A stretch of 64,000 nt of DNA from Meyerozyma guilliermondii (lineage: Eukaryota): assembly GCA_051546255.1 (NCBI GenBank), contig CP128815.1:310001-374000 (forward strand). The letters are read 5' to 3'. Shown piece after piece: positions 1 through 64,000 of the stretch. Within the stretch, counting starts at the first letter, position 1. Every line of letters begins with the position of its first letter. The notes below the pieces were generated by a model. It was not told the origin of the DNA and searched no databases. It saw only the letters and a program-made list of their open reading frames with translations. Both the position numbers and the translations under genes were made by a program.

Positions 1-830
1 TCGTTACTCTTTGAGTGCCAGCTTGAAATTTCCGATTTTTTGGCCGACCCGAAATCTGTGGTTTTCCAGCGAGTTAGTTTCGTGGGCCAAGCTTGGCCCA
101 ATCCCGGTCCGAGAAGTTTTTCGAGGTCTTTGAGCACTGCTTCTGAGTAGAGGACTAACTTGGAGGAGGTCAAGGCGACAATACTCAAAACTTCTTGGAA
201 AGATATGTCTTGGTGGATGGGTATGGCGGTGACTCCTGCCATGAAACAACCGAAAAGCGCCGTTGCAAACTCGCATATCTCTCCCTCTTTGTAGTAGAGA
301 ACTACCGAATCTGAGTCTTTCAATGTCAACTTGTGCATGATATCGTAGGCAATTTTGAGCGCTTTGGAATACAACTTCTCCCATGAGATCAGAGCAACAT
401 CCTTACCTTTGTGGTCCACCACACAAAACGCAGGCTCTGTTTTGTAAAGAACAGCTCTATTCTTCAAGATTTTTGTTAATCGGTCTGTCACCAAGTCTTT
501 AGCTCTATCTGGTGGACTCCGTGGCCACAATGGCTTTTCTAGTCGGGTCCCGTCCAAGGTAATTTCGTCTTTGTAGCTTTGATGGAGCCGGTTCACTGTC
601 TGCATGATTTCCTCACGCCGATTGATGTATGTCCACTGATCTATGGTTTTGTTGATGGTAAAATCATCTTCTAACTGCTGGAGTAAAACCGCCATATCTG
701 GAGGTATGTCATCAGGAAGTCTAGAAAGACCTGCTCCTGCTACAGAGTCGTTAGCCACATTTCCCACATCCGCAAGAGCTACGCTACTGGCCCTTTTCCG
801 GCCCCCAGAAGTAGTACGGTTCAGATTCAT
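1..830 (-). CDS. CMR2: DIP2/CMR2-like protein (fatty acyl-AMP ligase-like domains), N-terminal part; runs off the left edge
   Basis: Absent from the ORF track because there is no stop in the window. Manual translation from ATG 830 is open to the edge: ...LQQLEDDF...EPAFCVVDHKGKDVASISWEKLYSKALKIAYDI...VVLYYKEGEICEFATALFGCFMAGVTAIP, which resembles the first adenylation-like domain of fungal DIP2/YOR093C proteins. Confidence 0.7.
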   Translation of the reverse strand, partial: MNLNRTTSGGRKRASSVALADVGNVANDSVAGAGLSRLPDDIPPDMAVLLQQLEDDFTINKTIDQWTYINRREEIMQTVNRLHQSYKDEITLDGTRLEKPLWPRSPPDRAKDLVTDRLTKILKNRAVLYKTEPAFCVVDHKGKDVALISWEKLYSKALKIAYDIMHKLTLKDSDSVVLYYKEGEICEFATALFGCFMAGVTAIPIHQDISFQEVLSIVALTSSKLVLYSEAVLKDLEKLLGPGLGQAWPTKLTRWKTTDFGSAKKSEISSWHSKSN

Positions 831-935
831 ACCCGCTGCCGTCCAGCGATATTCGCTCTTTTCTGACACAAGAGAACGTCTGGGGTTTGGTGCGACATTT
901 TTCGTAGCGAGCGGCGGCTAAACTGGTGCGATGAG

Positions 936-3098
936 ATGGTAATTGTAGCCAGTTCTAATATGCTACGACCGGATCGAATATGGCTCTGTGGGAAATATCA
1001 AACTGCCAGAACACTCTATGTGGTGGGAAACAAGTCAAAACGTCGAAATCCGTCACTAGAGGATTGGGCACGGCTGGATTCCGATCGAAAAATGAAGTTG
1101 CAACAACAAGAATATAACAGAAAACTCAAAGAACTCAAGAATTTGACTGCTAATGTGTCCAAAATGATAAGCAAGAAGAGTGAAAAGGAAGTAGAGCGGT
1201 CACAAATACAGAGCACTGAACCTTCACCAGAAACCCTGACACAGCTAACTCAAAAAAACGATTCCCAACGACTTGACTTTCTTGCTAAAAAATCGCTTTT
1301 CATTCCCGTGGTAGATATTCCAGCCTCGGTATCCGATCGTATTGGTCTCGCTTTCAAGTATTTGGTATCGAAAAGTAGCCAAAATTGGAGTATGGTTTTG
1401 GACCAGCTAGAAAAAAATGGTGGTTTCAAAGATATTCCATCAAAAGACATACGAAAGTTTGTATACCAGATCCCAAAGCCCCATATTCCTCCTATTATCT
1501 CAAGACTAAAAAAGATGCATCATGATGCTGGGGTGCCAGTTTCGCCGAAATTGGTTAATGTCTTCATCGACTCGCTTTTGTTATCACCTTCGATTCCATC
1601 GAGCGTCATGAGTCAGATAGAATCTTATTGCGATTCGATTCGCTCTACTTCGAAAAAAGGCAGACTTCCCCGTGAAACCTACGAACTTTTGATTAGAGCG
1701 TATGGTAAGAACTCCAATTTGGAAATGGTGAATTCAATCCTAACTGAAATGAAACAAGTTGGCTTACAGCCATCGAAGAATACTTTCGAAAACATACTTG
1801 CCACATCTGTATATAAGTCCAAGGACCACAAGCAAGCAGTCGAAGTATTCGATACAATGAAGTTCCTATCTGACAAGACGAAACCAGCAGAAAGGGCCTA
1901 CAGAGACATTATTGTCTCGTACGTTAACAACGATGATATCGAGAAAGCATTGGATCTCTATAACGAAATGGTTGAAAACAAGGTTGAAGTTTCTCAACAA
2001 ATCATGGTGGCTCTTGCTAGAGGATGTATTTCAAGACCAGAGCTCAAAGTCAAAGCGTGGGAGTTCATCTTTGAAATTTACAATCAGAAATGGGAACCTA
2101 CCATACAGACTCTCGAATATGTTCTTTACTTGGCAGCAAAGGACGGCGACGTGGCATTGTGCAGAGCCCTCGTCAACAAATTGAGTGAGACTTCTTCTGT
2201 AACAGTTCGCTCGTTTTCTTTCTTATTGCTTGGGTATTCGAAAAGTTCCTTATACAATGAGTCTCCATCTATTCCTCCAATTTTGGCGCATGAGAATGGT
2301 ATTAGATTTCGTCGAAACATATTGGCTGATTCTTCGTATGCTCCTTCTAGCGAGTCGAGTCTTCCTTTCCTCCCAGTACTTGATTTAGTTACCGAAAAGG
2401 AAATCTTAGCGGAATCGAGTGCCATGTGGGCATATGCAAACACTATACGTCCTGACCTCATCAATATTGAAAGTGCTAACACCTACTTGAATATTGGTGC
2501 TAAGTTTGGCTCGCTCAAAGAATTCCTTGACCGGTACAACTCTGCAACACTACTTGATCGTCAAGGAGTTCCTGATACAAGAGTTATTGAGGATGAGAAC
2601 TTGGCAGAGGTCCTGGTTATGGATTATACCTCCACCGCTTCTGTGCGCTCGCCGCTCTTGGATAGGAACCACACCTTGAAGGTTCCGCGAGACGATATGA
2701 CATACCTTATTGCATTAAAGGCGGCAAGCAAGGCAAGAAACTATGAATTTTCGCAAGAGGTTTGGTCTGAAAGAGGTTTATATCGGAAGAGCGATAGGTA
2801 TAAGACTAAGTCAAGAGCAGAAAAGGACAAACTTGATTTTCAATTTGCAGCTGCTATGGTCTCAGCTTTGACGGAAATGAATCTTTTGGATGATGCTATG
2901 GCCATCTTATTAAGTACTGAATTTCAATTCAAGTGGACATGGAAGGAATTGGGAAGTTTTTACAGGGCAGCCGGTGGGATAGGTAGAGATGACATCTGCC
3001 GGACCGTGAGGGGTGTAGCTGGAAGAGCACAAATCAACTTTGGTGGTAAAATAAGAAGACGTGATTATAAAAGGTATGTCATGGAACGTGGCTACTGA
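936..3098 (+). CDS. CCM1: Mitochondrial pentatricopeptide-repeat protein, Ccm1-like (start may be ATG 960)
   Basis: 720 aa ORF with PPR motifs (ETYELLIRAYGK, RAYRDIIVSYVNNDDIEKALDLYNEM) and a basic N-terminus; size and layout match Ccm1. Confidence 0.75.
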   Translation: MVIVASSNMLRPDRIWLCGKYQTARTLYVVGNKSKRRNPSLEDWARLDSDRKMKLQQQEYNRKLKELKNLTANVSKMISKKSEKEVERSQIQSTEPSPETLTQLTQKNDSQRLDFLAKKSLFIPVVDIPASVSDRIGLAFKYLVSKSSQNWSMVLDQLEKNGGFKDIPSKDIRKFVYQIPKPHIPPIISRLKKMHHDAGVPVSPKLVNVFIDSLLLSPSIPSSVMSQIESYCDSIRSTSKKGRLPRETYELLIRAYGKNSNLEMVNSILTEMKQVGLQPSKNTFENILATSVYKSKDHKQAVEVFDTMKFLSDKTKPAERAYRDIIVSYVNNDDIEKALDLYNEMVENKVEVSQQIMVALARGCISRPELKVKAWEFIFEIYNQKWEPTIQTLEYVLYLAAKDGDVALCRALVNKLSETSSVTVRSFSFLLLGYSKSSLYNESPSIPPILAHENGIRFRRNILADSSYAPSSESSLPFLPVLDLVTEKEILAESSAMWAYANTIRPDLINIESANTYLNIGAKFGSLKEFLDRYNSATLLDRQGVPDTRVIEDENLAEVLVMDYTSTASVRSPLLDRNHTLKVPRDDMTYLIALKAASKARNYEFSQEVWSERGLYRKSDRYKTKSRAEKDKLDFQFAAAMVSALTEMNLLDDAMAILLSTEFQFKWTWKELGSFYRAAGGIGRDDICRTVRGVAGRAQINFGGKIRRRDYKRYVMERGY

Positions 3099-3231
3099 TC
3101 GAAAGTTGAAGAGTCAAAGTAACATTATGTGATACGACAAAGATAGATTCATGTAAATAGTCTGCTATTTCAATATATTATTGGACAAAACTGTTAGCAG
3201 TTTTAGTATATACAAGATCTTGAACTAATGT

Positions 3232-5994
3232 CTATAATACAACACTCACGACTCCCTTTTTCACGATCAACTTCTTAGGCTTCTTGTCACCTATAGCGTT
3301 CTCCACTGCACTGACAGATTTGACCGCTTCCAATATTTCACTATCAGGAGAGTTGACAAATTCTTTTGGTGCTTTGAACTGGCCACGAACCTTTCCGTTG
3401 ACGAAAACATTGAAGAGAACTTCTTCATTTCTCACCTGCTGGGAAACAGGCACTTTTTCGTAAAATATCGATCTTGTGTTATGCTGGTGTTCGTGGATAG
3501 TGTGCCATGCTTCCTCGGCAACTGAGGGAGCAATCGGAGCCAACATAATTAGAAGCTTTTTGAATGAATCGCTAATCACATCTGGCTTAACGAATGTTTC
3601 TGCTTTTATAGCAGCACCAATAGAGTTCGAAAACTTCATCAAGTCTGAGATCAATGTGTTGAATGCAAAGTCCGTTTCAATAGCTTTTGAAACCTTTTGA
3701 ATATAAATTTGAGTTTCGTTGAAAAGTTGCGTCTCTATTTCGGAAAGGGAAACTTTCTCGTAGTGGATCCCGTTCAACTCAATGTTTTCGACATTGCTCC
3801 TAGAGTCAGTATCTTTCTTGTCAGATTTGACATTTATGGATTGAGCCATGGACACAACCCGCTTAAGCCAACGTTCACACCCTTGAATCTGGTCTTCGTT
3901 CCAGTTGACGGGATCTGATATGGGACCCAGGAAAAGCATATGTGCTCTCGTAGCATCTGCACCATATTTCTTGATACATGTCTCAGGATCTGCACCATTG
4001 TACTTGGATTTTGACATTTTTTGAAATGATATTGTGGGCACCAAGCCAGTGGAGGTGATCTTGGGATTTTTTGGATCGGTTAAATCAAGCTCAGATGGCT
4101 TCAAAAAGCGTCCAGTATGAGGATCAGTGAAGGTCTTACCTTGTACCATACCTTGTGTTATCAACTTTTTGATTGGTTCATTTCTGCTTTCGCTTCCATT
4201 CCAATATCCAATATCTCCCAAGAATTTTGACATGAACCTGGTGTACAACAAATGTAAAATTGCATGTTCCACTCCGCCGAAATAAATATCCATGGGCATT
4301 AATTGAGTAACCTTCTTGGAGCCGAAGGGCTCGTTCTTGTTCTTGGAATCAAGATAACGGAAAAAGTACCAGGATGAGTCCATGAACGTATCCATTGTGT
4401 CGGTATCTCTTTTCGCTGCCTCGCCACACGAAGGGCACTTGGTATTCACAAAGCTATCGATTTTGGCCAAAGGAAGCCCTCTCGAAACCTCGTCCCTATT
4501 AGGTAGTAGAACAGGAAGCTCTTCATCTGGGACGGGAACCAATCCACAGTCATTGCAGTGCACCATTGGTATAGGAGCACCCCAGTACCTCTGACGACTG
4601 ATCAACCAATCTCTAATTCTATATTGCACTTTAGATTCACCCTTGCCCACTTTGCTCAACATTTCTGTGATTTTCTTTGATGCTTCGGATGCGATTAAAC
4701 CATTGACGGAACCTAAACTTTTTACGTTTCCAGGAATTAAAGTGGAATCGCAGAGACGACCACTCTTGGCAACATAAGGAATTTCATACTCTGAACCAGC
4801 GTCCTCAGGCCCTATTGTCAAGACTGGAGGTATATTCGGGTTGTGGAGTTGCCAGAATTCAAAGTCCCGAGTATCATGGCCTGGACAGCCCATAACCGCT
4901 CCACTTCCATAAGAGCTCAAAACGTAGGTAGCAGCATACACCGGGACATCATAAACTTCCCGAGCAGAGCCCTCGGTATCTATAGGGATTGAAACCTTCA
5001 AGTTTTCAAGTTTATACCCATCTTTAGATTCGGAATCGTCTCCTGAATGTTGCGCAATGAATGCCTCTAGCTTTTTGTCCTTCTTGGCCTCAGCTTGGAC
5101 TAGAGGATGCTCCAACGAAAGAGCCAAAAATTGTACACTAAACAAGGTGTCAGGGCGAGTGGTGAACACGCTTATTTCTTCATCAGTGTTAGTAGCAAAT
5201 CTAATAGTCGCTCCCGATGACTCGCCTATCCAGTTTTTCTGCATCACCTTAACCTTTTCTGGCCAGTCTTCGAGCACCTCGCAATCTTTCGCAAGGTCTT
5301 TGGCGTACTTGGTGATTCCAATAAACCACTGTTCCAAATCTCGCTTTTCAACTTTTGCACCCGACCTCCAAGATCTGCCTTCAGAGTCTACCTGCTCATT
5401 AGCAAGGACTGTTTGGTCCACTGGGTCCCAATTAATCTGTGCCTTCTTACGGTAGGCCAATCCGTGCTTTACAAGAAGGAGAAATATCTTCTGTGTCCAC
5501 CTGTAGAATTCTGGATCACAAGTGGAAACTTCTCTGTCCCAATCAAAATCAGCAAGCATCAAATCCATCTGGGCCTTCATTTTGTTGATGTTATCGCGGG
5601 TCCATATCGCTGGGTCTATTCCGTTTTCTATGGCAGCATTTTCAGCCGGCAATCCAAAGGCATCCCAGCCCATTGGGTGGATGACGTTCTTGCCTTTAAG
5701 ACGCATGTATCTCGCTACTACATCGCTAATTGTATATACCCTGAGGTGCCCCATGTGTAATGCTCCACTGGGATAGGGGAACATCGAGCAGCAATAGAAC
5801 TTTTCACCGTCAGCATTCATGGACTTTGCTGGATTCAATGAACCGGAAGATTCCTTCCAGATACGTGCCCATTTTTTATCTAGATCACGTAACTCTACCT
5901 CCTGCTGCTTCAATGTCTGAGATGTTCTAATTAGTCTCTTGGAGATCCATATTCGGCCTACAGGCGGTATGCCAGCCGGCTTGCCTCGAAGCAT
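3232..5994 (-). CDS. NAM2: Mitochondrial leucyl-tRNA synthetase (likely start MLRGKP at 5994)
   Basis: MFPYPSGALHMGH (HIGH motif), GWDAFGLPAENAA, DWLISRQRYWGAPIP, DTMDTFMDSSWY, KMSKS; presequence-like N-terminus. Confidence 0.95.
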   Translation of the reverse strand: MLRGKPAGIPPVGRIWISKRLIRTSQTLKQQEVELRDLDKKWARIWKESSGSLNPAKSMNADGEKFYCCSMFPYPSGALHMGHLRVYTISDVVARYMRLKGKNVIHPMGWDAFGLPAENAAIENGIDPAIWTRDNINKMKAQMDLMLADFDWDREVSTCDPEFYRWTQKIFLLLVKHGLAYRKKAQINWDPVDQTVLANEQVDSEGRSWRSGAKVEKRDLEQWFIGITKYAKDLAKDCEVLEDWPEKVKVMQKNWIGESSGATIRFATNTDEEISVFTTRPDTLFSVQFLALSLEHPLVQAEAKKDKKLEAFIAQHSGDDSESKDGYKLENLKVSIPIDTEGSAREVYDVPVYAATYVLSSYGSGAVMGCPGHDTRDFEFWQLHNPNIPPVLTIGPEDAGSEYEIPYVAKSGRLCDSTLIPGNVKSLGSVNGLIASEASKKITEMLSKVGKGESKVQYRIRDWLISRQRYWGAPIPMVHCNDCGLVPVPDEELPVLLPNRDEVSRGLPLAKIDSFVNTKCPSCGEAAKRDTDTMDTFMDSSWYFFRYLDSKNKNEPFGSKKVTQLMPMDIYFGGVEHAILHLLYTRFMSKFLGDIGYWNGSESRNEPIKKLITQGMVQGKTFTDPHTGRFLKPSELDLTDPKNPKITSTGLVPTISFQKMSKSKYNGADPETCIKKYGADATRAHMLFLGPISDPVNWNEDQIQGCERWLKRVVSMAQSINVKSDKKDTDSRSNVENIELNGIHYEKVSLSEIETQLFNETQIYIQKVSKAIETDFAFNTLISDLMKFSNSIGAAIKAETFVKPDVISDSFKKLLIMLAPIAPSVAEEAWHTIHEHQHNTRSIFYEKVPVSQQVRNEEVLFNVFVNGKVRGQFKAPKEFVNSPDSEILEAVKSVSAVENAIGDKKPKKLIVKKGVVSVVL

Positions 5995-6092
5995 CAACCT
6001 CTTTATGCAGACACATTTCGAACTGGGTATGACGCTGTGGTGTCTGGGTGTGTTACATGGAGGTACCATCCTGGAGGGTATAGCATTTCCAC

Positions 6093-8291
6093 TTATTTCC
6101 GCTTATCAACCAATGAAGAAATGGACTGGTATATCAAGTTGCATAAGCCATGAAATCCACTTTCCTCAAGCTCGCTTAAGACCGCTACTTTCACCTCGTC
6201 GTAGTTCATGCCTATCCATTTCACATCCGAACTGGCGTTCAATTGCAACACACTTGCCCTCTTGATGGGACCGTCATGTCTTGTCTCAATATCATTTGCC
6301 TTATCCTCTATCCTGCGAACAATTTGGCAAGATATATAGGCAAATGAGGGGTTGTGAAACAAATTACCTGATGTAGATCGTTCAAGTATATTGGAATAGC
6401 CAAACGTTGGCAACATTCCCAACTTGTCTATCATGGAACGATGGAGGGACAATACCTGACTTCTCTCAACTTTTTCATTACTTTGTATTTCGAGCGCTTT
6501 GTCTCGCCAAAGATAATTGAGGGTGTCGAGAAGTGCAGTAGTATATAATAACTTTGCAGTTTCCGATGAAAATTGCCTGTTTTTTAGCTTCAAAAGGTAA
6601 TCGCAGTATCCCGATATGACAAACGGATGCTTGCAAAGCAACATCTTAGCATGTAGTATGGGTGGAAACAAAACAGCACCATCGCTTAATGAGCCGAATA
6701 ATTGCTCATCCATTGATTCAATGAACTTGAAGAGGTAAACAGACAGAACCTGGACAGTTAAGTCGACATTAGCAATATGCTCGGAAAGAAAAGTAAAGAC
6801 AGCACCTAGCATTGTGTTCAACAGCAGGACGACCTCAGTCTGGTCAAAATTCTGGTCCTGTAAATCTTGTAACCACCACTTGATGAAAGATGTAAATTCA
6901 ATCAACCATAGCAGGATCACTTGGGAGAAGTGGTGTTGAGAGTCCCATTGACACTGTGGAGGGAGAAGTAGCTTGCTCCCAAAGTTGTGAGAGTCCGCAA
7001 CGGTTTCGAATTTCATGAGACTGATCCTGTGGATGATGTTTTGCAGTGTGTCCTGTAGAAAATCTGCATTTAAATCGGGTGCAGCTATACCAGCTGATAT
7101 GGCGAATAACCTGTTGAGTCTATCATAGTATAGTGATGCTTCTTTCTGCTCGATGTTATCTTGAAGGCTGGTCTTCATAAAGTAAAGCATTTCTGATTGT
7201 AACTTTTCATCGCCTGCTAGCAAACGAAGAGTAACGTATATCAATTTAATCTTGGTTGACAAAACGCTGTAGTTGGAGTGATCTCGCAATCTGAGAACCA
7301 GCCATGAGTTTGGATAGCTTATACGATTAAAGTTGCGGATCAAGCCTTCAATATCGTAAATATCAGTAATGGAAACCTCATTTTCATTTAAGGTTGAAGA
7401 TGGCTCAAAATCAATTTTCCTAAACCCTCGTTTGTTTCTGCAAAGTTGGTCAAAATTGGAAAATTGCTGAAGTAGATAGTTGGAAGTGCTGCGATGGAAG
7501 TTGTTATTGATAGCACTTGATATGTTGAAAAATTCGTCGTCAGGTATTCGAAAGAGGCTACCAGAGGTACTGATAGATATTGGTTTTCCATCTGTAAATC
7601 GCCTGTAGTTCAAAGCAGGATCTATTTTGGTGAACAAGCATAACAAAAGCTTGAGGTGCTCATCTAAAGGGAACTTTAGATGTAAATCCAACACCAATTT
7701 TATATGCCATTTTTTGAGAGGTAGCGATCCATTGTTAGAGCCATGAAACATACCTCCTGATTCCATCAACCCCACGAAAACTAGCTGAGATATGTATCGG
7801 CGAGAATATTCGTACGACAACAAATGGAGGAGAATAGGAAGTCTTCGGTAGAGAAAGTCAACTATCTTGGGACCGAACAAGTGGAGGGAGCAGAGTAGCC
7901 AGTCCAAGAGTTCTATTTGGATACTTCTTGGTAGTCGTGATTGCTTGGTTCTGGTGCCATTGACATAATACATTTTAGGTTCACCGATATTACTTAGGAT
8001 ACGATCGAGTAACAGGTCCAGGATGGTATTATTTGTTGAGAATATGCACAATGCCTTTATCATATACTTTTTCTGCAGCGCTGAAAAGTGGGAAGGAGTG
8101 GAATCTTCAAAGATGATATCAAACAAACGAGTCAAGTCATCATGGTCCACTCCAGAATTGTGAACTTCATGTTTGATATCTTCGATCAACAACTGTTTAT
8201 CTGAGCTCCCCAACCGTTTTCGACTTCTCCAGAGCCTTTGTATCTTGTCAGATACACCTTCCAATGCGTCATCGTGCACCCTTTTTGCCAT
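6093..8291 (-). CDS. CTF3: Inner kinetochore subunit CENP-I/Mis6/Ctf3-like (likely start MAKRV at 8291)
   Basis: Helical protein of about 730 aa. C-terminal DTLNYLWRDKAL...FHNPSF...RHDGPI...YDEVKVAVLSELEESGFHGLCNLI resembles fungal Mis6/CENP-I C-termini. Confidence 0.65.
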   Translation of the reverse strand: MAKRVHDDALEGVSDKIQRLWRSRKRLGSSDKQLLIEDIKHEVHNSGVDHDDLTRLFDIIFEDSTPSHFSALQKKYMIKALCIFSTNNTILDLLLDRILSNIGEPKMYYVNGTRTKQSRLPRSIQIELLDWLLCSLHLFGPKIVDFLYRRLPILLHLLSYEYSRRYISQLVFVGLMESGGMFHGSNNGSLPLKKWHIKLVLDLHLKFPLDEHLKLLLCLFTKIDPALNYRRFTDGKPISISTSGSLFRIPDDEFFNISSAINNNFHRSTSNYLLQQFSNFDQLCRNKRGFRKIDFEPSSTLNENEVSITDIYDIEGLIRNFNRISYPNSWLVLRLRDHSNYSVLSTKIKLIYVTLRLLAGDEKLQSEMLYFMKTSLQDNIEQKEASLYYDRLNRLFAISAGIAAPDLNADFLQDTLQNIIHRISLMKFETVADSHNFGSKLLLPPQCQWDSQHHFSQVILLWLIEFTSFIKWWLQDLQDQNFDQTEVVLLLNTMLGAVFTFLSEHIANVDLTVQVLSVYLFKFIESMDEQLFGSLSDGAVLFPPILHAKMLLCKHPFVISGYCDYLLKLKNRQFSSETAKLLYTTALLDTLNYLWRDKALEIQSNEKVERSQVLSLHRSMIDKLGMLPTFGYSNILERSTSGNLFHNPSFAYISCQIVRRIEDKANDIETRHDGPIKRASVLQLNASSDVKWIGMNYDEVKVAVLSELEESGFHGLCNLIYQSISSLVDKRK

Positions 8292-8477
8292 AACAGCACC
8301 TACAGACGCGCAGAAGCGAAAATGCGCACAATCAATTTTTGACAGTATGCACCCCAGAAATCGGGGTCGCGGCTGCAACTCCGAGCGAATATCGAGCATA
8401 TATCGAGGTCTACAATTTGGTAAAGTTCGTACTATTGTGGATAATTAGCGAACCATAGTATTCAGCAGCATCATAAA

Positions 8478-9260
8478 ATGCTGAGTTTGTTCTCCTTGAA
8501 AGGTAAAGTGGCATTGATCACAGGAGCCACGAATGGGATCGGTTTGGGGATGGTTAAGGGGTTGGCCGATGCTGGTATTGACCAGCTCATTTTGACTTAT
8601 CGGCTGGAAGATGCCCTTGAAAAAACGAAGCAGCAACTCAAAAAGATCAATTCCTCGGTTGATGTAGTTGGTATCAAAGCGGACTTCTCCAGTCCAGACG
8701 AAGATGAAGTGGTGAAGAAGATTGTGGAAGAAGCCTATGAAATTGCTTTAGGGCATTCAATTGATATTCTCATCAACAATGCCGGAACCAACATCCGCCA
8801 TCCTTTCGAAAGCTATCCTCAGGAAGATTTTGATCAAGTTTTGCGTGTAAATCTTCAGTATCCTGTCAAACTCACGAAACAGGTGGGATCAAGAATGCTT
8901 GAAAAGGGAGTGAAAGGAAACATTGTTTTCACAGCTTCGTTGGCTTCGTTCTTGGGTATCCCTAATGCAAGTGCTTATGCAATTGCAAAAGGAGGCATCA
9001 AGCAATTGACTCATGTCTTGTCAAATGAGTGGTCTCTGAAGGGTATAAGAGTCAACTCAATTGTGCCCGGTTATATTGAAACAAACCTCACCGACACATT
9101 GGACAAGACGTACAGAGACACCATCATTAAGAGAATTCCAATGGGAAGATGGGGCACCATGGATGACTTCCAGGGACCCATTGTGTTCTTATGCTCTGAT
9201 GCAAGTGGCTATGTCACTGGAGAAATGCTTGCAGTTGATGGTGGATGGTTAGGTTTTTAG
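8478..9260 (+). CDS. SDR oxidoreductase, KduD/2-deoxy-D-gluconate 3-dehydrogenase-like
   Basis: TGATNGIG Rossmann motif, DILINNAG, catalytic YAIAK; C-terminal IPMGRWG...GPIVFLCSDASGYVTGEMLAVDGGWL is typical of the KduD/gluconate-5-dehydrogenase subfamily. Confidence 0.8.
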   Translation: MLSLFSLKGKVALITGATNGIGLGMVKGLADAGIDQLILTYRLEDALEKTKQQLKKINSSVDVVGIKADFSSPDEDEVVKKIVEEAYEIALGHSIDILINNAGTNIRHPFESYPQEDFDQVLRVNLQYPVKLTKQVGSRMLEKGVKGNIVFTASLASFLGIPNASAYAIAKGGIKQLTHVLSNEWSLKGIRVNSIVPGYIETNLTDTLDKTYRDTIIKRIPMGRWGTMDDFQGPIVFLCSDASGYVTGEMLAVDGGWLGF

Positions 9261-9281
9261 TACGATGTAGATATGCTAAAG

Positions 9282-10445
9282 CTAAATACCTCCTGCCTCA
9301 CGGTACCATCTAATGCCACGGTCAAAACTGACTACGCATAGACCTTCATTAGTGTCTCCTCCTGAGCCACTTCTGATACCTTTTTTGATAAACTTGACAC
9401 CACTCGCCACGCTGGTATCCAACTCTTCGTTTCCATCCGTGGACTCCAAATCGGAAATTGATATGCTAATAGTGGCTTCTCTCTCTCTGGTGTCCAAATT
9501 CCAGATCCGCACACACTTATCGAAGCCACTACTGGCCAAGAGATCTCCAGTTTCGTCAAAGCACAATCCCATGACCCACCCATCGTGGGCGAACCCACCA
9601 ATGGTTGTTTTTGAGGAATGCGATGGAGTTGTTAAAGATCCAACATCTTCACCATACTTGACATCGTATAGCGTTATGGATCCTGACGACTGATTATCCC
9701 GTGCTACTGCTAGCATTGAGCCTCCTGGAGAAAATTTTACAACTCTGGCGATAGAGCTCGAGCCATGGGCGCCGGTGGTACTTTGCTGAAGATCAGTGGA
9801 ACGGAATGTGTAGTATGGTTTTAAAGTTTCGAGATCATAGAGCAAAACATCGCCATTAGAATGCCCTATCGCAACCTTGGCCTCTGTAGAATTGGAGATG
9901 TCAATGGAATTTGGAAAGGCGCCATTGCTGCCCACAAGGTGACCATACTCATCAAGCAGCACCTCAACATTCGAACCATCTGGGGAAGTTATATCGAGCC
10001 TGTAAACTATTGCACCCTTCCCAATTTTGGTCGCGACAAAGTAGTCTTGTTTGGATTCAGGATCTTGGTAGAAGCAAGGACCCCAGCAATCTTTTCGTAA
10101 ATCTACTGGGACTGGGATTTCTTTCAAGGTCTCAAAGTCATCGCCTACAATGAGTTTCAAAGTGATAGAGCCATCAAAAGCAGCAAATGCCACCAACAAT
10201 ACCTTTACGTGCGAGCTAGGAAGGACAGCTTCGTATGTGGAGACGTGGTGTAGCCCCATTTTATTGATTAAAATTCGTTTCACGTATTGGTGTGGATCAT
10301 GGTTTTCTTCTTGCTTGTTATCCCAAAATGCAGCATACCCATCACTCGATACAGTTAGAGTATAGCGAGTGGTAATCACAAGATCTAGAATATCCAGGGA
10401 ATGGGCTTCAGCAGCCGTGCCTGTGGAAATGTACTGTTTTCCCAT
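9282..10445 (-). CDS. SKI8: Ski complex WD40 subunit Ski8/Rec14
   Basis: WD40 repeats; N-terminus MGKQYIS...AH..DI; C-terminal GLCVVSFDRGIRWYREAGG is characteristic of Ski8. Confidence 0.9.
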   Translation of the reverse strand: MGKQYISTGTAAEAHSLDILDLVITTRYTLTVSSDGYAAFWDNKQEENHDPHQYVKRILINKMGLHHVSTYEAVLPSSHVKVLLVAFAAFDGSITLKLIVGDDFETLKEIPVPVDLRKDCWGPCFYQDPESKQDYFVATKIGKGAIVYRLDITSPDGSNVEVLLDEYGHLVGSNGAFPNSIDISNSTEAKVAIGHSNGDVLLYDLETLKPYYTFRSTDLQQSTTGAHGSSSIARVVKFSPGGSMLAVARDNQSSGSITLYDVKYGEDVGSLTTPSHSSKTTIGGFAHDGWVMGLCFDETGDLLASSGFDKCVRIWNLDTREREATISISISDLESTDGNEELDTSVASGVKFIKKGIRSGSGGDTNEGLCVVSFDRGIRWYREAGGI

Positions 10446-10847
10446 CTATATGGTGGAACAAAATTGACAACGCTTTTTGCACCTGCGACCATTACGTAAG
10501 AGGGTTGCACCAAGGCATTCAATTGAAGAGTCTTGAAGTTGATTTAGACGATTGAGCTCCTCAAGCAATTTTAAAGAACGCCAGAGGTGTCAGAGGTGTA
10601 CACAAGTAGGTCTTTTGTGAAATTAACTATTTTTTCAAAACATCGGTTTTTTGCATAATTTCAAATTGTTGCAAAATTTAAGAAGCTACACATTTTCAGT
10701 TCGTGAATGCTAATAGGTCGGTATCAAGAAACCATACTTATTTGTTGACCTTCCCATAATCATTAGCACTGTATTGAACTCTGAAATCTCCCTTTGTACC
10801 AACTTTGTGTTTGTACTTGAAGGATTATTGTCGAGCTCAAGCCACCA

Positions 10848-12083
10848 ATGTTCAAATTATTCCACAGAAAAACATATTCCAGGACAAGGCTTCGTGCCCT
10901 ATGGAATGAGTGGAGATACAAACACAATACCTCTCAAAACTCGACCAGGAGTGTTGTGCAATTGCAAGCTGGGGAAGACATTATCTCAAATGCAAAACTT
11001 CAATCTGTACCACCTTCGAGGACAGGACCAGACAGCACAACTAGCTCAAACCATACTTCAACGCCTGTTGCTTCACCATTAGCAAAGGCTTTCAATTTTG
11101 ATACGTCTACGGAAGCCTTTTCCTCGATAACTGACGAGCACAAGAGCAATAGTGAGGACTCTCGATCACTGAAATGGAGAGTAAGAACTCACACATACAC
11201 AGCATGGATTCGCCAGTGGAAGACTTTCACGAGACGTGCATCACAGACAAAAAAGTCGGCTCGGTTTGAAAGAATGAAGAGCCGATACAGAAAATTGTTC
11301 ACTTATAAACTGGCTGCAAATTGCGAACCAACTTCTCAGTTGCCGGTGATGGCTACGGAACCATTGCATGTACCAGCAAAAAACGGCACTAGTCCTTTCG
11401 ATGTGGCCCTACCTCCAATTTTTACCAGCTCTGTCTCTTCCGTTTCAAGTGACAACGTTCCAAAAGAAGTTCAAGGTGCTTACGAAGTGAGTGACAACTG
11501 GGTAAGCAATATTGTCTTTGGAGGTGAAGAAGAGGAAGCCAAGGCTGAAGAGCATGTTAGCACAGATTTTGCGAATGGGTATCTTGCCGACCCGTCTTGG
11601 TTTCTTCCCAAACCTGATACATTAGCGACAATTCTGGGAGAAAGCGCCAAGTTCGCATGCTTTTGTGAGATACCCTCACGGACTCAATCGGTTGCATCAG
11701 CTTCAAACCCATATCTGAGCAAGAACCTTGACGACACACCACCGGCTTTAGTGGGACAACATTTGAAAAATCCTTCACAGCCCTCAGCATCGGCGGGAAG
11801 TTCAATCTTGCAAGATATCACCTCAGCAGAAACCATACGGGAACCTCCTATAACTCAATGTTCCATGAGAATGAAGAGAAAGGAGCTTGTTGTACAATAC
11901 GCTAGTCAAACTTCATTAATTTCGCCAACTCTGACTTCGAACAGAGCAACAAAATCTGAGGTTAAATCATCGCAGAACTCTGGGTCCAAACGCAAATATC
12001 TCAAGAGAGCACCGACCCGGATTGCAAGTTGGTTTTCGTCAGTGCACCAGAAGACAACATTGAAGCCGTCCTCGAAGCATTGA
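10848..12083 (+). CDS. Hypothetical Ser/Thr-rich orphan protein
   Basis: 411 aa ORF filling the SKI8-NUP82 gap; no family recognised; basic/aromatic patches and low complexity. Confidence 0.6.
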   Translation: MFKLFHRKTYSRTRLRALWNEWRYKHNTSQNSTRSVVQLQAGEDIISNAKLQSVPPSRTGPDSTTSSNHTSTPVASPLAKAFNFDTSTEAFSSITDEHKSNSEDSRSLKWRVRTHTYTAWIRQWKTFTRRASQTKKSARFERMKSRYRKLFTYKLAANCEPTSQLPVMATEPLHVPAKNGTSPFDVALPPIFTSSVSSVSSDNVPKEVQGAYEVSDNWVSNIVFGGEEEEAKAEEHVSTDFANGYLADPSWFLPKPDTLATILGESAKFACFCEIPSRTQSVASASNPYLSKNLDDTPPALVGQHLKNPSQPSASAGSSILQDITSAETIREPPITQCSMRMKRKELVVQYASQTSLISPTLTSNRATKSEVKSSQNSGSKRKYLKRAPTRIASWFSSVHQKTTLKPSSKH

Positions 12084-12365
12084 GTGGACTTGGAGCCATT
12101 TCAGCTTGTGACTGATGGTATAACAGATGGGGGAGTTGCTTTAAAATAGGTATAAATGAGTTCATAGTTAATAATCATGATAAAACTTGTTCACGAGTAG
12201 TCAGTCTCAAAAGTAGAAAATCATTCTCTACTCATAAATACGAGGCTATTCGATTCAATGGTGTTCCTAATTCTTCCTATTATCGTATACCTTTCTTCGC
12301 TCGTCCCTGCAGACAGCGTTATGTAAATCAAAATTCATGCGACAAGCTGAGTAGAAGGCACAACA

Positions 12366-14804
12366 ATGCTGGCACGGCTTGTAGATGATCTAATTAAAAA
12401 TCCCATCTTCAGACAAGGCTTCAGGCCTGAGCTTACATCCGGTAAAAACAGTGTCAACTTGAAGTTTCTGAAAGTTGTTTGCAGAAACGATACTGAGGTT
12501 TTCTCTGCTGACGGTAGTCAAATTCGCTGCAGTTATATCCAAGAAAGTGGTTCGTACAGCATATTGGACAACCCTTATAGCGACTCGGATGTCAGCCATT
12601 TGTCTTTGAGCAGTCTGGGAAAGTTTTTGGCTTCTTTGAGTGGGAATGGGAACAACGTGATTACTGTTTTCGCCCTTCCTGATTTTTTATCACCCCAAAA
12701 TGGCAGAGTAAAAGTGAAGCCACTTAAACTTGAACCTTTACCAGCAGGAATCAATAAGATGGTTTGGCACACAGCCATGGCACAAGATGCTGGCTTGGTG
12801 GTGTTGACCAACGAGTCTAAGATTTATCTTTATGACTTACTAAAGCCTACGTCCAAACCTCAACTCGCAGTGGATTTGACTAAAAGTCCTAGCTTCTCGG
12901 CTGAAACCGCATCTTCATTATCCTTTGGATCAGAAGCGTCACTTTCTGGTGCCTTAACCTTATACATCACCACGAACAGTGGAAAAATATTCGCTCTATA
13001 CCCTTTCATCAACAGCTTGGCAAACATTGCAACTACACAATCCAGCGTCAAAATCGTGATGAATGATACTAAAGATATACTACAGAAAGTTGAGAAGGAC
13101 TTGAGTACGATGAATATCAACGAAGCAGTTAATAAGCGCCCATTATGGCACTCTATCTTTGGCCAATACACTTTCTATTCTTCTTTGTGGGCTCAAATTG
13201 CAGATGGAAACCCTCTCAAGATAGAGAAGCGTCGTAAAAGTGATTTGAGATTGGAAGAGTTAGCGATCCTAGGAGTAAAACTTCCACATGATTTCAGCCC
13301 GGAGGTTCAGGGTCCATTATTTTCATCGCAAGGGCTGAACAACATCTCCGATATTGCACATCTCTCGAACAATGAGAACCTCTCATACCTAATGACTGCA
13401 ACTATTGAGAACAACAAAGTAAAGTTGGACCACTTTGTACAGTTTTTACCAATGATCATGAAGTTTGGTAACAGCGAACAAAGATTTCAGCTGCAACCAA
13501 AAAAGGACACAAATGCACCAAAGCCGACAACCAACAAATCCCGTGGTTACGCCAAACCAAAGCGAGGGTTTGGATTTGTTGATCTTGACGATGCTCCTTC
13601 GTCTCAACCTGAGCCAAGCGACGCCGAAATCACCAGGAACAATTTTGACTTGGAACAAACTTATTGGTCTAAAAATTTCGTCAATATCACCAGAGTTGGC
13701 AGCAGAACTATCCTGGAGCCTGCAATAGGTGCATCATTAACCACTTACAATTCTGGCCAGTGCTACATCTTGAGGCTCCCTCGCAAACTATTAATAAGTA
13801 CCAACACCGAATGGCCCGATTTCATTTCAAGAAAGATCGAGCTCGATGGCAAGCCTCTGCCTATTCCAAGCGACAACTTAACAGAAATTTCGTCTCGTGA
13901 GGATATAATCTCCTGCTCATATGTCAATGATAAAATAGACTCAAACTGGGGAGCAGTTGTTTCACTTTCCAAATCTTCTTCTGAAAATTTGAAAGTTGTT
14001 GGAATCGAAAAACAATCAATGGTACTGAGAGAAAGCACACCAATGAATCAAGCGCCACAAGAGGAACCAAAGCGGTCGGTAAGCTATAAATTACCGATTT
14101 TACAACAGGAGCCTTTCTCGCAGTTAGAATCTGAGATTCAGGTTCTCAAGTCGCACATAGCCAACATCTCAGGGCTTAGTGTGCCCAAAAATGTGCTTAA
14201 GAATGCGGACGGAAGTACATTGAAGTCGCTCTCAGAAGCTTCCCTGAAAGTTATTGAGAAAACGATAAGAATTACTGCGCATGCCGTCAACTTGAAATTA
14301 AGGATAGAGACTGACATTGCAAATCTTAAAAACCAAATCAAACTTCTCACGGAGACAAAAGAACAGCAAGATGCGTTGAGCAAAGCTTTGGAAGCATCTT
14401 CGACCTTGGTCAAGCTTGAGGACCGACATGAGAGATTAACTGAAAGGATACAGGCATTGGAGAAGAAAATTGATGAAGCAATCAGACAATTATCCTACAA
14501 GGAATCGATGCCCTTGTCCAAGGAGGAAAAGCTGTGGATAAGAGAGGTAAACGGAATTAACGCACTTCTAAACAACGCAGGAGAAGATAGTCTTGCTCTG
14601 AAAATTGAGGATCTCAAGGTTCAGGTTACTGCACTTTCTCAAAATGAACACAGTGCAAATGAGCATCTTACAGATGCTGAAATTCAAAAAAGGCAAAATA
14701 GCATTATCTTGGCCAAATTGAGTTTGTGGCTACAAAACGATCTGGAGAAACTTGATGAAGTAAAGCAAAGCGTTACCGATTGCATTCGACGTTTACGTAT
14801 CTAG
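12366..14804 (+). CDS. NUP82: Nucleoporin Nup82/Nup88 family
   Basis: N-terminal beta-propeller-like region (VWH...LVVLTNES.IYLYDL, SLSFG...LTLYITTNSGKIFALYPF) and C-terminal coiled coil with PLSKEEKLWIREV. Confidence 0.75.
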   Translation: MLARLVDDLIKNPIFRQGFRPELTSGKNSVNLKFLKVVCRNDTEVFSADGSQIRCSYIQESGSYSILDNPYSDSDVSHLSLSSLGKFLASLSGNGNNVITVFALPDFLSPQNGRVKVKPLKLEPLPAGINKMVWHTAMAQDAGLVVLTNESKIYLYDLLKPTSKPQLAVDLTKSPSFSAETASSLSFGSEASLSGALTLYITTNSGKIFALYPFINSLANIATTQSSVKIVMNDTKDILQKVEKDLSTMNINEAVNKRPLWHSIFGQYTFYSSLWAQIADGNPLKIEKRRKSDLRLEELAILGVKLPHDFSPEVQGPLFSSQGLNNISDIAHLSNNENLSYLMTATIENNKVKLDHFVQFLPMIMKFGNSEQRFQLQPKKDTNAPKPTTNKSRGYAKPKRGFGFVDLDDAPSSQPEPSDAEITRNNFDLEQTYWSKNFVNITRVGSRTILEPAIGASLTTYNSGQCYILRLPRKLLISTNTEWPDFISRKIELDGKPLPIPSDNLTEISSREDIISCSYVNDKIDSNWGAVVSLSKSSSENLKVVGIEKQSMVLRESTPMNQAPQEEPKRSVSYKLPILQQEPFSQLESEIQVLKSHIANISGLSVPKNVLKNADGSTLKSLSEASLKVIEKTIRITAHAVNLKLRIETDIANLKNQIKLLTETKEQQDALSKALEASSTLVKLEDRHERLTERIQALEKKIDEAIRQLSYKESMPLSKEEKLWIREVNGINALLNNAGEDSLALKIEDLKVQVTALSQNEHSANEHLTDAEIQKRQNSIILAKLSLWLQNDLEKLDEVKQSVTDCIRRLRI

Positions 14805-14885
14805 TACATACGGTCATCCTTAATAGAGCATTTGGCATTAAACTCGTTACTCATTCATTCTATTATAACTTTTGAGGTGTGAGTC

Positions 14886-15965
14886 TTAGGGCTCATTTCT
14901 CCCGATTATTTTATGATTAGACGAAAACTTCTCCCCAGCGTACTCACGAGCATGTATCTTTAGCCCATCATAGTACCGTCCGTCAAAGGCCGATCTACAT
15001 TGACTTGCTGCCTCTATCAGATCAAATCGAACCACTACCACTCTTTCGACGTCAAAAAACGACACTTTTGTCACAGAAGACCCAATGCCGTATTTATCAC
15101 ACTCGCTCTTGATATCCTCTATAATATCAGACTCCAAGTATTTATCATTTTTGAGTTCTTCCACTCGAAACATGTTCTCTATTACCAAAGATTTTTTCCA
15201 TATCCGTTGGCGGATCTGCTCTGCTCTTCCCGCAACCGCAGAAGGATCCTCGTCGTCCCAACTAGAGACCTTTTGCTTTAACATTTCTTTCTTCTTGTGC
15301 AATAATTGCTTTTCTTCAGCTGTAAGTACTCTGCTAGGAGCCTTCTCCAGATCTCTTTCCTCACTAAATGCAGCAGGCTCTACCTTGATAGGTTCCAGTT
15401 CCTTCGAGGACCTGATTTTCGAGTTATCTAACATGTCTATAGCGAGGTAGACACTTTCTTTGTTGTGATATATCACCAATGCTTCATTCTTAAACTGACC
15501 TTGATCATAATAGAGCTTTATTCGCGGACGATTTGTCTTGAAGTCTTCCGCTATAACACCGTACTTGCTGAAGATCTCAAAGAGCTCGTCCGACGTAACA
15601 TCAGATGGAAGCTTGCTAACAAAGACACCTGACGTTGAGGGTGCACTTGATTTTTCAGCATTTCGGAGCCGTTGTATTTCGTCCTTCATTGCTTGTATTT
15701 TCTCCTTTTTCACCTTTTTAATCTCCTGCTTATTAACAGACTCATCATTCTCCTTCTGCGATTGCAAATCCGGTCGTGGAACCCATTGCTGTACTATAAA
15801 GTTGTAAACATATTCCACGGTATGTTCTTCTTCCTTCCGTTCAAAAACCCATTGCTGACTTTCCTTTTCATATAATACACGTTCATCCACATTTTTGATT
15901 ACAGCTGGATCCTTTTCAACGAGTGACGGATGAGGTGGTGCTCCCGGAAATTCGCCGTCCTTCAT
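14886..15965 (-). CDS. CUS2: U2 snRNP-associated factor Cus2/Tat-SF1 (RRM + UHM)
   Basis: GVFVSKLPSDVT...FSKYGVIAED...PRIKLY...ESVYLAI; second domain LVIENMF...EDIKSECDKYG...FDGRYYDG. The ORF-track start is TTG; first ATG is at 15965. Confidence 0.9.
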   Translation of the reverse strand: MKDGEFPGAPPHPSLVEKDPAVIKNVDERVLYEKESQQWVFERKEEEHTVEYVYNFIVQQWVPRPDLQSQKENDESVNKQEIKKVKKEKIQAMKDEIQRLRNAEKSSAPSTSGVFVSKLPSDVTSDELFEIFSKYGVIAEDFKTNRPRIKLYYDQGQFKNEALVIYHNKESVYLAIDMLDNSKIRSSKELEPIKVEPAAFSEERDLEKAPSRVLTAEEKQLLHKKKEMLKQKVSSWDDEDPSAVAGRAEQIRQRIWKKSLVIENMFRVEELKNDKYLESDIIEDIKSECDKYGIGSSVTKVSFFDVERVVVVRFDLIEAASQCRSAFDGRYYDGLKIHAREYAGEKFSSNHKIIGRNEP

Positions 15966-16107
15966 TGACAATAATAGCTGTCTCTTACCTCTCGATGATC
16001 ATCGCACCTCGCAAGACTTGTAATGCCTGCATACATCCTATCAAGCACACACCCAGACACCAGGACCGATAGTCGGGAAGTGTGAGCAATCCGAATCGGT
16101 AGTAATT

Positions 16108-16485
16108 ATGCTTTCCAGACGGTTAATATCAACTCGGAGTATACGGCTCTACAGTGCCAAATTTGGTACTCAAATGAACCCTGCTCCTCCTCGGCTTCCA
16201 AAGGAACAACAAGAGGAATTTGAAGCCTTGCAAAAAATAGCAAACTCACAAGCTGCCATTGATGAATATAATCAGCTGATCCAGAACACAGATGAGAGTC
16301 TGACGGTGTCTACGACACCCAACTTGAAGACTGACGTTGGCGGATTTCACCCTCAATATTTCAAGACGATTCCCGAGTTTGAAGGAGACGTAAATCCGAA
16401 GACCGGAGAGCGTGGAGGTCCCAAGCAGGACCCATTGAGACATGGAACTGATTGGTCTTTTAATGGACGTGTTACGGACTTTTAA
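16108..16485 (+). CDS. SDH8: Succinate dehydrogenase assembly factor 4 (DUF1674)
   Basis: PPRLPKEQQEEFE and C-terminal EFEGDVNPKTGERGGPKQDPLRHG.DWSFNGRVTDF; mitochondrial presequence. Confidence 0.92.
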   Translation: MLSRRLISTRSIRLYSAKFGTQMNPAPPRLPKEQQEEFEALQKIANSQAAIDEYNQLIQNTDESLTVSTTPNLKTDVGGFHPQYFKTIPEFEGDVNPKTGERGGPKQDPLRHGTDWSFNGRVTDF

Positions 16486-16773
16486 ACATTGTATGTAGTT
16501 GCATGAATGAGCATGGTATGAAGGTACGAGGGTAGCATTGGAAGCATGAAAGAGGTGTGTCATCTCTTGATGAGTATGGTTTTGCAGTCATACCTCGACT
16601 GTGAATTTTCTCTTCCTTTAACTTCTTTTCAATAAGTAAGGATGTCTACTCGTGTTTAGCTGGCGATTACACTTCTCTGTACCCAACTTTCAGAATTGTA
16701 ATGGATGCCATTCGGCACCAAAACTGTATTTCGCGATGCTCATCGCTCGCTCTTCGTCCTCAACTCGGTTGAC

Positions 16774-17982
16774 ATGGATTTCGATCCACTCTCGTTATAC
16801 ACGGCTCAAACTCCCGGGGAAGAGGAATTCGATCAAGAACAATACACCGAGCAATCACCAAAGGACATACCGCAGGAGACCTTAAATAGTGATGTTAACC
16901 TAGCAGATTATGAAGAAGACGACGATCCAATGCACCCCGTTCACCCTCTAGATCTTCCCGCTATACGACTTCAGCCACCCAGAGCGGTCCTACACACTTT
17001 ATTGAGACTCTTAGCTCTAGAAGAGATATACAATTTCTCCAATAGCTCGAATACAGACCAAAAATATACCAGTGTTCAGGAAACCTTTCAACTGAAGAAT
17101 ATCAAATTGATCGATGCAGAAAGAGCTTTACCTTGGTTCAGCCAACATTGCCCAAGATTCAACACGCTAGAAAAACTTCTGTATCTACCATACCTCGCAG
17201 GACCATTGAAAGCTACCGGTCAATATAATGCATGGCTAAGTAAAATCATTTCCAGCGGTCTTTCTTGGATTCCAAATTCTGACGACATTATGAAAGAGGC
17301 GACCCTTCGACTATCCGAGAACTGTGGACGAACAGCTCAGCCGGAGATTGTTCGCAAAATAGGTATTCCGAACCTCGATAAGATTTACAAAAATGGAGCA
17401 TATTTGCAGCTTCGTGAGCCTTCTTTGACTGGCGATAATTTGGGCCTTAAAACATGGGGTCTGTCACTAGTTCTTTCCAATAGACTAGTTAACAATCCTA
17501 GGGAAAAGTATCTAAGGGAGCCAGTTTTGGAATTGGGTTCTGGTACCGGGCTAGTAGGAATGGCCAGTGCAATCTTGGGCTGCGAAACGTTTCTAACCGA
17601 TCTTGCTGAAATTGTACCTAATCTTGTGAGCAACATAGAACTCAATCAGGTTGAGTGTACTGTCCATGAATTAGACTGGAGAGATCCAAGTTCATTCAAA
17701 AGAACCTTCCCCAATCAGAAATTCAAAACAATTATTCTAAGTGATCCTATCTATTCCTCGTTACACCCTCAATGGGTGTTCAATATGGTCAATGAGTTTT
17801 TGAAAGATGACGAAGATTCTCGAGTTCTCTTACAGATTCCACTTCGACCAAAATATGAAGAAGAACGAGAGAGGTTATGGTCTTTGATGAGCGACTTTGT
17901 TGAAAAGGAAAGCTGCATCGAAGAAGGTTTTGATGATTTCGGAGCTATGAGGTACAGCTTCAAGTTATACACAAAGATATGA
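16774..17982 (+). CDS. EFM2: Protein-lysine methyltransferase, Efm2/Rrg1 (METTL21 family); likely start MDFDPL
   Basis: RLSENCGRTA, LREPSLTGDNLGLKTWG(S)S, VLELGSGTGLVG, LTDL, LDW, SDPIY motifs. Confidence 0.85.
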   Translation: MDFDPLSLYTAQTPGEEEFDQEQYTEQSPKDIPQETLNSDVNLADYEEDDDPMHPVHPLDLPAIRLQPPRAVLHTLLRLLALEEIYNFSNSSNTDQKYTSVQETFQLKNIKLIDAERALPWFSQHCPRFNTLEKLLYLPYLAGPLKATGQYNAWLSKIISSGLSWIPNSDDIMKEATLRLSENCGRTAQPEIVRKIGIPNLDKIYKNGAYLQLREPSLTGDNLGLKTWGLSLVLSNRLVNNPREKYLREPVLELGSGTGLVGMASAILGCETFLTDLAEIVPNLVSNIELNQVECTVHELDWRDPSSFKRTFPNQKFKTIILSDPIYSSLHPQWVFNMVNEFLKDDEDSRVLLQIPLRPKYEEERERLWSLMSDFVEKESCIEEGFDDFGAMRYSFKLYTKI

Positions 17983-18003
17983 GGTATAATTTTAGTCTAT
18001 AAT

Positions 18004-19377
18004 CTACTCTGATATGTATGGCTTGAGTTTACGGAGCCTCTCTACTGCATCGTCCAACATGGAGTCATCCTTGCACACAGCAAATCTAATGCACTTATCG
18101 AGTCCACTACCTTTCCTTGTATGTGGCTGCAAAAATTCTGTTGGAGGGATTCCAACAACACCGAATTCCTTGATGAGCCAGTAAGCCAATTTGAAGTCGT
18201 CTGTACCTCTTGCCAAGATATCTTCTGGATACTCGTAGTCTGCAGGCACATTGACCTTCAGCAAATTAACAAGAAGGAAGTAGCCGCCCTGGGCAATACT
18301 GTAAGGCAATCCTAATTCATCAAATACTGCAGTGAATATCTTGTACTTTTTGATGTACGCATCTCTAGTCTTCGAGAAGTAGTCTACCTCGTGAGCCTTC
18401 TTGAAGGCCTGAGAAACTGCTTGCTGCAAGGGAGCTGGAGTCGAGAAACATATTCTGGTATGGGCCGCCATTACATACTTGATGAGCGAGGCAGGTCCTT
18501 GCACCCAACCAACTCTCCATCCAGTGGCTGCAAAGGATTTACCAGCTGACCCGACGGTTAAAGTTCGAGAGGCTAATTCAGGAAGGGACTTCAAGGTTGC
18601 AGGGCGCACAAATTCGGGTGTGAAGTATAAGTTTTCGTAAACTTCATCACTCACGAGAATCAAGTTATGTTTAATTGCCAATTCGCCAATTCTCTTTAAT
18701 TCGCTTTCATTGAAGTTTTTTCCAATGGGATTGTGAGGGGTATTGATCAAGATAAGCTTCGTCTTTTCATTGATCGATGCTTCCAACCCTTCCCAGTCAA
18801 TTAACCAATCATCGCCAGTGACCGTCTCAGTTGCGAATTTTGGTGGAACATTGATGTTGACATACTTCACGGTGGCACCACACATCTGTACGTTTGGAAT
18901 ATATTGGTCGAAAAACGGCTGAAAGACAATAACTTCGTCGCCAGGTGTCAAGAAACCAAAAAAGATGGAAAAAATACCTTCATTGGCACCCGTTGTAACA
19001 ACCAATTGGTCGGTTTCCACTGGTCTCCCAAATGCGGTAGTATAGGACTTCGCCAACTCAGAGAGTAAGTTTGGATTACCCTTAGCTGGAGCATATTGAT
19101 TGTATTGAGCAGAGTTGAGAGATTCCTCCACAGCGTCAATTGCAAACTCAGGAGGCTTGTATGAAAAAAAGCCTTGTCCCAAGTTCACAATTGGCTTGCC
19201 ACTTTCCGCTTGTGCAGCAGCGGCAGTTTCGTTGATCAAACTCCATATGTCCTTTTGACCGGGTTTCAAATTGAAGTACGGATTGTGCAAGGTTGCGGGA
19301 TCTATGGATTGCGACATTCTTGGTGAGTTTGAGCTTCTTAGGTATCGTTTAACAATGGGAAGAAAGCTCTTGTTCAT
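18004..19377 (-). CDS. BNA3: Kynurenine aminotransferase (class I PLP enzyme)
   Basis: NLGQGFF, TTGANEG, NTPHNPIGK, SDEVYE, GSAGKSFAATGWRVGW, IRFAVCK. In-frame ATGs at 19377 and 19317. Confidence 0.92.
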   Translation of the reverse strand: MNKSFLPIVKRYLRSSNSPRMSQSIDPATLHNPYFNLKPGQKDIWSLINETAAAAQAESGKPIVNLGQGFFSYKPPEFAIDAVEESLNSAQYNQYAPAKGNPNLLSELAKSYTTAFGRPVETDQLVVTTGANEGIFSIFFGFLTPGDEVIVFQPFFDQYIPNVQMCGATVKYVNINVPPKFATETVTGDDWLIDWEGLEASINEKTKLILINTPHNPIGKNFNESELKRIGELAIKHNLILVSDEVYENLYFTPEFVRPATLKSLPELASRTLTVGSAGKSFAATGWRVGWVQGPASLIKYVMAAHTRICFSTPAPLQQAVSQAFKKAHEVDYFSKTRDAYIKKYKIFTAVFDELGLPYSIAQGGYFLLVNLLKVNVPADYEYPEDILARGTDDFKLAYWLIKEFGVVGIPPTEFLQPHTRKGSGLDKCIRFAVCKDDSMLDDAVERLRKLKPYISE

Positions 19378-19481
19378 ATAGCTCACCAATAATTGTGTGG
19401 CTCTTATCGTCGAGGTGCATGGATTTATTGACTAATTTCACGCGATCGGTTTGTTCGATTGTGGTCAATGAGTAATCATGG

Positions 19482-20732
19482 TTATCCACTGCGGCACCAC
19501 TCCCTACCTCTTTCGACCTGTAAATCACACAACTTCAATTCCAAGCCCATATTAATGATTCCCGCAATGACAATGCCAAAGCTGTCACTGACTCCGACAC
19601 AGCCCATGCTAAATTCACGTCTTTGTATTGGAACCTGTTCGCTAACTGACATGAACGTGTTAACGTACAGGCAGCCACCTAGTAGACCCTCATAGAAAAT
19701 AAGAACTAGAAGTGGCCATATGCTTGTGAATGGAAGATCGTACAACGATTGCACCACCGTAAGTAGCAAGTTGGCAAACTGAAGAATCGAAAGTAAGTAA
19801 AGATGCTTGAAGCGGAAACCCCAAATTGTCGATGAGCGAGATATGAACACACCCAATTGATAAAGAAACCCGTAAACAACGTAGATGTCACGGTAGGAAG
19901 AAAAGAGCCATTTGGGCAAGTCTTCAATGGGGAACAAAAGTGTAGGTGACACACCTTGGTTAATGACGTACTCGGATATATAAACCGAACACAATGGGAT
20001 CATGAAAGGAATGACAAGAGGCTTGATATCATCGACTGTTTTCCAGATATGTGCAATAAAATTAGTTTCTCGTGGTTCGACCAAGAACGTAGATGGGATC
20101 ACATTTTCTTGCTGCGAATCATTTGGGGTAGTTTCGAGCCTCTCGTAGTCGACGACATCCTTCGCCATGATCAGACTGGGAAGAAGAACGAAGTACGCAA
20201 ACAAAAAACCGAGGGGCACCACCGCAAAGAGAATGAGCACTAAGCGGACAGAGATCAGCAAAGTGTTGGTCATTACCATGAACACAAAGCTTCCCAACAA
20301 GCCAGCTGCGCCGGTTCCAGTGGAAAAGCCACCAATTGAGTATTTCTCGTTATAGAAATGTGTCAACAGTAAAAACGTTATTTCTCCGAGACCAGCTGAT
20401 GCCAGCGCAAGACATATGCCAAACACAGTGAATCCCACAGATCCCGCATTGGCGCCCGAGCCAGTGCTCACAATAAGCATTCCAACCACAGATAGCGCCA
20501 CCAAGCACCATAATCGAGCCTTATATGCCACCAAATGGATAACAAATGGGGCCACCACCTTGATCAAAAACGCGGGGACAATGTCAGCCAAGAGCACCAC
20601 GGCTTTAGGAGTAGAGGAGCCAACTAGGTCTATGGCAGCAGAAAGAATCACCACATAGAGAATGTTGTTTATAAGTCCAAAAAGCAAGAACGAAAGAAAA
20701 ATTCGCCGCTCATCACTGATGATCACTTGCAT
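19482..20732 (-). CDS. YHC3: Battenin/CLN3 family vacuolar/Golgi membrane protein
   Basis: FGLINNILYVVILSAA, LLADIVP, GLGE, GTGAAG, EYVINQG, YQLGVFISRSS, YEGLLGG..YVNTF. Confidence 0.93.
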   Translation of the reverse strand: MQVIISDERRIFLSFLLFGLINNILYVVILSAAIDLVGSSTPKAVVLLADIVPAFLIKVVAPFVIHLVAYKARLWCLVALSVVGMLIVSTGSGANAGSVGFTVFGICLALASAGLGEITFLLLTHFYNEKYSIGGFSTGTGAAGLLGSFVFMVMTNTLLISVRLVLILFAVVPLGFLFAYFVLLPSLIMAKDVVDYERLETTPNDSQQENVIPSTFLVEPRETNFIAHIWKTVDDIKPLVIPFMIPLCSVYISEYVINQGVSPTLLFPIEDLPKWLFSSYRDIYVVYGFLYQLGVFISRSSTIWGFRFKHLYLLSILQFANLLLTVVQSLYDLPFTSIWPLLVLIFYEGLLGGCLYVNTFMSVSEQVPIQRREFSMGCVGVSDSFGIVIAGIINMGLELKLCDLQVERGREWCRSG

Positions 20733-20992
20733 TTACTCGTCCCAAAGTTACGCCGCGCACCGTTATCTCGAGGGCAGCCAAAACCGCAACCAGTGCCAAA
20801 AAAGCGAGCATTTCTCTGCAGGACTACTCCGAAGTCCATGATGGCATGAAGTGGGGCCAATTAGCAAAGAATCAGTATTGTGTTTCGAAGGACTCAAGAA
20901 ACTTGACATAGGTATATGGGGTCAATGAAATAGGTCGTTGTCGTAGATTTTCGGGCCTAGATTCGCTCAAAATTCACAACCACCTGACGTCC

Positions 20993-22179
<1,187 letters not shown>

Positions 22180-22226
22180 ATCTATTCTAAATATGTATAT
22201 AGGCTATCAGTAGCTTGTTTAATGTA

Positions 22227-23015
22227 TTATTCTGCCACTTTCCATGGAAATGTAACCTTATTTCTGATCTTTTCGCTGGACTCGTATGTCTTTCGCTCAT
22301 CACCTATAGCCTCAAGGAGAGGAGCAAGGCTCGGATTACTTTCGTGATACCCATGTCTACGGCCAAATGGGTTTCTTGAAACTCTCTTTTGCAATAGCGG
22401 ACTTTGCACCCCGTACCAGTCGTTTTCAAAGTGCTTCACTGCATGGTTGTACTCGGCTTGATGAAGGTCTTGAAAGTACTTGTCCTTATCTATAATGTCT
22501 CTCGGATCGGGATCGTTACCAATATACTCACAATTGACAAATTTCAATGCCTGTTTAAGGTGGAGGTCGAGAAACCGTTTGCGCTTAAACTCGAAACCCA
22601 CCACTCGAAGATGATCTGGATATGCTCCAAATAACTCATAGAACTTGCAAAGCAGAAACAAAACGTTTTCAAACGAATCTCGAGCATACTCTTCTAAATG
22701 AACCCTCTCTACAATATTCTTGTCATTGCACAATTGGGTTGCAAGACTGTAATACGATTGAGCTTCCGATATAGGTCCACACTCTTTCTTTGTCTGTCCA
22801 CCAGAGACAATGGCAATTGCTTGAGGATCATTCTTTAGTCTTTTCAATGCCTCAAGAATATGGTCTTTAAAGCAAAGATGATCATACCCTTCTATTTGAA
22901 ATGGAGCAAGAGCCCACTCGGCCCTACTATCTCCAGCATTGGGGTTGATACCGTCTCCACGATTCCCAAACCATACTCCATGGCAAGGGATCAAGATCAA
23001 CGTTTTTGGCGACAT
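22227..23015 (-). CDS. DUF218/YOR238W-like conserved protein (likely start MSPKTL at 23015)
   Basis: LILIPCHGVW, EWALAPFQ, SGGQTK...ISEAQSY, EEYARDSFENVLF, FKRKRFLDLH, RNPFGR. Confidence 0.8.
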   Translation of the reverse strand: MSPKTLILIPCHGVWFGNRGDGINPNAGDSRAEWALAPFQIEGYDHLCFKDHILEALKRLKNDPQAIAIVSGGQTKKECGPISEAQSYYSLATQLCNDKNIVERVHLEEYARDSFENVLFLLCKFYELFGAYPDHLRVVGFEFKRKRFLDLHLKQALKFVNCEYIGNDPDPRDIIDKDKYFQDLHQAEYNHAVKHFENDWYGVQSPLLQKRVSRNPFGRRHGYHESNPSLAPLLEAIGDERKTYESSEKIRNKVTFPWKVAE

Positions 23016-23079
23016 CTCAATTTCTTGAACCAAACCATAAAGTTTCAGAATATACAGGCATCGCATATTGTACATTAAA

Positions 23080-24033
23080 CTAAGCTAAGGTCTTTTGGTG
23101 GAGGTAATGATAGCATCCCAACAAGGCACACCAGTGGCAATATGCTGCAATAACAACACCTACGTGCAAGATTTGATGAGAGTTACCAATTATATCCAAT
23201 TTTCCAGCTGTGGGTGACTTCTTGTAGGTTTCTTCATCCACTTCGACATGGGTAAACCGCTCAGGAACTCTCATCGCATACATAGCAGCACCGAATATGT
23301 AGAAGAAACCTTCACCCACCAAGTACCAAGCGTTGGAACGTTCAATCGCAGTCTCTAACCCATACATGTAAGTTGCAGCTGCGACTGGCAAAACACCGGA
23401 GAGGCCGAACAAAATGAACATCCCAGACCTCAATGGCCTGTAAGTTGGGGTTGCAAACTGCGAGTCCAAGGTAAGAAAGGAACAAATTCCTCCTAGGACC
23501 AAAAAGAGGGAAATAAAGCCATACTTGTATACTGGCTCATCATAGAAGGCGAACAAGATGATGGAGATTAACGAGCACGTTATCATGATTATGATACCAA
23601 AATAGTCCAATTGATTTCCAAATTTACTCACGCGTGGTGAATGGCTTTTGGACCCATGAAAGATGGACGACAAGCCCATACAACATGTGGCAGCAATTCC
23701 AAATTGAAGAAAATTGAGCTTTTCCCATCCAAGATGAGTGGGGTAAATTACCAAGTAGTCATTGACATAAATGAAAATAGCAGCAAGCACAATCAAGGAG
23801 GGGATCAAATGTGACCAAATATTCACGGTTTCATTGTGAATGTAAAACAACGAGTCAAAACACTTTCTGAACGAATTGGTCTGAGGCACATATCCAGAAA
23901 GAATGTAATGATTATCTTTACGCCATTCTTCCAAGTTATAGTAATACAAAAGCTTGCGTGTCCCAGGGACCTGTTCAACTACTTCCGGAGCCGGTTTGGT
24001 TGTTGTTTTCGTTCTTTGCTTCAAACTGCTCAT
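23080..24033 (-). CDS. PAQR (haemolysin III/adiponectin-receptor-like) membrane protein, Izh1/Izh2 type
   Basis: DNHYILSGY, HNETVNIWSH, SSIFH, QLDYFGI, RVPERF, GNSHQILH; about seven TM segments. Confidence 0.9.
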   Translation of the reverse strand: MSSLKQRTKTTTKPAPEVVEQVPGTRKLLYYYNLEEWRKDNHYILSGYVPQTNSFRKCFDSLFYIHNETVNIWSHLIPSLIVLAAIFIYVNDYLVIYPTHLGWEKLNFLQFGIAATCCMGLSSIFHGSKSHSPRVSKFGNQLDYFGIIIMITCSLISIILFAFYDEPVYKYGFISLFLVLGGICSFLTLDSQFATPTYRPLRSGMFILFGLSGVLPVAAATYMYGLETAIERSNAWYLVGEGFFYIFGAAMYAMRVPERFTHVEVDEETYKKSPTAGKLDIIGNSHQILHVGVVIAAYCHWCALLGCYHYLHQKTLA

Positions 24034-24265
24034 CTCGTATGTTGGGTTGAGTTGCGGACTAGTCGCTTGAGAATCCGGAAATTTGCAGCATGTTCACGTG
24101 CTGATAACCCAACACGGAAATGTTTCTCAATACGAGACCGGTTAAGGACATTGCTTCTTGCGAAAGGACATTGGTTCCTGCGCTGGAGAGGTCTATTAGA
24201 TGCATTATTATATATATCTAGTATTGCTAATGGCTTTTAATCTCGTGTAGGCCACGATAGAATGT

Positions 24266-25972
24266 TCATGTAAATGACGCCGGAATGCTCTCCCCGATTT
24301 CGATGTACTCGTGAATCTTTCTTTTGATATCTAAACCCGATGAACCGTGCTTCGATTTGTTGATTCTCTTGTCAAAAATAGTTCCAGTGTAGAATACACG
24401 CCAGGGAGATTTGAGCGAGCTTATCAGTCCGCGGCTCCGTTCAAAATACCACTTATTGACTGGGTTTTTCTTTTGAGATCGCCATATCAATTCCCCGCTA
24501 TGTGACTGAAGGATAACCTTGAAAATCACATCGGCTAACCCGGGAAGTCCTTGGTTTCGCTTGGCAATTGCAAACTTATCAAGGTACGCAACTTTCTTAT
24601 CTGAGCCTGCAACATTTTCCCACGTAATGATTGCCGCTCCATCATAGTCTCCAGCTATGACAACCGTAGCCAACGAGTTGTTGATGCGCCGAAAGTAGGC
24701 TTCTTCATCTAGCTTCTTTCCAAAAGAATCATTAAGCAAGTGAACCATGCGATCCTTGTCAAGACAGTCCTCACGTACAAGATTGTCGAAAGTGAAAGTA
24801 CCGCTAAAATTGGAGGTATCTAGTACCTTCACGTCAACTCCTTTTTTCAACACCGAAGTAGACAATTGAGGTGTTGCATCTCGCGACAGCGGCAAGGACG
24901 AGGAGATGATGGGCCTATCAGTTAGTACGTTATAAATTATCGGATTCAACTGATCATCATTGATCGACATGATGTGTGGTGTGGTGATGATACCAGTTGC
25001 ATCATCAGATCCTGATTTGTCACGGGTCAACGTCAACAATTTGTTCATATAATTCAAATTCTGAAGATGTAGATCTCGCTGCTCAGGTTCAATGTAGCCT
25101 ATGAATAATTCTGATACGATATCAGAATACTCCTGGGATAGGTTGATGAATACATGACTGGTCTGGTTACGTTCAATGGAAGGAATGCCTCCAATGGGAT
25201 CAATAAAGACAATCTTTTCAATGGAGAGCGTACCTGGTGAGAGATCCGAAAGCGCACCCAGTAGAAAGTACGTAATCTCTTGAGCTGAAGCGAAGGTTTG
25301 TTTCGTTGTCTTAGTGTCGTACGCAATGGGCATCACAATGGGGATGATTCCTTGATAGAGAGGAACAAGTATTTGTTCTAGGCTGCCAACTTCAAAAGTT
25401 TTCAGATTGTCCTTGGTGGTAAAAATTGACCATAATGGCATGGTTTGAACATTACCATCTTCATGTTTCTCTAGGGCGTTCATAACACGATTAAGCAGAT
25501 TCATCATGTACATTTCATTGTACTTGAATGATTCGTTACGAACATGATCGAAGTCAAGCACTATCACTGGAGAAATGCCCAAGTTCAAAAGTCGCATAAA
25601 CGTCTCGCGGATGCCCTTCCAGCTCCTAGGCAGAATTGATAGCTGTTTGAAATTGAATATAGCTAGACGAAGCGGGATTTTCTCTAACTTCTGATTAGAC
25701 TCGTCATATAATGAGCGATGCAAAGATCTTCCACTGAGGAAGCGATCTACGAGAAGTTCCCGCTGTGAGTCGGAAATAGTCTTTCCTGTGCTCGGTTCAC
25801 TGTTGTTGAAATCGAATTGGTTCTGGTACTTCTGAAGGTAATTTTTCGCTTCTCGTTTTGTCGTAGTGGATTTCAATATCGATAGTATGAGATTTCGTTT
25901 AGTCGATGTGGTCAATTCATGGTTTTTGATATTGGAGATAAGTTGACGGTTCAAATTACGTAGTTTGCTCAT
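24266..25972 (-). CDS. ARG2: Mitochondrial amino-acid N-acetyltransferase (acetylglutamate synthase)
   Basis: [59 protein letters not shown] domain YLDKFAIAK...[16 protein letters not shown]. First ATG at 25972. Confidence 0.92.
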
Positions 25973-26076
25973 CAACAAAGGTGACTCAACATCGAATCAA
26001 GAACGAAATGTATGCGAGGATGGAAATGGTGCTCGGGTGCAAAGTAGACTATTGGTCCAACCGTGCTGTTTGGATC

Positions 26077-26783
26077 TCAGCTTTCAACGTCAGAGTACTG
26101 TCCATCGTCATCGTTGTTCATTTCGCCTTCTGTAGCCTTGGTGTCGTGTAGTTGACGTAGTTTGTTCATAACTTTAAGGACGAAAGGTCGCATTTCGTTG
26201 ATTTCAATGAGCGATAAGCCATCGAGACGAATATTGGACTCATTTAGTTCATTCAAACCTTTCTGAGCCTTGGCTAGCCGTATTTCTCTTAGATCCTGAA
26301 TGACAGATCGTAATTCATGGGTTGGATCTTGTAAATCGTCTGCAGCTCGGGCAAGAAAGATCTTCAGTGTGGCTATCCAATTCCATGGTAAGTCACTAAA
26401 TTGTTGCGGGCGTCTGACCTCTTCTTCATACCTTGCCTTCAAAAATGCTAGATTAAGCCAGTCTGGAGGAACTATGTTGCATTTATCTTGAAATTTCAAG
26501 ATCAAGGCGACCCATAGTGGAACCTGTTCTCGTCTCATACCTCGTAAAGCTGGTATTTTGCACTGGGGTTAGTAAAATGAACGAGTATTCAGCCAAAGGA
26601 AGCAGCAGCTACGTTTTCCCCAATCTCAATGCATCTTCATATGCTTCCAGTCGCTCTACTTACTCCGATCAACTCGATTTTTTTCATCAGATACCGAGGC
26701 AAAATTGTGACAAGCTCACTTTCTGCTTGGAAGTTTACCTCCGCAGGAGTTATCGTCTTACGAAGATGAGCAGGTAGAACCAT
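26077..26783 (-). CDS. PSF2: GINS subunit Psf2, two exons (26783-26664 and 26562-26077), 201 aa
   Basis: Exon 1 MVLPAHLRKTITPAEVNFQAESELVTILPRYSMKKIELIG joins in frame to CKIPALRGMRREQVPLWVALILK...PPDWL...IQDLREIR..K...EINEMRPF. The ORF track shows only most of exon 2. Confidence 0.93.
26563..26663 (-). other. Spliceosomal intron in PSF2 (101 nt, phase 0)
   Basis: Donor GTAAGT at 26663, branch point TACTAAC at 26574-26568, acceptor CAG ending at 26563; removal restores the frame. Confidence 0.92.
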
Positions 26784-27052
26784 GTGTAAAGGGATAATGT
26801 GGTGTATTAATAGCTCTGTTGAAGTTTAAAAAAGTCCGCGCAGTGAGTCGCGTTTTAAATAAGTACAGTGCGAGTACATTGCGAAGAGAGTACAGTGAGA
26901 AGAGAAAACAGGCGAGCAGATTACAGTGAGAGGAAACCAAAAAGTAGAGAGAATACTTAGCAATAATATAGATTAGCATATAAGCAATACATAGAAGAAA
27001 TAAATAGCGTCATAGCAAACTTCCGGCGAAGCATCTATAATGCCGGTTCAGT

Positions 27053-29023
27053 TCACTCTTCAATACCCTCGTAACAACTTGCAAGTTGATGCACATCGCC
27101 TCTAAACTTGACAGCAACAGGACGGGGGGTATTGGAAGGTTTCTTATTCACCTCAACCTTCCTCAACCCAGTCTTCCAACTCTTCGCACACTCGTCCTGG
27201 GAACTCACCTTTGGCTTCATGTAGGGATTCTTGCGAAGGCAGTTATCCCATGAAGGCCTCTGTTCCTCTTTGAAGTCCTTGGTGCTTCCTAAAGATGGTC
27301 GATCTAAGTTGGAACTGGTGTTTTTCCTACTAGTCGACCTCAACTGGAAGCTTGTCCCGGCTTCATTGTTGGAGCTTGCCAGCGAGCTCTTGAAGCTACC
27401 CAGATAAACCAGATTGTTGGTCTTTTTGAGCAGCGCCCTCAAGTTTTTGAGCTCATTGGGAACTTCAGGTTTTTTGGGACTGTAGTCCTTCCTTTCAGTC
27501 CTACTCACAAGAAGTCTCCTCTTTTGCTTCAATTCCTTGGGGTCAATGACATACTTCGCAGGACCAGCCGCGATTTCCTGTTTGGCCACAAGCCCACTTT
27601 TGGCTCTCTTCAATTGCTCAGGATCAAACAACAATACTGGGCGAGCACCAGGTCCAAGATTAGGTCCCCTGGCACAAGCACCAAGAATGCTTGAAGGCAA
27701 TGGTGGCGGAGGAGGTGGCGGCGGCGGTGGTGGAGCAGCAGCACCAATTGGGGGAGCAGGAGGAGCAACAGGGGCAGCAGGATGAGTCGAAAAACAAATC
27801 CCCATTTCCTTTCCCACTCTTTCAATAATAGCCTTGAGCTCTGCATGAGGAATTCCTTTGAATTCACGTCTGATCTCATGAGCAAGTTGCTCTTCATAGT
27901 TGAACTTCCGCTTCTCAACTTCGGTCCAGTGAGCTGGAGCTGAAGGGATTGCAGTAGGCTGGGGTATCTCCAGGGACTGGAGACGTACTGCATCCTCAGG
28001 CTCCTCTGAATCATGCTTAGCACCATCAAAGATGCTACTTGCTGAAGAAGAAGCCAGTGACTCCAAGAACACAGGCAGAGGAGAAGGCGAGGCAGTTTCA
28101 GTAGATGGAGCCTGATCAACAGCTTCAGCCACTTCCTTGCCAACTTCCTTAACAACCTCTGTTTGTGTCGAAGATTGCTGCACAACAACCTCTTCCTCAA
28201 CAACGTCAACAACATCCTCAACTTGAGTCAGAGTTTGCTGCACCAAATCACCTTCGGTCTCAGCAATGTCTTTCTCAACAACATCCTCAACTTGAGTCAG
28301 GGTTTGCTGCACCAAATCGTCTTCGGTCTCAGCAATCTCTTCCTCAACAGCGTCCACAATAACATCAGTGTGAGTCAGGGTTTGTTGCACCAAATCGTTT
28401 TCGGTCTCAACAGTCTCTTCCTCAGCAGTGTCGTCCATTTGAGTCAGAATTTGCTGCACCAAATCACCTTCGGTCTCAACAATCTCTTCTTCAACAGCTT
28501 CCTCCTCTTCAGTCAGAATTTGTTGCACCAAATCAGCTTCGGTCTCAACAATCTCTTCCTCAACAACAAGCTCAACATGAGTCAGAATTTGCTGCACCAA
28601 ATTGTCTTCGGTCTCAGCAATCTCTTCCTCAATAACATCATCAACTTGGCTTGAGGTAGGCTGCACCAAATTACCTTCGGTCTCAGCCACCTGTCCACCA
28701 ACATCCTTCTTCGAGCCAACGGGTTTCCCTATCAAGGAACATCCTGCGTCTTTGCAGTCAGAAGGCAACCCAAGCATGCAATAAATACAAGCTTGGTTAC
28801 GGCGGCTCTTCTTTGAAAGGCGTTGAATTGAAAGGCCGACTTGAGGCTCAAGTAACCATCGCGAGTGTCTTGGAGTGCACTCTACTCTTTTCACTTTTAC
28901 CAATTTTGGCGTGGTGGGTTCCAAACTTTCGGGGGTCTCAGCCAGAGAGCGACGGACTGAAGACCGTAGGGAACGGTAGGCGCCAGACAAAAAGTCTTTC
29001 ATAGAAGACTTTTTTCTCGGCAT
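27053..29023 (-). CDS. Orphan repeat protein A: Cys cluster, acidic repeats, polyproline, WH2-like motifs
   Basis: 656 aa ORF; CIYC..CKDAGC; seven ETExDLVQQ repeats; 11 consecutive Pro; LLKKT, LRKN and LRKV motifs; C-terminus paralogous to 30652-33279. Confidence 0.8.
   Translation of the reverse strand: MPRKKSSMKDFLSGAYRSLRSSVRRSLAETPESLEPTTPKLVKVKRVECTPRHSRWLLEPQVGLSIQRLSKKSRRNQACIYCMLGLPSDCKDAGCSLIGKPVGSKKDVGGQVAETEGNLVQPTSSQVDDVIEEEIAETEDNLVQQILTHVELVVEEEIVETEADLVQQILTEEEEAVEEEIVETEGDLVQQILTQMDDTAEEETVETENDLVQQTLTHTDVIVDAVEEEIAETEDDLVQQTLTQVEDVVEKDIAETEGDLVQQTLTQVEDVVDVVEEEVVVQQSSTQTEVVKEVGKEVAEAVDQAPSTETASPSPLPVFLESLASSSASSIFDGAKHDSEEPEDAVRLQSLEIPQPTAIPSAPAHWTEVEKRKFNYEEQLAHEIRREFKGIPHAELKAIIERVGKEMGICFSTHPAAPVAPPAPPIGAAAPPPPPPPPPPPLPSSILGACARGPNLGPGARPVLLFDPEQLKRAKSGLVAKQEIAAGPAKYVIDPKELKQKRRLLVSRTERKDYSPKKPEVPNELKNLRALLKKTNNLVYLGSFKSSLASSNNEAGTSFQLRSTSRKNTSSNLDRPSLGSTKDFKEEQRPSWDNCLRKNPYMKPKVSSQDECAKSWKTGLRKVEVNKKPSNTPRPVAVKFRGDVHQLASCYEGIEE
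28165..28690 (-). repeat. Coding minisatellite, about 69-bp unit (EEEIAETEDDLVQQTSTQVEDVV), 7 copies plus one degenerate copy
   Basis: Repeated tgctgcaccaaatc...cttcggtctca on the + strand at about 69-78 bp spacing. Confidence 0.9.
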
Positions 29024-30651
29024 GTCACTTGTGTTTGTAAAGAAAAACTGTTAGTTTGTGTTCGTGAGGAAGTTTTGCACCCAACACAAATGGATTGCGG
29101 AGTGAACGGGGTACAAATGGAAGCTACAGAAGACACACTCAAGGGTATCTATGGCACACGAGTCACTCGTTTTTTTTGATCACCATACTTCCCCTGGAGG
29201 GACATTAAGAAGCAACAAGTAAGTCGCAAATCAAGACTGGCACTGAGAATCTTTATGAGCATGAAATCAATTGTTCTCGGTTCTTAAGCGTCTTGTTAAC
29301 GATTAGACTGCGTTTGGCCAACATTGAGAAGCCTAAACTGGAGAAACATTTTGTCTTCAAATCGCTTGGTCAAGACATGTCTACAGCCAATGGCTGTGCC
29401 ATGCTTTACCGATTTCCCAAACTTCTGTCACCAACAATGTGGCAATACACCAAGCAAAGGAGAGTCTTGACGACCCAGCCTTTCTTTTGCATAGCAAAGC
29501 TCCCGAACGGGTTTGTTGTGTAGATTTTTAGAGAATAAATTCATGTGGAAATCATCCGTCTCTGAATTTGCTCTGAATTCAACCTAGTCTTGAAAGTACG
29601 AGCAATACTTCTCCTCTTCATCCTTTTTATCTTCGCTTCATTGTCGCTGTGGCTTTGCACCCCCGCGTGGTACGTCCCATCTCCTCTTCATCGTCGCTAT
29701 CTGGAGATTACGGATCCGGAGCATCTGTTTCTGCTGTCACAGTAGGATCTGTCTTTTGCTTTTCGCAAAGAGCTTAGTTGAATGAATCGTTGTTTATGCC
29801 TGTCTGTTGACGAAATCATCAAGAATTGAAAATAAGCCTGATCCACCATCAGAAACTCGATGGTTTCTGTCTTTGTAAATCGTGACCAGCACGTTGCATG
29901 TGAGACGAGTAATATCGCTGTGAGAGATGCGCTTGACCGAACAATTCTAAAAATTGAAATTAGTTTGCGGAACCCAAAAATTATCGTTCCTGCTTGGTCT
30001 TGGATTCCACCCAAAAGCACTAGTACCCCATCTTTGGAACCTCTAGGCCCGGACAATCACCACGTCATTGAATGAGGTTCGTTGAATGAGGTTCGTTGGT
30101 GGATATGGCTAACGCGTATTGAGGTCAATTCGTTTTCTGAGCCAGTGGAAAAGGGCAACTTGTTCAAAAGACGGATGCGGCAAAGCTGAAATTGACGAGT
30201 GTCAATAGCACAAAACATAGCAAAATAGCTGTAATATAACTGCATTTTTGTGACTAGTAAAAAAGGCTGGACTTTTAAGAGCCGAAATCAGTCCCAAATG
30301 GTATTGAAATTAAAGCTTGATCGGGTGCATCAGATAGTTGGAAGCAACAAGAGGACAGTGATAGCCAAGAATGCGAGTCCCCTTGGCCCGGGTATAAGAG
30401 CACTGTTATTTGAATGGAGATCATTGCAATCAATGATTCGCCCCCAAATCTGTTGTTTTGAGAAAATAGGTCCACATCCTGCATCTTAGACAGTATAGAT
30501 AATGGTTGACTAGAGGATGTGCTAGAGTAGAGGTAGTACTAGAGTAGAGGTAGCATTGAATAGAAGTAGTACGACAGATCGGTACAGTAGAGAATTATAT
30601 ACATTTCATCTATTGTAGGAATTAATTCCTTTATAAATATAGCCCGACAGA

Positions 30652-33279
30652 TCAAGTCACTTTGGGCTTTTGGGGAGTATCAACCTCCTTACCAATACCC
30701 TCAAAGCTCCGAGCGAGCTCACGCACTTTTCCTTCAAATTTGTTGACGGGTTTGCGAGAAGCGTTTGAATTCTTCTTAGTAACAGAGATCTTTCTCAAAC
30801 ACTTCTTCCAATTCAGAGTTCCCTCGTAGTCAACGACCTTAACCTTCAACTTTGGAAATCTGTCATCACCAACTTCAGAGTCCAATTGTTCCTCATCCAC
30901 GTCACCAGTCACACCGGTCGAACGCAAGGTGCCCTTCTTGGATGAGTTTCTACTGGAGTGTGTCTTGATGACATCAGCTTTCCCAGAATGTGTCAAAGAC
31001 TGAGTCTTTACATTCTTCGAGCTTTTGGACGAGCCAATTGAACTTCTCAGTGAAGCCGGTCTCTTCCTGGGACAGTTCTCATTGTTGTTGATTTCCATCG
31101 AAGTCAAACGGGTGGAGTGAGATTCCCAAGGCTTCTTCAACTCCTTGCAAACCAGCTCGCAACGAGGGCTCGAAGCATCACCAGCATCAATAGCCTTGGC
31201 GACAACGTCAATAAGGCTCTGTGGTCTAGCCTTGACTTTGCGTTCCAGCTTAGAGACAGCAGACTTCTCTTGAAGCTCATCATACGTCCCATCGTCAATA
31301 GCTTTTGCGACAACGTCAATAAGACTTTGAGGTCTAGCCTTGACCAGCTTTCTCTCAACCAGCTTAGTACCGGTACGAGAATCAGCAGCCTCAGCGTCAG
31401 CATCAATAACCTTTGTGACAGTGTCAACAGGACTTTGTGGTCTAGCTTTGACTTTGCGGACCAGCTTAAAGGCAGCAAACCTCTCTCCAAGATTAGCCTC
31501 AGTGCCATAGTCGATAGCCTTGGCAAGAACATCAATAAGACTTTGTGGCCTAGCCTTGACCAGCTCAGCCTTGATCAGCTTTCTCTCAACCAGTTCGGTA
31601 CCGGTACGAGAATCAGCAATCTCGGCATCAGCATCAACAGCCTTGGCAACAACGCCAATGGGACTCTGTGGTCTAGCCTTGGCCAGCTTTCTCTCAACCA
31701 GTTCAGTACCGGTACGAGAGTCAGCGGTCTCAGCATCACCATCAATAGCCTTTGCGACAACATCAATAAGGCTTTGAGCCTTCACCAGCTCAGCACCAGT
31801 ACAAGCGTCAGTAACATGCTTTTCAAGCTTGAGAGAACTACCAGCATCCGTCGAGCCGGTTATGTTACTCAAGTTCAAATTAGCATCCGAGTTCTTTCTG
31901 GTGCTTTTGGTAATGGTCTTGTTGTTGTCACAAACCACAATCAAACTCTCGGTCTTCTTGCAAACGACAGGCAGCTCGACCTTGGAACGAATCCTCAAAG
32001 GGAGCTCACCATCGCTGCGAAGACTCAAGTCAGACTTGGGAGAGAGACTCAATCCCATTTCCTTGGCATAGTTCTCAACAGCCTCAATGACCTCATCAGC
32101 ACCAACACGAGGTGCACAAACAGATGATGGTTCTGCCTTTTGCTCAACCTTCTTGGGCAAAGGATCTCTCTTTCTGGGTAAAGAGGATGATGGCATAGAC
32201 TCTTTTTTACTTGAAGATGGTCTAACATCAGATCCACGCCTAATTCGGTCGCTTCTCAAAGCAGAACGACGAGCAGCATACTGGGCAAGGAGTCTCGTGA
32301 GCTTCTCGTCAACGGTCTCCTCTCTCGTCATGAGAGGAGCAATCTGCTTAAGGGCAACTGGTTTGAGTCGTTCCAATTCCCGATAACCCCCAGTCGTCGG
32401 ATCGCGAACCAACACCTTGTCTCCATCATAAAAAGATATCAGATCCGAACGCTGCAAGAGATTGATCTTAGCCTGGTTCTTTGACACTCTTGTCTTCGTA
32501 CGGTCCATTGCTAACTTGATGGAGCTGAGAGAAGTCTTCCGTCTGCCATCGTCATGATACTGATTGCGACTCAAGTATTCATGAATATCAAGAAAGATGG
32601 CGGAAGGAGGAGTCATATCCCGTTGGCGACGGCGCACTGCTCCACGTCTTCCAAACCATCTTGAGTATCTCAAACGACGAAGCCTGTACTGAACTCTCAA
32701 TTTGAAATGGTACGTTTTTTGTGCACCAAGCTTTATTGCACCTTTAACGCCATTCAAAAAGTGGGCAACACCAGACAAAGTGGATGAAACACTCTCAGAG
32801 GCTCCTGAGTTGCTCTCTGAACCATCAGCGGCATCAAAAATCGAACTTTCTTTACTCTCACTCAAAGATAATTTCGATTCAGTACGAGAAGCCCTTTTTT
32901 CATATTCCCCAAAATCAACGTACTTCATGGGTGGATTCAGCTCCACATTGTGGACCCGTTGTCTCTTTCCCATGGTACATCTGCACTCCTTCTCAAAACA
33001 GACACAAATATTTGCAATACTGTTGGATTTGAGCATCTTCGCAAGAATAGGTAATCTTGCAGTGGAGCAAACGCTCTTCGCACAAGTTGAAGAAGCAGCT
33101 TCCACTGGCAGAGTTGGTAACGTATGCTCTGAGTCTCCAGAATTTCTGGGTCTCAAAGACATAGGCAGAATAGACCCAGTGGATTTGGCCCGATTTTCCT
33201 TCTCAAAAAACCGTGTACTGTCACTTTTGAGCTTTGTAGAGCTCGATTGGTGGTCAAAATTTGATTTAAACCCACCCAT
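30652..33279 (-). CDS. Orphan repeat protein B: basic N-half, KARPQSLIDVVAKAID repeats, C-terminal motif shared with protein A
   Basis: 875 aa ORF; CVCFEKECRC cluster; six roughly 35-aa repeats; WKKCLRKISVTKK...KFEGKVRELARSFEGI. Confidence 0.8.
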   Translation of the reverse strand: MGGFKSNFDHQSSSTKLKSDSTRFFEKENRAKSTGSILPMSLRPRNSGDSEHTLPTLPVEAASSTCAKSVCSTARLPILAKMLKSNSIANICVCFEKECRCTMGKRQRVHNVELNPPMKYVDFGEYEKRASRTESKLSLSESKESSIFDAADGSESNSGASESVSSTLSGVAHFLNGVKGAIKLGAQKTYHFKLRVQYRLRRLRYSRWFGRRGAVRRRQRDMTPPSAIFLDIHEYLSRNQYHDDGRRKTSLSSIKLAMDRTKTRVSKNQAKINLLQRSDLISFYDGDKVLVRDPTTGGYRELERLKPVALKQIAPLMTREETVDEKLTRLLAQYAARRSALRSDRIRRGSDVRPSSSKKESMPSSSLPRKRDPLPKKVEQKAEPSSVCAPRVGADEVIEAVENYAKEMGLSLSPKSDLSLRSDGELPLRIRSKVELPVVCKKTESLIVVCDNNKTITKSTRKNSDANLNLSNITGSTDAGSSLKLEKHVTDACTGAELVKAQSLIDVVAKAIDGDAETADSRTGTELVERKLAKARPQSPIGVVAKAVDADAEIADSRTGTELVERKLIKAELVKARPQSLIDVLAKAIDYGTEANLGERFAAFKLVRKVKARPQSPVDTVTKVIDADAEAADSRTGTKLVERKLVKARPQSLIDVVAKAIDDGTYDELQEKSAVSKLERKVKARPQSLIDVVAKAIDAGDASSPRCELVCKELKKPWESHSTRLTSMEINNNENCPRKRPASLRSSIGSSKSSKNVKTQSLTHSGKADVIKTHSSRNSSKKGTLRSTGVTGDVDEEQLDSEVGDDRFPKLKVKVVDYEGTLNWKKCLRKISVTKKNSNASRKPVNKFEGKVRELARSFEGIGKEVDTPQKPKVT
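31160..31800 (-). repeat. Coding minisatellite, about 105-bp unit (KARPQSxIDVVAKAID...), 6 copies
   Basis: Repeated tcaatagccttg...aagactttgtggtctagccttgac and ctctcaaccag..agtaccggtacgaga on the + strand. Confidence 0.9.
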
Positions 33280-33331
33280 TTTCTTTAGAATTCACTTAAA
33301 AAAACGTTTTTGTCTGGTGAATCCTAAGAGA

Positions 33332-33363
33332 TTTGAGTACAAAAGCCTTTGAGTACAAAAGCC
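33332..33363. repeat. Perfect tandem duplication of 16 bp (tttgagtacaaaagcc x2) upstream of protein B
   Basis: Read directly from the sequence. Confidence 0.85.
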
Positions 33364-33606
33364 TTCAAGTTCTTAAAAGTGCACAAACCCGATTTGATAG
33401 TAGTGCCGCGAAATGGCAGGAGTGTTGAAAAGCGGTTTACTCTTATGATTGACTGGGTTGTAAGAGTACAATTGTGATGAACACATAAGACTGGTAACCC
33501 GACCTGTCTATCAATTGGTTTATAAGTAGCCAATACTGTTTTGTTTTTCAGCACCTAACCGTCACTTTCTCATAGCACATGTAGGGAATAAATCAACCAA
33601 TAGGAC

Positions 33607-35517
33607 TTATCTGTAACTTAACAACCAATTGAATGTTTCCATGTAAGCCTCTTCTCTCAGCAGCCGATCACGGTCAGTGGCTAACTCCCATGGCATGTGA
33701 CTCCTTATAGTGCCAAAACAATTCAAAAGTCCTGCCATAAGGCCGCCATTAGCGAGTATGTAGGCTTCTTGTGATTTCAGCGTTTCGGCCTTAGTAATTG
33801 TAGTCAACTTCTGAATTGGAGTCAGGCTTGCTAGGCTGCTCGACAGCGGTGAGTGTGCAAGAAAATTATTGACATCTTCTGTCATCCTATAACTCTGTAG
33901 TCGACTGATTACAAAGGGCATGACAATAGTGTCTCTAAAGCTCGCTAGAAGCATATTTTCGGTCAAAATTCGAATCGAATTCTTGATCCCATATGCGTTT
34001 TCGATCAACATCTCGTTGAAATACTTTTGAAGGGGATGGAAAATCGCCAATAACTGAAAACGAACGTTCCTATTGAAATACGTCCATTTAGCTTCAACTT
34101 TTGCCCATTCTTTGCATAGCTTGACGACTTCCGGAAGTAATTCCTCTCTGTTCACTTCAGCATCTTTGTCGACCAGTAAAGTAAAATCAATCTGCTTGCT
34201 AAAATCATTCAGAAAGATCATCATGCACTTTGTAAAAAAGCTTTGTAGTTCAGCATGGGTTTCCCTGAACCGGAAGTCATCGAATTTGTCAGGGACATTA
34301 TCGGTAAGGGACGAAGAGCTAGAAGAGTGCAATTGAGAGGAGATTTTGCGCACCCTTGCGGACCTTGTACTTGGAGATCGCTCTATCGGTTCTGGGGTGG
34401 AGCCATTTCGAGAAATGTTTTTGTAACCTTCAAGAAGTGAGGCGCCTAATTCCTCCACCAGCATACCTAGACATGCATGCTCAGTTCCATTTGAAAGCTT
34501 TTTTGACTGAGATGGTAGGATCAATGGTTTGATAGCATTCAAGAATGAGTTAAAGAGCTTCGCATAATTTCTCGCTTCAGCTACTGGCAACTGAGGGTCA
34601 TCGTCGCTAGCAATTCCCAAACCTACTTCTTGATTGGGTAGCCTGTGTAAACGACTCAGTAAGAATTGATCTGTGGGCGTCATAAGTTTCTTGTGCATGT
34701 CGAATAAAGACGAGTGTTCATTGGCAGATTCAAAGTCATCAAGAGAATAGTTGGGGTCGGTGAATTTGTAAATGATCGCAAAGCTGACATCTGTGATTAC
34801 CGAATTGGAGCTGCTGGAGGAAAGGGTTATGGTTGTACGAGAAGGGACAGTAACAGACTGCTGGGTAATCTGGTCGTCTGTCGAAAGAGACAACAGTTCG
34901 TGAGCCTGCGAATTGCTATGTGATCGGTGAAAGAAGTTGTGAAATGTGGAAGCTGGGGATGACGCAGGATTTTTATTTCCAGAAGATCCAGCTCCTGGAC
35001 TCGCAGCGTCATCGAGCAGCGCCGAACTTCGTATCTTTTTCGGTACCTTTAATCCATGATGGCCGGCCGTGTGAATCGAAAGTTCGGGTTTTTTTGTGGA
35101 TATTGAAAACTTGCTACGGGATTTCTTCCCTAGTTTGATCAATGATGAGGAAGATGGTGACGAATTCATTGTGGTAATTCTGGATACTTTGCTTGAAGGA
35201 GATGTAGTGTTTGCATCTTCACCATCACTTGTCTTATGTGGATCATGTTGTGTTTCTTCTATGTCATTCCCCTTGTTGAGGATACTTGTCATGGACCTGT
35301 TCTTTGTGAACAAGCGGCTGAGGGGGTTATTTGACTTGGTTGTGACAGTACTTATAGTGGAGGTGTCGGACAGATTAGTTGGCTGTTTACGCAAATTGTT
35401 GAAATCGACACTGGAGATCTGTGAAGCTCCAGCTAGGTTACTCCTGTCTACCGCAAACTGTAGGGTGCTGGATGACGAGTTGTTGTCATGGTAATATAAG
35501 GGATTGTTAGATTCCAT
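33607..35517 (-). CDS. BIT61: HbrB-domain TORC2 accessory protein, Bit61/Bit2 (Protor)-like
   Basis: Long Ser-rich disordered N-terminus; C-terminal WTYFNRNVRFQLLAIFHPLQ...LLASFRDTIVMP matches the HbrB pattern (W.yF....l..l.aiF.PL ... lla.FRD.vv.P). Confidence 0.6.
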   Translation of the reverse strand: MESNNPLYYHDNNSSSSTLQFAVDRSNLAGASQISSVDFNNLRKQPTNLSDTSTISTVTTKSNNPLSRLFTKNRSMTSILNKGNDIEETQHDPHKTSDGEDANTTSPSSKVSRITTMNSSPSSSSLIKLGKKSRSKFSISTKKPELSIHTAGHHGLKVPKKIRSSALLDDAASPGAGSSGNKNPASSPASTFHNFFHRSHSNSQAHELLSLSTDDQITQQSVTVPSRTTITLSSSSSNSVITDVSFAIIYKFTDPNYSLDDFESANEHSSLFDMHKKLMTPTDQFLLSRLHRLPNQEVGLGIASDDDPQLPVAEARNYAKLFNSFLNAIKPLILPSQSKKLSNGTEHACLGMLVEELGASLLEGYKNISRNGSTPEPIERSPSTRSARVRKISSQLHSSSSSSLTDNVPDKFDDFRFRETHAELQSFFTKCMMIFLNDFSKQIDFTLLVDKDAEVNREELLPEVVKLCKEWAKVEAKWTYFNRNVRFQLLAIFHPLQKYFNEMLIENAYGIKNSIRILTENMLLASFRDTIVMPFVISRLQSYRMTEDVNNFLAHSPLSSSLASLTPIQKLTTITKAETLKSQEAYILANGGLMAGLLNCFGTIRSHMPWELATDRDRLLREEAYMETFNWLLSYR

Positions 35518-35668
35518 TCCGATCGCTTAAATTCATTGAGAATAAATGTGGTGCGCGCGCTTCGAAATTGAAACCTCTGCGCCGTCGATTTGACACTAAT
35601 AAGTCGCACTACCGATAGATTTTTTTAGTAGCTTGAAACGTCTACCCTTCTCTCAATTACCCTGCGCA

Positions 35669-36538
35669 ATGTTGTCGTATGAGGAAAAAGCGTCTGAATG
35701 TATGAAAAACGAGGAGTATTCCAAGGCCATCAACTACTATACGCTCTGTATTAACAATGGAGAAGCCACTACCAAAGCCTACTCTGGTCGAGCAACGGCA
35801 TACTATCACAATTGCAAGCAAAGTAATAGTTCAGATTCAACCTCGCAAATGAGAAAAGTGGCAAAAGATTGTCAGGATGCACTCAAGCTCGATGCCCAGA
35901 ATTACGAAGCTAGCTACTACTTGGGATTATCGTATTCAGAAATGAAAGACAAAGGAGATAAAGGGTTGAAAATCATCCAAGAAGCATATCAGAAATCGCT
36001 CTCAAATGCTAAAACCTACAAGCATTACACTCTTCCCCAAAAAATCTACGAGACGCTTACAACCATGATGCAAGATAAGCGTCTCGAAAAGATAAAACAA
36101 TCAGTAACCGACTCCGTTCCTCTTTTTGATAAGGTTCTTAGGGTTCGAGAAGCTCAATACCACCAAGATATTGACACTCTAACTAAAAACAAACGTGTAA
36201 GTTCAAAGTGGATGCAGCTAGCTAAGGTCAAGTTAGCCGAGAGATACCACCGAGATGTTGAAAATCTTGTGGACATTTTCTCACGAGGGTGTCCAGATCT
36301 GGCCATTGACCTAGAACCTCCGCTGTATTTATGTGATCCTATTTCCTTCCACCTATTTTTGGAGCCTATGGTGACCCCTTCGGGCCATTCTTACGAAAAG
36401 TCATGGCTTTTGCAACATCTTGAAAAGCACGACTACGATCCCTTGACTCGCCAGAAGATACAAAGAGACCAGTGCTATCCAAACTATGCTTTGAAACAGT
36501 GCGTTGATAACTATTTGCAATCTAAGGCTTTGTCTTGA
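35669..36538 (+). CDS. CHIP/STUB1-like TPR + U-box E3 ubiquitin ligase (likely start MLSYEE)
   Basis: N-terminal TPRs (YSKAINYYTLCI, AYSGRATAYY, DCQDALKLD..NYEASYYLG) and C-terminal U-box P(S)YLCDPISFHLFLEPMVTPSGHSYEKSWLLQHL...DPLTRQ...PNYALK. Confidence 0.85.
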   Translation: MLSYEEKASECMKNEEYSKAINYYTLCINNGEATTKAYSGRATAYYHNCKQSNSSDSTSQMRKVAKDCQDALKLDAQNYEASYYLGLSYSEMKDKGDKGLKIIQEAYQKSLSNAKTYKHYTLPQKIYETLTTMMQDKRLEKIKQSVTDSVPLFDKVLRVREAQYHQDIDTLTKNKRVSSKWMQLAKVKLAERYHRDVENLVDIFSRGCPDLAIDLEPPLYLCDPISFHLFLEPMVTPSGHSYEKSWLLQHLEKHDYDPLTRQKIQRDQCYPNYALKQCVDNYLQSKALS

Positions 36539-36674
36539 TTTGGCATCCATGCACCAAGTCTGCAACAGTTTTCCTAATTGGGCTTGATCCAAACAGAAAT
36601 TGCGAAAAGGTAAACAGAATTGTTTCGAGGTACTTAACTCAGCAGACGGTCATTTGGAATTCAAGTCTGCAGTC

Positions 36675-39600
36675 ATGTACGAAAATCATGATTCTCCTTC
36701 ACTTCCTCATGCTGCATTTACCAGCGATAGAACATCACCTCGGCGCAATCATGCATTGAATCAAGACGACGACGAAGAAGAGTTTGTTGGATTTCCACTG
36801 TCGATACAAAGAAGTCCCAATGGCCTGCCTCAAAGGCAATCGCCAAATATATTCACGAGAAGCGCTGCCCGTACACCAGTTGTGAGTAGCCGCAATTTGA
36901 ACTTATTGGAATCAGCTACGCCGAACCTCCAATTCGGTGGAGGAACTCCAAGGTCTCATTTTACATCTCGTGAATCTCCCAAGAGAGATAGAAGAACGGA
37001 AATAGCCATTGATGATCATGAAGATGAAGATGGCGATGTCTTTTCTGGATCTCCCAGAAGATCAACGTTCGGTCGCTCAAACAACAGTTCCAATAGAAGC
37101 GAACGATTCTTGGCTCCGCCCCAACCCATTTTTTCGCCTGAGACATTTGCCGAAGCAAACCCTTTCAGCGATGAAAAAGAGTATGATGATAATGATTCAG
37201 GTGACGAGAAGACTGTGACAAGTAGAACTCCACGTGCAAGTTACGACTACGATACTTACCAAAAGGCACATGATTTCGAAGAACAATCCTTGTACTCTGA
37301 GTCCACTGCATATTCCGGAGCCAAATCCTATACTTCCTCTGCGGGCGAGGAAAGCGAGTACTTTGGCGCTTCAATTGACAGAAATGTGATGCAAAATATT
37401 GACGACGGATATGTTCCAAAGAGAGACAAAACACTCACGAAAAGAAAAGTTAGATTAGTCGGAGGAAAAACTGGAAATTTGGTATTGGAAAATCCCATCC
37501 CTGAGGAGTTAAAGAATGTTTTGACTCGTACTGAGTCACCCTTTGGCGAATTTACGAACATGACATACACTGCTTGTACCTCTGAACCCGACACGTTTGC
37601 TAGTGAGGGATTCACACTTCGTCCTGCAAAGTATGGCAGAGAGACTGAGATTGTCATCTGTGTTACCTTATACAATGAAGATGAGTTCTCTTTTGCAAGA
37701 ACAATGCATGGCGTGATGAAGAATGTGGCTCATCTTTGTTCAAGACACAAATCAACTACATGGGGCAAGGATTCATGGAAGAAAATTCAAGTGATAATCG
37801 TGGCAGATGGTAGAAATAAAGTCAATGAATCTGTGTTACAATTGTTGACAGCCACTGGTTGTTATCAGGGTAACTTGGCAAGATCCTATGTGAATAATAA
37901 AAAGGTGAATGCCCACTTATTCGAATACACTACTCAGATTTCCATCGATGAAAACCTCAAGTTCAAAGGTGACGAGAAGAATTTAGCTCCAGTCCAGGTT
38001 ATGTTCTGTCTCAAAGAAAAAAATCAAAAGAAAATCAATTCTCACAGATGGCTCTTTAATGCTTTTTGTCCCATTCTTGACCCTAACGTTGTTATATTGC
38101 TCGATGTCGGAACCAAGCCAGACAACCATGCTATCTACAACCTCTGGAAGGCATTTGATCGCGACTCCAATGTGGCGGGTGCCGCTGGAGAGATCAAGGC
38201 CATGAAAGGAAAAGGCTGGATCAACCTCACAAATCCGTTGGTTGCATCGCAAAATTTCGAGTACAAAATGTCTAACATCCTTGATAAACCCTTGGAATCA
38301 TTGTTCGGTTGTATTTCTGTCTTGCCAGGAGCATTGTCAGCATATCGATACATTGCACTTACAAACAATGAAGATGGAACTGGTCCTCTTGCCTCATACT
38401 TCAAAGGTGAAGATCTTTTGAATGCTGCGAGCCACGATGTTAAGACCAACTCTAAGACCAACTTTTTTGAAGCAAATATGTACCTTGCAGAAGATCGTAT
38501 CTTGTGTTGGGAATTAGTGGCTAAGAAAAATGAGAATTGGGTCTTAAAATTTGTCAAACTGGCCACTGGAGAAACAGATGTTCCAGAAACACTCAGTGAA
38601 TTCTTATCACAGAGGCGTCGTTGGATCAATGGTGCATTTTTTGCAGCATTGTACTCTTTGAAAAACTTTAACAAAATTTGGCAAACTGACCACTCTTTGC
38701 TTCGAAAGTTCTGGTTACACGTTGAATTTGTTTATCAGTTTATCACCCTCGTCTTTTCGTTTTTCTCGTTGAGTAACTTCTACTTGACATTCTACTTCTT
38801 GACCGGCTCCCTTGTGTCTACCAAGAATTTTGGTAATAATGGAGGATTCTGGATCTTCACGATTTTCAACTATTTGTGCATTTGTGTTTTGACTTCATTG
38901 TTCATTGTTTCAATTGGTAATCGACCTCAAGCCTCACGTCATATATTCAAGACATTGATAATACTTTTGACCGTGTGTGCGCTTTATGCTTTGATTGTCG
39001 GCTTTTACTTTGTTTTCAATACTATCCGTAACTTCGGAAAGGGAGATTCGTCAAACTATGTGTTCGTCAGCATTGTCGTTTCGTTGCTTTCCACTTATGG
39101 AATGTACACCGTTGTTTCCATCTTATACATGGACCCATGGCATATGTTGACGTGTTCCGTGCAATACTTCTTGATGATTCCATCGTACACTTGTACGTTG
39201 CAGATATTTGCCTTCTGTAATACCCATGATGTTTCCTGGGGTACTAAGGGAGACAATAATCCAAAGGAAGATAAGTTCAACCAGTATATCATTGAAAAGA
39301 ACGAAGAAGGAGAATTTGAGGCTGTGGTTGTTGATGTGAACATTGATGAGGTCTATCTCGATACATTATACAATATCAGGTCCAAGAGGTCGAACAAGAA
39401 GGTATTGTCTCGGAAGCCCGCCCCACCACCTATGGAGGGTGAAGACTATGCTAAAGATGTTCGTACCAAAGTGGTATTGATTTGGATGCTAGCCAACTTA
39501 ATATTCATCATGACTATGTTACAGGTCTACAAGGCTGGCGAAACAGAAACGAATATCTACTTGGCTTTCATTCTTTGGACTGTTGCATTATTAGCGTTAT

Positions 39601-39725
39601 TCCGTTCAGTGGGCTCCATCGGATACCTTTTACAAACTTTTGCTAGATTCTTAGTGGAGACGAAGAACAAGTGGTCGCATAGCAGGCAAGGCTACTCTGC
39701 TCCAGTAACTAATACCCTAAATTGA
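36675..39725 (+). CDS. CHS1: Class II chitin synthase (Candida Chs1, orthologue of S. cerevisiae Chs2); likely start MYENHD
   Basis: [59 protein letters not shown]-terminal TM helices. Confidence 0.93.
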
Positions 39726-39826
39726 AATATATCAATTCGTCATGATTACTCCAGTTGTAGCCGATATTCGCACGACGTTTTTGTGAGATGTCTTGATTCG
39801 GACTTTTCATATCACTAACATAAGCA

Positions 39827-41317
39827 ATGGTTGCGTTAAATAGAAAGAGACCACAGAATGGTACCAATGGCTCTTCTGCTAAGAGACTCAAGGGTGTGAC
39901 TTCCTCTTCCATTTTGAATTCTTATTCTTCGCTTCCAGATATCAATACTCGACTTCCTGGGAGAACACAACCTTTAGACATTTTTGTTTGGGGAACAGGG
40001 TCTATGTGTGAGTTGGGACTCGGTCCAGCAGCCAGCACCAAGGAGGTTAAACGTCCGCGATTAAATCCATATTTGACTAAGGAAAAACTTGGTAACGAGC
40101 TGATTGTGGATTTTGCTGCTGGAGGAATGCACACTTTAGTTCTTGATTCCGCAGGAAATGTGTGGTCATGGGGCGGAAACGACGGGGGAGTTTTGGGTAG
40201 AGACACCTCAGGTGCAGAGGTACTTAAAGATTTGGACAATGCTTCTGACTCTGATGATGAAGATGGCGACTTGAATGTAGCCGAATCGACTCCCGGTAAG
40301 GTGGAGGGCCTTCCTCCGATTGCTGATGCCAAGATTGTGCAACTAGCAGCAACCGACAACTTGAGTGCTCTACTCTATTCTAATGGTGATGTATACGCCT
40401 GGGGATCGTTCCGTTGTAATGAAGGTATTTTGGGATTTTTGAGAGATGAGATCAAGATACAAAGAAGCCCCATGAAGATTACTGGGTTGAAAAACATAGT
40501 TCAGCTAGCACCCGGTAAAGACCATTTGTTAGCATTGGATCTGAAAGGTATTGTTTATGCATGGGGTAACGGACAACAGTACCAACTAGGACGTAAGATT
40601 TTGGAGAGACATCGTTACAAGACTTTGGAGCCTCACGCTATGGCTTTAACAAACATCAAATACATTGCCAGTGGTGACTTTCACTGTTTTGCAATTGACC
40701 ATGATGATAGAGTGTATACTTGGGGGCTTAATCAGTTTGGACAGTGTGGATTCACGAACGAAAACGGAGAACTTGAAGACGGTTCATTGGTTTCTAAGCC
40801 AACGGTGATTGAAAAATTAAGCAATTTGAATATTCAAGAGATAGCTGCTGGAGAACACCATTCGATGGCATTGACAGCAAGCGGAGACGTTTATACGTGG
40901 GGCAGGTACGACATGAAGGAAGTTGGAATTCCTCAGGACAAGTTGCCAGAGTCTACCTTCAAAGATGCGCATGGGAAAGTCAGAGCAGTTCCAGTTCCCA
41001 CAAAGCTCCAGGTTGGAGCTAAAGGTGAGAATGGCGTGAAATTTAAAACAGTGGGATGTGGGTCTCATCATTCCTTTTCTGTGACCGACGATGGAATGGT
41101 ATATGCTTGGGGATTTGCTGATACTTATGCTCTAGGTCTAGGCCCAGTCGAATCTGACGTTGAGGTGCCAACTCGCATTGTGAACACTGCTACCAAACAC
41201 GAGGACATTCAGTTAATCGCAGGTGGAGGACAATTCTCCATCAGTGGAGGAATTAAAATTGATGATGAAGATAAAGCGGAAGACCGTTTAGAGAAGTACG
41301 AGGAGTTGGAGGGTTAG
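39827..41317 (+). CDS. SRM1: Ran GEF, RCC1 family
   Basis: WGTGSMCELGLG...KRPRLN, AGGMHT, WGGNDGGVLGR, WGNGQQYQLGR, GLNQFGQCG, AAGEHHS RCC1 repeats; N-terminal NLS-like RKR...KRLK. Confidence 0.93.
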   Translation: MVALNRKRPQNGTNGSSAKRLKGVTSSSILNSYSSLPDINTRLPGRTQPLDIFVWGTGSMCELGLGPAASTKEVKRPRLNPYLTKEKLGNELIVDFAAGGMHTLVLDSAGNVWSWGGNDGGVLGRDTSGAEVLKDLDNASDSDDEDGDLNVAESTPGKVEGLPPIADAKIVQLAATDNLSALLYSNGDVYAWGSFRCNEGILGFLRDEIKIQRSPMKITGLKNIVQLAPGKDHLLALDLKGIVYAWGNGQQYQLGRKILERHRYKTLEPHAMALTNIKYIASGDFHCFAIDHDDRVYTWGLNQFGQCGFTNENGELEDGSLVSKPTVIEKLSNLNIQEIAAGEHHSMALTASGDVYTWGRYDMKEVGIPQDKLPESTFKDAHGKVRAVPVPTKLQVGAKGENGVKFKTVGCGSHHSFSVTDDGMVYAWGFADTYALGLGPVESDVEVPTRIVNTATKHEDIQLIAGGGQFSISGGIKIDDEDKAEDRLEKYEELEG

Positions 41318-41450
41318 TAGATTGTACTATATAAAAGTAATTGAGGATTTGTCTTTGACGTTGAAGGTGAAGGTACTGCTTCAAGGCACTCTACCCATGC
41401 ATATGGTAAAAATATTAAATTTGATATTTGACCGAAATAAACTACAATAC

Positions 41451-41524
41451 GACTTCGTGGCCAAGCTGGTTAAGGCGTGCGACTGTTAATCGCAAGATCG
41501 AGAGTTCAATCCTCTCCGAGGTCG
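41451..41524 (+). tRNA. tRNA-Asn(GTT)
   Basis: Acceptor GACTTCG/CGAGGTC; D-arm GCCAAGCTGGTTAAGGC; anticodon arm TGCGA-CTGTTAA-TCGCA; T-arm GAGAG-TTCAATC-CTCTC; no intron. Confidence 0.95.
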
Positions 41525-41533
41525 TTTTTTTTT
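41525..41533 (+). terminator. RNA polymerase III oligo-T terminator
   Basis: T-run immediately after the tRNA discriminator base. Confidence 0.85.
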
Positions 41534-41607
41534 GGTTAGTCGCACCAACTTTTGATTTCGCGTGAACAAGCAATTTTTAACTTCCAGTTTCGAGCCTATT
41601 TTGCACC

Positions 41608-42549
41608 ATGTACGCAGCTGTTGCCAAGGGACAGCCTCAGGTGCCCCATGCACCTCAGGTTCCTCAGGAGCAGAATAATCAGAAAAATAGAGCATTAAAC
41701 GACGAACAAATATATCAATGGCTCTCTGAATTAGTGAGAGGCACGAATAGAGAAAGAGCACTTTTGGAGTTAGGCAAGAAGAGAGAACAGTACGATGACT
41801 TGGCATTAGTCTTGTGGAATTCTTTTGGAGTTATGACGGTCTTGCTTGAGGAAATAGTCTCGGTGTATCCATTTTTAAATCCACCTGTGCTCACGGCTTC
41901 TGTCTCCAACAGAGTTTGCAATGCGTTGGCCTTGCTTCAATGCGTTGCCTCAAATGTGCAGACCCGGGGCCTTTTCCTAAGTGCTAACTTTCCCCTTTAC
42001 TTGTACCCTTTTCTTTCAACGAATTCAAGACAACGGTCATTTGAATATCTTCGTTTGACAAGCTTAGGAGTCATTGGCGCCTTGGTCAAAAATGATACCC
42101 CCGAAGTCATCAACTTTCTTCTCACGACGGAGATTGTACCGTTGTGTCTCAACATCATGGAAATCTCATCAGAACTCTCGAAAACTGTGGCAATCTTTAT
42201 CTTGCAGAAAATTTTACTCGACGATCAAGGCCTATCCTACATTTGTACTACCTACGAACGATTTCATACTGTTGCTTCTGTTTTATCCAAAATGATTGAT
42301 CAGCTTAGCCTCAACACCAATGTTCAATCCCAAGCCCCACAGCAGTCCTCCAACAGTTCTGGAAGACTTTTGAAGCATGTTGTCAGGTGCTACATGCGGC
42401 TCTCTGATAACCTCGAGGCAAGAAAAGCTTTAGCCACAATACTTCCCGAACCGTTGCGGGATGGCACTTTCTCATCTATACTACAAGATGATGTAGCCAC
42501 GAAACGCTGCTTGGCTCAGCTTTTGTCCAACATCAATGACCAGAGGTGA
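41608..42549 (+). CDS. CAF40: CCR4-NOT subunit Caf40/Rcd1/CNOT9
   Basis: [61 protein letters not shown]. Confidence 0.96.
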
Positions 42550-42696
42550 CTTCCAGTCGCTTCGTGGTTTTTATGTATTATAAGTCCATAGATGTGCGCG
42601 GTTCGATCCTTCGCATTATCCCCTCGAGTCGCGCTCTCAATATTACACACTTAGATTTTCTTATCTAACAATTATTCTCGCCTTGCCGCTAATAAA

Positions 42697-44430
42697 ATGG
42701 GCCATCAATTTACTCATTCTAATTCAAAGAGGCGTGCCTCGGTGGTTCACGGCTCCGTTGGAAAAGCTGGGCTTTTTCTTCCACAAGATTTCATCCACAA
42801 TCGAAATATTAGAGACGAAGAGTCGACCTCTGAAGCTCGAAATACTTTGCCCCAAGAGACCAGCCCTTTGCTTGCTGTAGGTGACGACGGTCCCAAAGGG
42901 AGGCGTCATCTGCTGTATGACCATGATATACTCGAGCAGGAGAGGGACTTGTTAAAGTACAGTCATTACCCAATGAACGATGGAGAGACTGATGGGGAAA
43001 TTGTTGCCTCTTTCGAAGACGCCGTACTTGCCCACAGAATATCCACCAATACCTGGATCGAATTTGTGGCACTCATAAAATCGGCATTACCACTTGTAGT
43101 AACATTCTTGCTCGAAAGTTCCTTTCCAACTGTTTCCGTATTCAGCGTCGGACATTTGGGAGCCACAGAGCTTGCAGCAGCTTCATTGGGCTCCATGACT
43201 GCCAATATTTCTGGTTATGCTACTATTCAGGGAATTGCTACAGCTCTTGATACATTATGCCCTCAGGCTTTTGGTGCATCTAAATACCATTTGGTGGGAT
43301 CGTATGTTCAAAAGTGTATTGCGCTAACAACCGTTGTCATGGTGCCTATACTCCTCATATGGACCTTTGTGGGTTACGAGCTTGTAAGGCTTATAGTGCC
43401 CGATGAAAGCACTGCTAAATTGGCTTCGTCCTACTTGCTTTATATTGCCCCTGGTATACCGGCGTACATCCTATTTGAGAGTGGAAAGCGTTATTTACAA
43501 GCGCAAGGCATTTATCACATTTCAACTTATGTGCTCTTCGTCTGTGCACCACTCAACGCATTCATGAACATATTACTTGTTAAACACATCGGCTATCTTG
43601 GTGCCCCGATAGCGGTGGCCATTAACTATTGGTTAATGTGCCTCGGTCTCTTCTTCTCTACGCTCTACTTGGTTAAGCCTGAGAATACTCCGTCTGGCCA
43701 CCACCCCTTGGTGTGTTGGAATGGTCTCAACATTACTGACGCATTTTCAGGTTGGACTCGGCTACTTCCATTAGCCATCCCCGGGCTTATTATGTTGGAA
43801 GCCGAATTTCTTTACTTCGAATTCATGACTTTAATGGCTTCTTATCTCGGTACAGTTCCTTTGGCCGCGCAATCAATTGGCTCCACCGTAGCTGCATTGA
43901 CATATCAAATACCTTACGCCATTGGAATTGCGGGCTCCACGAGAATTGCAAACTTTTTAGGTGCTGGATTACCCGATGCGGCCAAGCTTTCAACGAAGGT
44001 TTCTTTATCCTTTGGAACGTCTACATCAGTGACTAGTTTTGTTTTCCTATACATCTTTAGGCGTCATATTGCTTTACTTTTCACTCTGGATGAAAGAGTC
44101 ATTCTGACCTTGACCAAGGTTATGTGGCTCATTGCTTTGATGCAAGTTTCAGATGGAATGAACGCCAATTCAGCAGGGTGTCTCAGAGGTCAGGGAAGAA
44201 CAAAAATAGGTGGTATCGTGAACTTTGTATCATACTACATCGTCGGTCTTCCTTTGTCATACTATCTTGCATTTCATTCGGGAATCAAGGGAAAGCTTGA
44301 TGGCCTTTGGATTGGGTGTTTGTTAGCCTTGACTATAATCGGTGTTGTTCAAAGTTATTATGCTTTGGCCGCTAACTATCCAAAACTTTGCAGAGAGGTC
44401 ACCCAAAGAGTGTCTAATGATGCTCGCTAG
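42697..44430 (+). CDS. MATE-family transporter (Erc1/YDR338C-like)
   Basis: VGHLGATELAAASLG, GIATALDTLCPQAFGA, RYLQAQG, STRIANFLGAG, GCLRGQG, GLWIG; about 12 TM segments. Confidence 0.9.
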   Translation: MGHQFTHSNSKRRASVVHGSVGKAGLFLPQDFIHNRNIRDEESTSEARNTLPQETSPLLAVGDDGPKGRRHLLYDHDILEQERDLLKYSHYPMNDGETDGEIVASFEDAVLAHRISTNTWIEFVALIKSALPLVVTFLLESSFPTVSVFSVGHLGATELAAASLGSMTANISGYATIQGIATALDTLCPQAFGASKYHLVGSYVQKCIALTTVVMVPILLIWTFVGYELVRLIVPDESTAKLASSYLLYIAPGIPAYILFESGKRYLQAQGIYHISTYVLFVCAPLNAFMNILLVKHIGYLGAPIAVAINYWLMCLGLFFSTLYLVKPENTPSGHHPLVCWNGLNITDAFSGWTRLLPLAIPGLIMLEAEFLYFEFMTLMASYLGTVPLAAQSIGSTVAALTYQIPYAIGIAGSTRIANFLGAGLPDAAKLSTKVSLSFGTSTSVTSFVFLYIFRRHIALLFTLDERVILTLTKVMWLIALMQVSDGMNANSAGCLRGQGRTKIGGIVNFVSYYIVGLPLSYYLAFHSGIKGKLDGLWIGCLLALTIIGVVQSYYALAANYPKLCREVTQRVSNDAR

Positions 44431-44496
44431 AAATACGTTAAGACCTTTACGATAGCAGTATATACCTTCTACAAATGTAAAATAATGAAAGCGACC

Positions 44497-45858
44497 CTAA
44501 AATGCTTCCATCATCAACGAGTCTTTAGCTACCTCACCCGTAACCCTTGATTGGCCAGCAAGTAATTCTCTTCTTATCTCTGGGCCTATAGCATGATGAA
44601 ACTGCTGTCTAACTGTTTCCAACAAAAAATCTCGTTGGTCATCTGTTATATCATTCTTGTACCTTTGAGCAAATGCCAAGAAAGCTTTATGCCATACAAC
44701 TGGGAGCTTGGGAAGCTTTCCATTGTTGTCATCTAGATCCATTTCATTAGGGTTTTGGGCTGCTTTCCGAAATCTCATGAAGTAAAAGACCAACTCATCT
44801 AAAGTCTGATAAGGAAGAGCATACTTTTTCTCGATTAAAACACGAATGAACACAATGGTAGCTGGAGTGAAATCACGTTGCAAAAGCTGAGCTAATGCAA
44901 CTGACGAATGCAATACGGGCACAGAAACCTTTGCCAACACCGATGCAGTGATGGTCGCTTCTCTGACTGTGCAATGAGAGTCGACTAAAGGAAGAAGAAA
45001 CCCTTTGAAGAATGCACCAGGTTTGTAAAGTGATTTCTTTATAGCACGATACAAATGGTAGTTTAAGGTGTGGTCCTCGGAGTCTTCGATCGACGTTCTC
45101 ACTCTTTCAAGCAAGACTTGTTCAATGAACTTTTGTGCCTCGTTCGCTTGCAAATTGGAAACGAACAACTTGGTTGCCTCGTATACGGCATGTGGTGTCC
45201 ATCCTTCTGGATTGGTCACGAAGAGAACATCTTCCCAGTTGCGTAAGGTGGGAAGAACTTTGAAAAGCTTGGGAAGTTTGCCATGCTTATAGGTAGATAA
45301 AATTTGACCAACTTTCTCATATGCAACGAAGACCTTTGGTGGTAATAAGACAGCATCTTGTCGGCTCTCTGCTTCCTTCTTTTCAGCCTTCTCCTCGAGC
45401 TTGGCCATGATCTTGTCTGCAAGATTGATAGTGCCGTTATTACTTGCCCCACCATTAAAATATTTTTCGAACAATTCAGCGCTGCTTTCGTCTATGTTAA
45501 CTTCTTCTTCCTCGATCTCTTCGAAGTCCTCCTCTTCTTGAGCTTCGAAATCAGAGTACTCTTCATCATCCAGTCCCTCGTCCAGTTCATGGGATCGCCA
45601 TTCTTGACTGAAGGTTTTTGAACTCTCATTCGTGTTTACTGCTTCGTCTTCTTGTTCGATTTCGGCCTGTTGCTCTCTGGCTAATTGTAAGATCCTCCTG
45701 GACGATGCTGCATCGATGAAGTCTTCTGCATCATTTTCGGATTGGTTTTTTGCCTTTCCTCTCGTATGTTCCCTCAAAGTTCCTCCCTGAGATGATATAT
45801 CCTTCATCAAAGGATTGTGCCTCTGCTTCTTTATGGACTCATTTCTTATTTTACCCAT
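44497..45858 (-). CDS. ENP1: Bystin, 40S biogenesis factor
   Basis: SRRILQLAREQ, HGKLPKLFKVLP, AIKKSLYKPGAFFKG, KKYALPY, LPVVWHKAFLAFAQRYK, IGPEIRREL. Confidence 0.96.
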   Translation of the reverse strand: MGKIRNESIKKQRHNPLMKDISSQGGTLREHTRGKAKNQSENDAEDFIDAASSRRILQLAREQQAEIEQEDEAVNTNESSKTFSQEWRSHELDEGLDDEEYSDFEAQEEEDFEEIEEEEVNIDESSAELFEKYFNGGASNNGTINLADKIMAKLEEKAEKKEAESRQDAVLLPPKVFVAYEKVGQILSTYKHGKLPKLFKVLPTLRNWEDVLFVTNPEGWTPHAVYEATKLFVSNLQANEAQKFIEQVLLERVRTSIEDSEDHTLNYHLYRAIKKSLYKPGAFFKGFLLPLVDSHCTVREATITASVLAKVSVPVLHSSVALAQLLQRDFTPATIVFIRVLIEKKYALPYQTLDELVFYFMRFRKAAQNPNEMDLDDNNGKLPKLPVVWHKAFLAFAQRYKNDITDDQRDFLLETVRQQFHHAIGPEIRRELLAGQSRVTGEVAKDSLMMEAF

Positions 45859-45886
45859 TTTGAATTTTTGTCAATATTGCAACTTC

Positions 45887-45915
45887 GAGATGAGGTCTAG
45901 TTCAAAAAAAAAATT
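45887..45915. promoter_or_regulatory. PAC element (GAGATGAG) and A-tract upstream of ENP1
   Basis: PAC core GATGAG in the promoter of a ribosome-biogenesis gene. Confidence 0.55.
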
Positions 45916-46072
45916 GGTGCACGGCTGGGTGGTTGCAAATTGAAAGCCTTGAGTATTGTATGTCAAATACCTAAAATTCTATTTCTGATAATTAATATTA
46001 CACTGGCGCTTACAAAGCCCAACTCTTGCGTCACTCATTAATTATGTATATAGGTTAATTGAGCAGAACGTC

Positions 46073-48838
46073 TCAAATACCTATATCGTGATCCTTGTCT
46101 ATACGCACTAATAACTTGGAGTAGACTAGTTCTTCGCCCAAAGGATCATTGATAGGTAAATATCGATAGCCATCTTTAATACAGCCGACTCGAAGCACTA
46201 TTATTCCTAGTGGCTGGATATCCTCCTTTCCTGTTGCGCTCAGCGAAGAGTTGACGACTATTCTGAGAAATGCTAAATCATTCTCTGCGGACATGATACA
46301 ACTAAACTGCTCGTTCCAAATCGGATTGAAGCCATTAGCCGCAATTATCAGTGTACTTGGCTCTTGGCTTTCACCATCCCACTGAATTAATGAGCAGCCG
46401 TGCATTTCAACGGAGACGAATGGGTTGGTTGCGGCATTTGATCCTTTACTCTTAGGTAGCTGAAGAGCGCTAATGATCTTCAACGAAAATCTCATCAAGG
46501 GTCGCTGTACCAACTCTGGTTTGCGTTTCTTAGAGAGAGGTGACCTAAGAGACTTGGGTTTCAAAGCGTATCCAGTTCCTCCACAACTCTGAAACAATGC
46601 TTCATTAATCTGTTGGCCAACATCGTAAGTCTGCCAGTTACTGGCTACCATTTGTACTCCATAGTTCCATTGAGTTATAGGATTAAAATTCGATGATCCA
46701 ATTCTCATCTTCGAAGGATATACTCTCATCAAGAATTTACGATTATGCTTGGCAAGTGAAAGTCGCTTTTCTTCGTCACTCAACAACGAGTTGAAGCTTT
46801 TTTCACTGAGTGAAATACAGTGGTTGAACGTCTTCGACTCGGGAAGCGAAAAATTCCGAAATTTGATACCCTGAATATAGATCGCAAGATCACTCAACTC
46901 CGTCACAATTTTTGTCAGTTCAGACCTCCGTCGTATTGAAAAAGAGTCACGTCTTTGAGCAGCACCACTATCTTCACTGAACGATGTACTAGTCGTAGAA
47001 GTTGAGAGTGCACTTTGGCCATCCTGAGAAACTGAATATGTTCGTGCACTGGTTCTCTTGACCTTGAGAAGTATCTTGCTTCTCAATTTGCGAGGACTGG
47101 GTAGCACACAATCATTGTCTAGCATGTCGGTGACCAACGATTCGCCTAGGATATCCTTGAGCAACTTCTTGATTTTTAGCTGATTCTCCGCATTGCAGTG
47201 TACTTCCAAGCTTAATATGACGGGCCAGCTCGACGAACTAAATGCATATTTTTTAACAGTCAGTAATACGTTCTTTAAGGAAATCGATGACGTGAAGGAG
47301 CGACCATGGTTAACAATTGGGCCCTTAATTCCTTCGCTTTCATTGTTGTCTAGATCGCCATCAATTGACATACCATCCCAGATGTCTATCTCAACACATT
47401 TGCAACCACGTTGGAAAGCTCTTATATAACCATCAATTGAAGAGTCCCCGACGAATTGCCTTCCAATGAGATAGGTGTTATGTGATGAGGATATGAAATA
47501 GTCATTGAGGGGATGATCAAAGTAATCGTCACTGAAATCATTTTTGAATATTGTTGAATATTTTGAAAGCAAAAATGCATTGAAGCTCTCTTTTGTCCAA
47601 ATCAGCCTGTCTTCCCTCTTACTGAAACGCACAAATAGTTTTCTTAGATGCTCTTCATTGTGTTCCTCTTTCTGTATTTCTATCATGAAGGTGCAAAATT
47701 TATCAAAATCAATTGTTGACAGAGAAGAAAAGCATGCTTCCCAAATATGTGAAATGTCATCTCGTCGCTTGATAATTGAAACAAATTCTTTAAAACCTTC
47801 AAAGCTGAGTCCCTTAGGCTCAGAGCTTGTAGCTACTCTCGTTATCACGTTGTCGAAGACGTCTTTAAGAAAAGCTTCGTCGAGGTTGATATTTAGTCTC
47901 CTCGAATACTTTAGTATGTCTTCCAAATATAGTAGCTCTCTCACTTCTTTCACTGGTCCTTCCAGCTGTGGAGTGGAAAGAAGAGATTCTCGTAATTCCG
48001 TTATGTTGTCGGCCCCAAGTAGAAAGTTGTTTGTCAACGCTTCCCTCACTCTCCTCAAGGTGTCTATTATGCCAGAGAGTCGTTTAAAATCGCGTTCTGT
48101 GTCTGTAATCAAATGCAAAGTCTTAAGTTTATCTTTTTTCATGTCCAAGTAGCAAATTGTTAGCCATTGGTTTTCAAACTCTTTGGAAATGTGTAGTTCT
48201 TCTCGGTAGCTAGTTGCATCAGCCTGTAATGAGACCCACTTGATGCAAGTAATCGGTAACTCGTGGACCTTATTGTTGTGAGCGGATGCTGTGTTCAAAA
48301 GCTTTTGAAAACCTGATATTCCATTAGATGAAGATGCTTTTGCGGTTATTTTCCACTGTATTTTGAATTCACTGGGATCAACCTGAAGTAAGATTCTCTT
48401 TCGAGACTTTTGGGAAACTTTCAAGAGGGGAAGTCCTCCATGCAAAAATGGTGTGATAGACCTGTAGCGCTCCATCGCTCTATGGAGTTCTGAACTAGTA
48501 TGTTCTTTGTCCTCTAACCTCATTTCTTCTAACCTATCATTTAGACTAGAGAATGTCGAAGATTCGCTTACAATTGTAAGATCACTATTATCCTTACTTG
48601 TTACCAAATCTTTAATGGTGCCTTTAGTAACGACACAATCACTCATTCCATTGAAAGATCCCTTGGTCTCATTGGCCCTTAAATTGATCAATTGGTTAGG
48701 AAGATTTGAATAAACAGGTAGCAACCCCGCTCGCTGCTTCGAGGATGATGGTACGTACATCATTTCCACATCTGCTGCATTGCCTTCACCATCAGATTCG
48801 GTAGTATATTCTCCATTGGGCTTGCCAGGTAGCATCAT
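46073..48838 (-). CDS. PLC1: Phosphoinositide-specific phospholipase C (PH, EF, X, Y, C2 domains)
   Basis: YFISSSHNTYL, GCKCVEIDIWDG, HGRSFT, PVILSLEVHC, RVYP..RIGSSNFNP, GVQMVASNWQTYD, NGFNPIWNE, GYRYLP. Confidence 0.95.
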   Translation of the reverse strand: MMLPGKPNGEYTTESDGEGNAADVEMMYVPSSSKQRAGLLPVYSNLPNQLINLRANETKGSFNGMSDCVVTKGTIKDLVTSKDNSDLTIVSESSTFSSLNDRLEEMRLEDKEHTSSELHRAMERYRSITPFLHGGLPLLKVSQKSRKRILLQVDPSEFKIQWKITAKASSSNGISGFQKLLNTASAHNNKVHELPITCIKWVSLQADATSYREELHISKEFENQWLTICYLDMKKDKLKTLHLITDTERDFKRLSGIIDTLRRVREALTNNFLLGADNITELRESLLSTPQLEGPVKEVRELLYLEDILKYSRRLNINLDEAFLKDVFDNVITRVATSSEPKGLSFEGFKEFVSIIKRRDDISHIWEACFSSLSTIDFDKFCTFMIEIQKEEHNEEHLRKLFVRFSKREDRLIWTKESFNAFLLSKYSTIFKNDFSDDYFDHPLNDYFISSSHNTYLIGRQFVGDSSIDGYIRAFQRGCKCVEIDIWDGMSIDGDLDNNESEGIKGPIVNHGRSFTSSISLKNVLLTVKKYAFSSSSWPVILSLEVHCNAENQLKIKKLLKDILGESLVTDMLDNDCVLPSPRKLRSKILLKVKRTSARTYSVSQDGQSALSTSTTSTSFSEDSGAAQRRDSFSIRRRSELTKIVTELSDLAIYIQGIKFRNFSLPESKTFNHCISLSEKSFNSLLSDEEKRLSLAKHNRKFLMRVYPSKMRIGSSNFNPITQWNYGVQMVASNWQTYDVGQQINEALFQSCGGTGYALKPKSLRSPLSKKRKPELVQRPLMRFSLKIISALQLPKSKGSNAATNPFVSVEMHGCSLIQWDGESQEPSTLIIAANGFNPIWNEQFSCIMSAENDLAFLRIVVNSSLSATGKEDIQPLGIIVLRVGCIKDGYRYLPINDPLGEELVYSKLLVRIDKDHDIGI

Positions 48839-48923
48839 TTCATGTCATTGAGGAATTTACTAAATTTCGCAAAATCTCAATTTAGTTTTTATTTAGCGAG
48901 CCATGTTCTATAAATAATTTGAC

Positions 48924-50693
48924 TCAAATATCGAATCGAGATTCTAATCTAACATCCATACCTGCCTTTTCTTGTAAATATTCCTTAACGTCATTTACTT
49001 TGTATTCCTCCCGATGAAAAAGACCAGCGCCCAATGCTGCATCAACATTGCAATCAAGCTCGAACACTTCTTGAAAATGCTTGGGATTTCCAGCACCAGA
49101 GCTAGCGATAACAGGAATTGATACGGCTCTCTTAACCTGGTTGATAAGCTCAAAGTTGAACCCTTTGTTCGATCCATCGTGGTCGATGGAATTCAATAAT
49201 ATTTCACCTGCTCCCAAATCCTCGCAAGCTATGCAGAGTTCTACCGCACCCAAATCATGAACCTTTCTTCCACCTTGAGAGGTAACCTGATAATAGCAAA
49301 AACGCTCACCATTTGGACCATACTTTGACCCGTCGGTAATTTCCACAACTTGCATCGTTGTATCTGATGGCGACAGAACGTACCGGCGTTTGGGATCAAC
49401 GGAAATAACAACCGCTTGATTGCCGAAGGTAGCAGAAATTCTCTCTATAGACGAATCACCGGACTTCACGCCTTTGTTCTGGTAGTACTTTTCTGCGATA
49501 GTGACCGCATCTGAGCCGATGCTTACCTTGTCAGCACCAGATCTGAAGTAAAGATCTGCTACCTTTTCAGCGGGCACGAGCAGGCCAGTTTCTGGGTCAG
49601 TCATATCCTTTATTCCACCGCCCACAGTAAGAGGTACGAAAATCTCTTTTGCTGCTAGTTTCAATACTTCTAACATCGGAAGATCTTTGATAGGAGAATT
49701 TCTGAAAGAAGTGATGTTCAAGAATGTAACCTCGTCAGCCCCCTGTCTGTAATAACGTGTGGCTAATTCCACTGGCTTTCCCAAATTCCTTACGCTGTTC
49801 CCTTCGCCACTGCTTTCTCGCACGTTATATTGGTCCCCTTTTGTGACAACCAAGTCACCCTCGTCATTTGTTCGTACATCTAGACAAGCGATTATACGTC
49901 TGGTAACACCACTCAACGATGAAACTATTGCCTTTTCCCCCTTTTGTACTTGGGATTGTACGTTTTGCTCGAAGACCTTGCCAGTCAAAAAGGATTTCAA
50001 GACTTGAAGTCCAGCAATTCCTGATTTCTCAGGATGAAACTGGGTTGCAAAAAAATTTTCAAAAGCCATGGCAGCGACAAATTTCTCCGTGCCATACCTA
50101 GCAAAGGCAAAGTTCCATCCCTCAGACTGAGCTTTTTCAATTAGGCTTCTGTTCTCTTCACTGTTAATGATTGCGGCATAAGAGTGAACAAAGTAATACT
50201 TATTCACTGTGTTCATGCCATAGTAAGCTTCGTCAGCAGCCAACTGTTTGCCTTGAATATTGATTTCATTTACGGAGTTCCATCCAATATGTGGAACTGC
50301 TTTTTTCAACCCTTTCAGCTCAAATATAGGATCTGAAGAAGCAAACTTTTGGAGCTTCATATTCATGTAGCCCAATCCACGGTAATCACTCACTCCCTCT
50401 TCACTTTCACTAAAAAATACTTGCAAGCCGACACATATTCCCATTAGGGGACGTCCACTTCTAATGTACTCCCTGATTGGAGTCAATAAGTCTCTTAAGT
50501 GGACCTGTTTGACAAAATGATCGAAATTACCTACTCCAGGAAACACCAATTTTTCTATTTCTGAGTTTTTCTGCTCGAATTCAGACCCATTGTGGATGTA
50601 TTCTACTTCATAATCGCCTATGTACTTGATAGCATTGGTTAGAGACTGCAAGTTTCCACTTTCAACGTCAATAACGTGTATTAAGTGAGGCAT
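48924..50693 (-). CDS. HIS7: Imidazole glycerol phosphate synthase (HisH-HisF fusion)
   Basis: [57 protein letters not shown]. Confidence 0.97.
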
Positions 50694-50728
50694 TATTGTA
50701 CGAGATGAATGAGAAATGATTTATTCAA

Positions 50729-50736
50729 ATGAGTCA
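50729..50736. promoter_or_regulatory. Gcn4 site ATGAGTCA upstream of HIS7
   Basis: Consensus match about 36 bp upstream of the HIS7 ATG. Confidence 0.6.
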
Positions 50737-50772
50737 GTGTGTATATGCAGGGTACGAGAATTTGCCAATGGT

Positions 50773-53019
50773 CTATGAAGTAGTTCTTTTCTCGGCCCTA
50801 ATGTGCACTAATTGATTCAAATTCGTGTTAGGTTTCAGTTTTTCTTCCACCTCTGAGTCCCTGACATTCACGCAAAAGTCGTCAATCCTGCCAAAAATAT
50901 CGTATAATACAAGTCCCAAATGCTTCATAAGAAAGTCTGTGACTTCGTTATTCCGATTCAATAAGGCCACCGAGTACGACACATTGTCAGCACCGAATAA
51001 TTTCACAAGCTCTTGCATCACCACTGTAATGAAATGGGGAATAATATCGTACAATTGCGTTAGGTCTAAGTCACCGTACATCTCACAACTGAAAAGGTCC
51101 AAAGTTCCTTTTCCGAATTGAAATACGGACAATTCAAGTGATCCCCCAGGTTTTAAGATTCTGAAAAACTCACCCAAAACAACTTTAAAATTCTTCGGTG
51201 TAAGTTGTAGGGCTAGGTCTCTTGATTGGATGATGTCGAATGTGTTAGAAGGTATGGATGCGAGTGACAGTGGGTAATATTGAAAATTGAATGGCTGGAG
51301 GTCGTCTGCCCCACCATTTGATTTATCACCCTTAGAACGCACATCTTGAACTAGCTCGACTAAATTTTTGGGAGTATAGTGTTGGAAGGTCTTGAAGTCT
51401 TCTATACTCAAATGTTGAAGGTACGACTTGTAGAAGTTCTCGTCATCGATTTCATAGTTCCAATACTCCTGCTCGTTGCGAGCGGTACCGTAATTGACAT
51501 AAAAATCGGGGACCTCGTTGCAAATGCTCATCTGATATACTCGTGCGAAGGGAATTGATAGAGACAAATGCCAAGTATACTGTGAGCTGTAGAAGTTGTT
51601 GTAAAGTAACACCTTTGGCGACCTCGTATTCCTGTCGTTAACTTGAGCTTTATACATCTCAAATATACGACGAACACTTCTGCTCTCGATGAGATAGTTA
51701 TTGTTCAACTTGGATAGGATGTGAATGTGATACTTTTCTAGTAAGACAAACTCATAGGAAACTTTCGTAACCATGTTCAAAATAGCTTGCGTGCCACTTG
51801 TGCCGATATCTGAACCCAATTCCTCTCGTTTCAACAGTTCCAAGCTCCTTTGGATATTACTGATACATTCCTTATACTCGTAGTGTGCCCTTTGAAATTC
51901 ATTCAATCGTGTTTCCGAGGAGGGCAACGTGCTAGGAAGACTGAAGGAGTATCTCACATAATTGATATAATTCAATTGAATAAGTTCTTCGCAGTTGATC
52001 ATTGGAGACCTATTAGGGTCTTCTGCAGTAACTTGTCTTAAAATGCGCCGCACAAGATTACGAGCTCGAAGTAATTGAAACGAGAGGTGCGCTTCATAAT
52101 GATGCATGTCCCTGAAATTCTGGGCTTCATTAGAATGGTGCCAATCGACAGCTATCAGGTGTTCTTTGATGAATTTCAGCAAACAATGGTTCCGAACAGA
52201 TGCGAAGTTTACGGGATCAGAGACGTGATGGTCTTTCAAAAACTCAATGAAGTTCTGATACCTTTGTATTTGAAATGCTGGGTTGAGGAACGAGCGATTG
52301 ACCAGTTCAATGGAATTCATGATGGATAAATCTGTGATTGGGATGTAGTCGGGGAGAGTCGGACTGAGGTCGACTTTTGTGGAGGGGCTTAAAACGTGTG
52401 CAAAAACTAATGATGATGAACTTCTCTTTTGTTTGAGATCCAGGGGTCTATTGGGGATCATACTTTCTACCTCAACGGATGGGGGAGTAGCCGTGGGGGA
52501 GGACCTTGCCAGCAGGTACGATTGATACGAAGTCATTGAACTGTTTCTACGGAACACCTTTCGTAAACTTGAAGGAACAGAAGATCCCGACACAGTCGAG
52601 TACGTTGAGCCTGAGCGGTGTTTGTCATTGGAAGCATCATTCGGCGTGGCTATGGGGCTCTTGTCTGAGTCCAGCCTTTTTGTTGATGGGGAGGTGCGGG
52701 AATCGGATGGAGAATTAGACGAGACTACGGGTGTCGGTACAACAATTTCGCTGGGAGCCGTCTCTTTTAGTTTCTGGAGTGAATGAGAGAGCTCTTTGGA
52801 ATCAACACCATTGTAAGGTCCCGCCGATTTTACGTCGTCATTACTTGTTTTGACTGATTGTGCACTTGAATGTGTACTGGCTGCATCGTCTTCCTCCGCT
52901 TTTGTAGAACTCGCGGATGACTTTCCATGTTTTCGATGACGGCCGGAACTACTTGATGGTTTCTTCTTGAGCTTCTGCTGTGTCTGATACAGCATCGATG
53001 GGACGATGTAAAAACTCAT
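50773..53019 (-). CDS. Hypothetical protein with a Ser-rich N-terminus and a C-terminal partial class I methyltransferase-like segment
   Basis: 748 aa; IPSNTFDIIQSRDL...VVLGEFFRILKPGGSLEL resemble SAM-MT motifs II/III; no obvious motif I. Confidence 0.6.
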   Translation of the reverse strand: MSFYIVPSMLYQTQQKLKKKPSSSSGRHRKHGKSSASSTKAEEDDAASTHSSAQSVKTSNDDVKSAGPYNGVDSKELSHSLQKLKETAPSEIVVPTPVVSSNSPSDSRTSPSTKRLDSDKSPIATPNDASNDKHRSGSTYSTVSGSSVPSSLRKVFRRNSSMTSYQSYLLARSSPTATPPSVEVESMIPNRPLDLKQKRSSSSLVFAHVLSPSTKVDLSPTLPDYIPITDLSIMNSIELVNRSFLNPAFQIQRYQNFIEFLKDHHVSDPVNFASVRNHCLLKFIKEHLIAVDWHHSNEAQNFRDMHHYEAHLSFQLLRARNLVRRILRQVTAEDPNRSPMINCEELIQLNYINYVRYSFSLPSTLPSSETRLNEFQRAHYEYKECISNIQRSLELLKREELGSDIGTSGTQAILNMVTKVSYEFVLLEKYHIHILSKLNNNYLIESRSVRRIFEMYKAQVNDRNTRSPKVLLYNNFYSSQYTWHLSLSIPFARVYQMSICNEVPDFYVNYGTARNEQEYWNYEIDDENFYKSYLQHLSIEDFKTFQHYTPKNLVELVQDVRSKGDKSNGGADDLQPFNFQYYPLSLASIPSNTFDIIQSRDLALQLTPKNFKVVLGEFFRILKPGGSLELSVFQFGKGTLDLFSCEMYGDLDLTQLYDIIPHFITVVMQELVKLFGADNVSYSVALLNRNNEVTDFLMKHLGLVLYDIFGRIDDFCVNVRDSEVEEKLKPNTNLNQLVHIRAEKRTTS

Positions 53020-53472
53020 CTTGAGCCGATCAGTTGATTATTACGATTGGCTCTCACTCCCGCTTTGCATATGTTTATGGGTGTTTGGAGTTTTTTACAT
53101 TATTTTATCGGAGTGGCTCATCTGAGTTTCTAAAGATTAAACCTGAAGGACGAAATTGGGATGTACTGGCATTTTTTTATCTCATTGGGACTCAAATGCT
53201 TCATGGAAATTATACGCAACAATTTTTCTGCACGAAAGATGTGTATTTCCTTACAAAGGGCCCTGTTACATACTGCGATTACGTCAGATGGATAAGGCTG
53301 CACAAGTTATGTACGGTGTAACGGATGTGGAAATAACTTTTCTTATCCCCAGAGTTTATGCGATGAAACGGCTGTGCGGTCATGTGCCTTAGTGTGCAGT
53401 CAGTATCTTGCTGTTCTTCGACTTTGCTTTTATCGAATTTCATTCTCAACTATCGACAGCAAGATAGCAATT

Positions 53473-53868
53473 ATGTATTTGGACGATATTTACAAGCGAT
53501 ACTATTACAACAACTACCGAAACAGAAATAGTAATTGGTATACTTACAGATGGTTACTTTGGCTCATCCTTGTCCCGGTTCTCTTCATTCTCGTGGCTCT
53601 CTTCTTTTTGAGAAGAAGAAGAAGAAGAAATCGTCAGGTAACTATGCAACCTAATAACCAATACTACGAGACTCAGCAAGCTGGAGGATACTACAATGGT
53701 CAGCAAGGTGGAAACTACGGCGATACCTCCACATATCCTCCCCAACAACCAGGTTATGGTGGAAGTGGCTCGTACCAACAAGGGTACAATAGAGAAGCAG
53801 AATACAATGTTAATGGTGATGACTTTTCTAGACCAGAAGGTCCACCTCCAGCTCATTACAAGGCATAG
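53473..53868 (+). CDS. RCR-family small single-pass membrane protein (likely start MYLDD)
   Basis: RWLLWLILVPVLFILVALFFL TM segment, RRRRRR stop-transfer, Q/G/Y-rich tail ending RPEGPPPAHY. Confidence 0.7.
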   Translation: MYLDDIYKRYYYNNYRNRNSNWYTYRWLLWLILVPVLFILVALFFLRRRRRRNRQVTMQPNNQYYETQQAGGYYNGQQGGNYGDTSTYPPQQPGYGGSGSYQQGYNREAEYNVNGDDFSRPEGPPPAHYKA

Positions 53869-53942
53869 ATGATACCTTACCCTTTATAATTGACTCGCGA
53901 AATAGTTATATATTGTTCACCTAATCTTTCTCATGTAGCACA

Positions 53943-55685
53943 TTAATTTTTCGAATCTCTAAGTGGCAGGACGTCAATGTGACTATCGACCTTTTCGTCC
54001 GAGGAAGCCTGCCCCAGAGGAACTTCATATCCACCATAGGTAATGGTTTCAGGCTCAAGATTCGATTTGGGTCCCTTGTACCACTTGTGAGCATCGACCA
54101 AGAACCAGATGAGCGAAAGCAACATGGGGCCAAAAAAGACAAGTGCAGTCCAGTTCATCTCATCTAAAGTCAAGTCTTTACCTCTAACAGTAGGGAAACA
54201 AAGAATGGGAATCATCACCAAAACGAAGGCGCAAGTGACAAAGCCGATGGGTCTAGAAAACCTTCCCAAGTTCCAAGGTCCTGGACGAAAAGTCTTGTGA
54301 GCTACTGTAATCTTCAACGCAGTGGGAACTGTGAAGGAAACAAAACCTGCAATACCACCAACGGAGAAAATGGCACCAATTGCAACATCACCAGCAAACA
54401 TAAGCAACAACAACAATTGTCCAAGCAACATGTTTATCCATACAGCATTGACTGGTGTTTGAGTGGTCTTGTTCACCAATTTCCAGTATCTTGATAATGG
54501 GAAAAGTCCATCTCTCGAGTAAGCGTAAGTGACACGCGAAGCCGCAAACATACAAGATCCACCCATGAAGAAAGAGGAGATGACTGTCATGGATGTTGCA
54601 ACCACAACAAGTTTTCTGTTTGAGAAGATCTGTGACAAGTACAGGACGAACGGTTGTCCCAAGCCCTGTGGATCCTCAGCAATTGTGTCCAAATCGACTA
54701 GAGTATAGGCTATCGCCAACATAAAGACAAAGCCTATAGCACCTCCACAGGTTGCGGTGAGAGTAATAGCCCTGGGAACCGCTAACTCTGGTGATGCGCA
54801 TTCCTCTGAGATGTGATAAGGGGAATCATACCCTGACATGGCCCAGATGACACCTAAGAAGGACATTAACATTGCAACTCCACTTGGGAATTCAGTTTGA
54901 TTAGTTAAACTCCAAGCTGTTGCGTTTGAGTTGAACTTGGGAATATCTGGATACAATGCTTGTCTGTCATTGCCAGCAAGAATCATCACAAAGACAATCG
55001 TCAAGAAGATCATGTTCAAGATGGTACCCATATTGTTGAATCTGGCCAAAAACTTTGTTGGCATGGAGGATATGATTGCATGGGCTATTTGAATGCCAGT
55101 TGTAAGACCATAGATCTGGCCATTTGTTGCAGAGTATCCTGGACTGTTGTAACTGTGAAGTGCCAACATTAGGCAAGCACAACTGTAATTAACCGATGGG
55201 GCTGCAGTAATCTGACACATCCAGTTACTGAAGCATGTTAACCATGTAAGTATTGGGGCATACTTTGGCGGTGCGAGTTGCGACACTGCGTACGGAGTAC
55301 CACTGCTACATGGCCAAACAGAAGCCACTTCCGCCATACTTAGGGCAACACTTGTGATGAACAAAATCGCCAATATCCACGGAATGGGAGACATTCCGAT
55401 CACTAATTGTTGGTAATCGAAGCATGCAGCAATAGAGGGTAATAATCCCAAAACCGAGAACGAGACACAGAAAATCGACCATAAGCTGAACTCACGACGA
55501 AACTCTTGCTTGTATCCCAAAGCAAGGATAAGAGCTTCATCTTTAGTAACCTGATGATCCAAGTTGATGGTTACGTCCTTGTTTGATAGTATACTAGTAA
55601 CATGAAAGTCATCGACGTGAACTTGCGAAACAATAGGGCTTAAGCCTTGTTCTGGTGTTTGCCTCTTCGAGTTCACTAATTGCAT
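53943..55685 (-). CDS. APC/ACT-family permease (GABA/polyamine, Uga4/Tpo5-like)
   Basis: LGYKQEFRREFSLWS.F.VSFSVLGLLPS, SMAEVAS, GYDSPYHISEE, SRVTYAYSRDG, TPVNAVW, GPWNLG, MNWT, AHKWYKGP. Confidence 0.9.
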   Translation of the reverse strand: MQLVNSKRQTPEQGLSPIVSQVHVDDFHVTSILSNKDVTINLDHQVTKDEALILALGYKQEFRREFSLWSIFCVSFSVLGLLPSIAACFDYQQLVIGMSPIPWILAILFITSVALSMAEVASVWPCSSGTPYAVSQLAPPKYAPILTWLTCFSNWMCQITAAPSVNYSCACLMLALHSYNSPGYSATNGQIYGLTTGIQIAHAIISSMPTKFLARFNNMGTILNMIFLTIVFVMILAGNDRQALYPDIPKFNSNATAWSLTNQTEFPSGVAMLMSFLGVIWAMSGYDSPYHISEECASPELAVPRAITLTATCGGAIGFVFMLAIAYTLVDLDTIAEDPQGLGQPFVLYLSQIFSNRKLVVVATSMTVISSFFMGGSCMFAASRVTYAYSRDGLFPLSRYWKLVNKTTQTPVNAVWINMLLGQLLLLLMFAGDVAIGAIFSVGGIAGFVSFTVPTALKITVAHKTFRPGPWNLGRFSRPIGFVTCAFVLVMIPILCFPTVRGKDLTLDEMNWTALVFFGPMLLSLIWFLVDAHKWYKGPKSNLEPETITYGGYEVPLGQASSDEKVDSHIDVLPLRDSKN

Positions 55686-56361
55686 CCTTCTCTAAGTTTT
55701 AGCTGAAGCACCATACAATCTCGGGAAAGACCGTATTTGCGGGGTCTGTGGCCGCATCGGTATTTTTATATAATACCTAGAAGTAGAAGAGGCACACCAT
55801 CAAGTTACACAAAAACCTTTCTTCGATAAGGGCCGCATGCAATTGCCGAATGCGTCGCACTGATAGCGAAAAAAAAGATTGCAGGACGGCGCTTCAGATC
55901 GGATCCAAAAGAGGAGAACCGCCAATCTCAAGTGTCAAGATTAGGCAGTTATAGTCAAGCCCTTAATCGTAAGAACCGAAACGGTCCCATTGGGTAACCG
56001 TAGTCGTCGATTGAAAATTTCATTGGACCGCAGTAGACAACAACCGGAGTACTTTTGCTGAGGATCGATGCAGTCGTGCACCTCGCTCGCTACAATCTAA
56101 ATTCTAACGAGTTTCATCGAAGCCTGCGCGGACTTACCCCTCGCCTCATCTTAGAAAAATAAAAGTATTGCCGTACAACACATTTCGGCAAAATATTCAT
56201 GTTTGAAAAACAATCTTACCCCTGATGAGATACGAAAAAACGGGAAATGCTAGCACTACGTCCTTGACATCTAAAGAGCGAGGGTTATAATCGTGGTACC
56301 ACGCATACTGCCGTATGCAGTACAAACACGTATAGGTCGCCGGTGGAGTTAGAAACGTTGT

Positions 56362-58962
56362 ATGTTAACCTCACTGGTGCGACGCAGCATAGTACTTTTG
56401 TTGGCTGCTTCATTGCATATAACTGGCTATCTATTGTTCTTGAAAGGTTTCTTCCCTGCCAAGACAGTACTACCTGGAGATCTGATTTTCCCCAATGAAG
56501 TTTCCCCGTATCTTTTCAAGGGCCATGCACAATTCGATAACTTGGTTCTAGTTGTGGTGGATGCCATGCGTTCAGACTTCATGTATGCTCAAGATATTTC
56601 TCATATGCCTTTTGTACATCAACTAGTTACTAAAGGTGATGCTTTACCTTTCACGGCGCATGCAAGCCCTCCAACGGTCACACTTCCACGACTTAAAGGT
56701 ATAACTTCTGGCAGCACCCCTAGTTTTCTTGATGCAATTTTAAATATCGCTGACGATAACGATGATACACAGGGTATGACTGGAAGTGACTCTTGGTTGA
56801 ATCAGCTTAAAAAACAAGGTAAGAGCTTGAGATTCTATGGTGACGATACATGGCTCAAATTATTCCCACCAGAGGAGTATTTCGATAGATATGAAGGCAC
56901 AAATTCATTTTTTGTCAGCGACTTTACTGAAGTTGATAATAATGTAACAAGACATTTGGATTCGGAATTGAATCGTATAAATGGTAATGATGTTTTGATT
57001 TTGCATTACCTTGGTTTAGATCACATTGGTCACAAAGGTGGCCCTCGTTCTCCGTATATGAAGGAGAAACAGGAGGAGATGGACGGCATAATAAAAAAAG
57101 TTTACGAAACAATTGCCAAGACCAATTCGTTATTAGTTGTCATGGGTGACCATGGCATGAATGAAATAGGCAATCATGGTGGTTCGTCCCCTGGAGAGAC
57201 AAGTCCTGGAATTTTATTTGCATCACCAAAATTCAGAAACTTAAGACACAATAACAAAGCTCCTATACCAGAAACGAAGGATTACCAATATTATAGGACT
57301 ATCTCGCAGGTGGACTTGGTGCCTACTCTCGCATCGCTATTGAATTTCCCGATTCCTAAAAATAGCGTGGGGGTGATAATCCAAGAGGTCTTAGACCTCT
57401 GGAGCAATGATCAAAGGTTTCTGATCTTAAAGAGTAACCTCGTACAACTTGCAAAATTGGCGGGTGAAGATATATGGACATCCGTGAAAGATTCAGATTC
57501 CGAAGAGAAATTGTATGAGCAATTGAAAAAACTTCTGTCAAATCTTCAAAGCGTTGCTACAGAATACAAATACTTCGACATCATTTGCGGATTACTTGGC
57601 TTACTTCTCGGGGGGCTTCTCTCCTTTGCTTTATTCGCTTCCTTCTGGAAAGGCAGTACTTTCGAGGTTGCTTTACATTACGCAATAGTGGGACTATATT
57701 CTGTTCACTTTCATGCATCCTCCTTGGTTGAAGAGGAACATCAAATTTGGTGGCTCATCAGTATCTCACTTTTGGCGTTTTATTGTTACCTTGGTCGATT
57801 TAAAAACTTACTTTCTTGCACATTGATTCTCCTATGTCTTCGAATAATACGAACATGGAGCAATTCGGGACAAAAGTATAAAACACAACTAACACTCGGA
57901 GAGATATTACTCAACAATAGCAACGTTCTTTGGATACTAGTTACCATCACTTATGCATTGCTTGCTGTGAGTATCTTTTGCCAGGGCAGTTTTATTGACT
58001 GCTTGACCTTGAGTAGGATTGACAACATGACGGATAAGGTTAGGGATTTCGGCACGCTTTTTGCCTTCATCTTGATTTTCGTCACTTGTTCCGTTTCACT
58101 TCTGTTCAAGCTATGCCAATGGGTTACCGACGGACATAGTGTGCCCAATATGAGCTACGGTATATTGAATTGGATCTGTGAATCATACGGTGTGGATTAT
58201 TCTACGGCAGACAAGCATGATTTTCAAGTCATTAACACACAGCTCTCGAGAAGTACAGCCTGGTTGGTGCTATCATTGCTTTTGTTGAGACTTATGCTAG
58301 GTAAGATTCGTGGTTTAAAAGCAGGGATGTGGACAGATGTCGCCAACATTACGACGGTATTGCTTCTACATCAAACTCGAGTCGAGCATATACCGATGTT
58401 CCTTGTATTTTTTGCTCTCAGGTTATTATTCGCAAGGCTTATCAAAAAAGAAGAGATCGCATCATCAAACCTACAGAAGCGCGTTTATTTGACAAGCATA
58501 ATGAGTTTTTGCGCACAACAATTGAGCTTTTTCTCGATGGGAGGTACGAACCTGTTAGCGACCGTCGATCTATCTAATGCTTATAACGGTGTCAGCTCGT
58601 ATGATGTCATAATAGTTGGACTTCTCACATTTGCATCTAACTTCAGTGGCCCTATATTCTGGGTATTATCATCATACCAACTTATCTTTGATCCCGACAG
58701 TGCACGGTACCAACAGAATTACGAGCGGTCGGTGATTGATAAGAAGTCGCTAACAAATCAGGTATTGTTACTCAAAGCAGGTATATCTTTGCTGTTTTAC
58801 AGTCTTTCCGCCGTTAGTTTGGCAGGATCTTGTGTGAACCTCAGGTATCATTTATTCATCTGGTCAGTGTTTTCCCCGAAATTACTCTATTTTGGTGTTT
58901 GGACTGTATTCATGAATCTATTCGTGGAGCTAATTATGTCAACATTAACACTACTAATTTAG
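56362..58962 (+). CDS. GPI7: GPI ethanolamine-phosphate transferase 2 (PIG-G)
   Basis: KGFFP, VVDAMRSDF, PPTVTLPRLKGITSGSTP.FLD, GDDTWLKLFP, LHYLGLDHIGH, GDHGM..GNHGGSS, GGTN(S)LATVDLS, LRYHLFIWSVFSPK. Confidence 0.93.
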   Translation: MLTSLVRRSIVLLLAASLHITGYLLFLKGFFPAKTVLPGDLIFPNEVSPYLFKGHAQFDNLVLVVVDAMRSDFMYAQDISHMPFVHQLVTKGDALPFTAHASPPTVTLPRLKGITSGSTPSFLDAILNIADDNDDTQGMTGSDSWLNQLKKQGKSLRFYGDDTWLKLFPPEEYFDRYEGTNSFFVSDFTEVDNNVTRHLDSELNRINGNDVLILHYLGLDHIGHKGGPRSPYMKEKQEEMDGIIKKVYETIAKTNSLLVVMGDHGMNEIGNHGGSSPGETSPGILFASPKFRNLRHNNKAPIPETKDYQYYRTISQVDLVPTLASLLNFPIPKNSVGVIIQEVLDLWSNDQRFLILKSNLVQLAKLAGEDIWTSVKDSDSEEKLYEQLKKLLSNLQSVATEYKYFDIICGLLGLLLGGLLSFALFASFWKGSTFEVALHYAIVGLYSVHFHASSLVEEEHQIWWLISISLLAFYCYLGRFKNLLSCTLILLCLRIIRTWSNSGQKYKTQLTLGEILLNNSNVLWILVTITYALLAVSIFCQGSFIDCLTLSRIDNMTDKVRDFGTLFAFILIFVTCSVSLLFKLCQWVTDGHSVPNMSYGILNWICESYGVDYSTADKHDFQVINTQLSRSTAWLVLSLLLLRLMLGKIRGLKAGMWTDVANITTVLLLHQTRVEHIPMFLVFFALRLLFARLIKKEEIASSNLQKRVYLTSIMSFCAQQLSFFSMGGTNLLATVDLSNAYNGVSSYDVIIVGLLTFASNFSGPIFWVLSSYQLIFDPDSARYQQNYERSVIDKKSLTNQVLLLKAGISLLFYSLSAVSLAGSCVNLRYHLFIWSVFSPKLLYFGVWTVFMNLFVELIMSTLTLLI

Positions 58963-58982
58963 AATGCTGAACGATAACACAA

Positions 58983-60149
58983 TCACTGTAAGAGAGGGTC
59001 TCTGAAATGAGGTTGATTGTTGATGAACTTTGCGGCTCGTCTATCATTAACATCTTCTCTCTTCTTAGCTCTGACCCATGCACGTTTTTGAGTGGCAAGT
59101 TCCTTGCGATCCTTGAAGCCCAGCATGTGTCTCGATTCAGCTGCAATGACTGTCCCCTGACCTTCGCTTAAGATCCGCTCCGGAGCAAGATTTTGGCGAT
59201 AATAACGAGCATGGGCTCTATTTCCTAAAACGGCGCCAGAAGGAAGAACAAGGTCAAGTCCGTCCCTATAGATAGCGTCTGTGGCCCCCAGAATGTCCTC
59301 GTCATCATCATCTGATGCATCTTCAACGTCTTCCCAATCGCCTTCATCACCTTCCGGAACATCTGACGTGTATGTTGATGAGAAGTCGTAAAAATCAGAG
59401 ATTTCTAGTTTCTCGTCTTCACTCTCATAGGGAATCTTCATGTGTCTCTTGTTGAGCATATGGTCACGGACTGCAACAATGTCCTTTCCTTGATACAGAC
59501 AGCACAAGCAAACATTACCGAAGCCTATTTTCTCACCTAAGTATTGAAGCAATCCTTGGATATCAGTCAAATACCTTCTTTCAGGAATGAATAAACCATG
59601 CTTCAATCGCATATGCTCTAAGTTTTCATCTAACGTAGCAAAATTCGACCCGTATTTTCTCTGGCAAAATAAGCATGTAGTGGGTGGTATGTCAACCTTG
59701 TTCTCCATTTTCTCCTTTATGAGGTCTTCTTGACTTGGCTCCGGTGAAGTTTCTTCATCAACTATGTCTTCGGGTATGCTCAGCTCATCCTGTTGTAATA
59801 CAGGACTTTCCTCCTTCAGCTCCAACTTTTGAACTGTAGGATTTTCAACATTAGATTCTTCCGTCATTGATCTTCTAGCCGTTTCAAGTAACTGGCGCTT
59901 CTGTTCGCGAATAGACTCCTTAGCTTTTCTGCGTGCTTCTTTCTTGGATTCTCTGTCTTTAGGTTCATTTGCAGAGGCATCGCCATCGGCATGAACGCTA
60001 ACTTTCGAACGAAAGGTCTCTTCGTCAACCGGTGGCAACTGGGCAACTCGACGTTTGAGATTGTACCTATGCCAGTCTGACCTCATATGTTCCTTTTGAC
60101 CTTGCAGGTCAGAAAACTCTAGCTTACAAGAGTTACAAGTATAATGCAT
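58983..60149 (-). CDS. REI1: Cytoplasmic pre-60S factor Rei1 (C2H2 zinc fingers); likely start MHYTC
   Basis: YTCNSC...HMRSDWHRYNLKRRVAQLPP, CLFC, HM..KHGLFIPE, DFYDFSS, RYYRQ, NNQPHFRDPLLQ. Confidence 0.93.
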   Translation of the reverse strand: MHYTCNSCKLEFSDLQGQKEHMRSDWHRYNLKRRVAQLPPVDEETFRSKVSVHADGDASANEPKDRESKKEARRKAKESIREQKRQLLETARRSMTEESNVENPTVQKLELKEESPVLQQDELSIPEDIVDEETSPEPSQEDLIKEKMENKVDIPPTTCLFCQRKYGSNFATLDENLEHMRLKHGLFIPERRYLTDIQGLLQYLGEKIGFGNVCLCCLYQGKDIVAVRDHMLNKRHMKIPYESEDEKLEISDFYDFSSTYTSDVPEGDEGDWEDVEDASDDDDEDILGATDAIYRDGLDLVLPSGAVLGNRAHARYYRQNLAPERILSEGQGTVIAAESRHMLGFKDRKELATQKRAWVRAKKREDVNDRRAAKFINNQPHFRDPLLQ

Positions 60150-60187
60150 TGTTTCAGATGGTTTCAATTAAGTCTGCTTTGAAATGT

Positions 60188-60206
60188 GCGATGAGACTCA
60201 CGTGAC
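60188..60206. promoter_or_regulatory. PAC (GCGATGAG) and TCACGTGAC (Cbf1) sites upstream of REI1
   Basis: Exact consensus matches about 40-55 bp upstream of a ribosome-biogenesis gene. Confidence 0.65.
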
Positions 60207-60782
60207 ACGAGATGGTGATCAGTTTACATCATCATGAGCTATCATTACATAATCATCCTTTCATCAATTATCATTTTTGGGTATACCACTATACAAGCTG
60301 TATTTATCGAGACAACAAGACTTCCTTTTGGGTCATGATGGGCCTGGTAGCCCCGAAATGGTTCTTCAAAGTGTCCCACTTGATGATCAGAATAGTTGAC
60401 AGCCTGGACTACACTGTAGCAGCAGCTAAAGTCTGTAGTCTTTGATGAATGATCAAGCGTGAGGATTGATGAAATAGTCTCTGCTTATGCATGAACGAGT
60501 CGTTTCAAAGATGGGGACACTAAAATCCACCTCACAGTTTTCTTTCTTCGTGCATTCCAGATCTCATCGAGGTCAACCCCTCCCCCACCAAATAGTTATG
60601 CACAGGTTAGGAGCCAAGGGCACACTACCATCGGAGTAATATTGAATAGTCTGGCCTTGGAGGGGTTCGTAGTCTAAAAGGGGCGGACAGCCAGGACTCA
60701 AGTATCGTCCCGACCCCAAAGAATACGATCATTTTGTTTCCCAACTTCTCCCTGTTTAACATAAATTTCTGCAGTCGCAAGT

Positions 60783-61727
60783 ATGACTATTCGATCTGCA
60801 CCATCGGTTCCAGAAGGAATTTACACTCCTATTCCTACATTTTACAAGAGCCAGAAGTTTGCAGTTGATTTCGAAACCACCGTTAAGCATGCGCAAATGT
60901 TGCACAAGGCTGGCATCACTGGATTGGTTGTTTCAGGATCAATGGGTGAGTCAACCAATCTCACTCTTCAAGAAAGGTGCAACTCTTTGAAGTCAATTCG
61001 CGATGCCATTCCTGACCCCAATTTCAAATTGATTGCTGGTGTTCCACCATCTAATGTGGCAGATGTGATTGCAGAGTCGCAACTTGCTGCCGATAACGGA
61101 GCAGACTTTTTGATTGTCTTAGTTCCTGGATATTTCGGGCCAAATTTAGTTAACCAGCAAGGGATTGTGGATTATTTTCAGTACGTTGCAAGTGGAAGCG
61201 CACTCCCGATAATTATCTACAACTATCCAAACACTTGCAACAATGTTAATATCAACATTGAAACGTTCGCTACATTGTCTCAGCATCCCAACATTGTCGG
61301 AGTCAAATTGACCCACTACAATTTTGACATGTACACTTTGTTGGGTTACGACAGTTCTTTTGAGGCCAATAACTTTAGATCCTTTACTGGACTCGGACAA
61401 GTTTTGGTTCCTTCGCTATCAGTAAACTTGTTCGGCACCATTGACGGCTTGTCAGGAATATTCCCAAAATCAATGGTAAAGTTGTACCAACTTTATAGGG
61501 CTGGTCAGTATGAGGAGGCTGCAACTTTGCAGTTTTTGGTTACAAGAGTTGACTTGATGATCACCGAGTTGAACATGTTGGGAGTGAAACACGCTTTAAA
61601 CCTGATATATGGTTTTGGTGAGTGCCTTTCAGGGAGACCACCATTGAGTAAAGCTGTGAACCTCACTGCCTATAACAAATACGCTGAAGATATCAAGAGG
61701 TTGTTAGATTACGAACAAAAACTCTAG
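60783..61727 (+). CDS. DHDPS/NAL-family class I aldolase, yeast LRA4 (2-keto-3-deoxy sugar-acid aldolase)-like
   Basis: GIYTPIPTF, GLVVSGSMGE, IIIYNYP (catalytic Tyr), HPNIVGVKLTH (Schiff-base Lys), FTGLGQVLVP, GRPPL; overall pattern resembles Scheffersomyces LRA4 and fungal keto-deoxy-hexonate aldolases. Confidence 0.85.
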   Translation: MTIRSAPSVPEGIYTPIPTFYKSQKFAVDFETTVKHAQMLHKAGITGLVVSGSMGESTNLTLQERCNSLKSIRDAIPDPNFKLIAGVPPSNVADVIAESQLAADNGADFLIVLVPGYFGPNLVNQQGIVDYFQYVASGSALPIIIYNYPNTCNNVNINIETFATLSQHPNIVGVKLTHYNFDMYTLLGYDSSFEANNFRSFTGLGQVLVPSLSVNLFGTIDGLSGIFPKSMVKLYQLYRAGQYEEAATLQFLVTRVDLMITELNMLGVKHALNLIYGFGECLSGRPPLSKAVNLTAYNKYAEDIKRLLDYEQKL

Positions 61728-61967
61728 TCAGTATACTCATTTCCACTATGCTTGTAGTATTGCTGATGCCGAAAACGGTTGCAAACCCGATCTTGTCAGC
61801 CTCATGCAGAGGTTGACGACAATAAGGTGCTCCCACTACTATTGAGCCGAACGAGTTTAGTGGAGGATCTTCCAGCTGTCGATAAACAACCTTCAAACCA
61901 TAACACGCTGAACTACTCATATGGTTCGTGATATTTTTATTTTCTTGCAACCACCGAAAGTATGGCT

Positions 61968-62076
61968 CCCCACTTGGTGGGGGATGTATGGGCTTGTTAA
62001 CAATAAACTGGTGGGGGCGGGGGTAATTCTCTGGGGTACGAATGAGAGGAGTTGTATCTCTTTACCCCTATATAAA
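61968..62076. promoter_or_regulatory. GC-box cluster and TATA box upstream of the GH88 gene
   Basis: Inverted CCCCAC-ttg-GTGGGG (61968-61982), GTGGGGGCGGGGG (about 62011), CTGGGG (62031), TATATAAA (62069). Confidence 0.6.
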
Positions 62077-62131
62077 GTGAATACCTTCTAATATCAAATT
62101 AGTACCAATAGAACGTTGATTGATTTAAGTG

Positions 62132-63355
62132 ATGTCCGATTTTAGAGAGTTGAAGCAAAAATTGTACAGCGAATCAGTAGTCGCTAAGATTTGGGGAGTT
62201 GCGTCCTCTAAGCTCAATGATGCAAACCCGCCAACGGAGATGCCCGAGTACTCCTTTTTTGACGACAAAGGATACACATATCGTGACATGGAGTATTGGA
62301 CATGTGGTTTCTTTCCGGGGTCACTTTATGCTCTACGCGAGCGGAGTGTAAAATATAGTGACAGTTTTCCTGGGTCGAAACTTCATCCTCTCAAGCTTGA
62401 GCATGCTGCCAAATGGTGGGCGGAGTCCTTGAAAATTGAGGCACCAAGAACTGATACCCATGATTTGGGTTTTATAATTGCCCCTGTGTTTATTAGGGAA
62501 CACGAACTTACAGGAAGTAAGGAATCCTTAGATATTCTAGTTACAGCAGCAAATGCTTTAGCTAGTAGATTCGACGAAACGGTTGGCTGTATAAGATCAT
62601 GGGACACTGCTGTCAATAAGCGTTACAACTATTCAGATACTCAGAAGGATTACTTGGTCATTATTGATAACATGTGCAATTTAGACTTGTTGTACTATGT
62701 TGCCAAAAAGACTGGAGACTTGAGATTGTCATCAATTGCTACTCGTCATGCCGAAACTACCTTGAAGCACCACTTCAGAGAAGACTGGTCGTGCTACCAT
62801 GTCCTCAACTATAACAAAAGGAACGGAGAAGTCATCGCCAAATTCACGAACCAAGGCTTTGCCGATGAATCTGCTTGGTCAAGAGGTCAATCATGGGCCG
62901 TTATGGGGTATGCCGATGCTTATGCATTCACTAAACAGAAGAAGTTCTTAGACGCTGCCATTTCATTAGCTGACTATTTTTTGGGTCAATTACCCGAGGA
63001 TGGAGTTCCAGCTTGGGACTTTAAAGCTCCCAACAAAGAGGTACGGGATGTCTCCGCGGGAATGATTGCATCGCTTGGAATGCTTAGCATTTATGAATCT
63101 ACCAAGGATAAAAAGTATTTGGACCTGGCCCTCAAGCTTATAGACAACTGCACTAGGTTTGCTTACAACGAGGAGTCAAAGTTGCATGAGGGAGGGAAGG
63201 TTACCTTGGGAAACTTTGATACAATTTTGCACGCTTCCACCATCAATAACAATCCGGATGCTCCAAAGCAGCTTGCAAATCATGGCTTAGTATACGCAGA
63301 CTACTACTTTTTGACTATTGGTAACAAGCTATTAGATCTTGAAGTTTTCAACTAA
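62132..63355 (+). CDS. Glycoside hydrolase family 88, unsaturated glucuronyl hydrolase-like, no signal peptide
   Basis: WTCGFFPGSL, THDLGF and IIDNMCNL (the two catalytic-Asp motifs of UGL), HHFRED.SCYHV, QG..DES.WSRGQSW...GY, VPAWDF, RDVSA, YADYYFL. Confidence 0.9.
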   Translation: MSDFRELKQKLYSESVVAKIWGVASSKLNDANPPTEMPEYSFFDDKGYTYRDMEYWTCGFFPGSLYALRERSVKYSDSFPGSKLHPLKLEHAAKWWAESLKIEAPRTDTHDLGFIIAPVFIREHELTGSKESLDILVTAANALASRFDETVGCIRSWDTAVNKRYNYSDTQKDYLVIIDNMCNLDLLYYVAKKTGDLRLSSIATRHAETTLKHHFREDWSCYHVLNYNKRNGEVIAKFTNQGFADESAWSRGQSWAVMGYADAYAFTKQKKFLDAAISLADYFLGQLPEDGVPAWDFKAPNKEVRDVSAGMIASLGMLSIYESTKDKKYLDLALKLIDNCTRFAYNEESKLHEGGKVTLGNFDTILHASTINNNPDAPKQLANHGLVYADYYFLTIGNKLLDLEVFN

Positions 63356-63419
63356 AAGTTTTAGAGAACGTACTGTTCGAGCATTATTTAGAAACAAACT
63401 AGCTATCTTGATTGCTATT

Positions 63420-64000
63420 CTAAATACCATATTTCTTTCTAGGTTGCCCCATACTGCGGGCCATACAATTTTCAAGTAGTCCCGCGTATTCTCGACATAC
63501 CTCCGACTGGCAATATTTGAACCGATCCTTGAAAAGTGCTATTAAGCCCGCCATGCAATGAGTGTTTGTCAAACTCTCGAGTGCTTCCGCATAAAGATCA
63601 AGAAACCGGTTCGATAAAATGCCTTCCGGTGTGATGTCACGCAAATGGGAGCATATCCGTTTTATGTATGCATAACCATCTTCTCGTATCTTGACAACAT
63701 TATCTGGAGCATGGGATCCAATACTTATTTCAGATTCAGGTCCAAAAAGGCAATAGTTATAAGACCAGATGACGAATAAGGACGAAGCTACGACGTTGGG
63801 ACGATGAAAAATAGGGTCAGTAGCAGGATCGTACAACAATTTCTCATTCCCGTTGAAAAGTAGCTCATGCAAGAACATATAACAATGTAATACAGATATC
63901 CTACCCTTCAAAGAATTTGCCCATGCCTGAATACGCTCTTTGACAACTTGGTAATCCTTCTCTGTTGTCTTCACATTCATTCGGTTGGAAGCTCCGACGT
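63420..64000 (-). CDS. C-terminal part of a fungal transcription factor (fungal-specific regulatory domain); runs off the right edge
   Basis: Frame is open to the window end. IQAWANS..GRISVLHC..FL..LL, LFVIWSY, G..ALF.......SEVCREYA.LLENC resemble the C-termini of fungal C2H2/Zn-cluster regulators. The DNA-binding domain is not visible. Confidence 0.6.
   Translation of the reverse strand, partial: VGASNRMNVKTTEKDYQVVKERIQAWANSLKGRISVLHCYMFLHELLFNGNEKLLYDPATDPIFHRPNVVASSLFVIWSYNYCLFGPESEISIGSHAPDNVVKIREDGYAYIKRICSHLRDITPEGILSNRFLDLYAEALESLTNTHCMAGLIALFKDRFKYCQSEVCREYAGLLENCMARSMGQPRKKYGI

Follow-up and report, generated by a model that had tools for sequence, protein, structure and literature searches.

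The adjacent genes A and B of the yeast Meyerozyma guilliermondii probably encode disordered scaffolds that are anchored to actin filaments by a shared C-terminal tail, a reading to which we assign a probability of about 60%. By its sequence, the tail matches the SFM, a published nine-residue motif that binds actin filaments, so that both proteins can be regarded as likely candidates for lineage-specific actin-binding proteins. Together with a paralogue on another contig, C, A and B form a small, lineage-restricted yeast family, whose common ancestry was established by comparison of the proteins. In C, a stop codon falls on the motif itself.

The A-B locus

The window, as the analysed stretch of 64,000 nucleotides is called here, belongs to the genome of a CTG-Ser yeast (10.66 Mb, 8 contigs) and was read with translation table 12, in which CTG encodes serine. 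Exact table-12 translations of A and B match NCBI-sourced records letter for letter. Neither protein has a significant Pfam match, and a search of the PDB returned no relative, only one chance hit (E 0.12). In the literature listings searched, which covered orphan and species-specific genes of this yeast, the record names of the paralogue, meiosis, actin and the motif in yeast, the family is not described; for the motif in yeast, the paper that defines the SFM came up alone. The features of the locus are collected in Table 1.

Table 1. Features of the A-B locus in window coordinates, with residue numbers in brackets
Feature	Position	Strand	Basis
Flanking gene PSF2, 201 aa, intron 26563-26663	26077..26783	-	Pfam
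Gene A, intact ORF, 656 aa, probably disordered, no known family	27053..29023	-	ORF analysis, Pfam, Atlas model pLDDT 0.39
A, SFM-type motif with Tyr at P8 (644-652)	27068..27094	-	V644, Y651
A, stretch containing five L[KR][KRS]x cores (471, 532, 561, 596, 620), WH2-like by inspection only	27155..27637	-	pattern counts versus shuffles
A, run of 11 prolines (431-441)	27701..27733	-	sequence
A, EMG helix (395-412), resembling the family block only weakly	27788..27841	-	10/301 decoys as good
A, PAP..EK..Y.EQ.L.H block (361-383), common to C and P0071, overlooked in the sequence-only reading	27875..27943	-	E 3e-5; 0/301 decoys
A, SSIFD block (329-333), common to B and P0071, overlooked in the sequence-only reading	28025..28039	-	1/301 decoys as good
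A, acidic array, 69-bp (23-aa) units	28186..28687	-	repeat analysis
Decayed copy of the RTT106 3' half, A-B gap	29608..30198	-	80% DNA identity to parent, indels and stops
Gene B, intact ORF, 875 aa, no known family	30652..33279	-	ORF analysis, Pfam
B, exact SFM V-x-x-L-x-x-x-F-E (852-860)	30700..30726	-	V852, F859
B, W-x-x-x-LRKI core (824-831), corresponding to A 616-623	30787..30810	-	A-B alignment
B, array, ~36-aa units, five RPQS sites	31165..31809	-	repeat analysis
B, EMG helix (396-413), common to C and P0071	32041..32094	-	block comparison
B, SSIFD block (145-149)	32833..32847	-	block comparison
B, CxC-x4-CxC cluster (92-101)	32977..33006	-	sequence
Flanking BIT61-like gene	33607..35517	-	HbrB hit below cut-off, E 0.0034

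A and B had been described as lying between PSF2 and BIT61 and as surrounded by unusually long intergenic regions. PSF2 was confirmed by Pfam, while the name BIT61 derives from the sub-threshold HbrB hit. Of the three gaps, only the one between A and B is long (1628 bp, the longest of 33, with a median of 136); the gap between B and BIT61 measures 327 bp and that between PSF2 and A only 269 bp, the latter because PSF2 has an intron. This intron comprises 101 nt, and the ORF finder gives just a part of exon 2. The length of the A-B gap is partly explained by the decayed RTT106 fragment inside it, which corresponds to codons about 210-404, fills ~590 bp, is oriented like A and B and contains stops and frameshifts. 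Its parent gene is located on another contig (G000:C2, L030:1397-2728 (-)), and the fragment is a passenger in the gap. No tRNA genes were found in loci L029 or L030, no decayed family copies in the intergenic gaps searched and no second copy of the 3' flank of A in the genome; Rfam gave a single hit far under its cut-off. Purine-rich, short imperfect repeats lie directly downstream of both stop codons (26865-26940 for A, 30511-30572 for B), and CGCG elements near 26830-26860, beside PSF2, resemble MCB sites.

RNA contigs cover parts of both genes in all four runs examined, out of 24 listed. In the runs X16, X17 and X18, which stem from two studies, contigs end at 30645-30646, just beyond the stop codon of B, and at 27008, 27015 and 27068 near the stop codon of A, and a contig of X15 continues across the 3' end of A. 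The four runs consist of contigs and include no DNA run. These ends give at most a weak hint of expression, since DNA carry-over is possible. One X17 contig omits 36 in-frame bases of B (30900-30937) that lack intron ends and probably represent an allele.

Paralogues, relatives and shared blocks

The relationship between A and B had been proposed on the basis of an ungapped C-terminal match of 39 residues, 20 of which are identical, and this match was reproduced. The similarity extends over about 100 residues (A554-654 and B764-862; BLASTP E 1e-10, genome-wide E 1e-5), and its score was reached by none of 300 full and none of 300 local shuffles. The repeat arrays are indeed different, A having a 69-bp unit present 6.9 times and B a 108-bp unit, and they vary in size, from 6 to 12 units among 12 A alleles and from 3 to 5 RP[QH]S units across 14 near-identical B alleles. 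Outside the tail, pairwise similarities between A and B are at chance level. Two of the four features that the sequence-only reading called shared are chance: the LRST motif is unaligned between A and B and replaced in B orthologues, and the N-terminal Cys cluster of A differs in its spacing and does not match the family cluster (90/301 decoys as good). The KEMG helix takes an intermediate position. It scores below chance in the pairwise comparison (34 versus a mean null top score of 43) but constitutes a genuine block in B, C and P0071, with a weak counterpart in A (Table 1).

A search with the N-terminal half of B led to paralogue C, a protein of 740 aa encoded on another contig (G000:C6:828257-830479 (+), L013:1257-3479; B versus C, E 5e-24). 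Thus, A and B are paralogues in tandem, as had been proposed, but they belong to a larger family. C is adjoined by a short-chain dehydrogenase gene and a WD40/RING gene, which are presumably ERG27 and MTC5; upstream of C, just past the stop codon of the neighbouring gene, lies a short tandem repeat of ~21 bp (L013:1007-1090). A profile of the A and B tails, run against 1.84 billion representatives, gave four hits, namely the A cluster, the B cluster, the more distant relative P0071 (E 7e-5) and P0072 (E 8e-4), a TPR/ParA protein that was dropped as a false hit. P0071 has 922 aa and carries every shared block as well as the full tail, and its N-terminal half is nearest to C (E 1e-38). With a profile made without A, the A tail scored 46.9 bits versus 4.1 for the best decoy. 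Block profiles found SSIFD, PAP..EK and EMG in A in the order of P0071, whereas the Cys block was not found in A; the conserved order points to a common scaffold that is partly other than the one first described. A search with the central block of A returned A alone, and a tree of the 58-column module gave no resolution.

The relatives found are near-identical alleles, three more distant groups of B orthologues and P0071. B orthologues share 74% and 57-60% identity with B, and their frames are open across 827-891 aa at 60-74% identity. No A orthologue beyond the group of 93% identity and above was found among proteins of 360-1148 aa, a length range that could miss shorter or broken forms. Scans of metagenomes found no family locus. 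P0075, a protein recorded under the name of the basidiomycete Naganishia cerealis, shares 98.5% identity with C, likely owing to contamination or mislabelling rather than transfer.

The N-terminal clusters of the family resemble the Mac1/Cuf1-type Cys repeat, which reads CxC-x4-CxC-x2-C-x2-H. C and P0071 have three CxC-x4-CxC clusters each and A has none; unlike in the Mac1/Cuf1 type, the trailing C-x2-H and a DNA-binding domain are absent. Metal binding or palmitoylation may be the role of these clusters in B and C. In addition, B starts with M-G-x-x-x-S (33259-33279 (-)), a possible N-myristoylation signal that is present in 16 of the 18 B-type proteins checked.

The SFM in the tail and a possible second actin contact

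The tail bears a likeness to segments of frabin and neurabin that bind actin. It had been singled out as a conserved functional motif; conserved it is, but it matches a motif that has already been published. The SFM is defined as V(P1)xxL(P4)xxxF(P8)E(P9), with Ile or Leu accepted at P1, Tyr accepted at P8 and both positions essential; its helix lies between subdomains 1 and 3 of actin, in their cleft, and binds with affinities of 2-12 uM (PMC13364712). Of the 24 family proteins examined, 23 carry the pattern, all 13 B-type proteins and P0071 in its exact form and all nine A-type proteins with Tyr at P8, and it is absent in C. Many of these 23 proteins are near-identical alleles, so that the independent count amounts to five sequences. 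In these five divergent members, P1, P4, P5 and P9 are invariant and P8 is Phe or Tyr, whereas P2, P3, P6 and P7 vary at the protein level, and 13 of 58 module columns are invariant; the modules of A, B and P0071 are only 37-48% identical. The SFM does not occur in any of the 67 control ORFs (together 30,872 residues), a looser pattern gave six hits in them, and the loose motif arises in 0.3-0.8% of tail shuffles. As a whole, the tail is not conserved above other non-array parts of B (42/57 versus 66/87 at the N-terminus, B versus P0020). Order-promoting residues make up 0.21 of the last 150 aa versus 0.34 in the background, which is a proxy for disorder, as is the pLDDT of the Atlas model of A.

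By itself, a motif of nine residues is weak evidence: in the scan of the human proteome (PMC13364712), structure filters reduced 539 first-round pattern hits to 59. Beyond the pattern, SFMs are judged there by embedding in disorder (IUPred) with ANCHOR and PSIPRED helix signals, by an AlphaFold-Multimer ipTM of at least 0.6 with actin in ITPKA polarity and by loss of F-actin binding upon P1/P8 mutation. The same source argues that SFMs arise from nothing and names Abp140 as the sole non-animal example. Among the SFMs that it lists, SORBS1 and PLEKHG2 resemble B, and DIXDC1, which is validated and has Tyr at P8, ESPN and PLEKHG3 resemble A. As in the SFM proteins described there (Abp140/Lifeact, ITPKA, FGD4, neurabin, SORBS1, DIXDC1 and DENND1C), the motif of A and B lies in a probably disordered region, with anchors kept and spacers free, and its position near the C-terminus is that found in DENND1C; A and B share no homology with these proteins beyond the nine residues and, unlike them, have an additional W-x-x-x-L[KR]K[VI] core upstream.

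Read in register, C gives I-x-x-I-x-x-C-stop-E, with the stop exactly at P8, followed by the Glu codon of P9. All 11 C-cluster proteins examined end at this stop (15 are listed, 24 are in the cluster). By sequence, the truncation of C therefore falls on the motif, which does not in itself demonstrate binding. Having lost the P8-P9 anchor, C likely no longer binds filaments via the SFM. C has been kept intact without the motif, and thus actin binding would not be the only role of the family.

If the tail acts as proposed, its V-x-x-L-x-x-x-F/Y-E helix would bind like those of Lifeact and ITPKA, in the cleft that separates subdomains 1 and 3 of actin, thereby tethering each protein to actin filaments, with paralogue-specific cargo or functions left to the long disordered bodies. 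The W-x-x-x-L[KR]K[VI] core, which precedes P1 of the SFM by ~28 residues in A and B, may give a second actin contact. L[KR]K[TV]-type cores are found at A 532 and 620, at B 828, in P0019 and in P0071, but not in P0020 and P0021, and the upstream core has decayed to LRNI in P0020.

These cores raise the possibility that binding of actin monomers is the key activity: G-actin would be the ligand of the L[KR]K[VI] cores, A would be a Cobl- or Spire-like nucleator or elongator, and the SFM would be secondary. We consider this unlikely. In its favour, the polyproline run of A directly precedes five cores; A shares this order, with L[KR]K[TV] cores behind polyproline, with WH2 proteins such as Las17, Vrp1, Pan1, Srv2, Cobl and Spire, and the core spacing is the same as that of the WH2 cores in Srv2 and Pan1 of this genome. 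The strict core pattern occurs twice in A versus 0.09 expected (13/2000 shuffles) and the loose one five times versus 0.29 expected (0/2000 shuffles), but the loose pattern was picked after the sequence had been seen, and the internal repeats of A barely exceed chance (9/200 shuffles). Cordon-bleu is the nearest Atlas cluster, but at 0.75 it lies below the lead level of 0.9, as do the other ESM Atlas neighbours (unnamed 0.78, CRBG1 0.76, DUF4592 0.75); CRYBG1 and CRACD, which are absent from the SFM supplements searched (PMC13364712), were left out of account. The WH2 profile PF02205 matches neither A nor B, although it also misses Srv2 of this genome and detects only the Vrp1, Las17 and Pan1 loci, as named from their sequences. 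Judged by this profile, A and B are not WH2 family members, and the presence of canonical WH2 genes elsewhere in the genome indicates that they are not orthologues of these either. In Vrp1, Las17, Pan1 and Srv2, the core follows an amphipathic helix; by inspection, the A/B module has no such helix but K-x-K-V-V at this place. Furthermore, the polyproline run, a likely profilin or SH3 ligand, is absent in B, C and P0071. The polyproline run and the cores with Srv2- and Pan1-like spacing also speak for the filament-anchoring reading, within which this run and the further L[KR] cores of A, a layout like that of profilin-fed WH2 proteins, may recruit profilin-actin or SH3 proteins.

Candidate kinase sites, divergence and the meaning of the family

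Quite doubtful is the proposal that the proteins are fast-evolving sexual-cycle or spore proteins under an Ime2-type kinase and that their conserved helix serves to bind another partner instead of actin. B contains seven RPx[ST] sites versus 0.59 expected (0/2000 shuffles), its orthologues keep 4-8, and its RPQS array fits the core of the Ime2 consensus R-P-X-S/T-R/P/A (PMC7349709); moreover, CTG use is the highest of the 34 window genes. However, five of the seven sites come from one amplified unit, only two fit the +1 rule, and A, C and P0071 have none. Scans of the window for MSE, URS1 and PRE sites revealed nothing special, and MSE-like sites, present in 11 of the 34 window genes, are not enriched and do not occur in B. 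The RPQS sites are candidate kinase sites, and the array may put B under kinase control, which is compatible with actin anchoring rather than exclusive of it.

A and B evolve fast, with their frames kept open. Compared with one related lineage, for which the pairing of records was inferred, A is identical in 106/112 and 352/370 positions (94.6-95.1%) and B in 453/490 and 160/170 (92.4-94.1%), versus 622/636 for BIT61 (97.8%) and 365/366 for ARO4 (99.7%). This divergence, the unstable arrays and the junk RTT106 fragment between the genes would suit near-neutral, weakly expressed ORFs at an insertion-prone site, with the motif match as luck, but such an origin appears very improbable: frames are open at 60% identity, the block order is kept across proteins that are 20-30% identical, and stops and frameshifts, which the adjacent RTT106 fragment has accumulated while still 80% identical in DNA, are lacking in A and B. 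A divergence above that of the flanking genes, few relatives and the lack of Pfam and PDB relatives agree with the earlier proposal of an undescribed, fast-evolving, lineage-specific family. A derivation from a virus or mobile element, which dispersed intronless copies at two loci, each between conserved genes, might suggest, is most improbable of all, as no relative was found among viral contigs, Pfam domains and long terminal or inverted repeats are missing, and the two loci do not match at the DNA level.

It is tempting to go beyond filament anchoring and to speculate that this yeast lineage built its own family of actin regulators from disordered sequence, with a two-part tail of a WH2-like core and an SFM as anchor, with A as a nucleator or elongator that works without formins and Arp2/3 and with C as a natural switch-off by the stop at P8. 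Tandem-WH2 nucleators are not known from budding yeasts, and we hold this extended scenario to be improbable.

Should binding fail, an ordinary lineage-specific family of disordered proteins would remain. If A and B do bind filaments through their tails, the family would provide a compact natural test of SFM gain and loss, as the anchors are kept in two paralogues, where they are paired with a WH2-like core, and a stop occupies P8 in the third. Three hypothetical proteins would thereby become testable with peptides, and a scan of fungal orphan genes for SFMs would be worthwhile.

What the first reader, a model, noticed from the sequence alone, without database searches (positions are those of the whole stretch)
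60783..64000. Candidate catabolic cluster for unsaturated uronate disaccharides: keto-deoxy-acid aldolase + GH88 hydrolase + transcription factor
Seen: after a run of housekeeping genes come an LRA4-like aldolase, a GH88 with both catalytic-Asp motifs and no signal peptide, and a convergent fungal TF, with longer GC-box-rich promoters. Established: bacterial GH88/UGL removes 4,5-unsaturated uronate from lyase products of hyaluronan, chondroitin, heparan or gellan; the released keto-deoxy-uronate goes via KduI/KduD (or DhuI/DhuD) to KDG and is cleaved by an aldolase; fungi use non-phosphorylative DHDPS-family aldolases in rhamnose and galacturonate catabolism. Inference: this is a co-regulated yeast module that imports unsaturated disaccharides, hydrolyses them intracellularly and cleaves the keto-deoxy acid to pyruvate plus an aldehyde. 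In a skin or mucosa coloniser this could mean scavenging host glycosaminoglycan fragments. I do not know of such a pathway described in Candida yeasts. The cluster is probably truncated by the window edge.
Basis: partly seen in the sequence, partly recalled or inferred. Interest (0 to 1): 0.85.

Follow-up and report, generated by a model that had tools for sequence, protein, structure and literature searches.

The report
Yeast aldolase–GH88–regulator gene cluster
A Meyerozyma-type yeast carries three neighbouring genes (a pyruvate aldolase, an enzyme that lacks a secretion signal and resembles bacterial enzymes that remove damaged uronic-acid sugars, and a regulator) whose linkage recurs in related yeasts, which suggests an undescribed but still untested route for eating fragments of acidic polysaccharides.

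Summary
Window 60783-64000 holds three genes:
- a 314-aa DHDPS-family aldolase;
- a 407-aa GH88 homologue with both catalytic Asp, an (alpha/alpha)6 fold and no signal peptide;
- the 3' end of a convergent 756-aa transcription factor, which has C2H2 fingers plus a Fungal_trans domain and is not Zn2Cys6.

The linkage looks more than chance.
- In Suhomyces tanzawaensis the three orthologues carry consecutive accession numbers on one scaffold.
- Other aldolase and GH88 paralogues lie 3-6 accession or gene-number steps apart in three cases: Debaryomyces hansenii, D. tyrocola and Scheffersomyces xylosifermentans.
- In D. hansenii an orphan MFS transporter sits next to the GH88.

A paper passage places the rhamnose-pathway LRA4 homologue of C. 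guilliermondii in a different cluster. This aldolase is therefore probably a paralogue.

My best reading (about 0.55) is a module for imported oligosaccharides capped by a 4,5-unsaturated uronate. The uronate would be released inside the cell and end as pyruvate plus glyceraldehyde.

Several things remain untested: the substrate, the missing reductase or isomerase step, co-regulation, and the DNA beyond the window edge.

The host-glycosaminoglycan idea has no specific support. The family is widespread in environmental yeasts and moulds.

I found no description of this cluster in the papers searched. I rate it a new variant of a known kind, of moderate interest.

The parts
60150..60782 (.). 633-bp spacer upstream of the aldolase gene (putative promoter)
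   Evidence: Lies between the ORF ending at 60149 (-) and the aldolase ATG. Holds 1 SYGGRG site.
60582..60590 (-). Copy 1 of the 9-mer TGGTGGGGG
   Evidence: 3 matches in 64 kb, all in these two spacers. The motif was chosen post hoc, and 10 of 500 shuffles give a shared 9-mer with 3 or more copies.
60783..61727 (+). DHDPS/NAL-family class I pyruvate aldolase, 314 aa, paralogue of yeast LRA4-type aldolases
   Evidence: PF00701 E 1.7e-35. PDB 3qfe E 1.6e-38 and human HOGA1 1e-22. K175 lies in GVKLT and Y146 in IYNYP. Belongs to tree clade C1 with the Suhomyces and D. tyrocola copies.
61728..62131 (.). 404-bp spacer upstream of the GH88 gene (putative promoter), G-box rich
   Evidence: Sequence. 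Holds 6 SYGGRG sites; 4 of 254 sliding 500-bp windows reach 6.
61975..61983 (+). Copy 2 of TGGTGGGGG
62009..62017 (+). Copy 3 of TGGTGGGGG
62132..63355 (+). GH88-type unsaturated uronyl hydrolase homologue, 407 aa, no signal peptide
   Evidence: Catalytic Asp pair D111/D179. Belongs to GH88 tree clade G1 with Suhomyces.
63420..64000 (-). Last 192 codons of a 756-aa C2H2 plus Fungal_trans transcription factor, convergent with the GH88 gene (64 bp between stop codons); the gene continues beyond the window
   Evidence: 100% match to P0267. PF04082 E 3.9e-71 and two C2H2 motifs at residues 5-60. The Suhomyces orthologue is the next accession after the GH88.

Best explanation
These three genes form a conserved catabolic module of Debaryomycetaceae-type (CTG-clade) yeasts. 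Its proposed substrates are small oligosaccharides capped by a 4,5-unsaturated uronate, which are the products of polysaccharide lyases made by other organisms.

Proposed mechanism:
1. The oligosaccharide is imported. The transporter is not in this window; an orphan MFS transporter sits in the D. hansenii version of the cluster.
2. The GH88, which has no signal peptide and is therefore presumed cytosolic, hydrates the C4=C5 double bond and releases the unsaturated uronate.
3. [quoted passage not shown]
4. This is converted in one of two ways. Either its aldehyde is reduced directly, which by stereochemistry gives 3-deoxy-L-threo-hex-2-ulosonate (2-keto-3-deoxy-L-galactonate). Or a KduI/KduD-like pair of steps gives 2-keto-3-deoxy-gluconate.
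5. The neighbouring DHDPS-family aldolase cleaves the keto-deoxy acid to pyruvate plus glyceraldehyde.
6. The convergent C2H2/Fungal_trans factor is the likely pathway regulator.

Shown here: the gene identities, the catalytic residues, the absence of a signal peptide and the conserved linkage.

Inferred: the substrate, the import step, the reductase or isomerase step, the aldolase specificity and the regulation.
For: GH88 identity:
- PDB sequence matches of E 1.6e-44 to 3.4e-30 to four characterised bacterial UGLs.
- Fold TMt 0.87 to 3wiw.
- D111 and D179, plus H223, Q241, R251 and W255, are invariant in 23 of 23 fungal sequences.

Intracellular location: no hydrophobic N-terminus. Only 2 of 118 fungal homologues that start with Met have a 10-aa window with KD of 2.0 or more in the first 40 residues.

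Linkage:
- Suhomyces tanzawaensis aldolase XP_020061844, GH88 XP_020061845 and regulator XP_020061846 lie on one 292,755-bp scaffold.
- D. tyrocola has GH88 CUM49730 and aldolase CUM49733, which belongs to the same aldolase clade as the window's.
- D. hansenii has aldolase DEHA2E00660p and GH88 DEHA2E00748p four gene numbers apart. The gene next to that GH88, DEHA2E00726g, is a putative MFS transporter that moved none of the polyols or sugars tested (passages read).
- S. xylosifermentans has GH88 KAK6458510 and aldolase KAK6458516.
- Together these pairs span three GH88 clades and three aldolase clades.

Not the rhamnose aldolase: the LRA4 homologue of C. guilliermondii is described as lying beside LRA3 and the Zn2Cys6 gene PGUG_03589 (passage). 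None of the 35 window ORFs scanned is a rhamnonate dehydratase or a lactonase.

Chemistry:
- Keto-deoxy-L-galactonate is 3-deoxy-L-threo-hex-2-ulosonate (title of PMC2940921).
- In Aspergillus niger it is cleaved by GaaC to pyruvate and L-glyceraldehyde (abstract of PMC5488244).
- The identity of the reduced product with that compound is my own stereochemical reasoning.
Against: - No biochemical or expression data exist for any of these genes.
- The Pfam GH88 model scores below its curated cut-off.
- No transporter, reductase, isomerase or lyase lies next to the genes in the window, and the sequence beyond the regulator could not be seen.
- Gene order in other species is inferred from accession numbers, gene numbers and contig lengths, not from DNA.
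- The recurring pairs may all descend from one ancestral adjacency, so they are not independent.
- The shared promoter 9-mer was chosen post hoc and is weak. 10 of 500 shuffles give an equal result, and the shared 10-mers are matched in 70 of 500 shuffles.
- 0 of 80 bacterial GH88 loci hold a DHDPS-family gene within up to 10 kb (tblastn E <= 1e-5). There is therefore no bacterial precedent for this pairing.
- I recall that this species is not known for growth on uronic acids; I did not check this.
Confidence: 0.55

Rival explanations
1. Neutral synteny. The aldolase, the GH88 and the regulator are unrelated in function and stay together only because this chromosome stretch has not been rearranged.
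For: Meyerozyma and Suhomyces belong to one family, so adjacency could be inherited by descent. There is no expression evidence. The promoter motif is weak. In D. tyrocola further GH88 copies (CUM49747, 49761, 49803) lie 14 to 70 accession numbers from the aldolase.
Against: The pairing recurs for different paralogues at different loci, including D. hansenii chromosome E, the D. tyrocola GH88-rich locus and S. xylosifermentans. At the D. hansenii locus it comes with an orphan sugar-type transporter. The flanking genes in the window are ordinary cell functions, unlike the trio.
Confidence: 0.15
2. A rhamnose-linked module. The GH88 acts on unsaturated uronyl-rhamnose fragments from rhamnogalacturonan, ulvan, gellan or gum arabic. 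The aldolase is a second L-KDR aldolase that handles the released rhamnose, not the uronate.
For: [quoted passage not shown] The S. xylosifermentans aldolase near a GH88 groups with the Komagataella pastoris protein (SH-aLRT 99), and a Komagataella (P. pastoris) LRA4 is proven by deletion (passages). Bacillus UGL was crystallised with an unsaturated GlcA-Glc-Rha-Glc ligand (title of 2fv0).
Against: C. guilliermondii is reported to have its own LRA3/LRA4 cluster with a Zn2Cys6 regulator. The window has no LRA1-3 genes. In D. hansenii the gene next to the GH88 is a transporter, not an LRA gene. I could not place S. stipitis LRA4 in the tree, because it is not among the named hits.
Confidence: 0.15
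3. One reading: the module scavenges host glycosaminoglycan disaccharides (hyaluronan, chondroitin, heparan) during colonisation of skin or mucosa.
For: The best solved relative is the heparin-specific Pedobacter UGL 3wiw. Cluster mates at 90% identity or more are named Meyerozyma. I recall that members of that genus occur on human skin.
Against: The named yeast relatives are Suhomyces, Scheffersomyces, Sungouiella and Debaryomyces, followed by Lipomyces, Aspergillus, Penicillium and many plant- and soil-associated moulds. No named Candida albicans, C. auris or Clavispora protein appears among the 120 hits listed; this is weak evidence, because unnamed clusters may hide them. The window has no lyase or sulfatase. 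Identity of 29% (Foldseek alignment) to the Pedobacter heparin-specific UGL does not transfer specificity.
Confidence: 0.08

Closest known systems
Bacterial GH88 unsaturated glucuronyl hydrolases (Pedobacter heparinus 3wiw; Streptococcus agalactiae gbs1889 2zzr/3anj; Bacillus sp. GL1 1vd5)
   Same: Same fold (TMt 0.74-0.87). Significant sequence similarity (E 1.6e-44 to 3.4e-30). Both catalytic Asp are conserved. Like the Gram-positive enzymes, it has no secretion signal; the location of those enzymes is recalled.
   Different: Only 20-29% identity in the Foldseek alignments. The Pfam GH88 score is below its cut-off. It is eukaryotic. Its neighbours are a DHDPS-type aldolase and a fungal regulator, a pairing seen in 0 of 80 bacterial GH88 loci. 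The bacterial KduI/KduD or DhuI/DhuD plus KdgK/KdgA context is recalled, not tested.
Streptococcal GAG-utilisation cluster (PTS importer, UGL, DhuI, DhuD, KdgK, KdgA); recalled from the literature
   Same: The logic is the same: import an unsaturated disaccharide, hydrolyse it in the cytoplasm, then convert the keto-deoxy-uronate to pyruvate plus a triose.
   Different: No isomerase, kinase or class I KDPG aldolase lies beside the yeast genes. The end step would be non-phosphorylative, through a DHDPS-family aldolase. A KduD/DhuD-like SDR does exist in the window, but 52 kb away.
Fungal D-galacturonate pathway aldolase (A. niger GaaC / T. reesei LGA1)
   Same: I recall that GaaC/LGA1 belongs to the same DHDPS-family aldolase superfamily. 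It cleaves 2-keto-3-deoxy-L-galactonate to pyruvate and L-glyceraldehyde (abstract). That compound is what direct reduction of the GH88 product would give (my inference). NCBI names two related Candida jaroonii proteins 'putative L-threo-3-deoxy-hexylosonate aldolase'.
   Different: I could not compare sequences with GaaC or LGA1, because neither was retrievable. No GaaA/GaaB homologues lie next to the gene.
Yeast L-rhamnose (LRA) cluster aldolase LRA4 (S. stipitis, P. pastoris)
   Same: Same protein family. It is 52-58% identical to proteins annotated as L-KDR aldolase. Like LRA4, it sits in a cluster with a pathway-type regulator.
   Different: There are no LRA1-3 neighbours. The regulator is C2H2, not Zn2Cys6. 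C. guilliermondii is reported to have a separate LRA4 homologue. The S. stipitis LRA cluster is on chromosome 8, while the closest named S. stipitis hit lies on a 1.84-Mb contig.

Membership tests
CAZy GH88 | (alpha/alpha)6-barrel fold like solved GH88 enzymes | tested here: met
   AlphaFold model with pLDDT 95.4. All of the top 10 Foldseek hits are GH88 UGLs, with 3wiw at TMt 0.87.
CAZy GH88 | Significant sequence similarity to characterised members | tested here: met
   phmmer E 1.6e-44 (3wiw), 1.2e-32 (2zzr) and 3.4e-30 (1vd5).
CAZy GH88 | Pfam PF07470 above its gathering score | tested here: not met
   24.2 bits against a cut-off of 26.6, and only residues 260-351 match. The top Pfam row is a partial GH127 match of 27 bits. 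The model appears to represent this fungal branch poorly: 6 of the 120 listed fungal hits carry a precomputed PF07470.
CAZy GH88 | Two catalytic Asp (S. agalactiae D115 and D175; Bacillus D88 and D149, the Bacillus numbers partly recalled) | tested here: met
   D111 and D179 align with the S. agalactiae Asp residues (PDB titles name D115N, D175N and D88N). Both are invariant in 23 of 23 sequences.
CAZy GH88 | Hydrolysis of 4,5-unsaturated uronyl glycosides | not testable with these tools
   Needs an enzyme assay. A 2011 review states that no fungal GH88 had been characterised (passages).
DHDPS/N-acetylneuraminate lyase family (class I pyruvate aldolases) | PF00701 over the whole length, plus the Schiff-base Lys and the catalytic Tyr | tested here: met
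   PF00701 E 1.7e-35 over residues 11-290. K175 (GVKLT) aligns with the conserved Lys of 3qfe. Y146 lies in IYNYP. The catalytic roles of these residues are recalled.
LRA4 (L-2-keto-3-deoxyrhamnonate aldolase) orthologue | Lies in the LRA gene cluster with LRA1-3 and a Zn2Cys6 regulator | tested here: not met
   35 of the 38 listed ORFs of 150 aa or more were scanned. None is a lactonase or an enolase-type dehydratase. The only SDR is 52 kb away. The regulator here is C2H2. The literature places the species' LRA4 homologue elsewhere.
LRA4 (L-2-keto-3-deoxyrhamnonate aldolase) orthologue | Groups with functionally proven LRA4 in a tree | tested here: inconclusive
   The window protein is in clade C1. 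The K. pastoris protein is in clade A. S. stipitis LRA4 was not among the hits retrieved.
Zn2Cys6 fungal transcription factors | N-terminal Zn(II)2Cys6 cluster (PF00172) | tested here: not met
   The full-length protein P0267 has PF04082 and a weak zf-C2H2 hit only. Two C-x4-C...H-x(3-5)-H motifs are visible at residues 5-60. Atlas neighbours are 'C2H2-type domain-containing protein' clusters with Fungal_trans.

The most novel reading that the evidence does not exclude
Fungi have their own non-phosphorylative pathway for 4,5-unsaturated uronates. Lyase-generated oligosaccharides are imported by a dedicated MFS transporter and opened by a cytosolic GH88. [quoted passage not shown] A specialised LRA4-family aldolase then cleaves it.

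On this reading the GH88-aldolase pair was duplicated as a unit in CTG-clade yeasts. The many fungal 'GH88' genes now listed as secreted pectinases would be intracellular enzymes.
Probability: 0.3. Interest if true: 0.7.

Novelty: new variant of a known kind. Interest (0 to 1): 0.55.

Why it matters
Unsaturated uronates are the universal products of polysaccharide lyases acting on pectin, glycosaminoglycans, ulvan, gellan, xanthan, glucuronan and gum arabic. Their fate is worked out in bacteria but, as far as my searches show, not in fungi.

A conserved yeast cluster gives three concrete genes to test, plus an orphan transporter in D. hansenii. If it is confirmed:
- it would assign a function to a widespread fungal CAZy family that was uncharacterised in the 2011 review I read;
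- it would show that these enzymes work inside the cell;
- it would explain how non-lytic yeasts cross-feed on the lyase products of neighbouring microbes;
- it would offer parts for engineering yeasts to use uronate-rich biomass.

Tried and rejected
- The window's own genome is not held, so the DNA beyond base 64000 could not be read.
- The one metagenome scan with the fungal GH88 alignment returned 80 loci.
No expression test was possible, and I did not use read laying.
- The earlier-findings index returned nothing for place, sequence or words.
- I considered that the three genes between the D. hansenii aldolase and GH88 might be LRA2, LRA1 and LRA3, which would place the GH88 beside the rhamnose cluster. 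At least one of them (DEHA2E00726g) is instead an MFS transporter, so I dropped that idea for D. hansenii. It stays open for S. xylosifermentans.
- GTGGGG alone is not enriched in the window: 15 found against 16 expected.
- The shared 9-mer is only suggestive.
- Literature searches:
  - 'guilliermondii' with 'glucuronyl hydrolase' gave 0 papers.
  - The D. hansenii and Suhomyces gene identifiers gave 0 papers.
  - 'yeast' with 'GH88' and 'Debaryomyces' gave 1 irrelevant paper.
  - My last search was badly designed, with min_terms 2 and 6,264 papers returned, and says nothing about absence.
  - The Watanabe 2008 paper on LRA clusters is not held. What I say of it comes from passages in later papers.
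- The M. guilliermondii vka1 genome paper mentions none of GH88, uronate, rhamnose or lyase.


Full report
**What is there.** Read with the CTG=Ser yeast code, the last 3.2 kb of the window holds two complete tandem ORFs and the tail of a convergent one.
- Aldolase: 60783-61727 (+), 314 aa.
- GH88: 62132-63355 (+), 407 aa.
- Regulator tail: 63420-64000 (-), running off the window.

Each complete ORF has a single CTG codon, so the choice of code barely matters. Spacers of 633 and 404 bp precede the two genes. Only 64 bp separate the stop codons of the GH88 gene and the convergent gene.

I scanned 35 of the 38 listed ORFs of 150 aa or more against Pfam. The three left out are two nested ORFs and the shorter version of the regulator fragment. 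The genes upstream are ordinary cell functions: a zf-C2H2_2 protein, a GPI ethanolamine-phosphate transferase, an amino-acid permease, His biosynthesis, phospholipase C, bystin, MatE, Rcd1, RCC1, chitin synthase and others.

**Organism.** No genome is held for this window. Proteins in the same 90%-identity clusters as the GH88 and the regulator are named Meyerozyma sp. JA9. The window is therefore from a Meyerozyma (Candida guilliermondii group) yeast.

**The GH88.**
- The Pfam GH88 model matches only residues 260-351 and scores below its cut-off (24.2 against 26.6 bits). On Pfam alone the call would be unsafe.
- Direct comparison with solved structures settles it. The E-values are 1.6e-44 to the Pedobacter heparinus enzyme 3wiw, 1.2e-32 to the Streptococcus agalactiae UGL and 3.4e-30 to the Bacillus UGL.
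- A model built from 23 fungal sequences has mean pLDDT 95.4. All of its ten best Foldseek matches are GH88 structures, with TMt 0.87 for 3wiw and 0.84 for 1vd5. GH105 and other six-hairpin enzymes follow far behind.
- D111 and D179 align with the two Asp residues whose mutants appear in the PDB titles (D115N, D175N). I counted this from the alignment. Both are invariant in 23 of 23 sequences, as are H223, Q241, R251 and W255.
- The N-terminus is hydrophilic.
- Among the 120 best fungal homologues, 118 start with Met. Only 2 of those have a strongly hydrophobic 10-residue window in the first 40 residues.
- This crude test suggests that the whole fungal branch is intracellular, although reviews list GH88 among pectin-degrading enzyme sets.
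- That 2011 review also states that no fungal GH88 had been characterised (passages read).

**The aldolase.**
- PF00701 covers residues 11-290 at E 1.7e-35.
- The best solved relative is an uncharacterised Coccidioides DHDPS-family protein (3qfe, E 1.6e-38). Bacterial DHDPS enzymes and human 4-hydroxy-2-oxoglutarate aldolase follow.
- The conserved Lys (K175) and Tyr (Y146) are present.
- I built a quick maximum-likelihood tree from 112 of the 120 listed homologues (those of 290-350 aa) plus the window protein. The budding-yeast sequences fall into four groups:
  - C1: the window protein, Suhomyces, D. tyrocola CUM49733 and S. coipomensis;
  - C2: S. stipitis ABN65617 and D. hansenii DEHA2G19448p;
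  - B: D. hansenii DEHA2E00660p and others;
  - A: S. xylosifermentans KAK6458516 with Komagataella pastoris.

**Is it LRA4?** Probably not.
- The window has no LRA genes, and its regulator is of another type.
- I could not place S. stipitis LRA4 in the tree. Its cluster is on chromosome 8, whereas the only named S. stipitis hit lies on a 1.84-Mb contig.
- 'LRA4-like' is therefore right as a family label, and orthology is unproven.

**The regulator.**
- The 192-residue fragment is identical to the end of a 756-aa protein.
- That protein carries a Fungal_trans domain (E 3.9e-71) and two C2H2 fingers at its N-terminus.
- Its nearest Atlas clusters are C2H2 plus Fungal_trans proteins.

I could not fetch fungal DNA, so I used accession numbers, systematic gene names and contig lengths.
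- Suhomyces tanzawaensis: aldolase, GH88 and regulator are XP_020061844, 845 and 846 on one 292,755-bp scaffold. The protein identities to the window are 64%, 61% and 57%.
- D. tyrocola: GH88 CUM49730 and the C1 aldolase CUM49733 lie three numbers apart. Further GH88 copies are at 49747, 49761 and 49803.
- D. hansenii: the B-group aldolase DEHA2E00660p and GH88 DEHA2E00748p are four gene numbers apart.
- S. xylosifermentans: GH88 KAK6458510 and the A-group aldolase KAK6458516 are six numbers apart.
- Two unnamed contigs of 19,115 and 77,859 bp each appear to hold both genes.

The GH88 tree (57 of the first 60 hits plus the window protein) gives three yeast clades:
- G1: the window protein and Suhomyces;
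- G2: the Debaryomyces GH88 copies of the chromosome C type;
- G3: the D. hansenii chromosome E copy, S. xylosifermentans and Sungouiella.

The pairs are G1-C1, G2-C1, G3-B and G3-A. The association therefore survives across paralogues and loci, as expected if a pair was duplicated and kept together. These cases are not independent events, and gene order is inferred, not read from DNA.

**The transporter.** A paper on D. hansenii polyol transporters cloned DEHA2E00726g, the gene next to GH88 DEHA2E00748g, as a putative sugar/polyol transporter. It found no activity with any polyol or sugar tested (passages read).

**Comparison with bacteria.** None of the 80 bacterial GH88 loci fetched holds a DHDPS-family gene; 37 of those loci are 15 kb or longer. 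The pairing is thus a fungal feature.

**Mechanism.** I recall that GH88 enzymes hydrate the vinyl-ether double bond, which releases the unsaturated uronate. [quoted passage not shown]

Reducing its aldehyde group and renumbering from the carboxylate keeps the L-threo centres. The product is 3-deoxy-L-threo-hex-2-ulosonate, which is 2-keto-3-deoxy-L-galactonate (name confirmed by the title of PMC2940921).

In Aspergillus niger the aldolase GaaC cleaves this compound to pyruvate and L-glyceraldehyde (abstract of PMC5488244). One reductase plus the neighbouring aldolase would therefore complete a non-phosphorylative route. This step is my inference.

The window does encode an SDR closest to KduD, gluconate 5-dehydrogenase and the streptococcal gbs1891 protein (E 1e-45 to 1.7e-38). 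It lies 52 kb away among ordinary cell-function genes.

**Regulation.** The 9-mer TGGTGGGGG occurs three times in 64 kb, once in the aldolase spacer and twice in the GH88 spacer.

I picked it after looking at those spacers. In 10 of 500 dinucleotide shuffles of the two spacers a shared 9-mer with three or more copies arises, and the shared 10-mers are matched in 70 of 500.

The GH88 spacer has six SYGGRG sites, the consensus I recall for Mig1/CreA. The aldolase spacer has one. This fits a G-box-binding C2H2 factor or glucose repression, but it is only suggestive.

**Substrate and ecology.** The best solved relative is heparin-specific, but at 29% identity in the structural alignment that does not transfer.

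The named relatives are Suhomyces, Scheffersomyces, Sungouiella and Debaryomyces, followed by Lipomyces, Trichomonascus, Umbelopsis and many Aspergillus, Penicillium and plant-associated moulds. This distribution points to plant, algal or microbial lyase products at least as much as to host glycosaminoglycans. I give the host-scavenging reading about 0.08.

**Novelty.** No paper held both 'guilliermondii' and 'glucuronyl hydrolase', and none held the gene identifiers. One irrelevant paper held 'yeast', 'GH88' and 'Debaryomyces'. None of the 15 papers listed holds the hexosulose term.

These searches cover only the held library, and my last search was uninformative. Within those limits the cluster is undescribed.

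It combines known enzyme families in a new arrangement, so I call it a new variant of a known kind. Interest is 0.55. The locus is real, conserved and testable, but its function is wholly inferred.

Noticed in passing
window 8478-9260 (+): A 260-aa short-chain dehydrogenase. Its best solved relatives are gluconate 5-dehydrogenase (1vl8, E 4.6e-50), KduD-type 2-deoxy-D-gluconate 3-dehydrogenases (4z9y, 1e-45) and the S. agalactiae protein gbs1891 (1.7e-38), which lies near the UGL gene gbs1889. It is a possible downstream reductase for uronate catabolism, but it sits 52 kb from the GH88 among ordinary cell-function genes.
   Followed up: partly
window 27053-29023 (-) and 30652-33279 (-): Two neighbouring ORFs on the same strand (656 and 875 aa) have no Pfam family. 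Each has internal tandem repeats: a period of 69/147 bp at 28186-28687 and of 108 bp at 31567-31761. By eye, their C-terminal ends look similar. They appear to be a fast-evolving paralogous pair.
   Followed up: partly
Debaryomyces relatives (proteins P0016, P0018, P0024, P0025, P0005): Debaryomyces species carry at least five GH88 paralogue clusters. Four of them lie on one contig in D. tyrocola (CUM49730, 49747, 49761, 49803). Three D. fabryi locus tags lie close together (AC631_03435, 03439, 03456). This is a marked local expansion of the family.
   Followed up: partly
proteins P0272 and P0196 (unnamed contig of 51,548 bp): A homologue of the regulator (45% identity) and a more distant aldolase (42% identity) appear to share one contig, judged from equal contig lengths. 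The regulator-aldolase link may therefore be older than the link with the GH88.
   Followed up: no
window 41450-41525 (+): A single tRNA-Asn (GTT) gene lies between the RCC1-like and Rcd1-like genes.
   Followed up: no
window 61716-61727: The aldolase ends in -QKL. This is close to, but not, a canonical peroxisomal PTS1 tripeptide.
   Followed up: no
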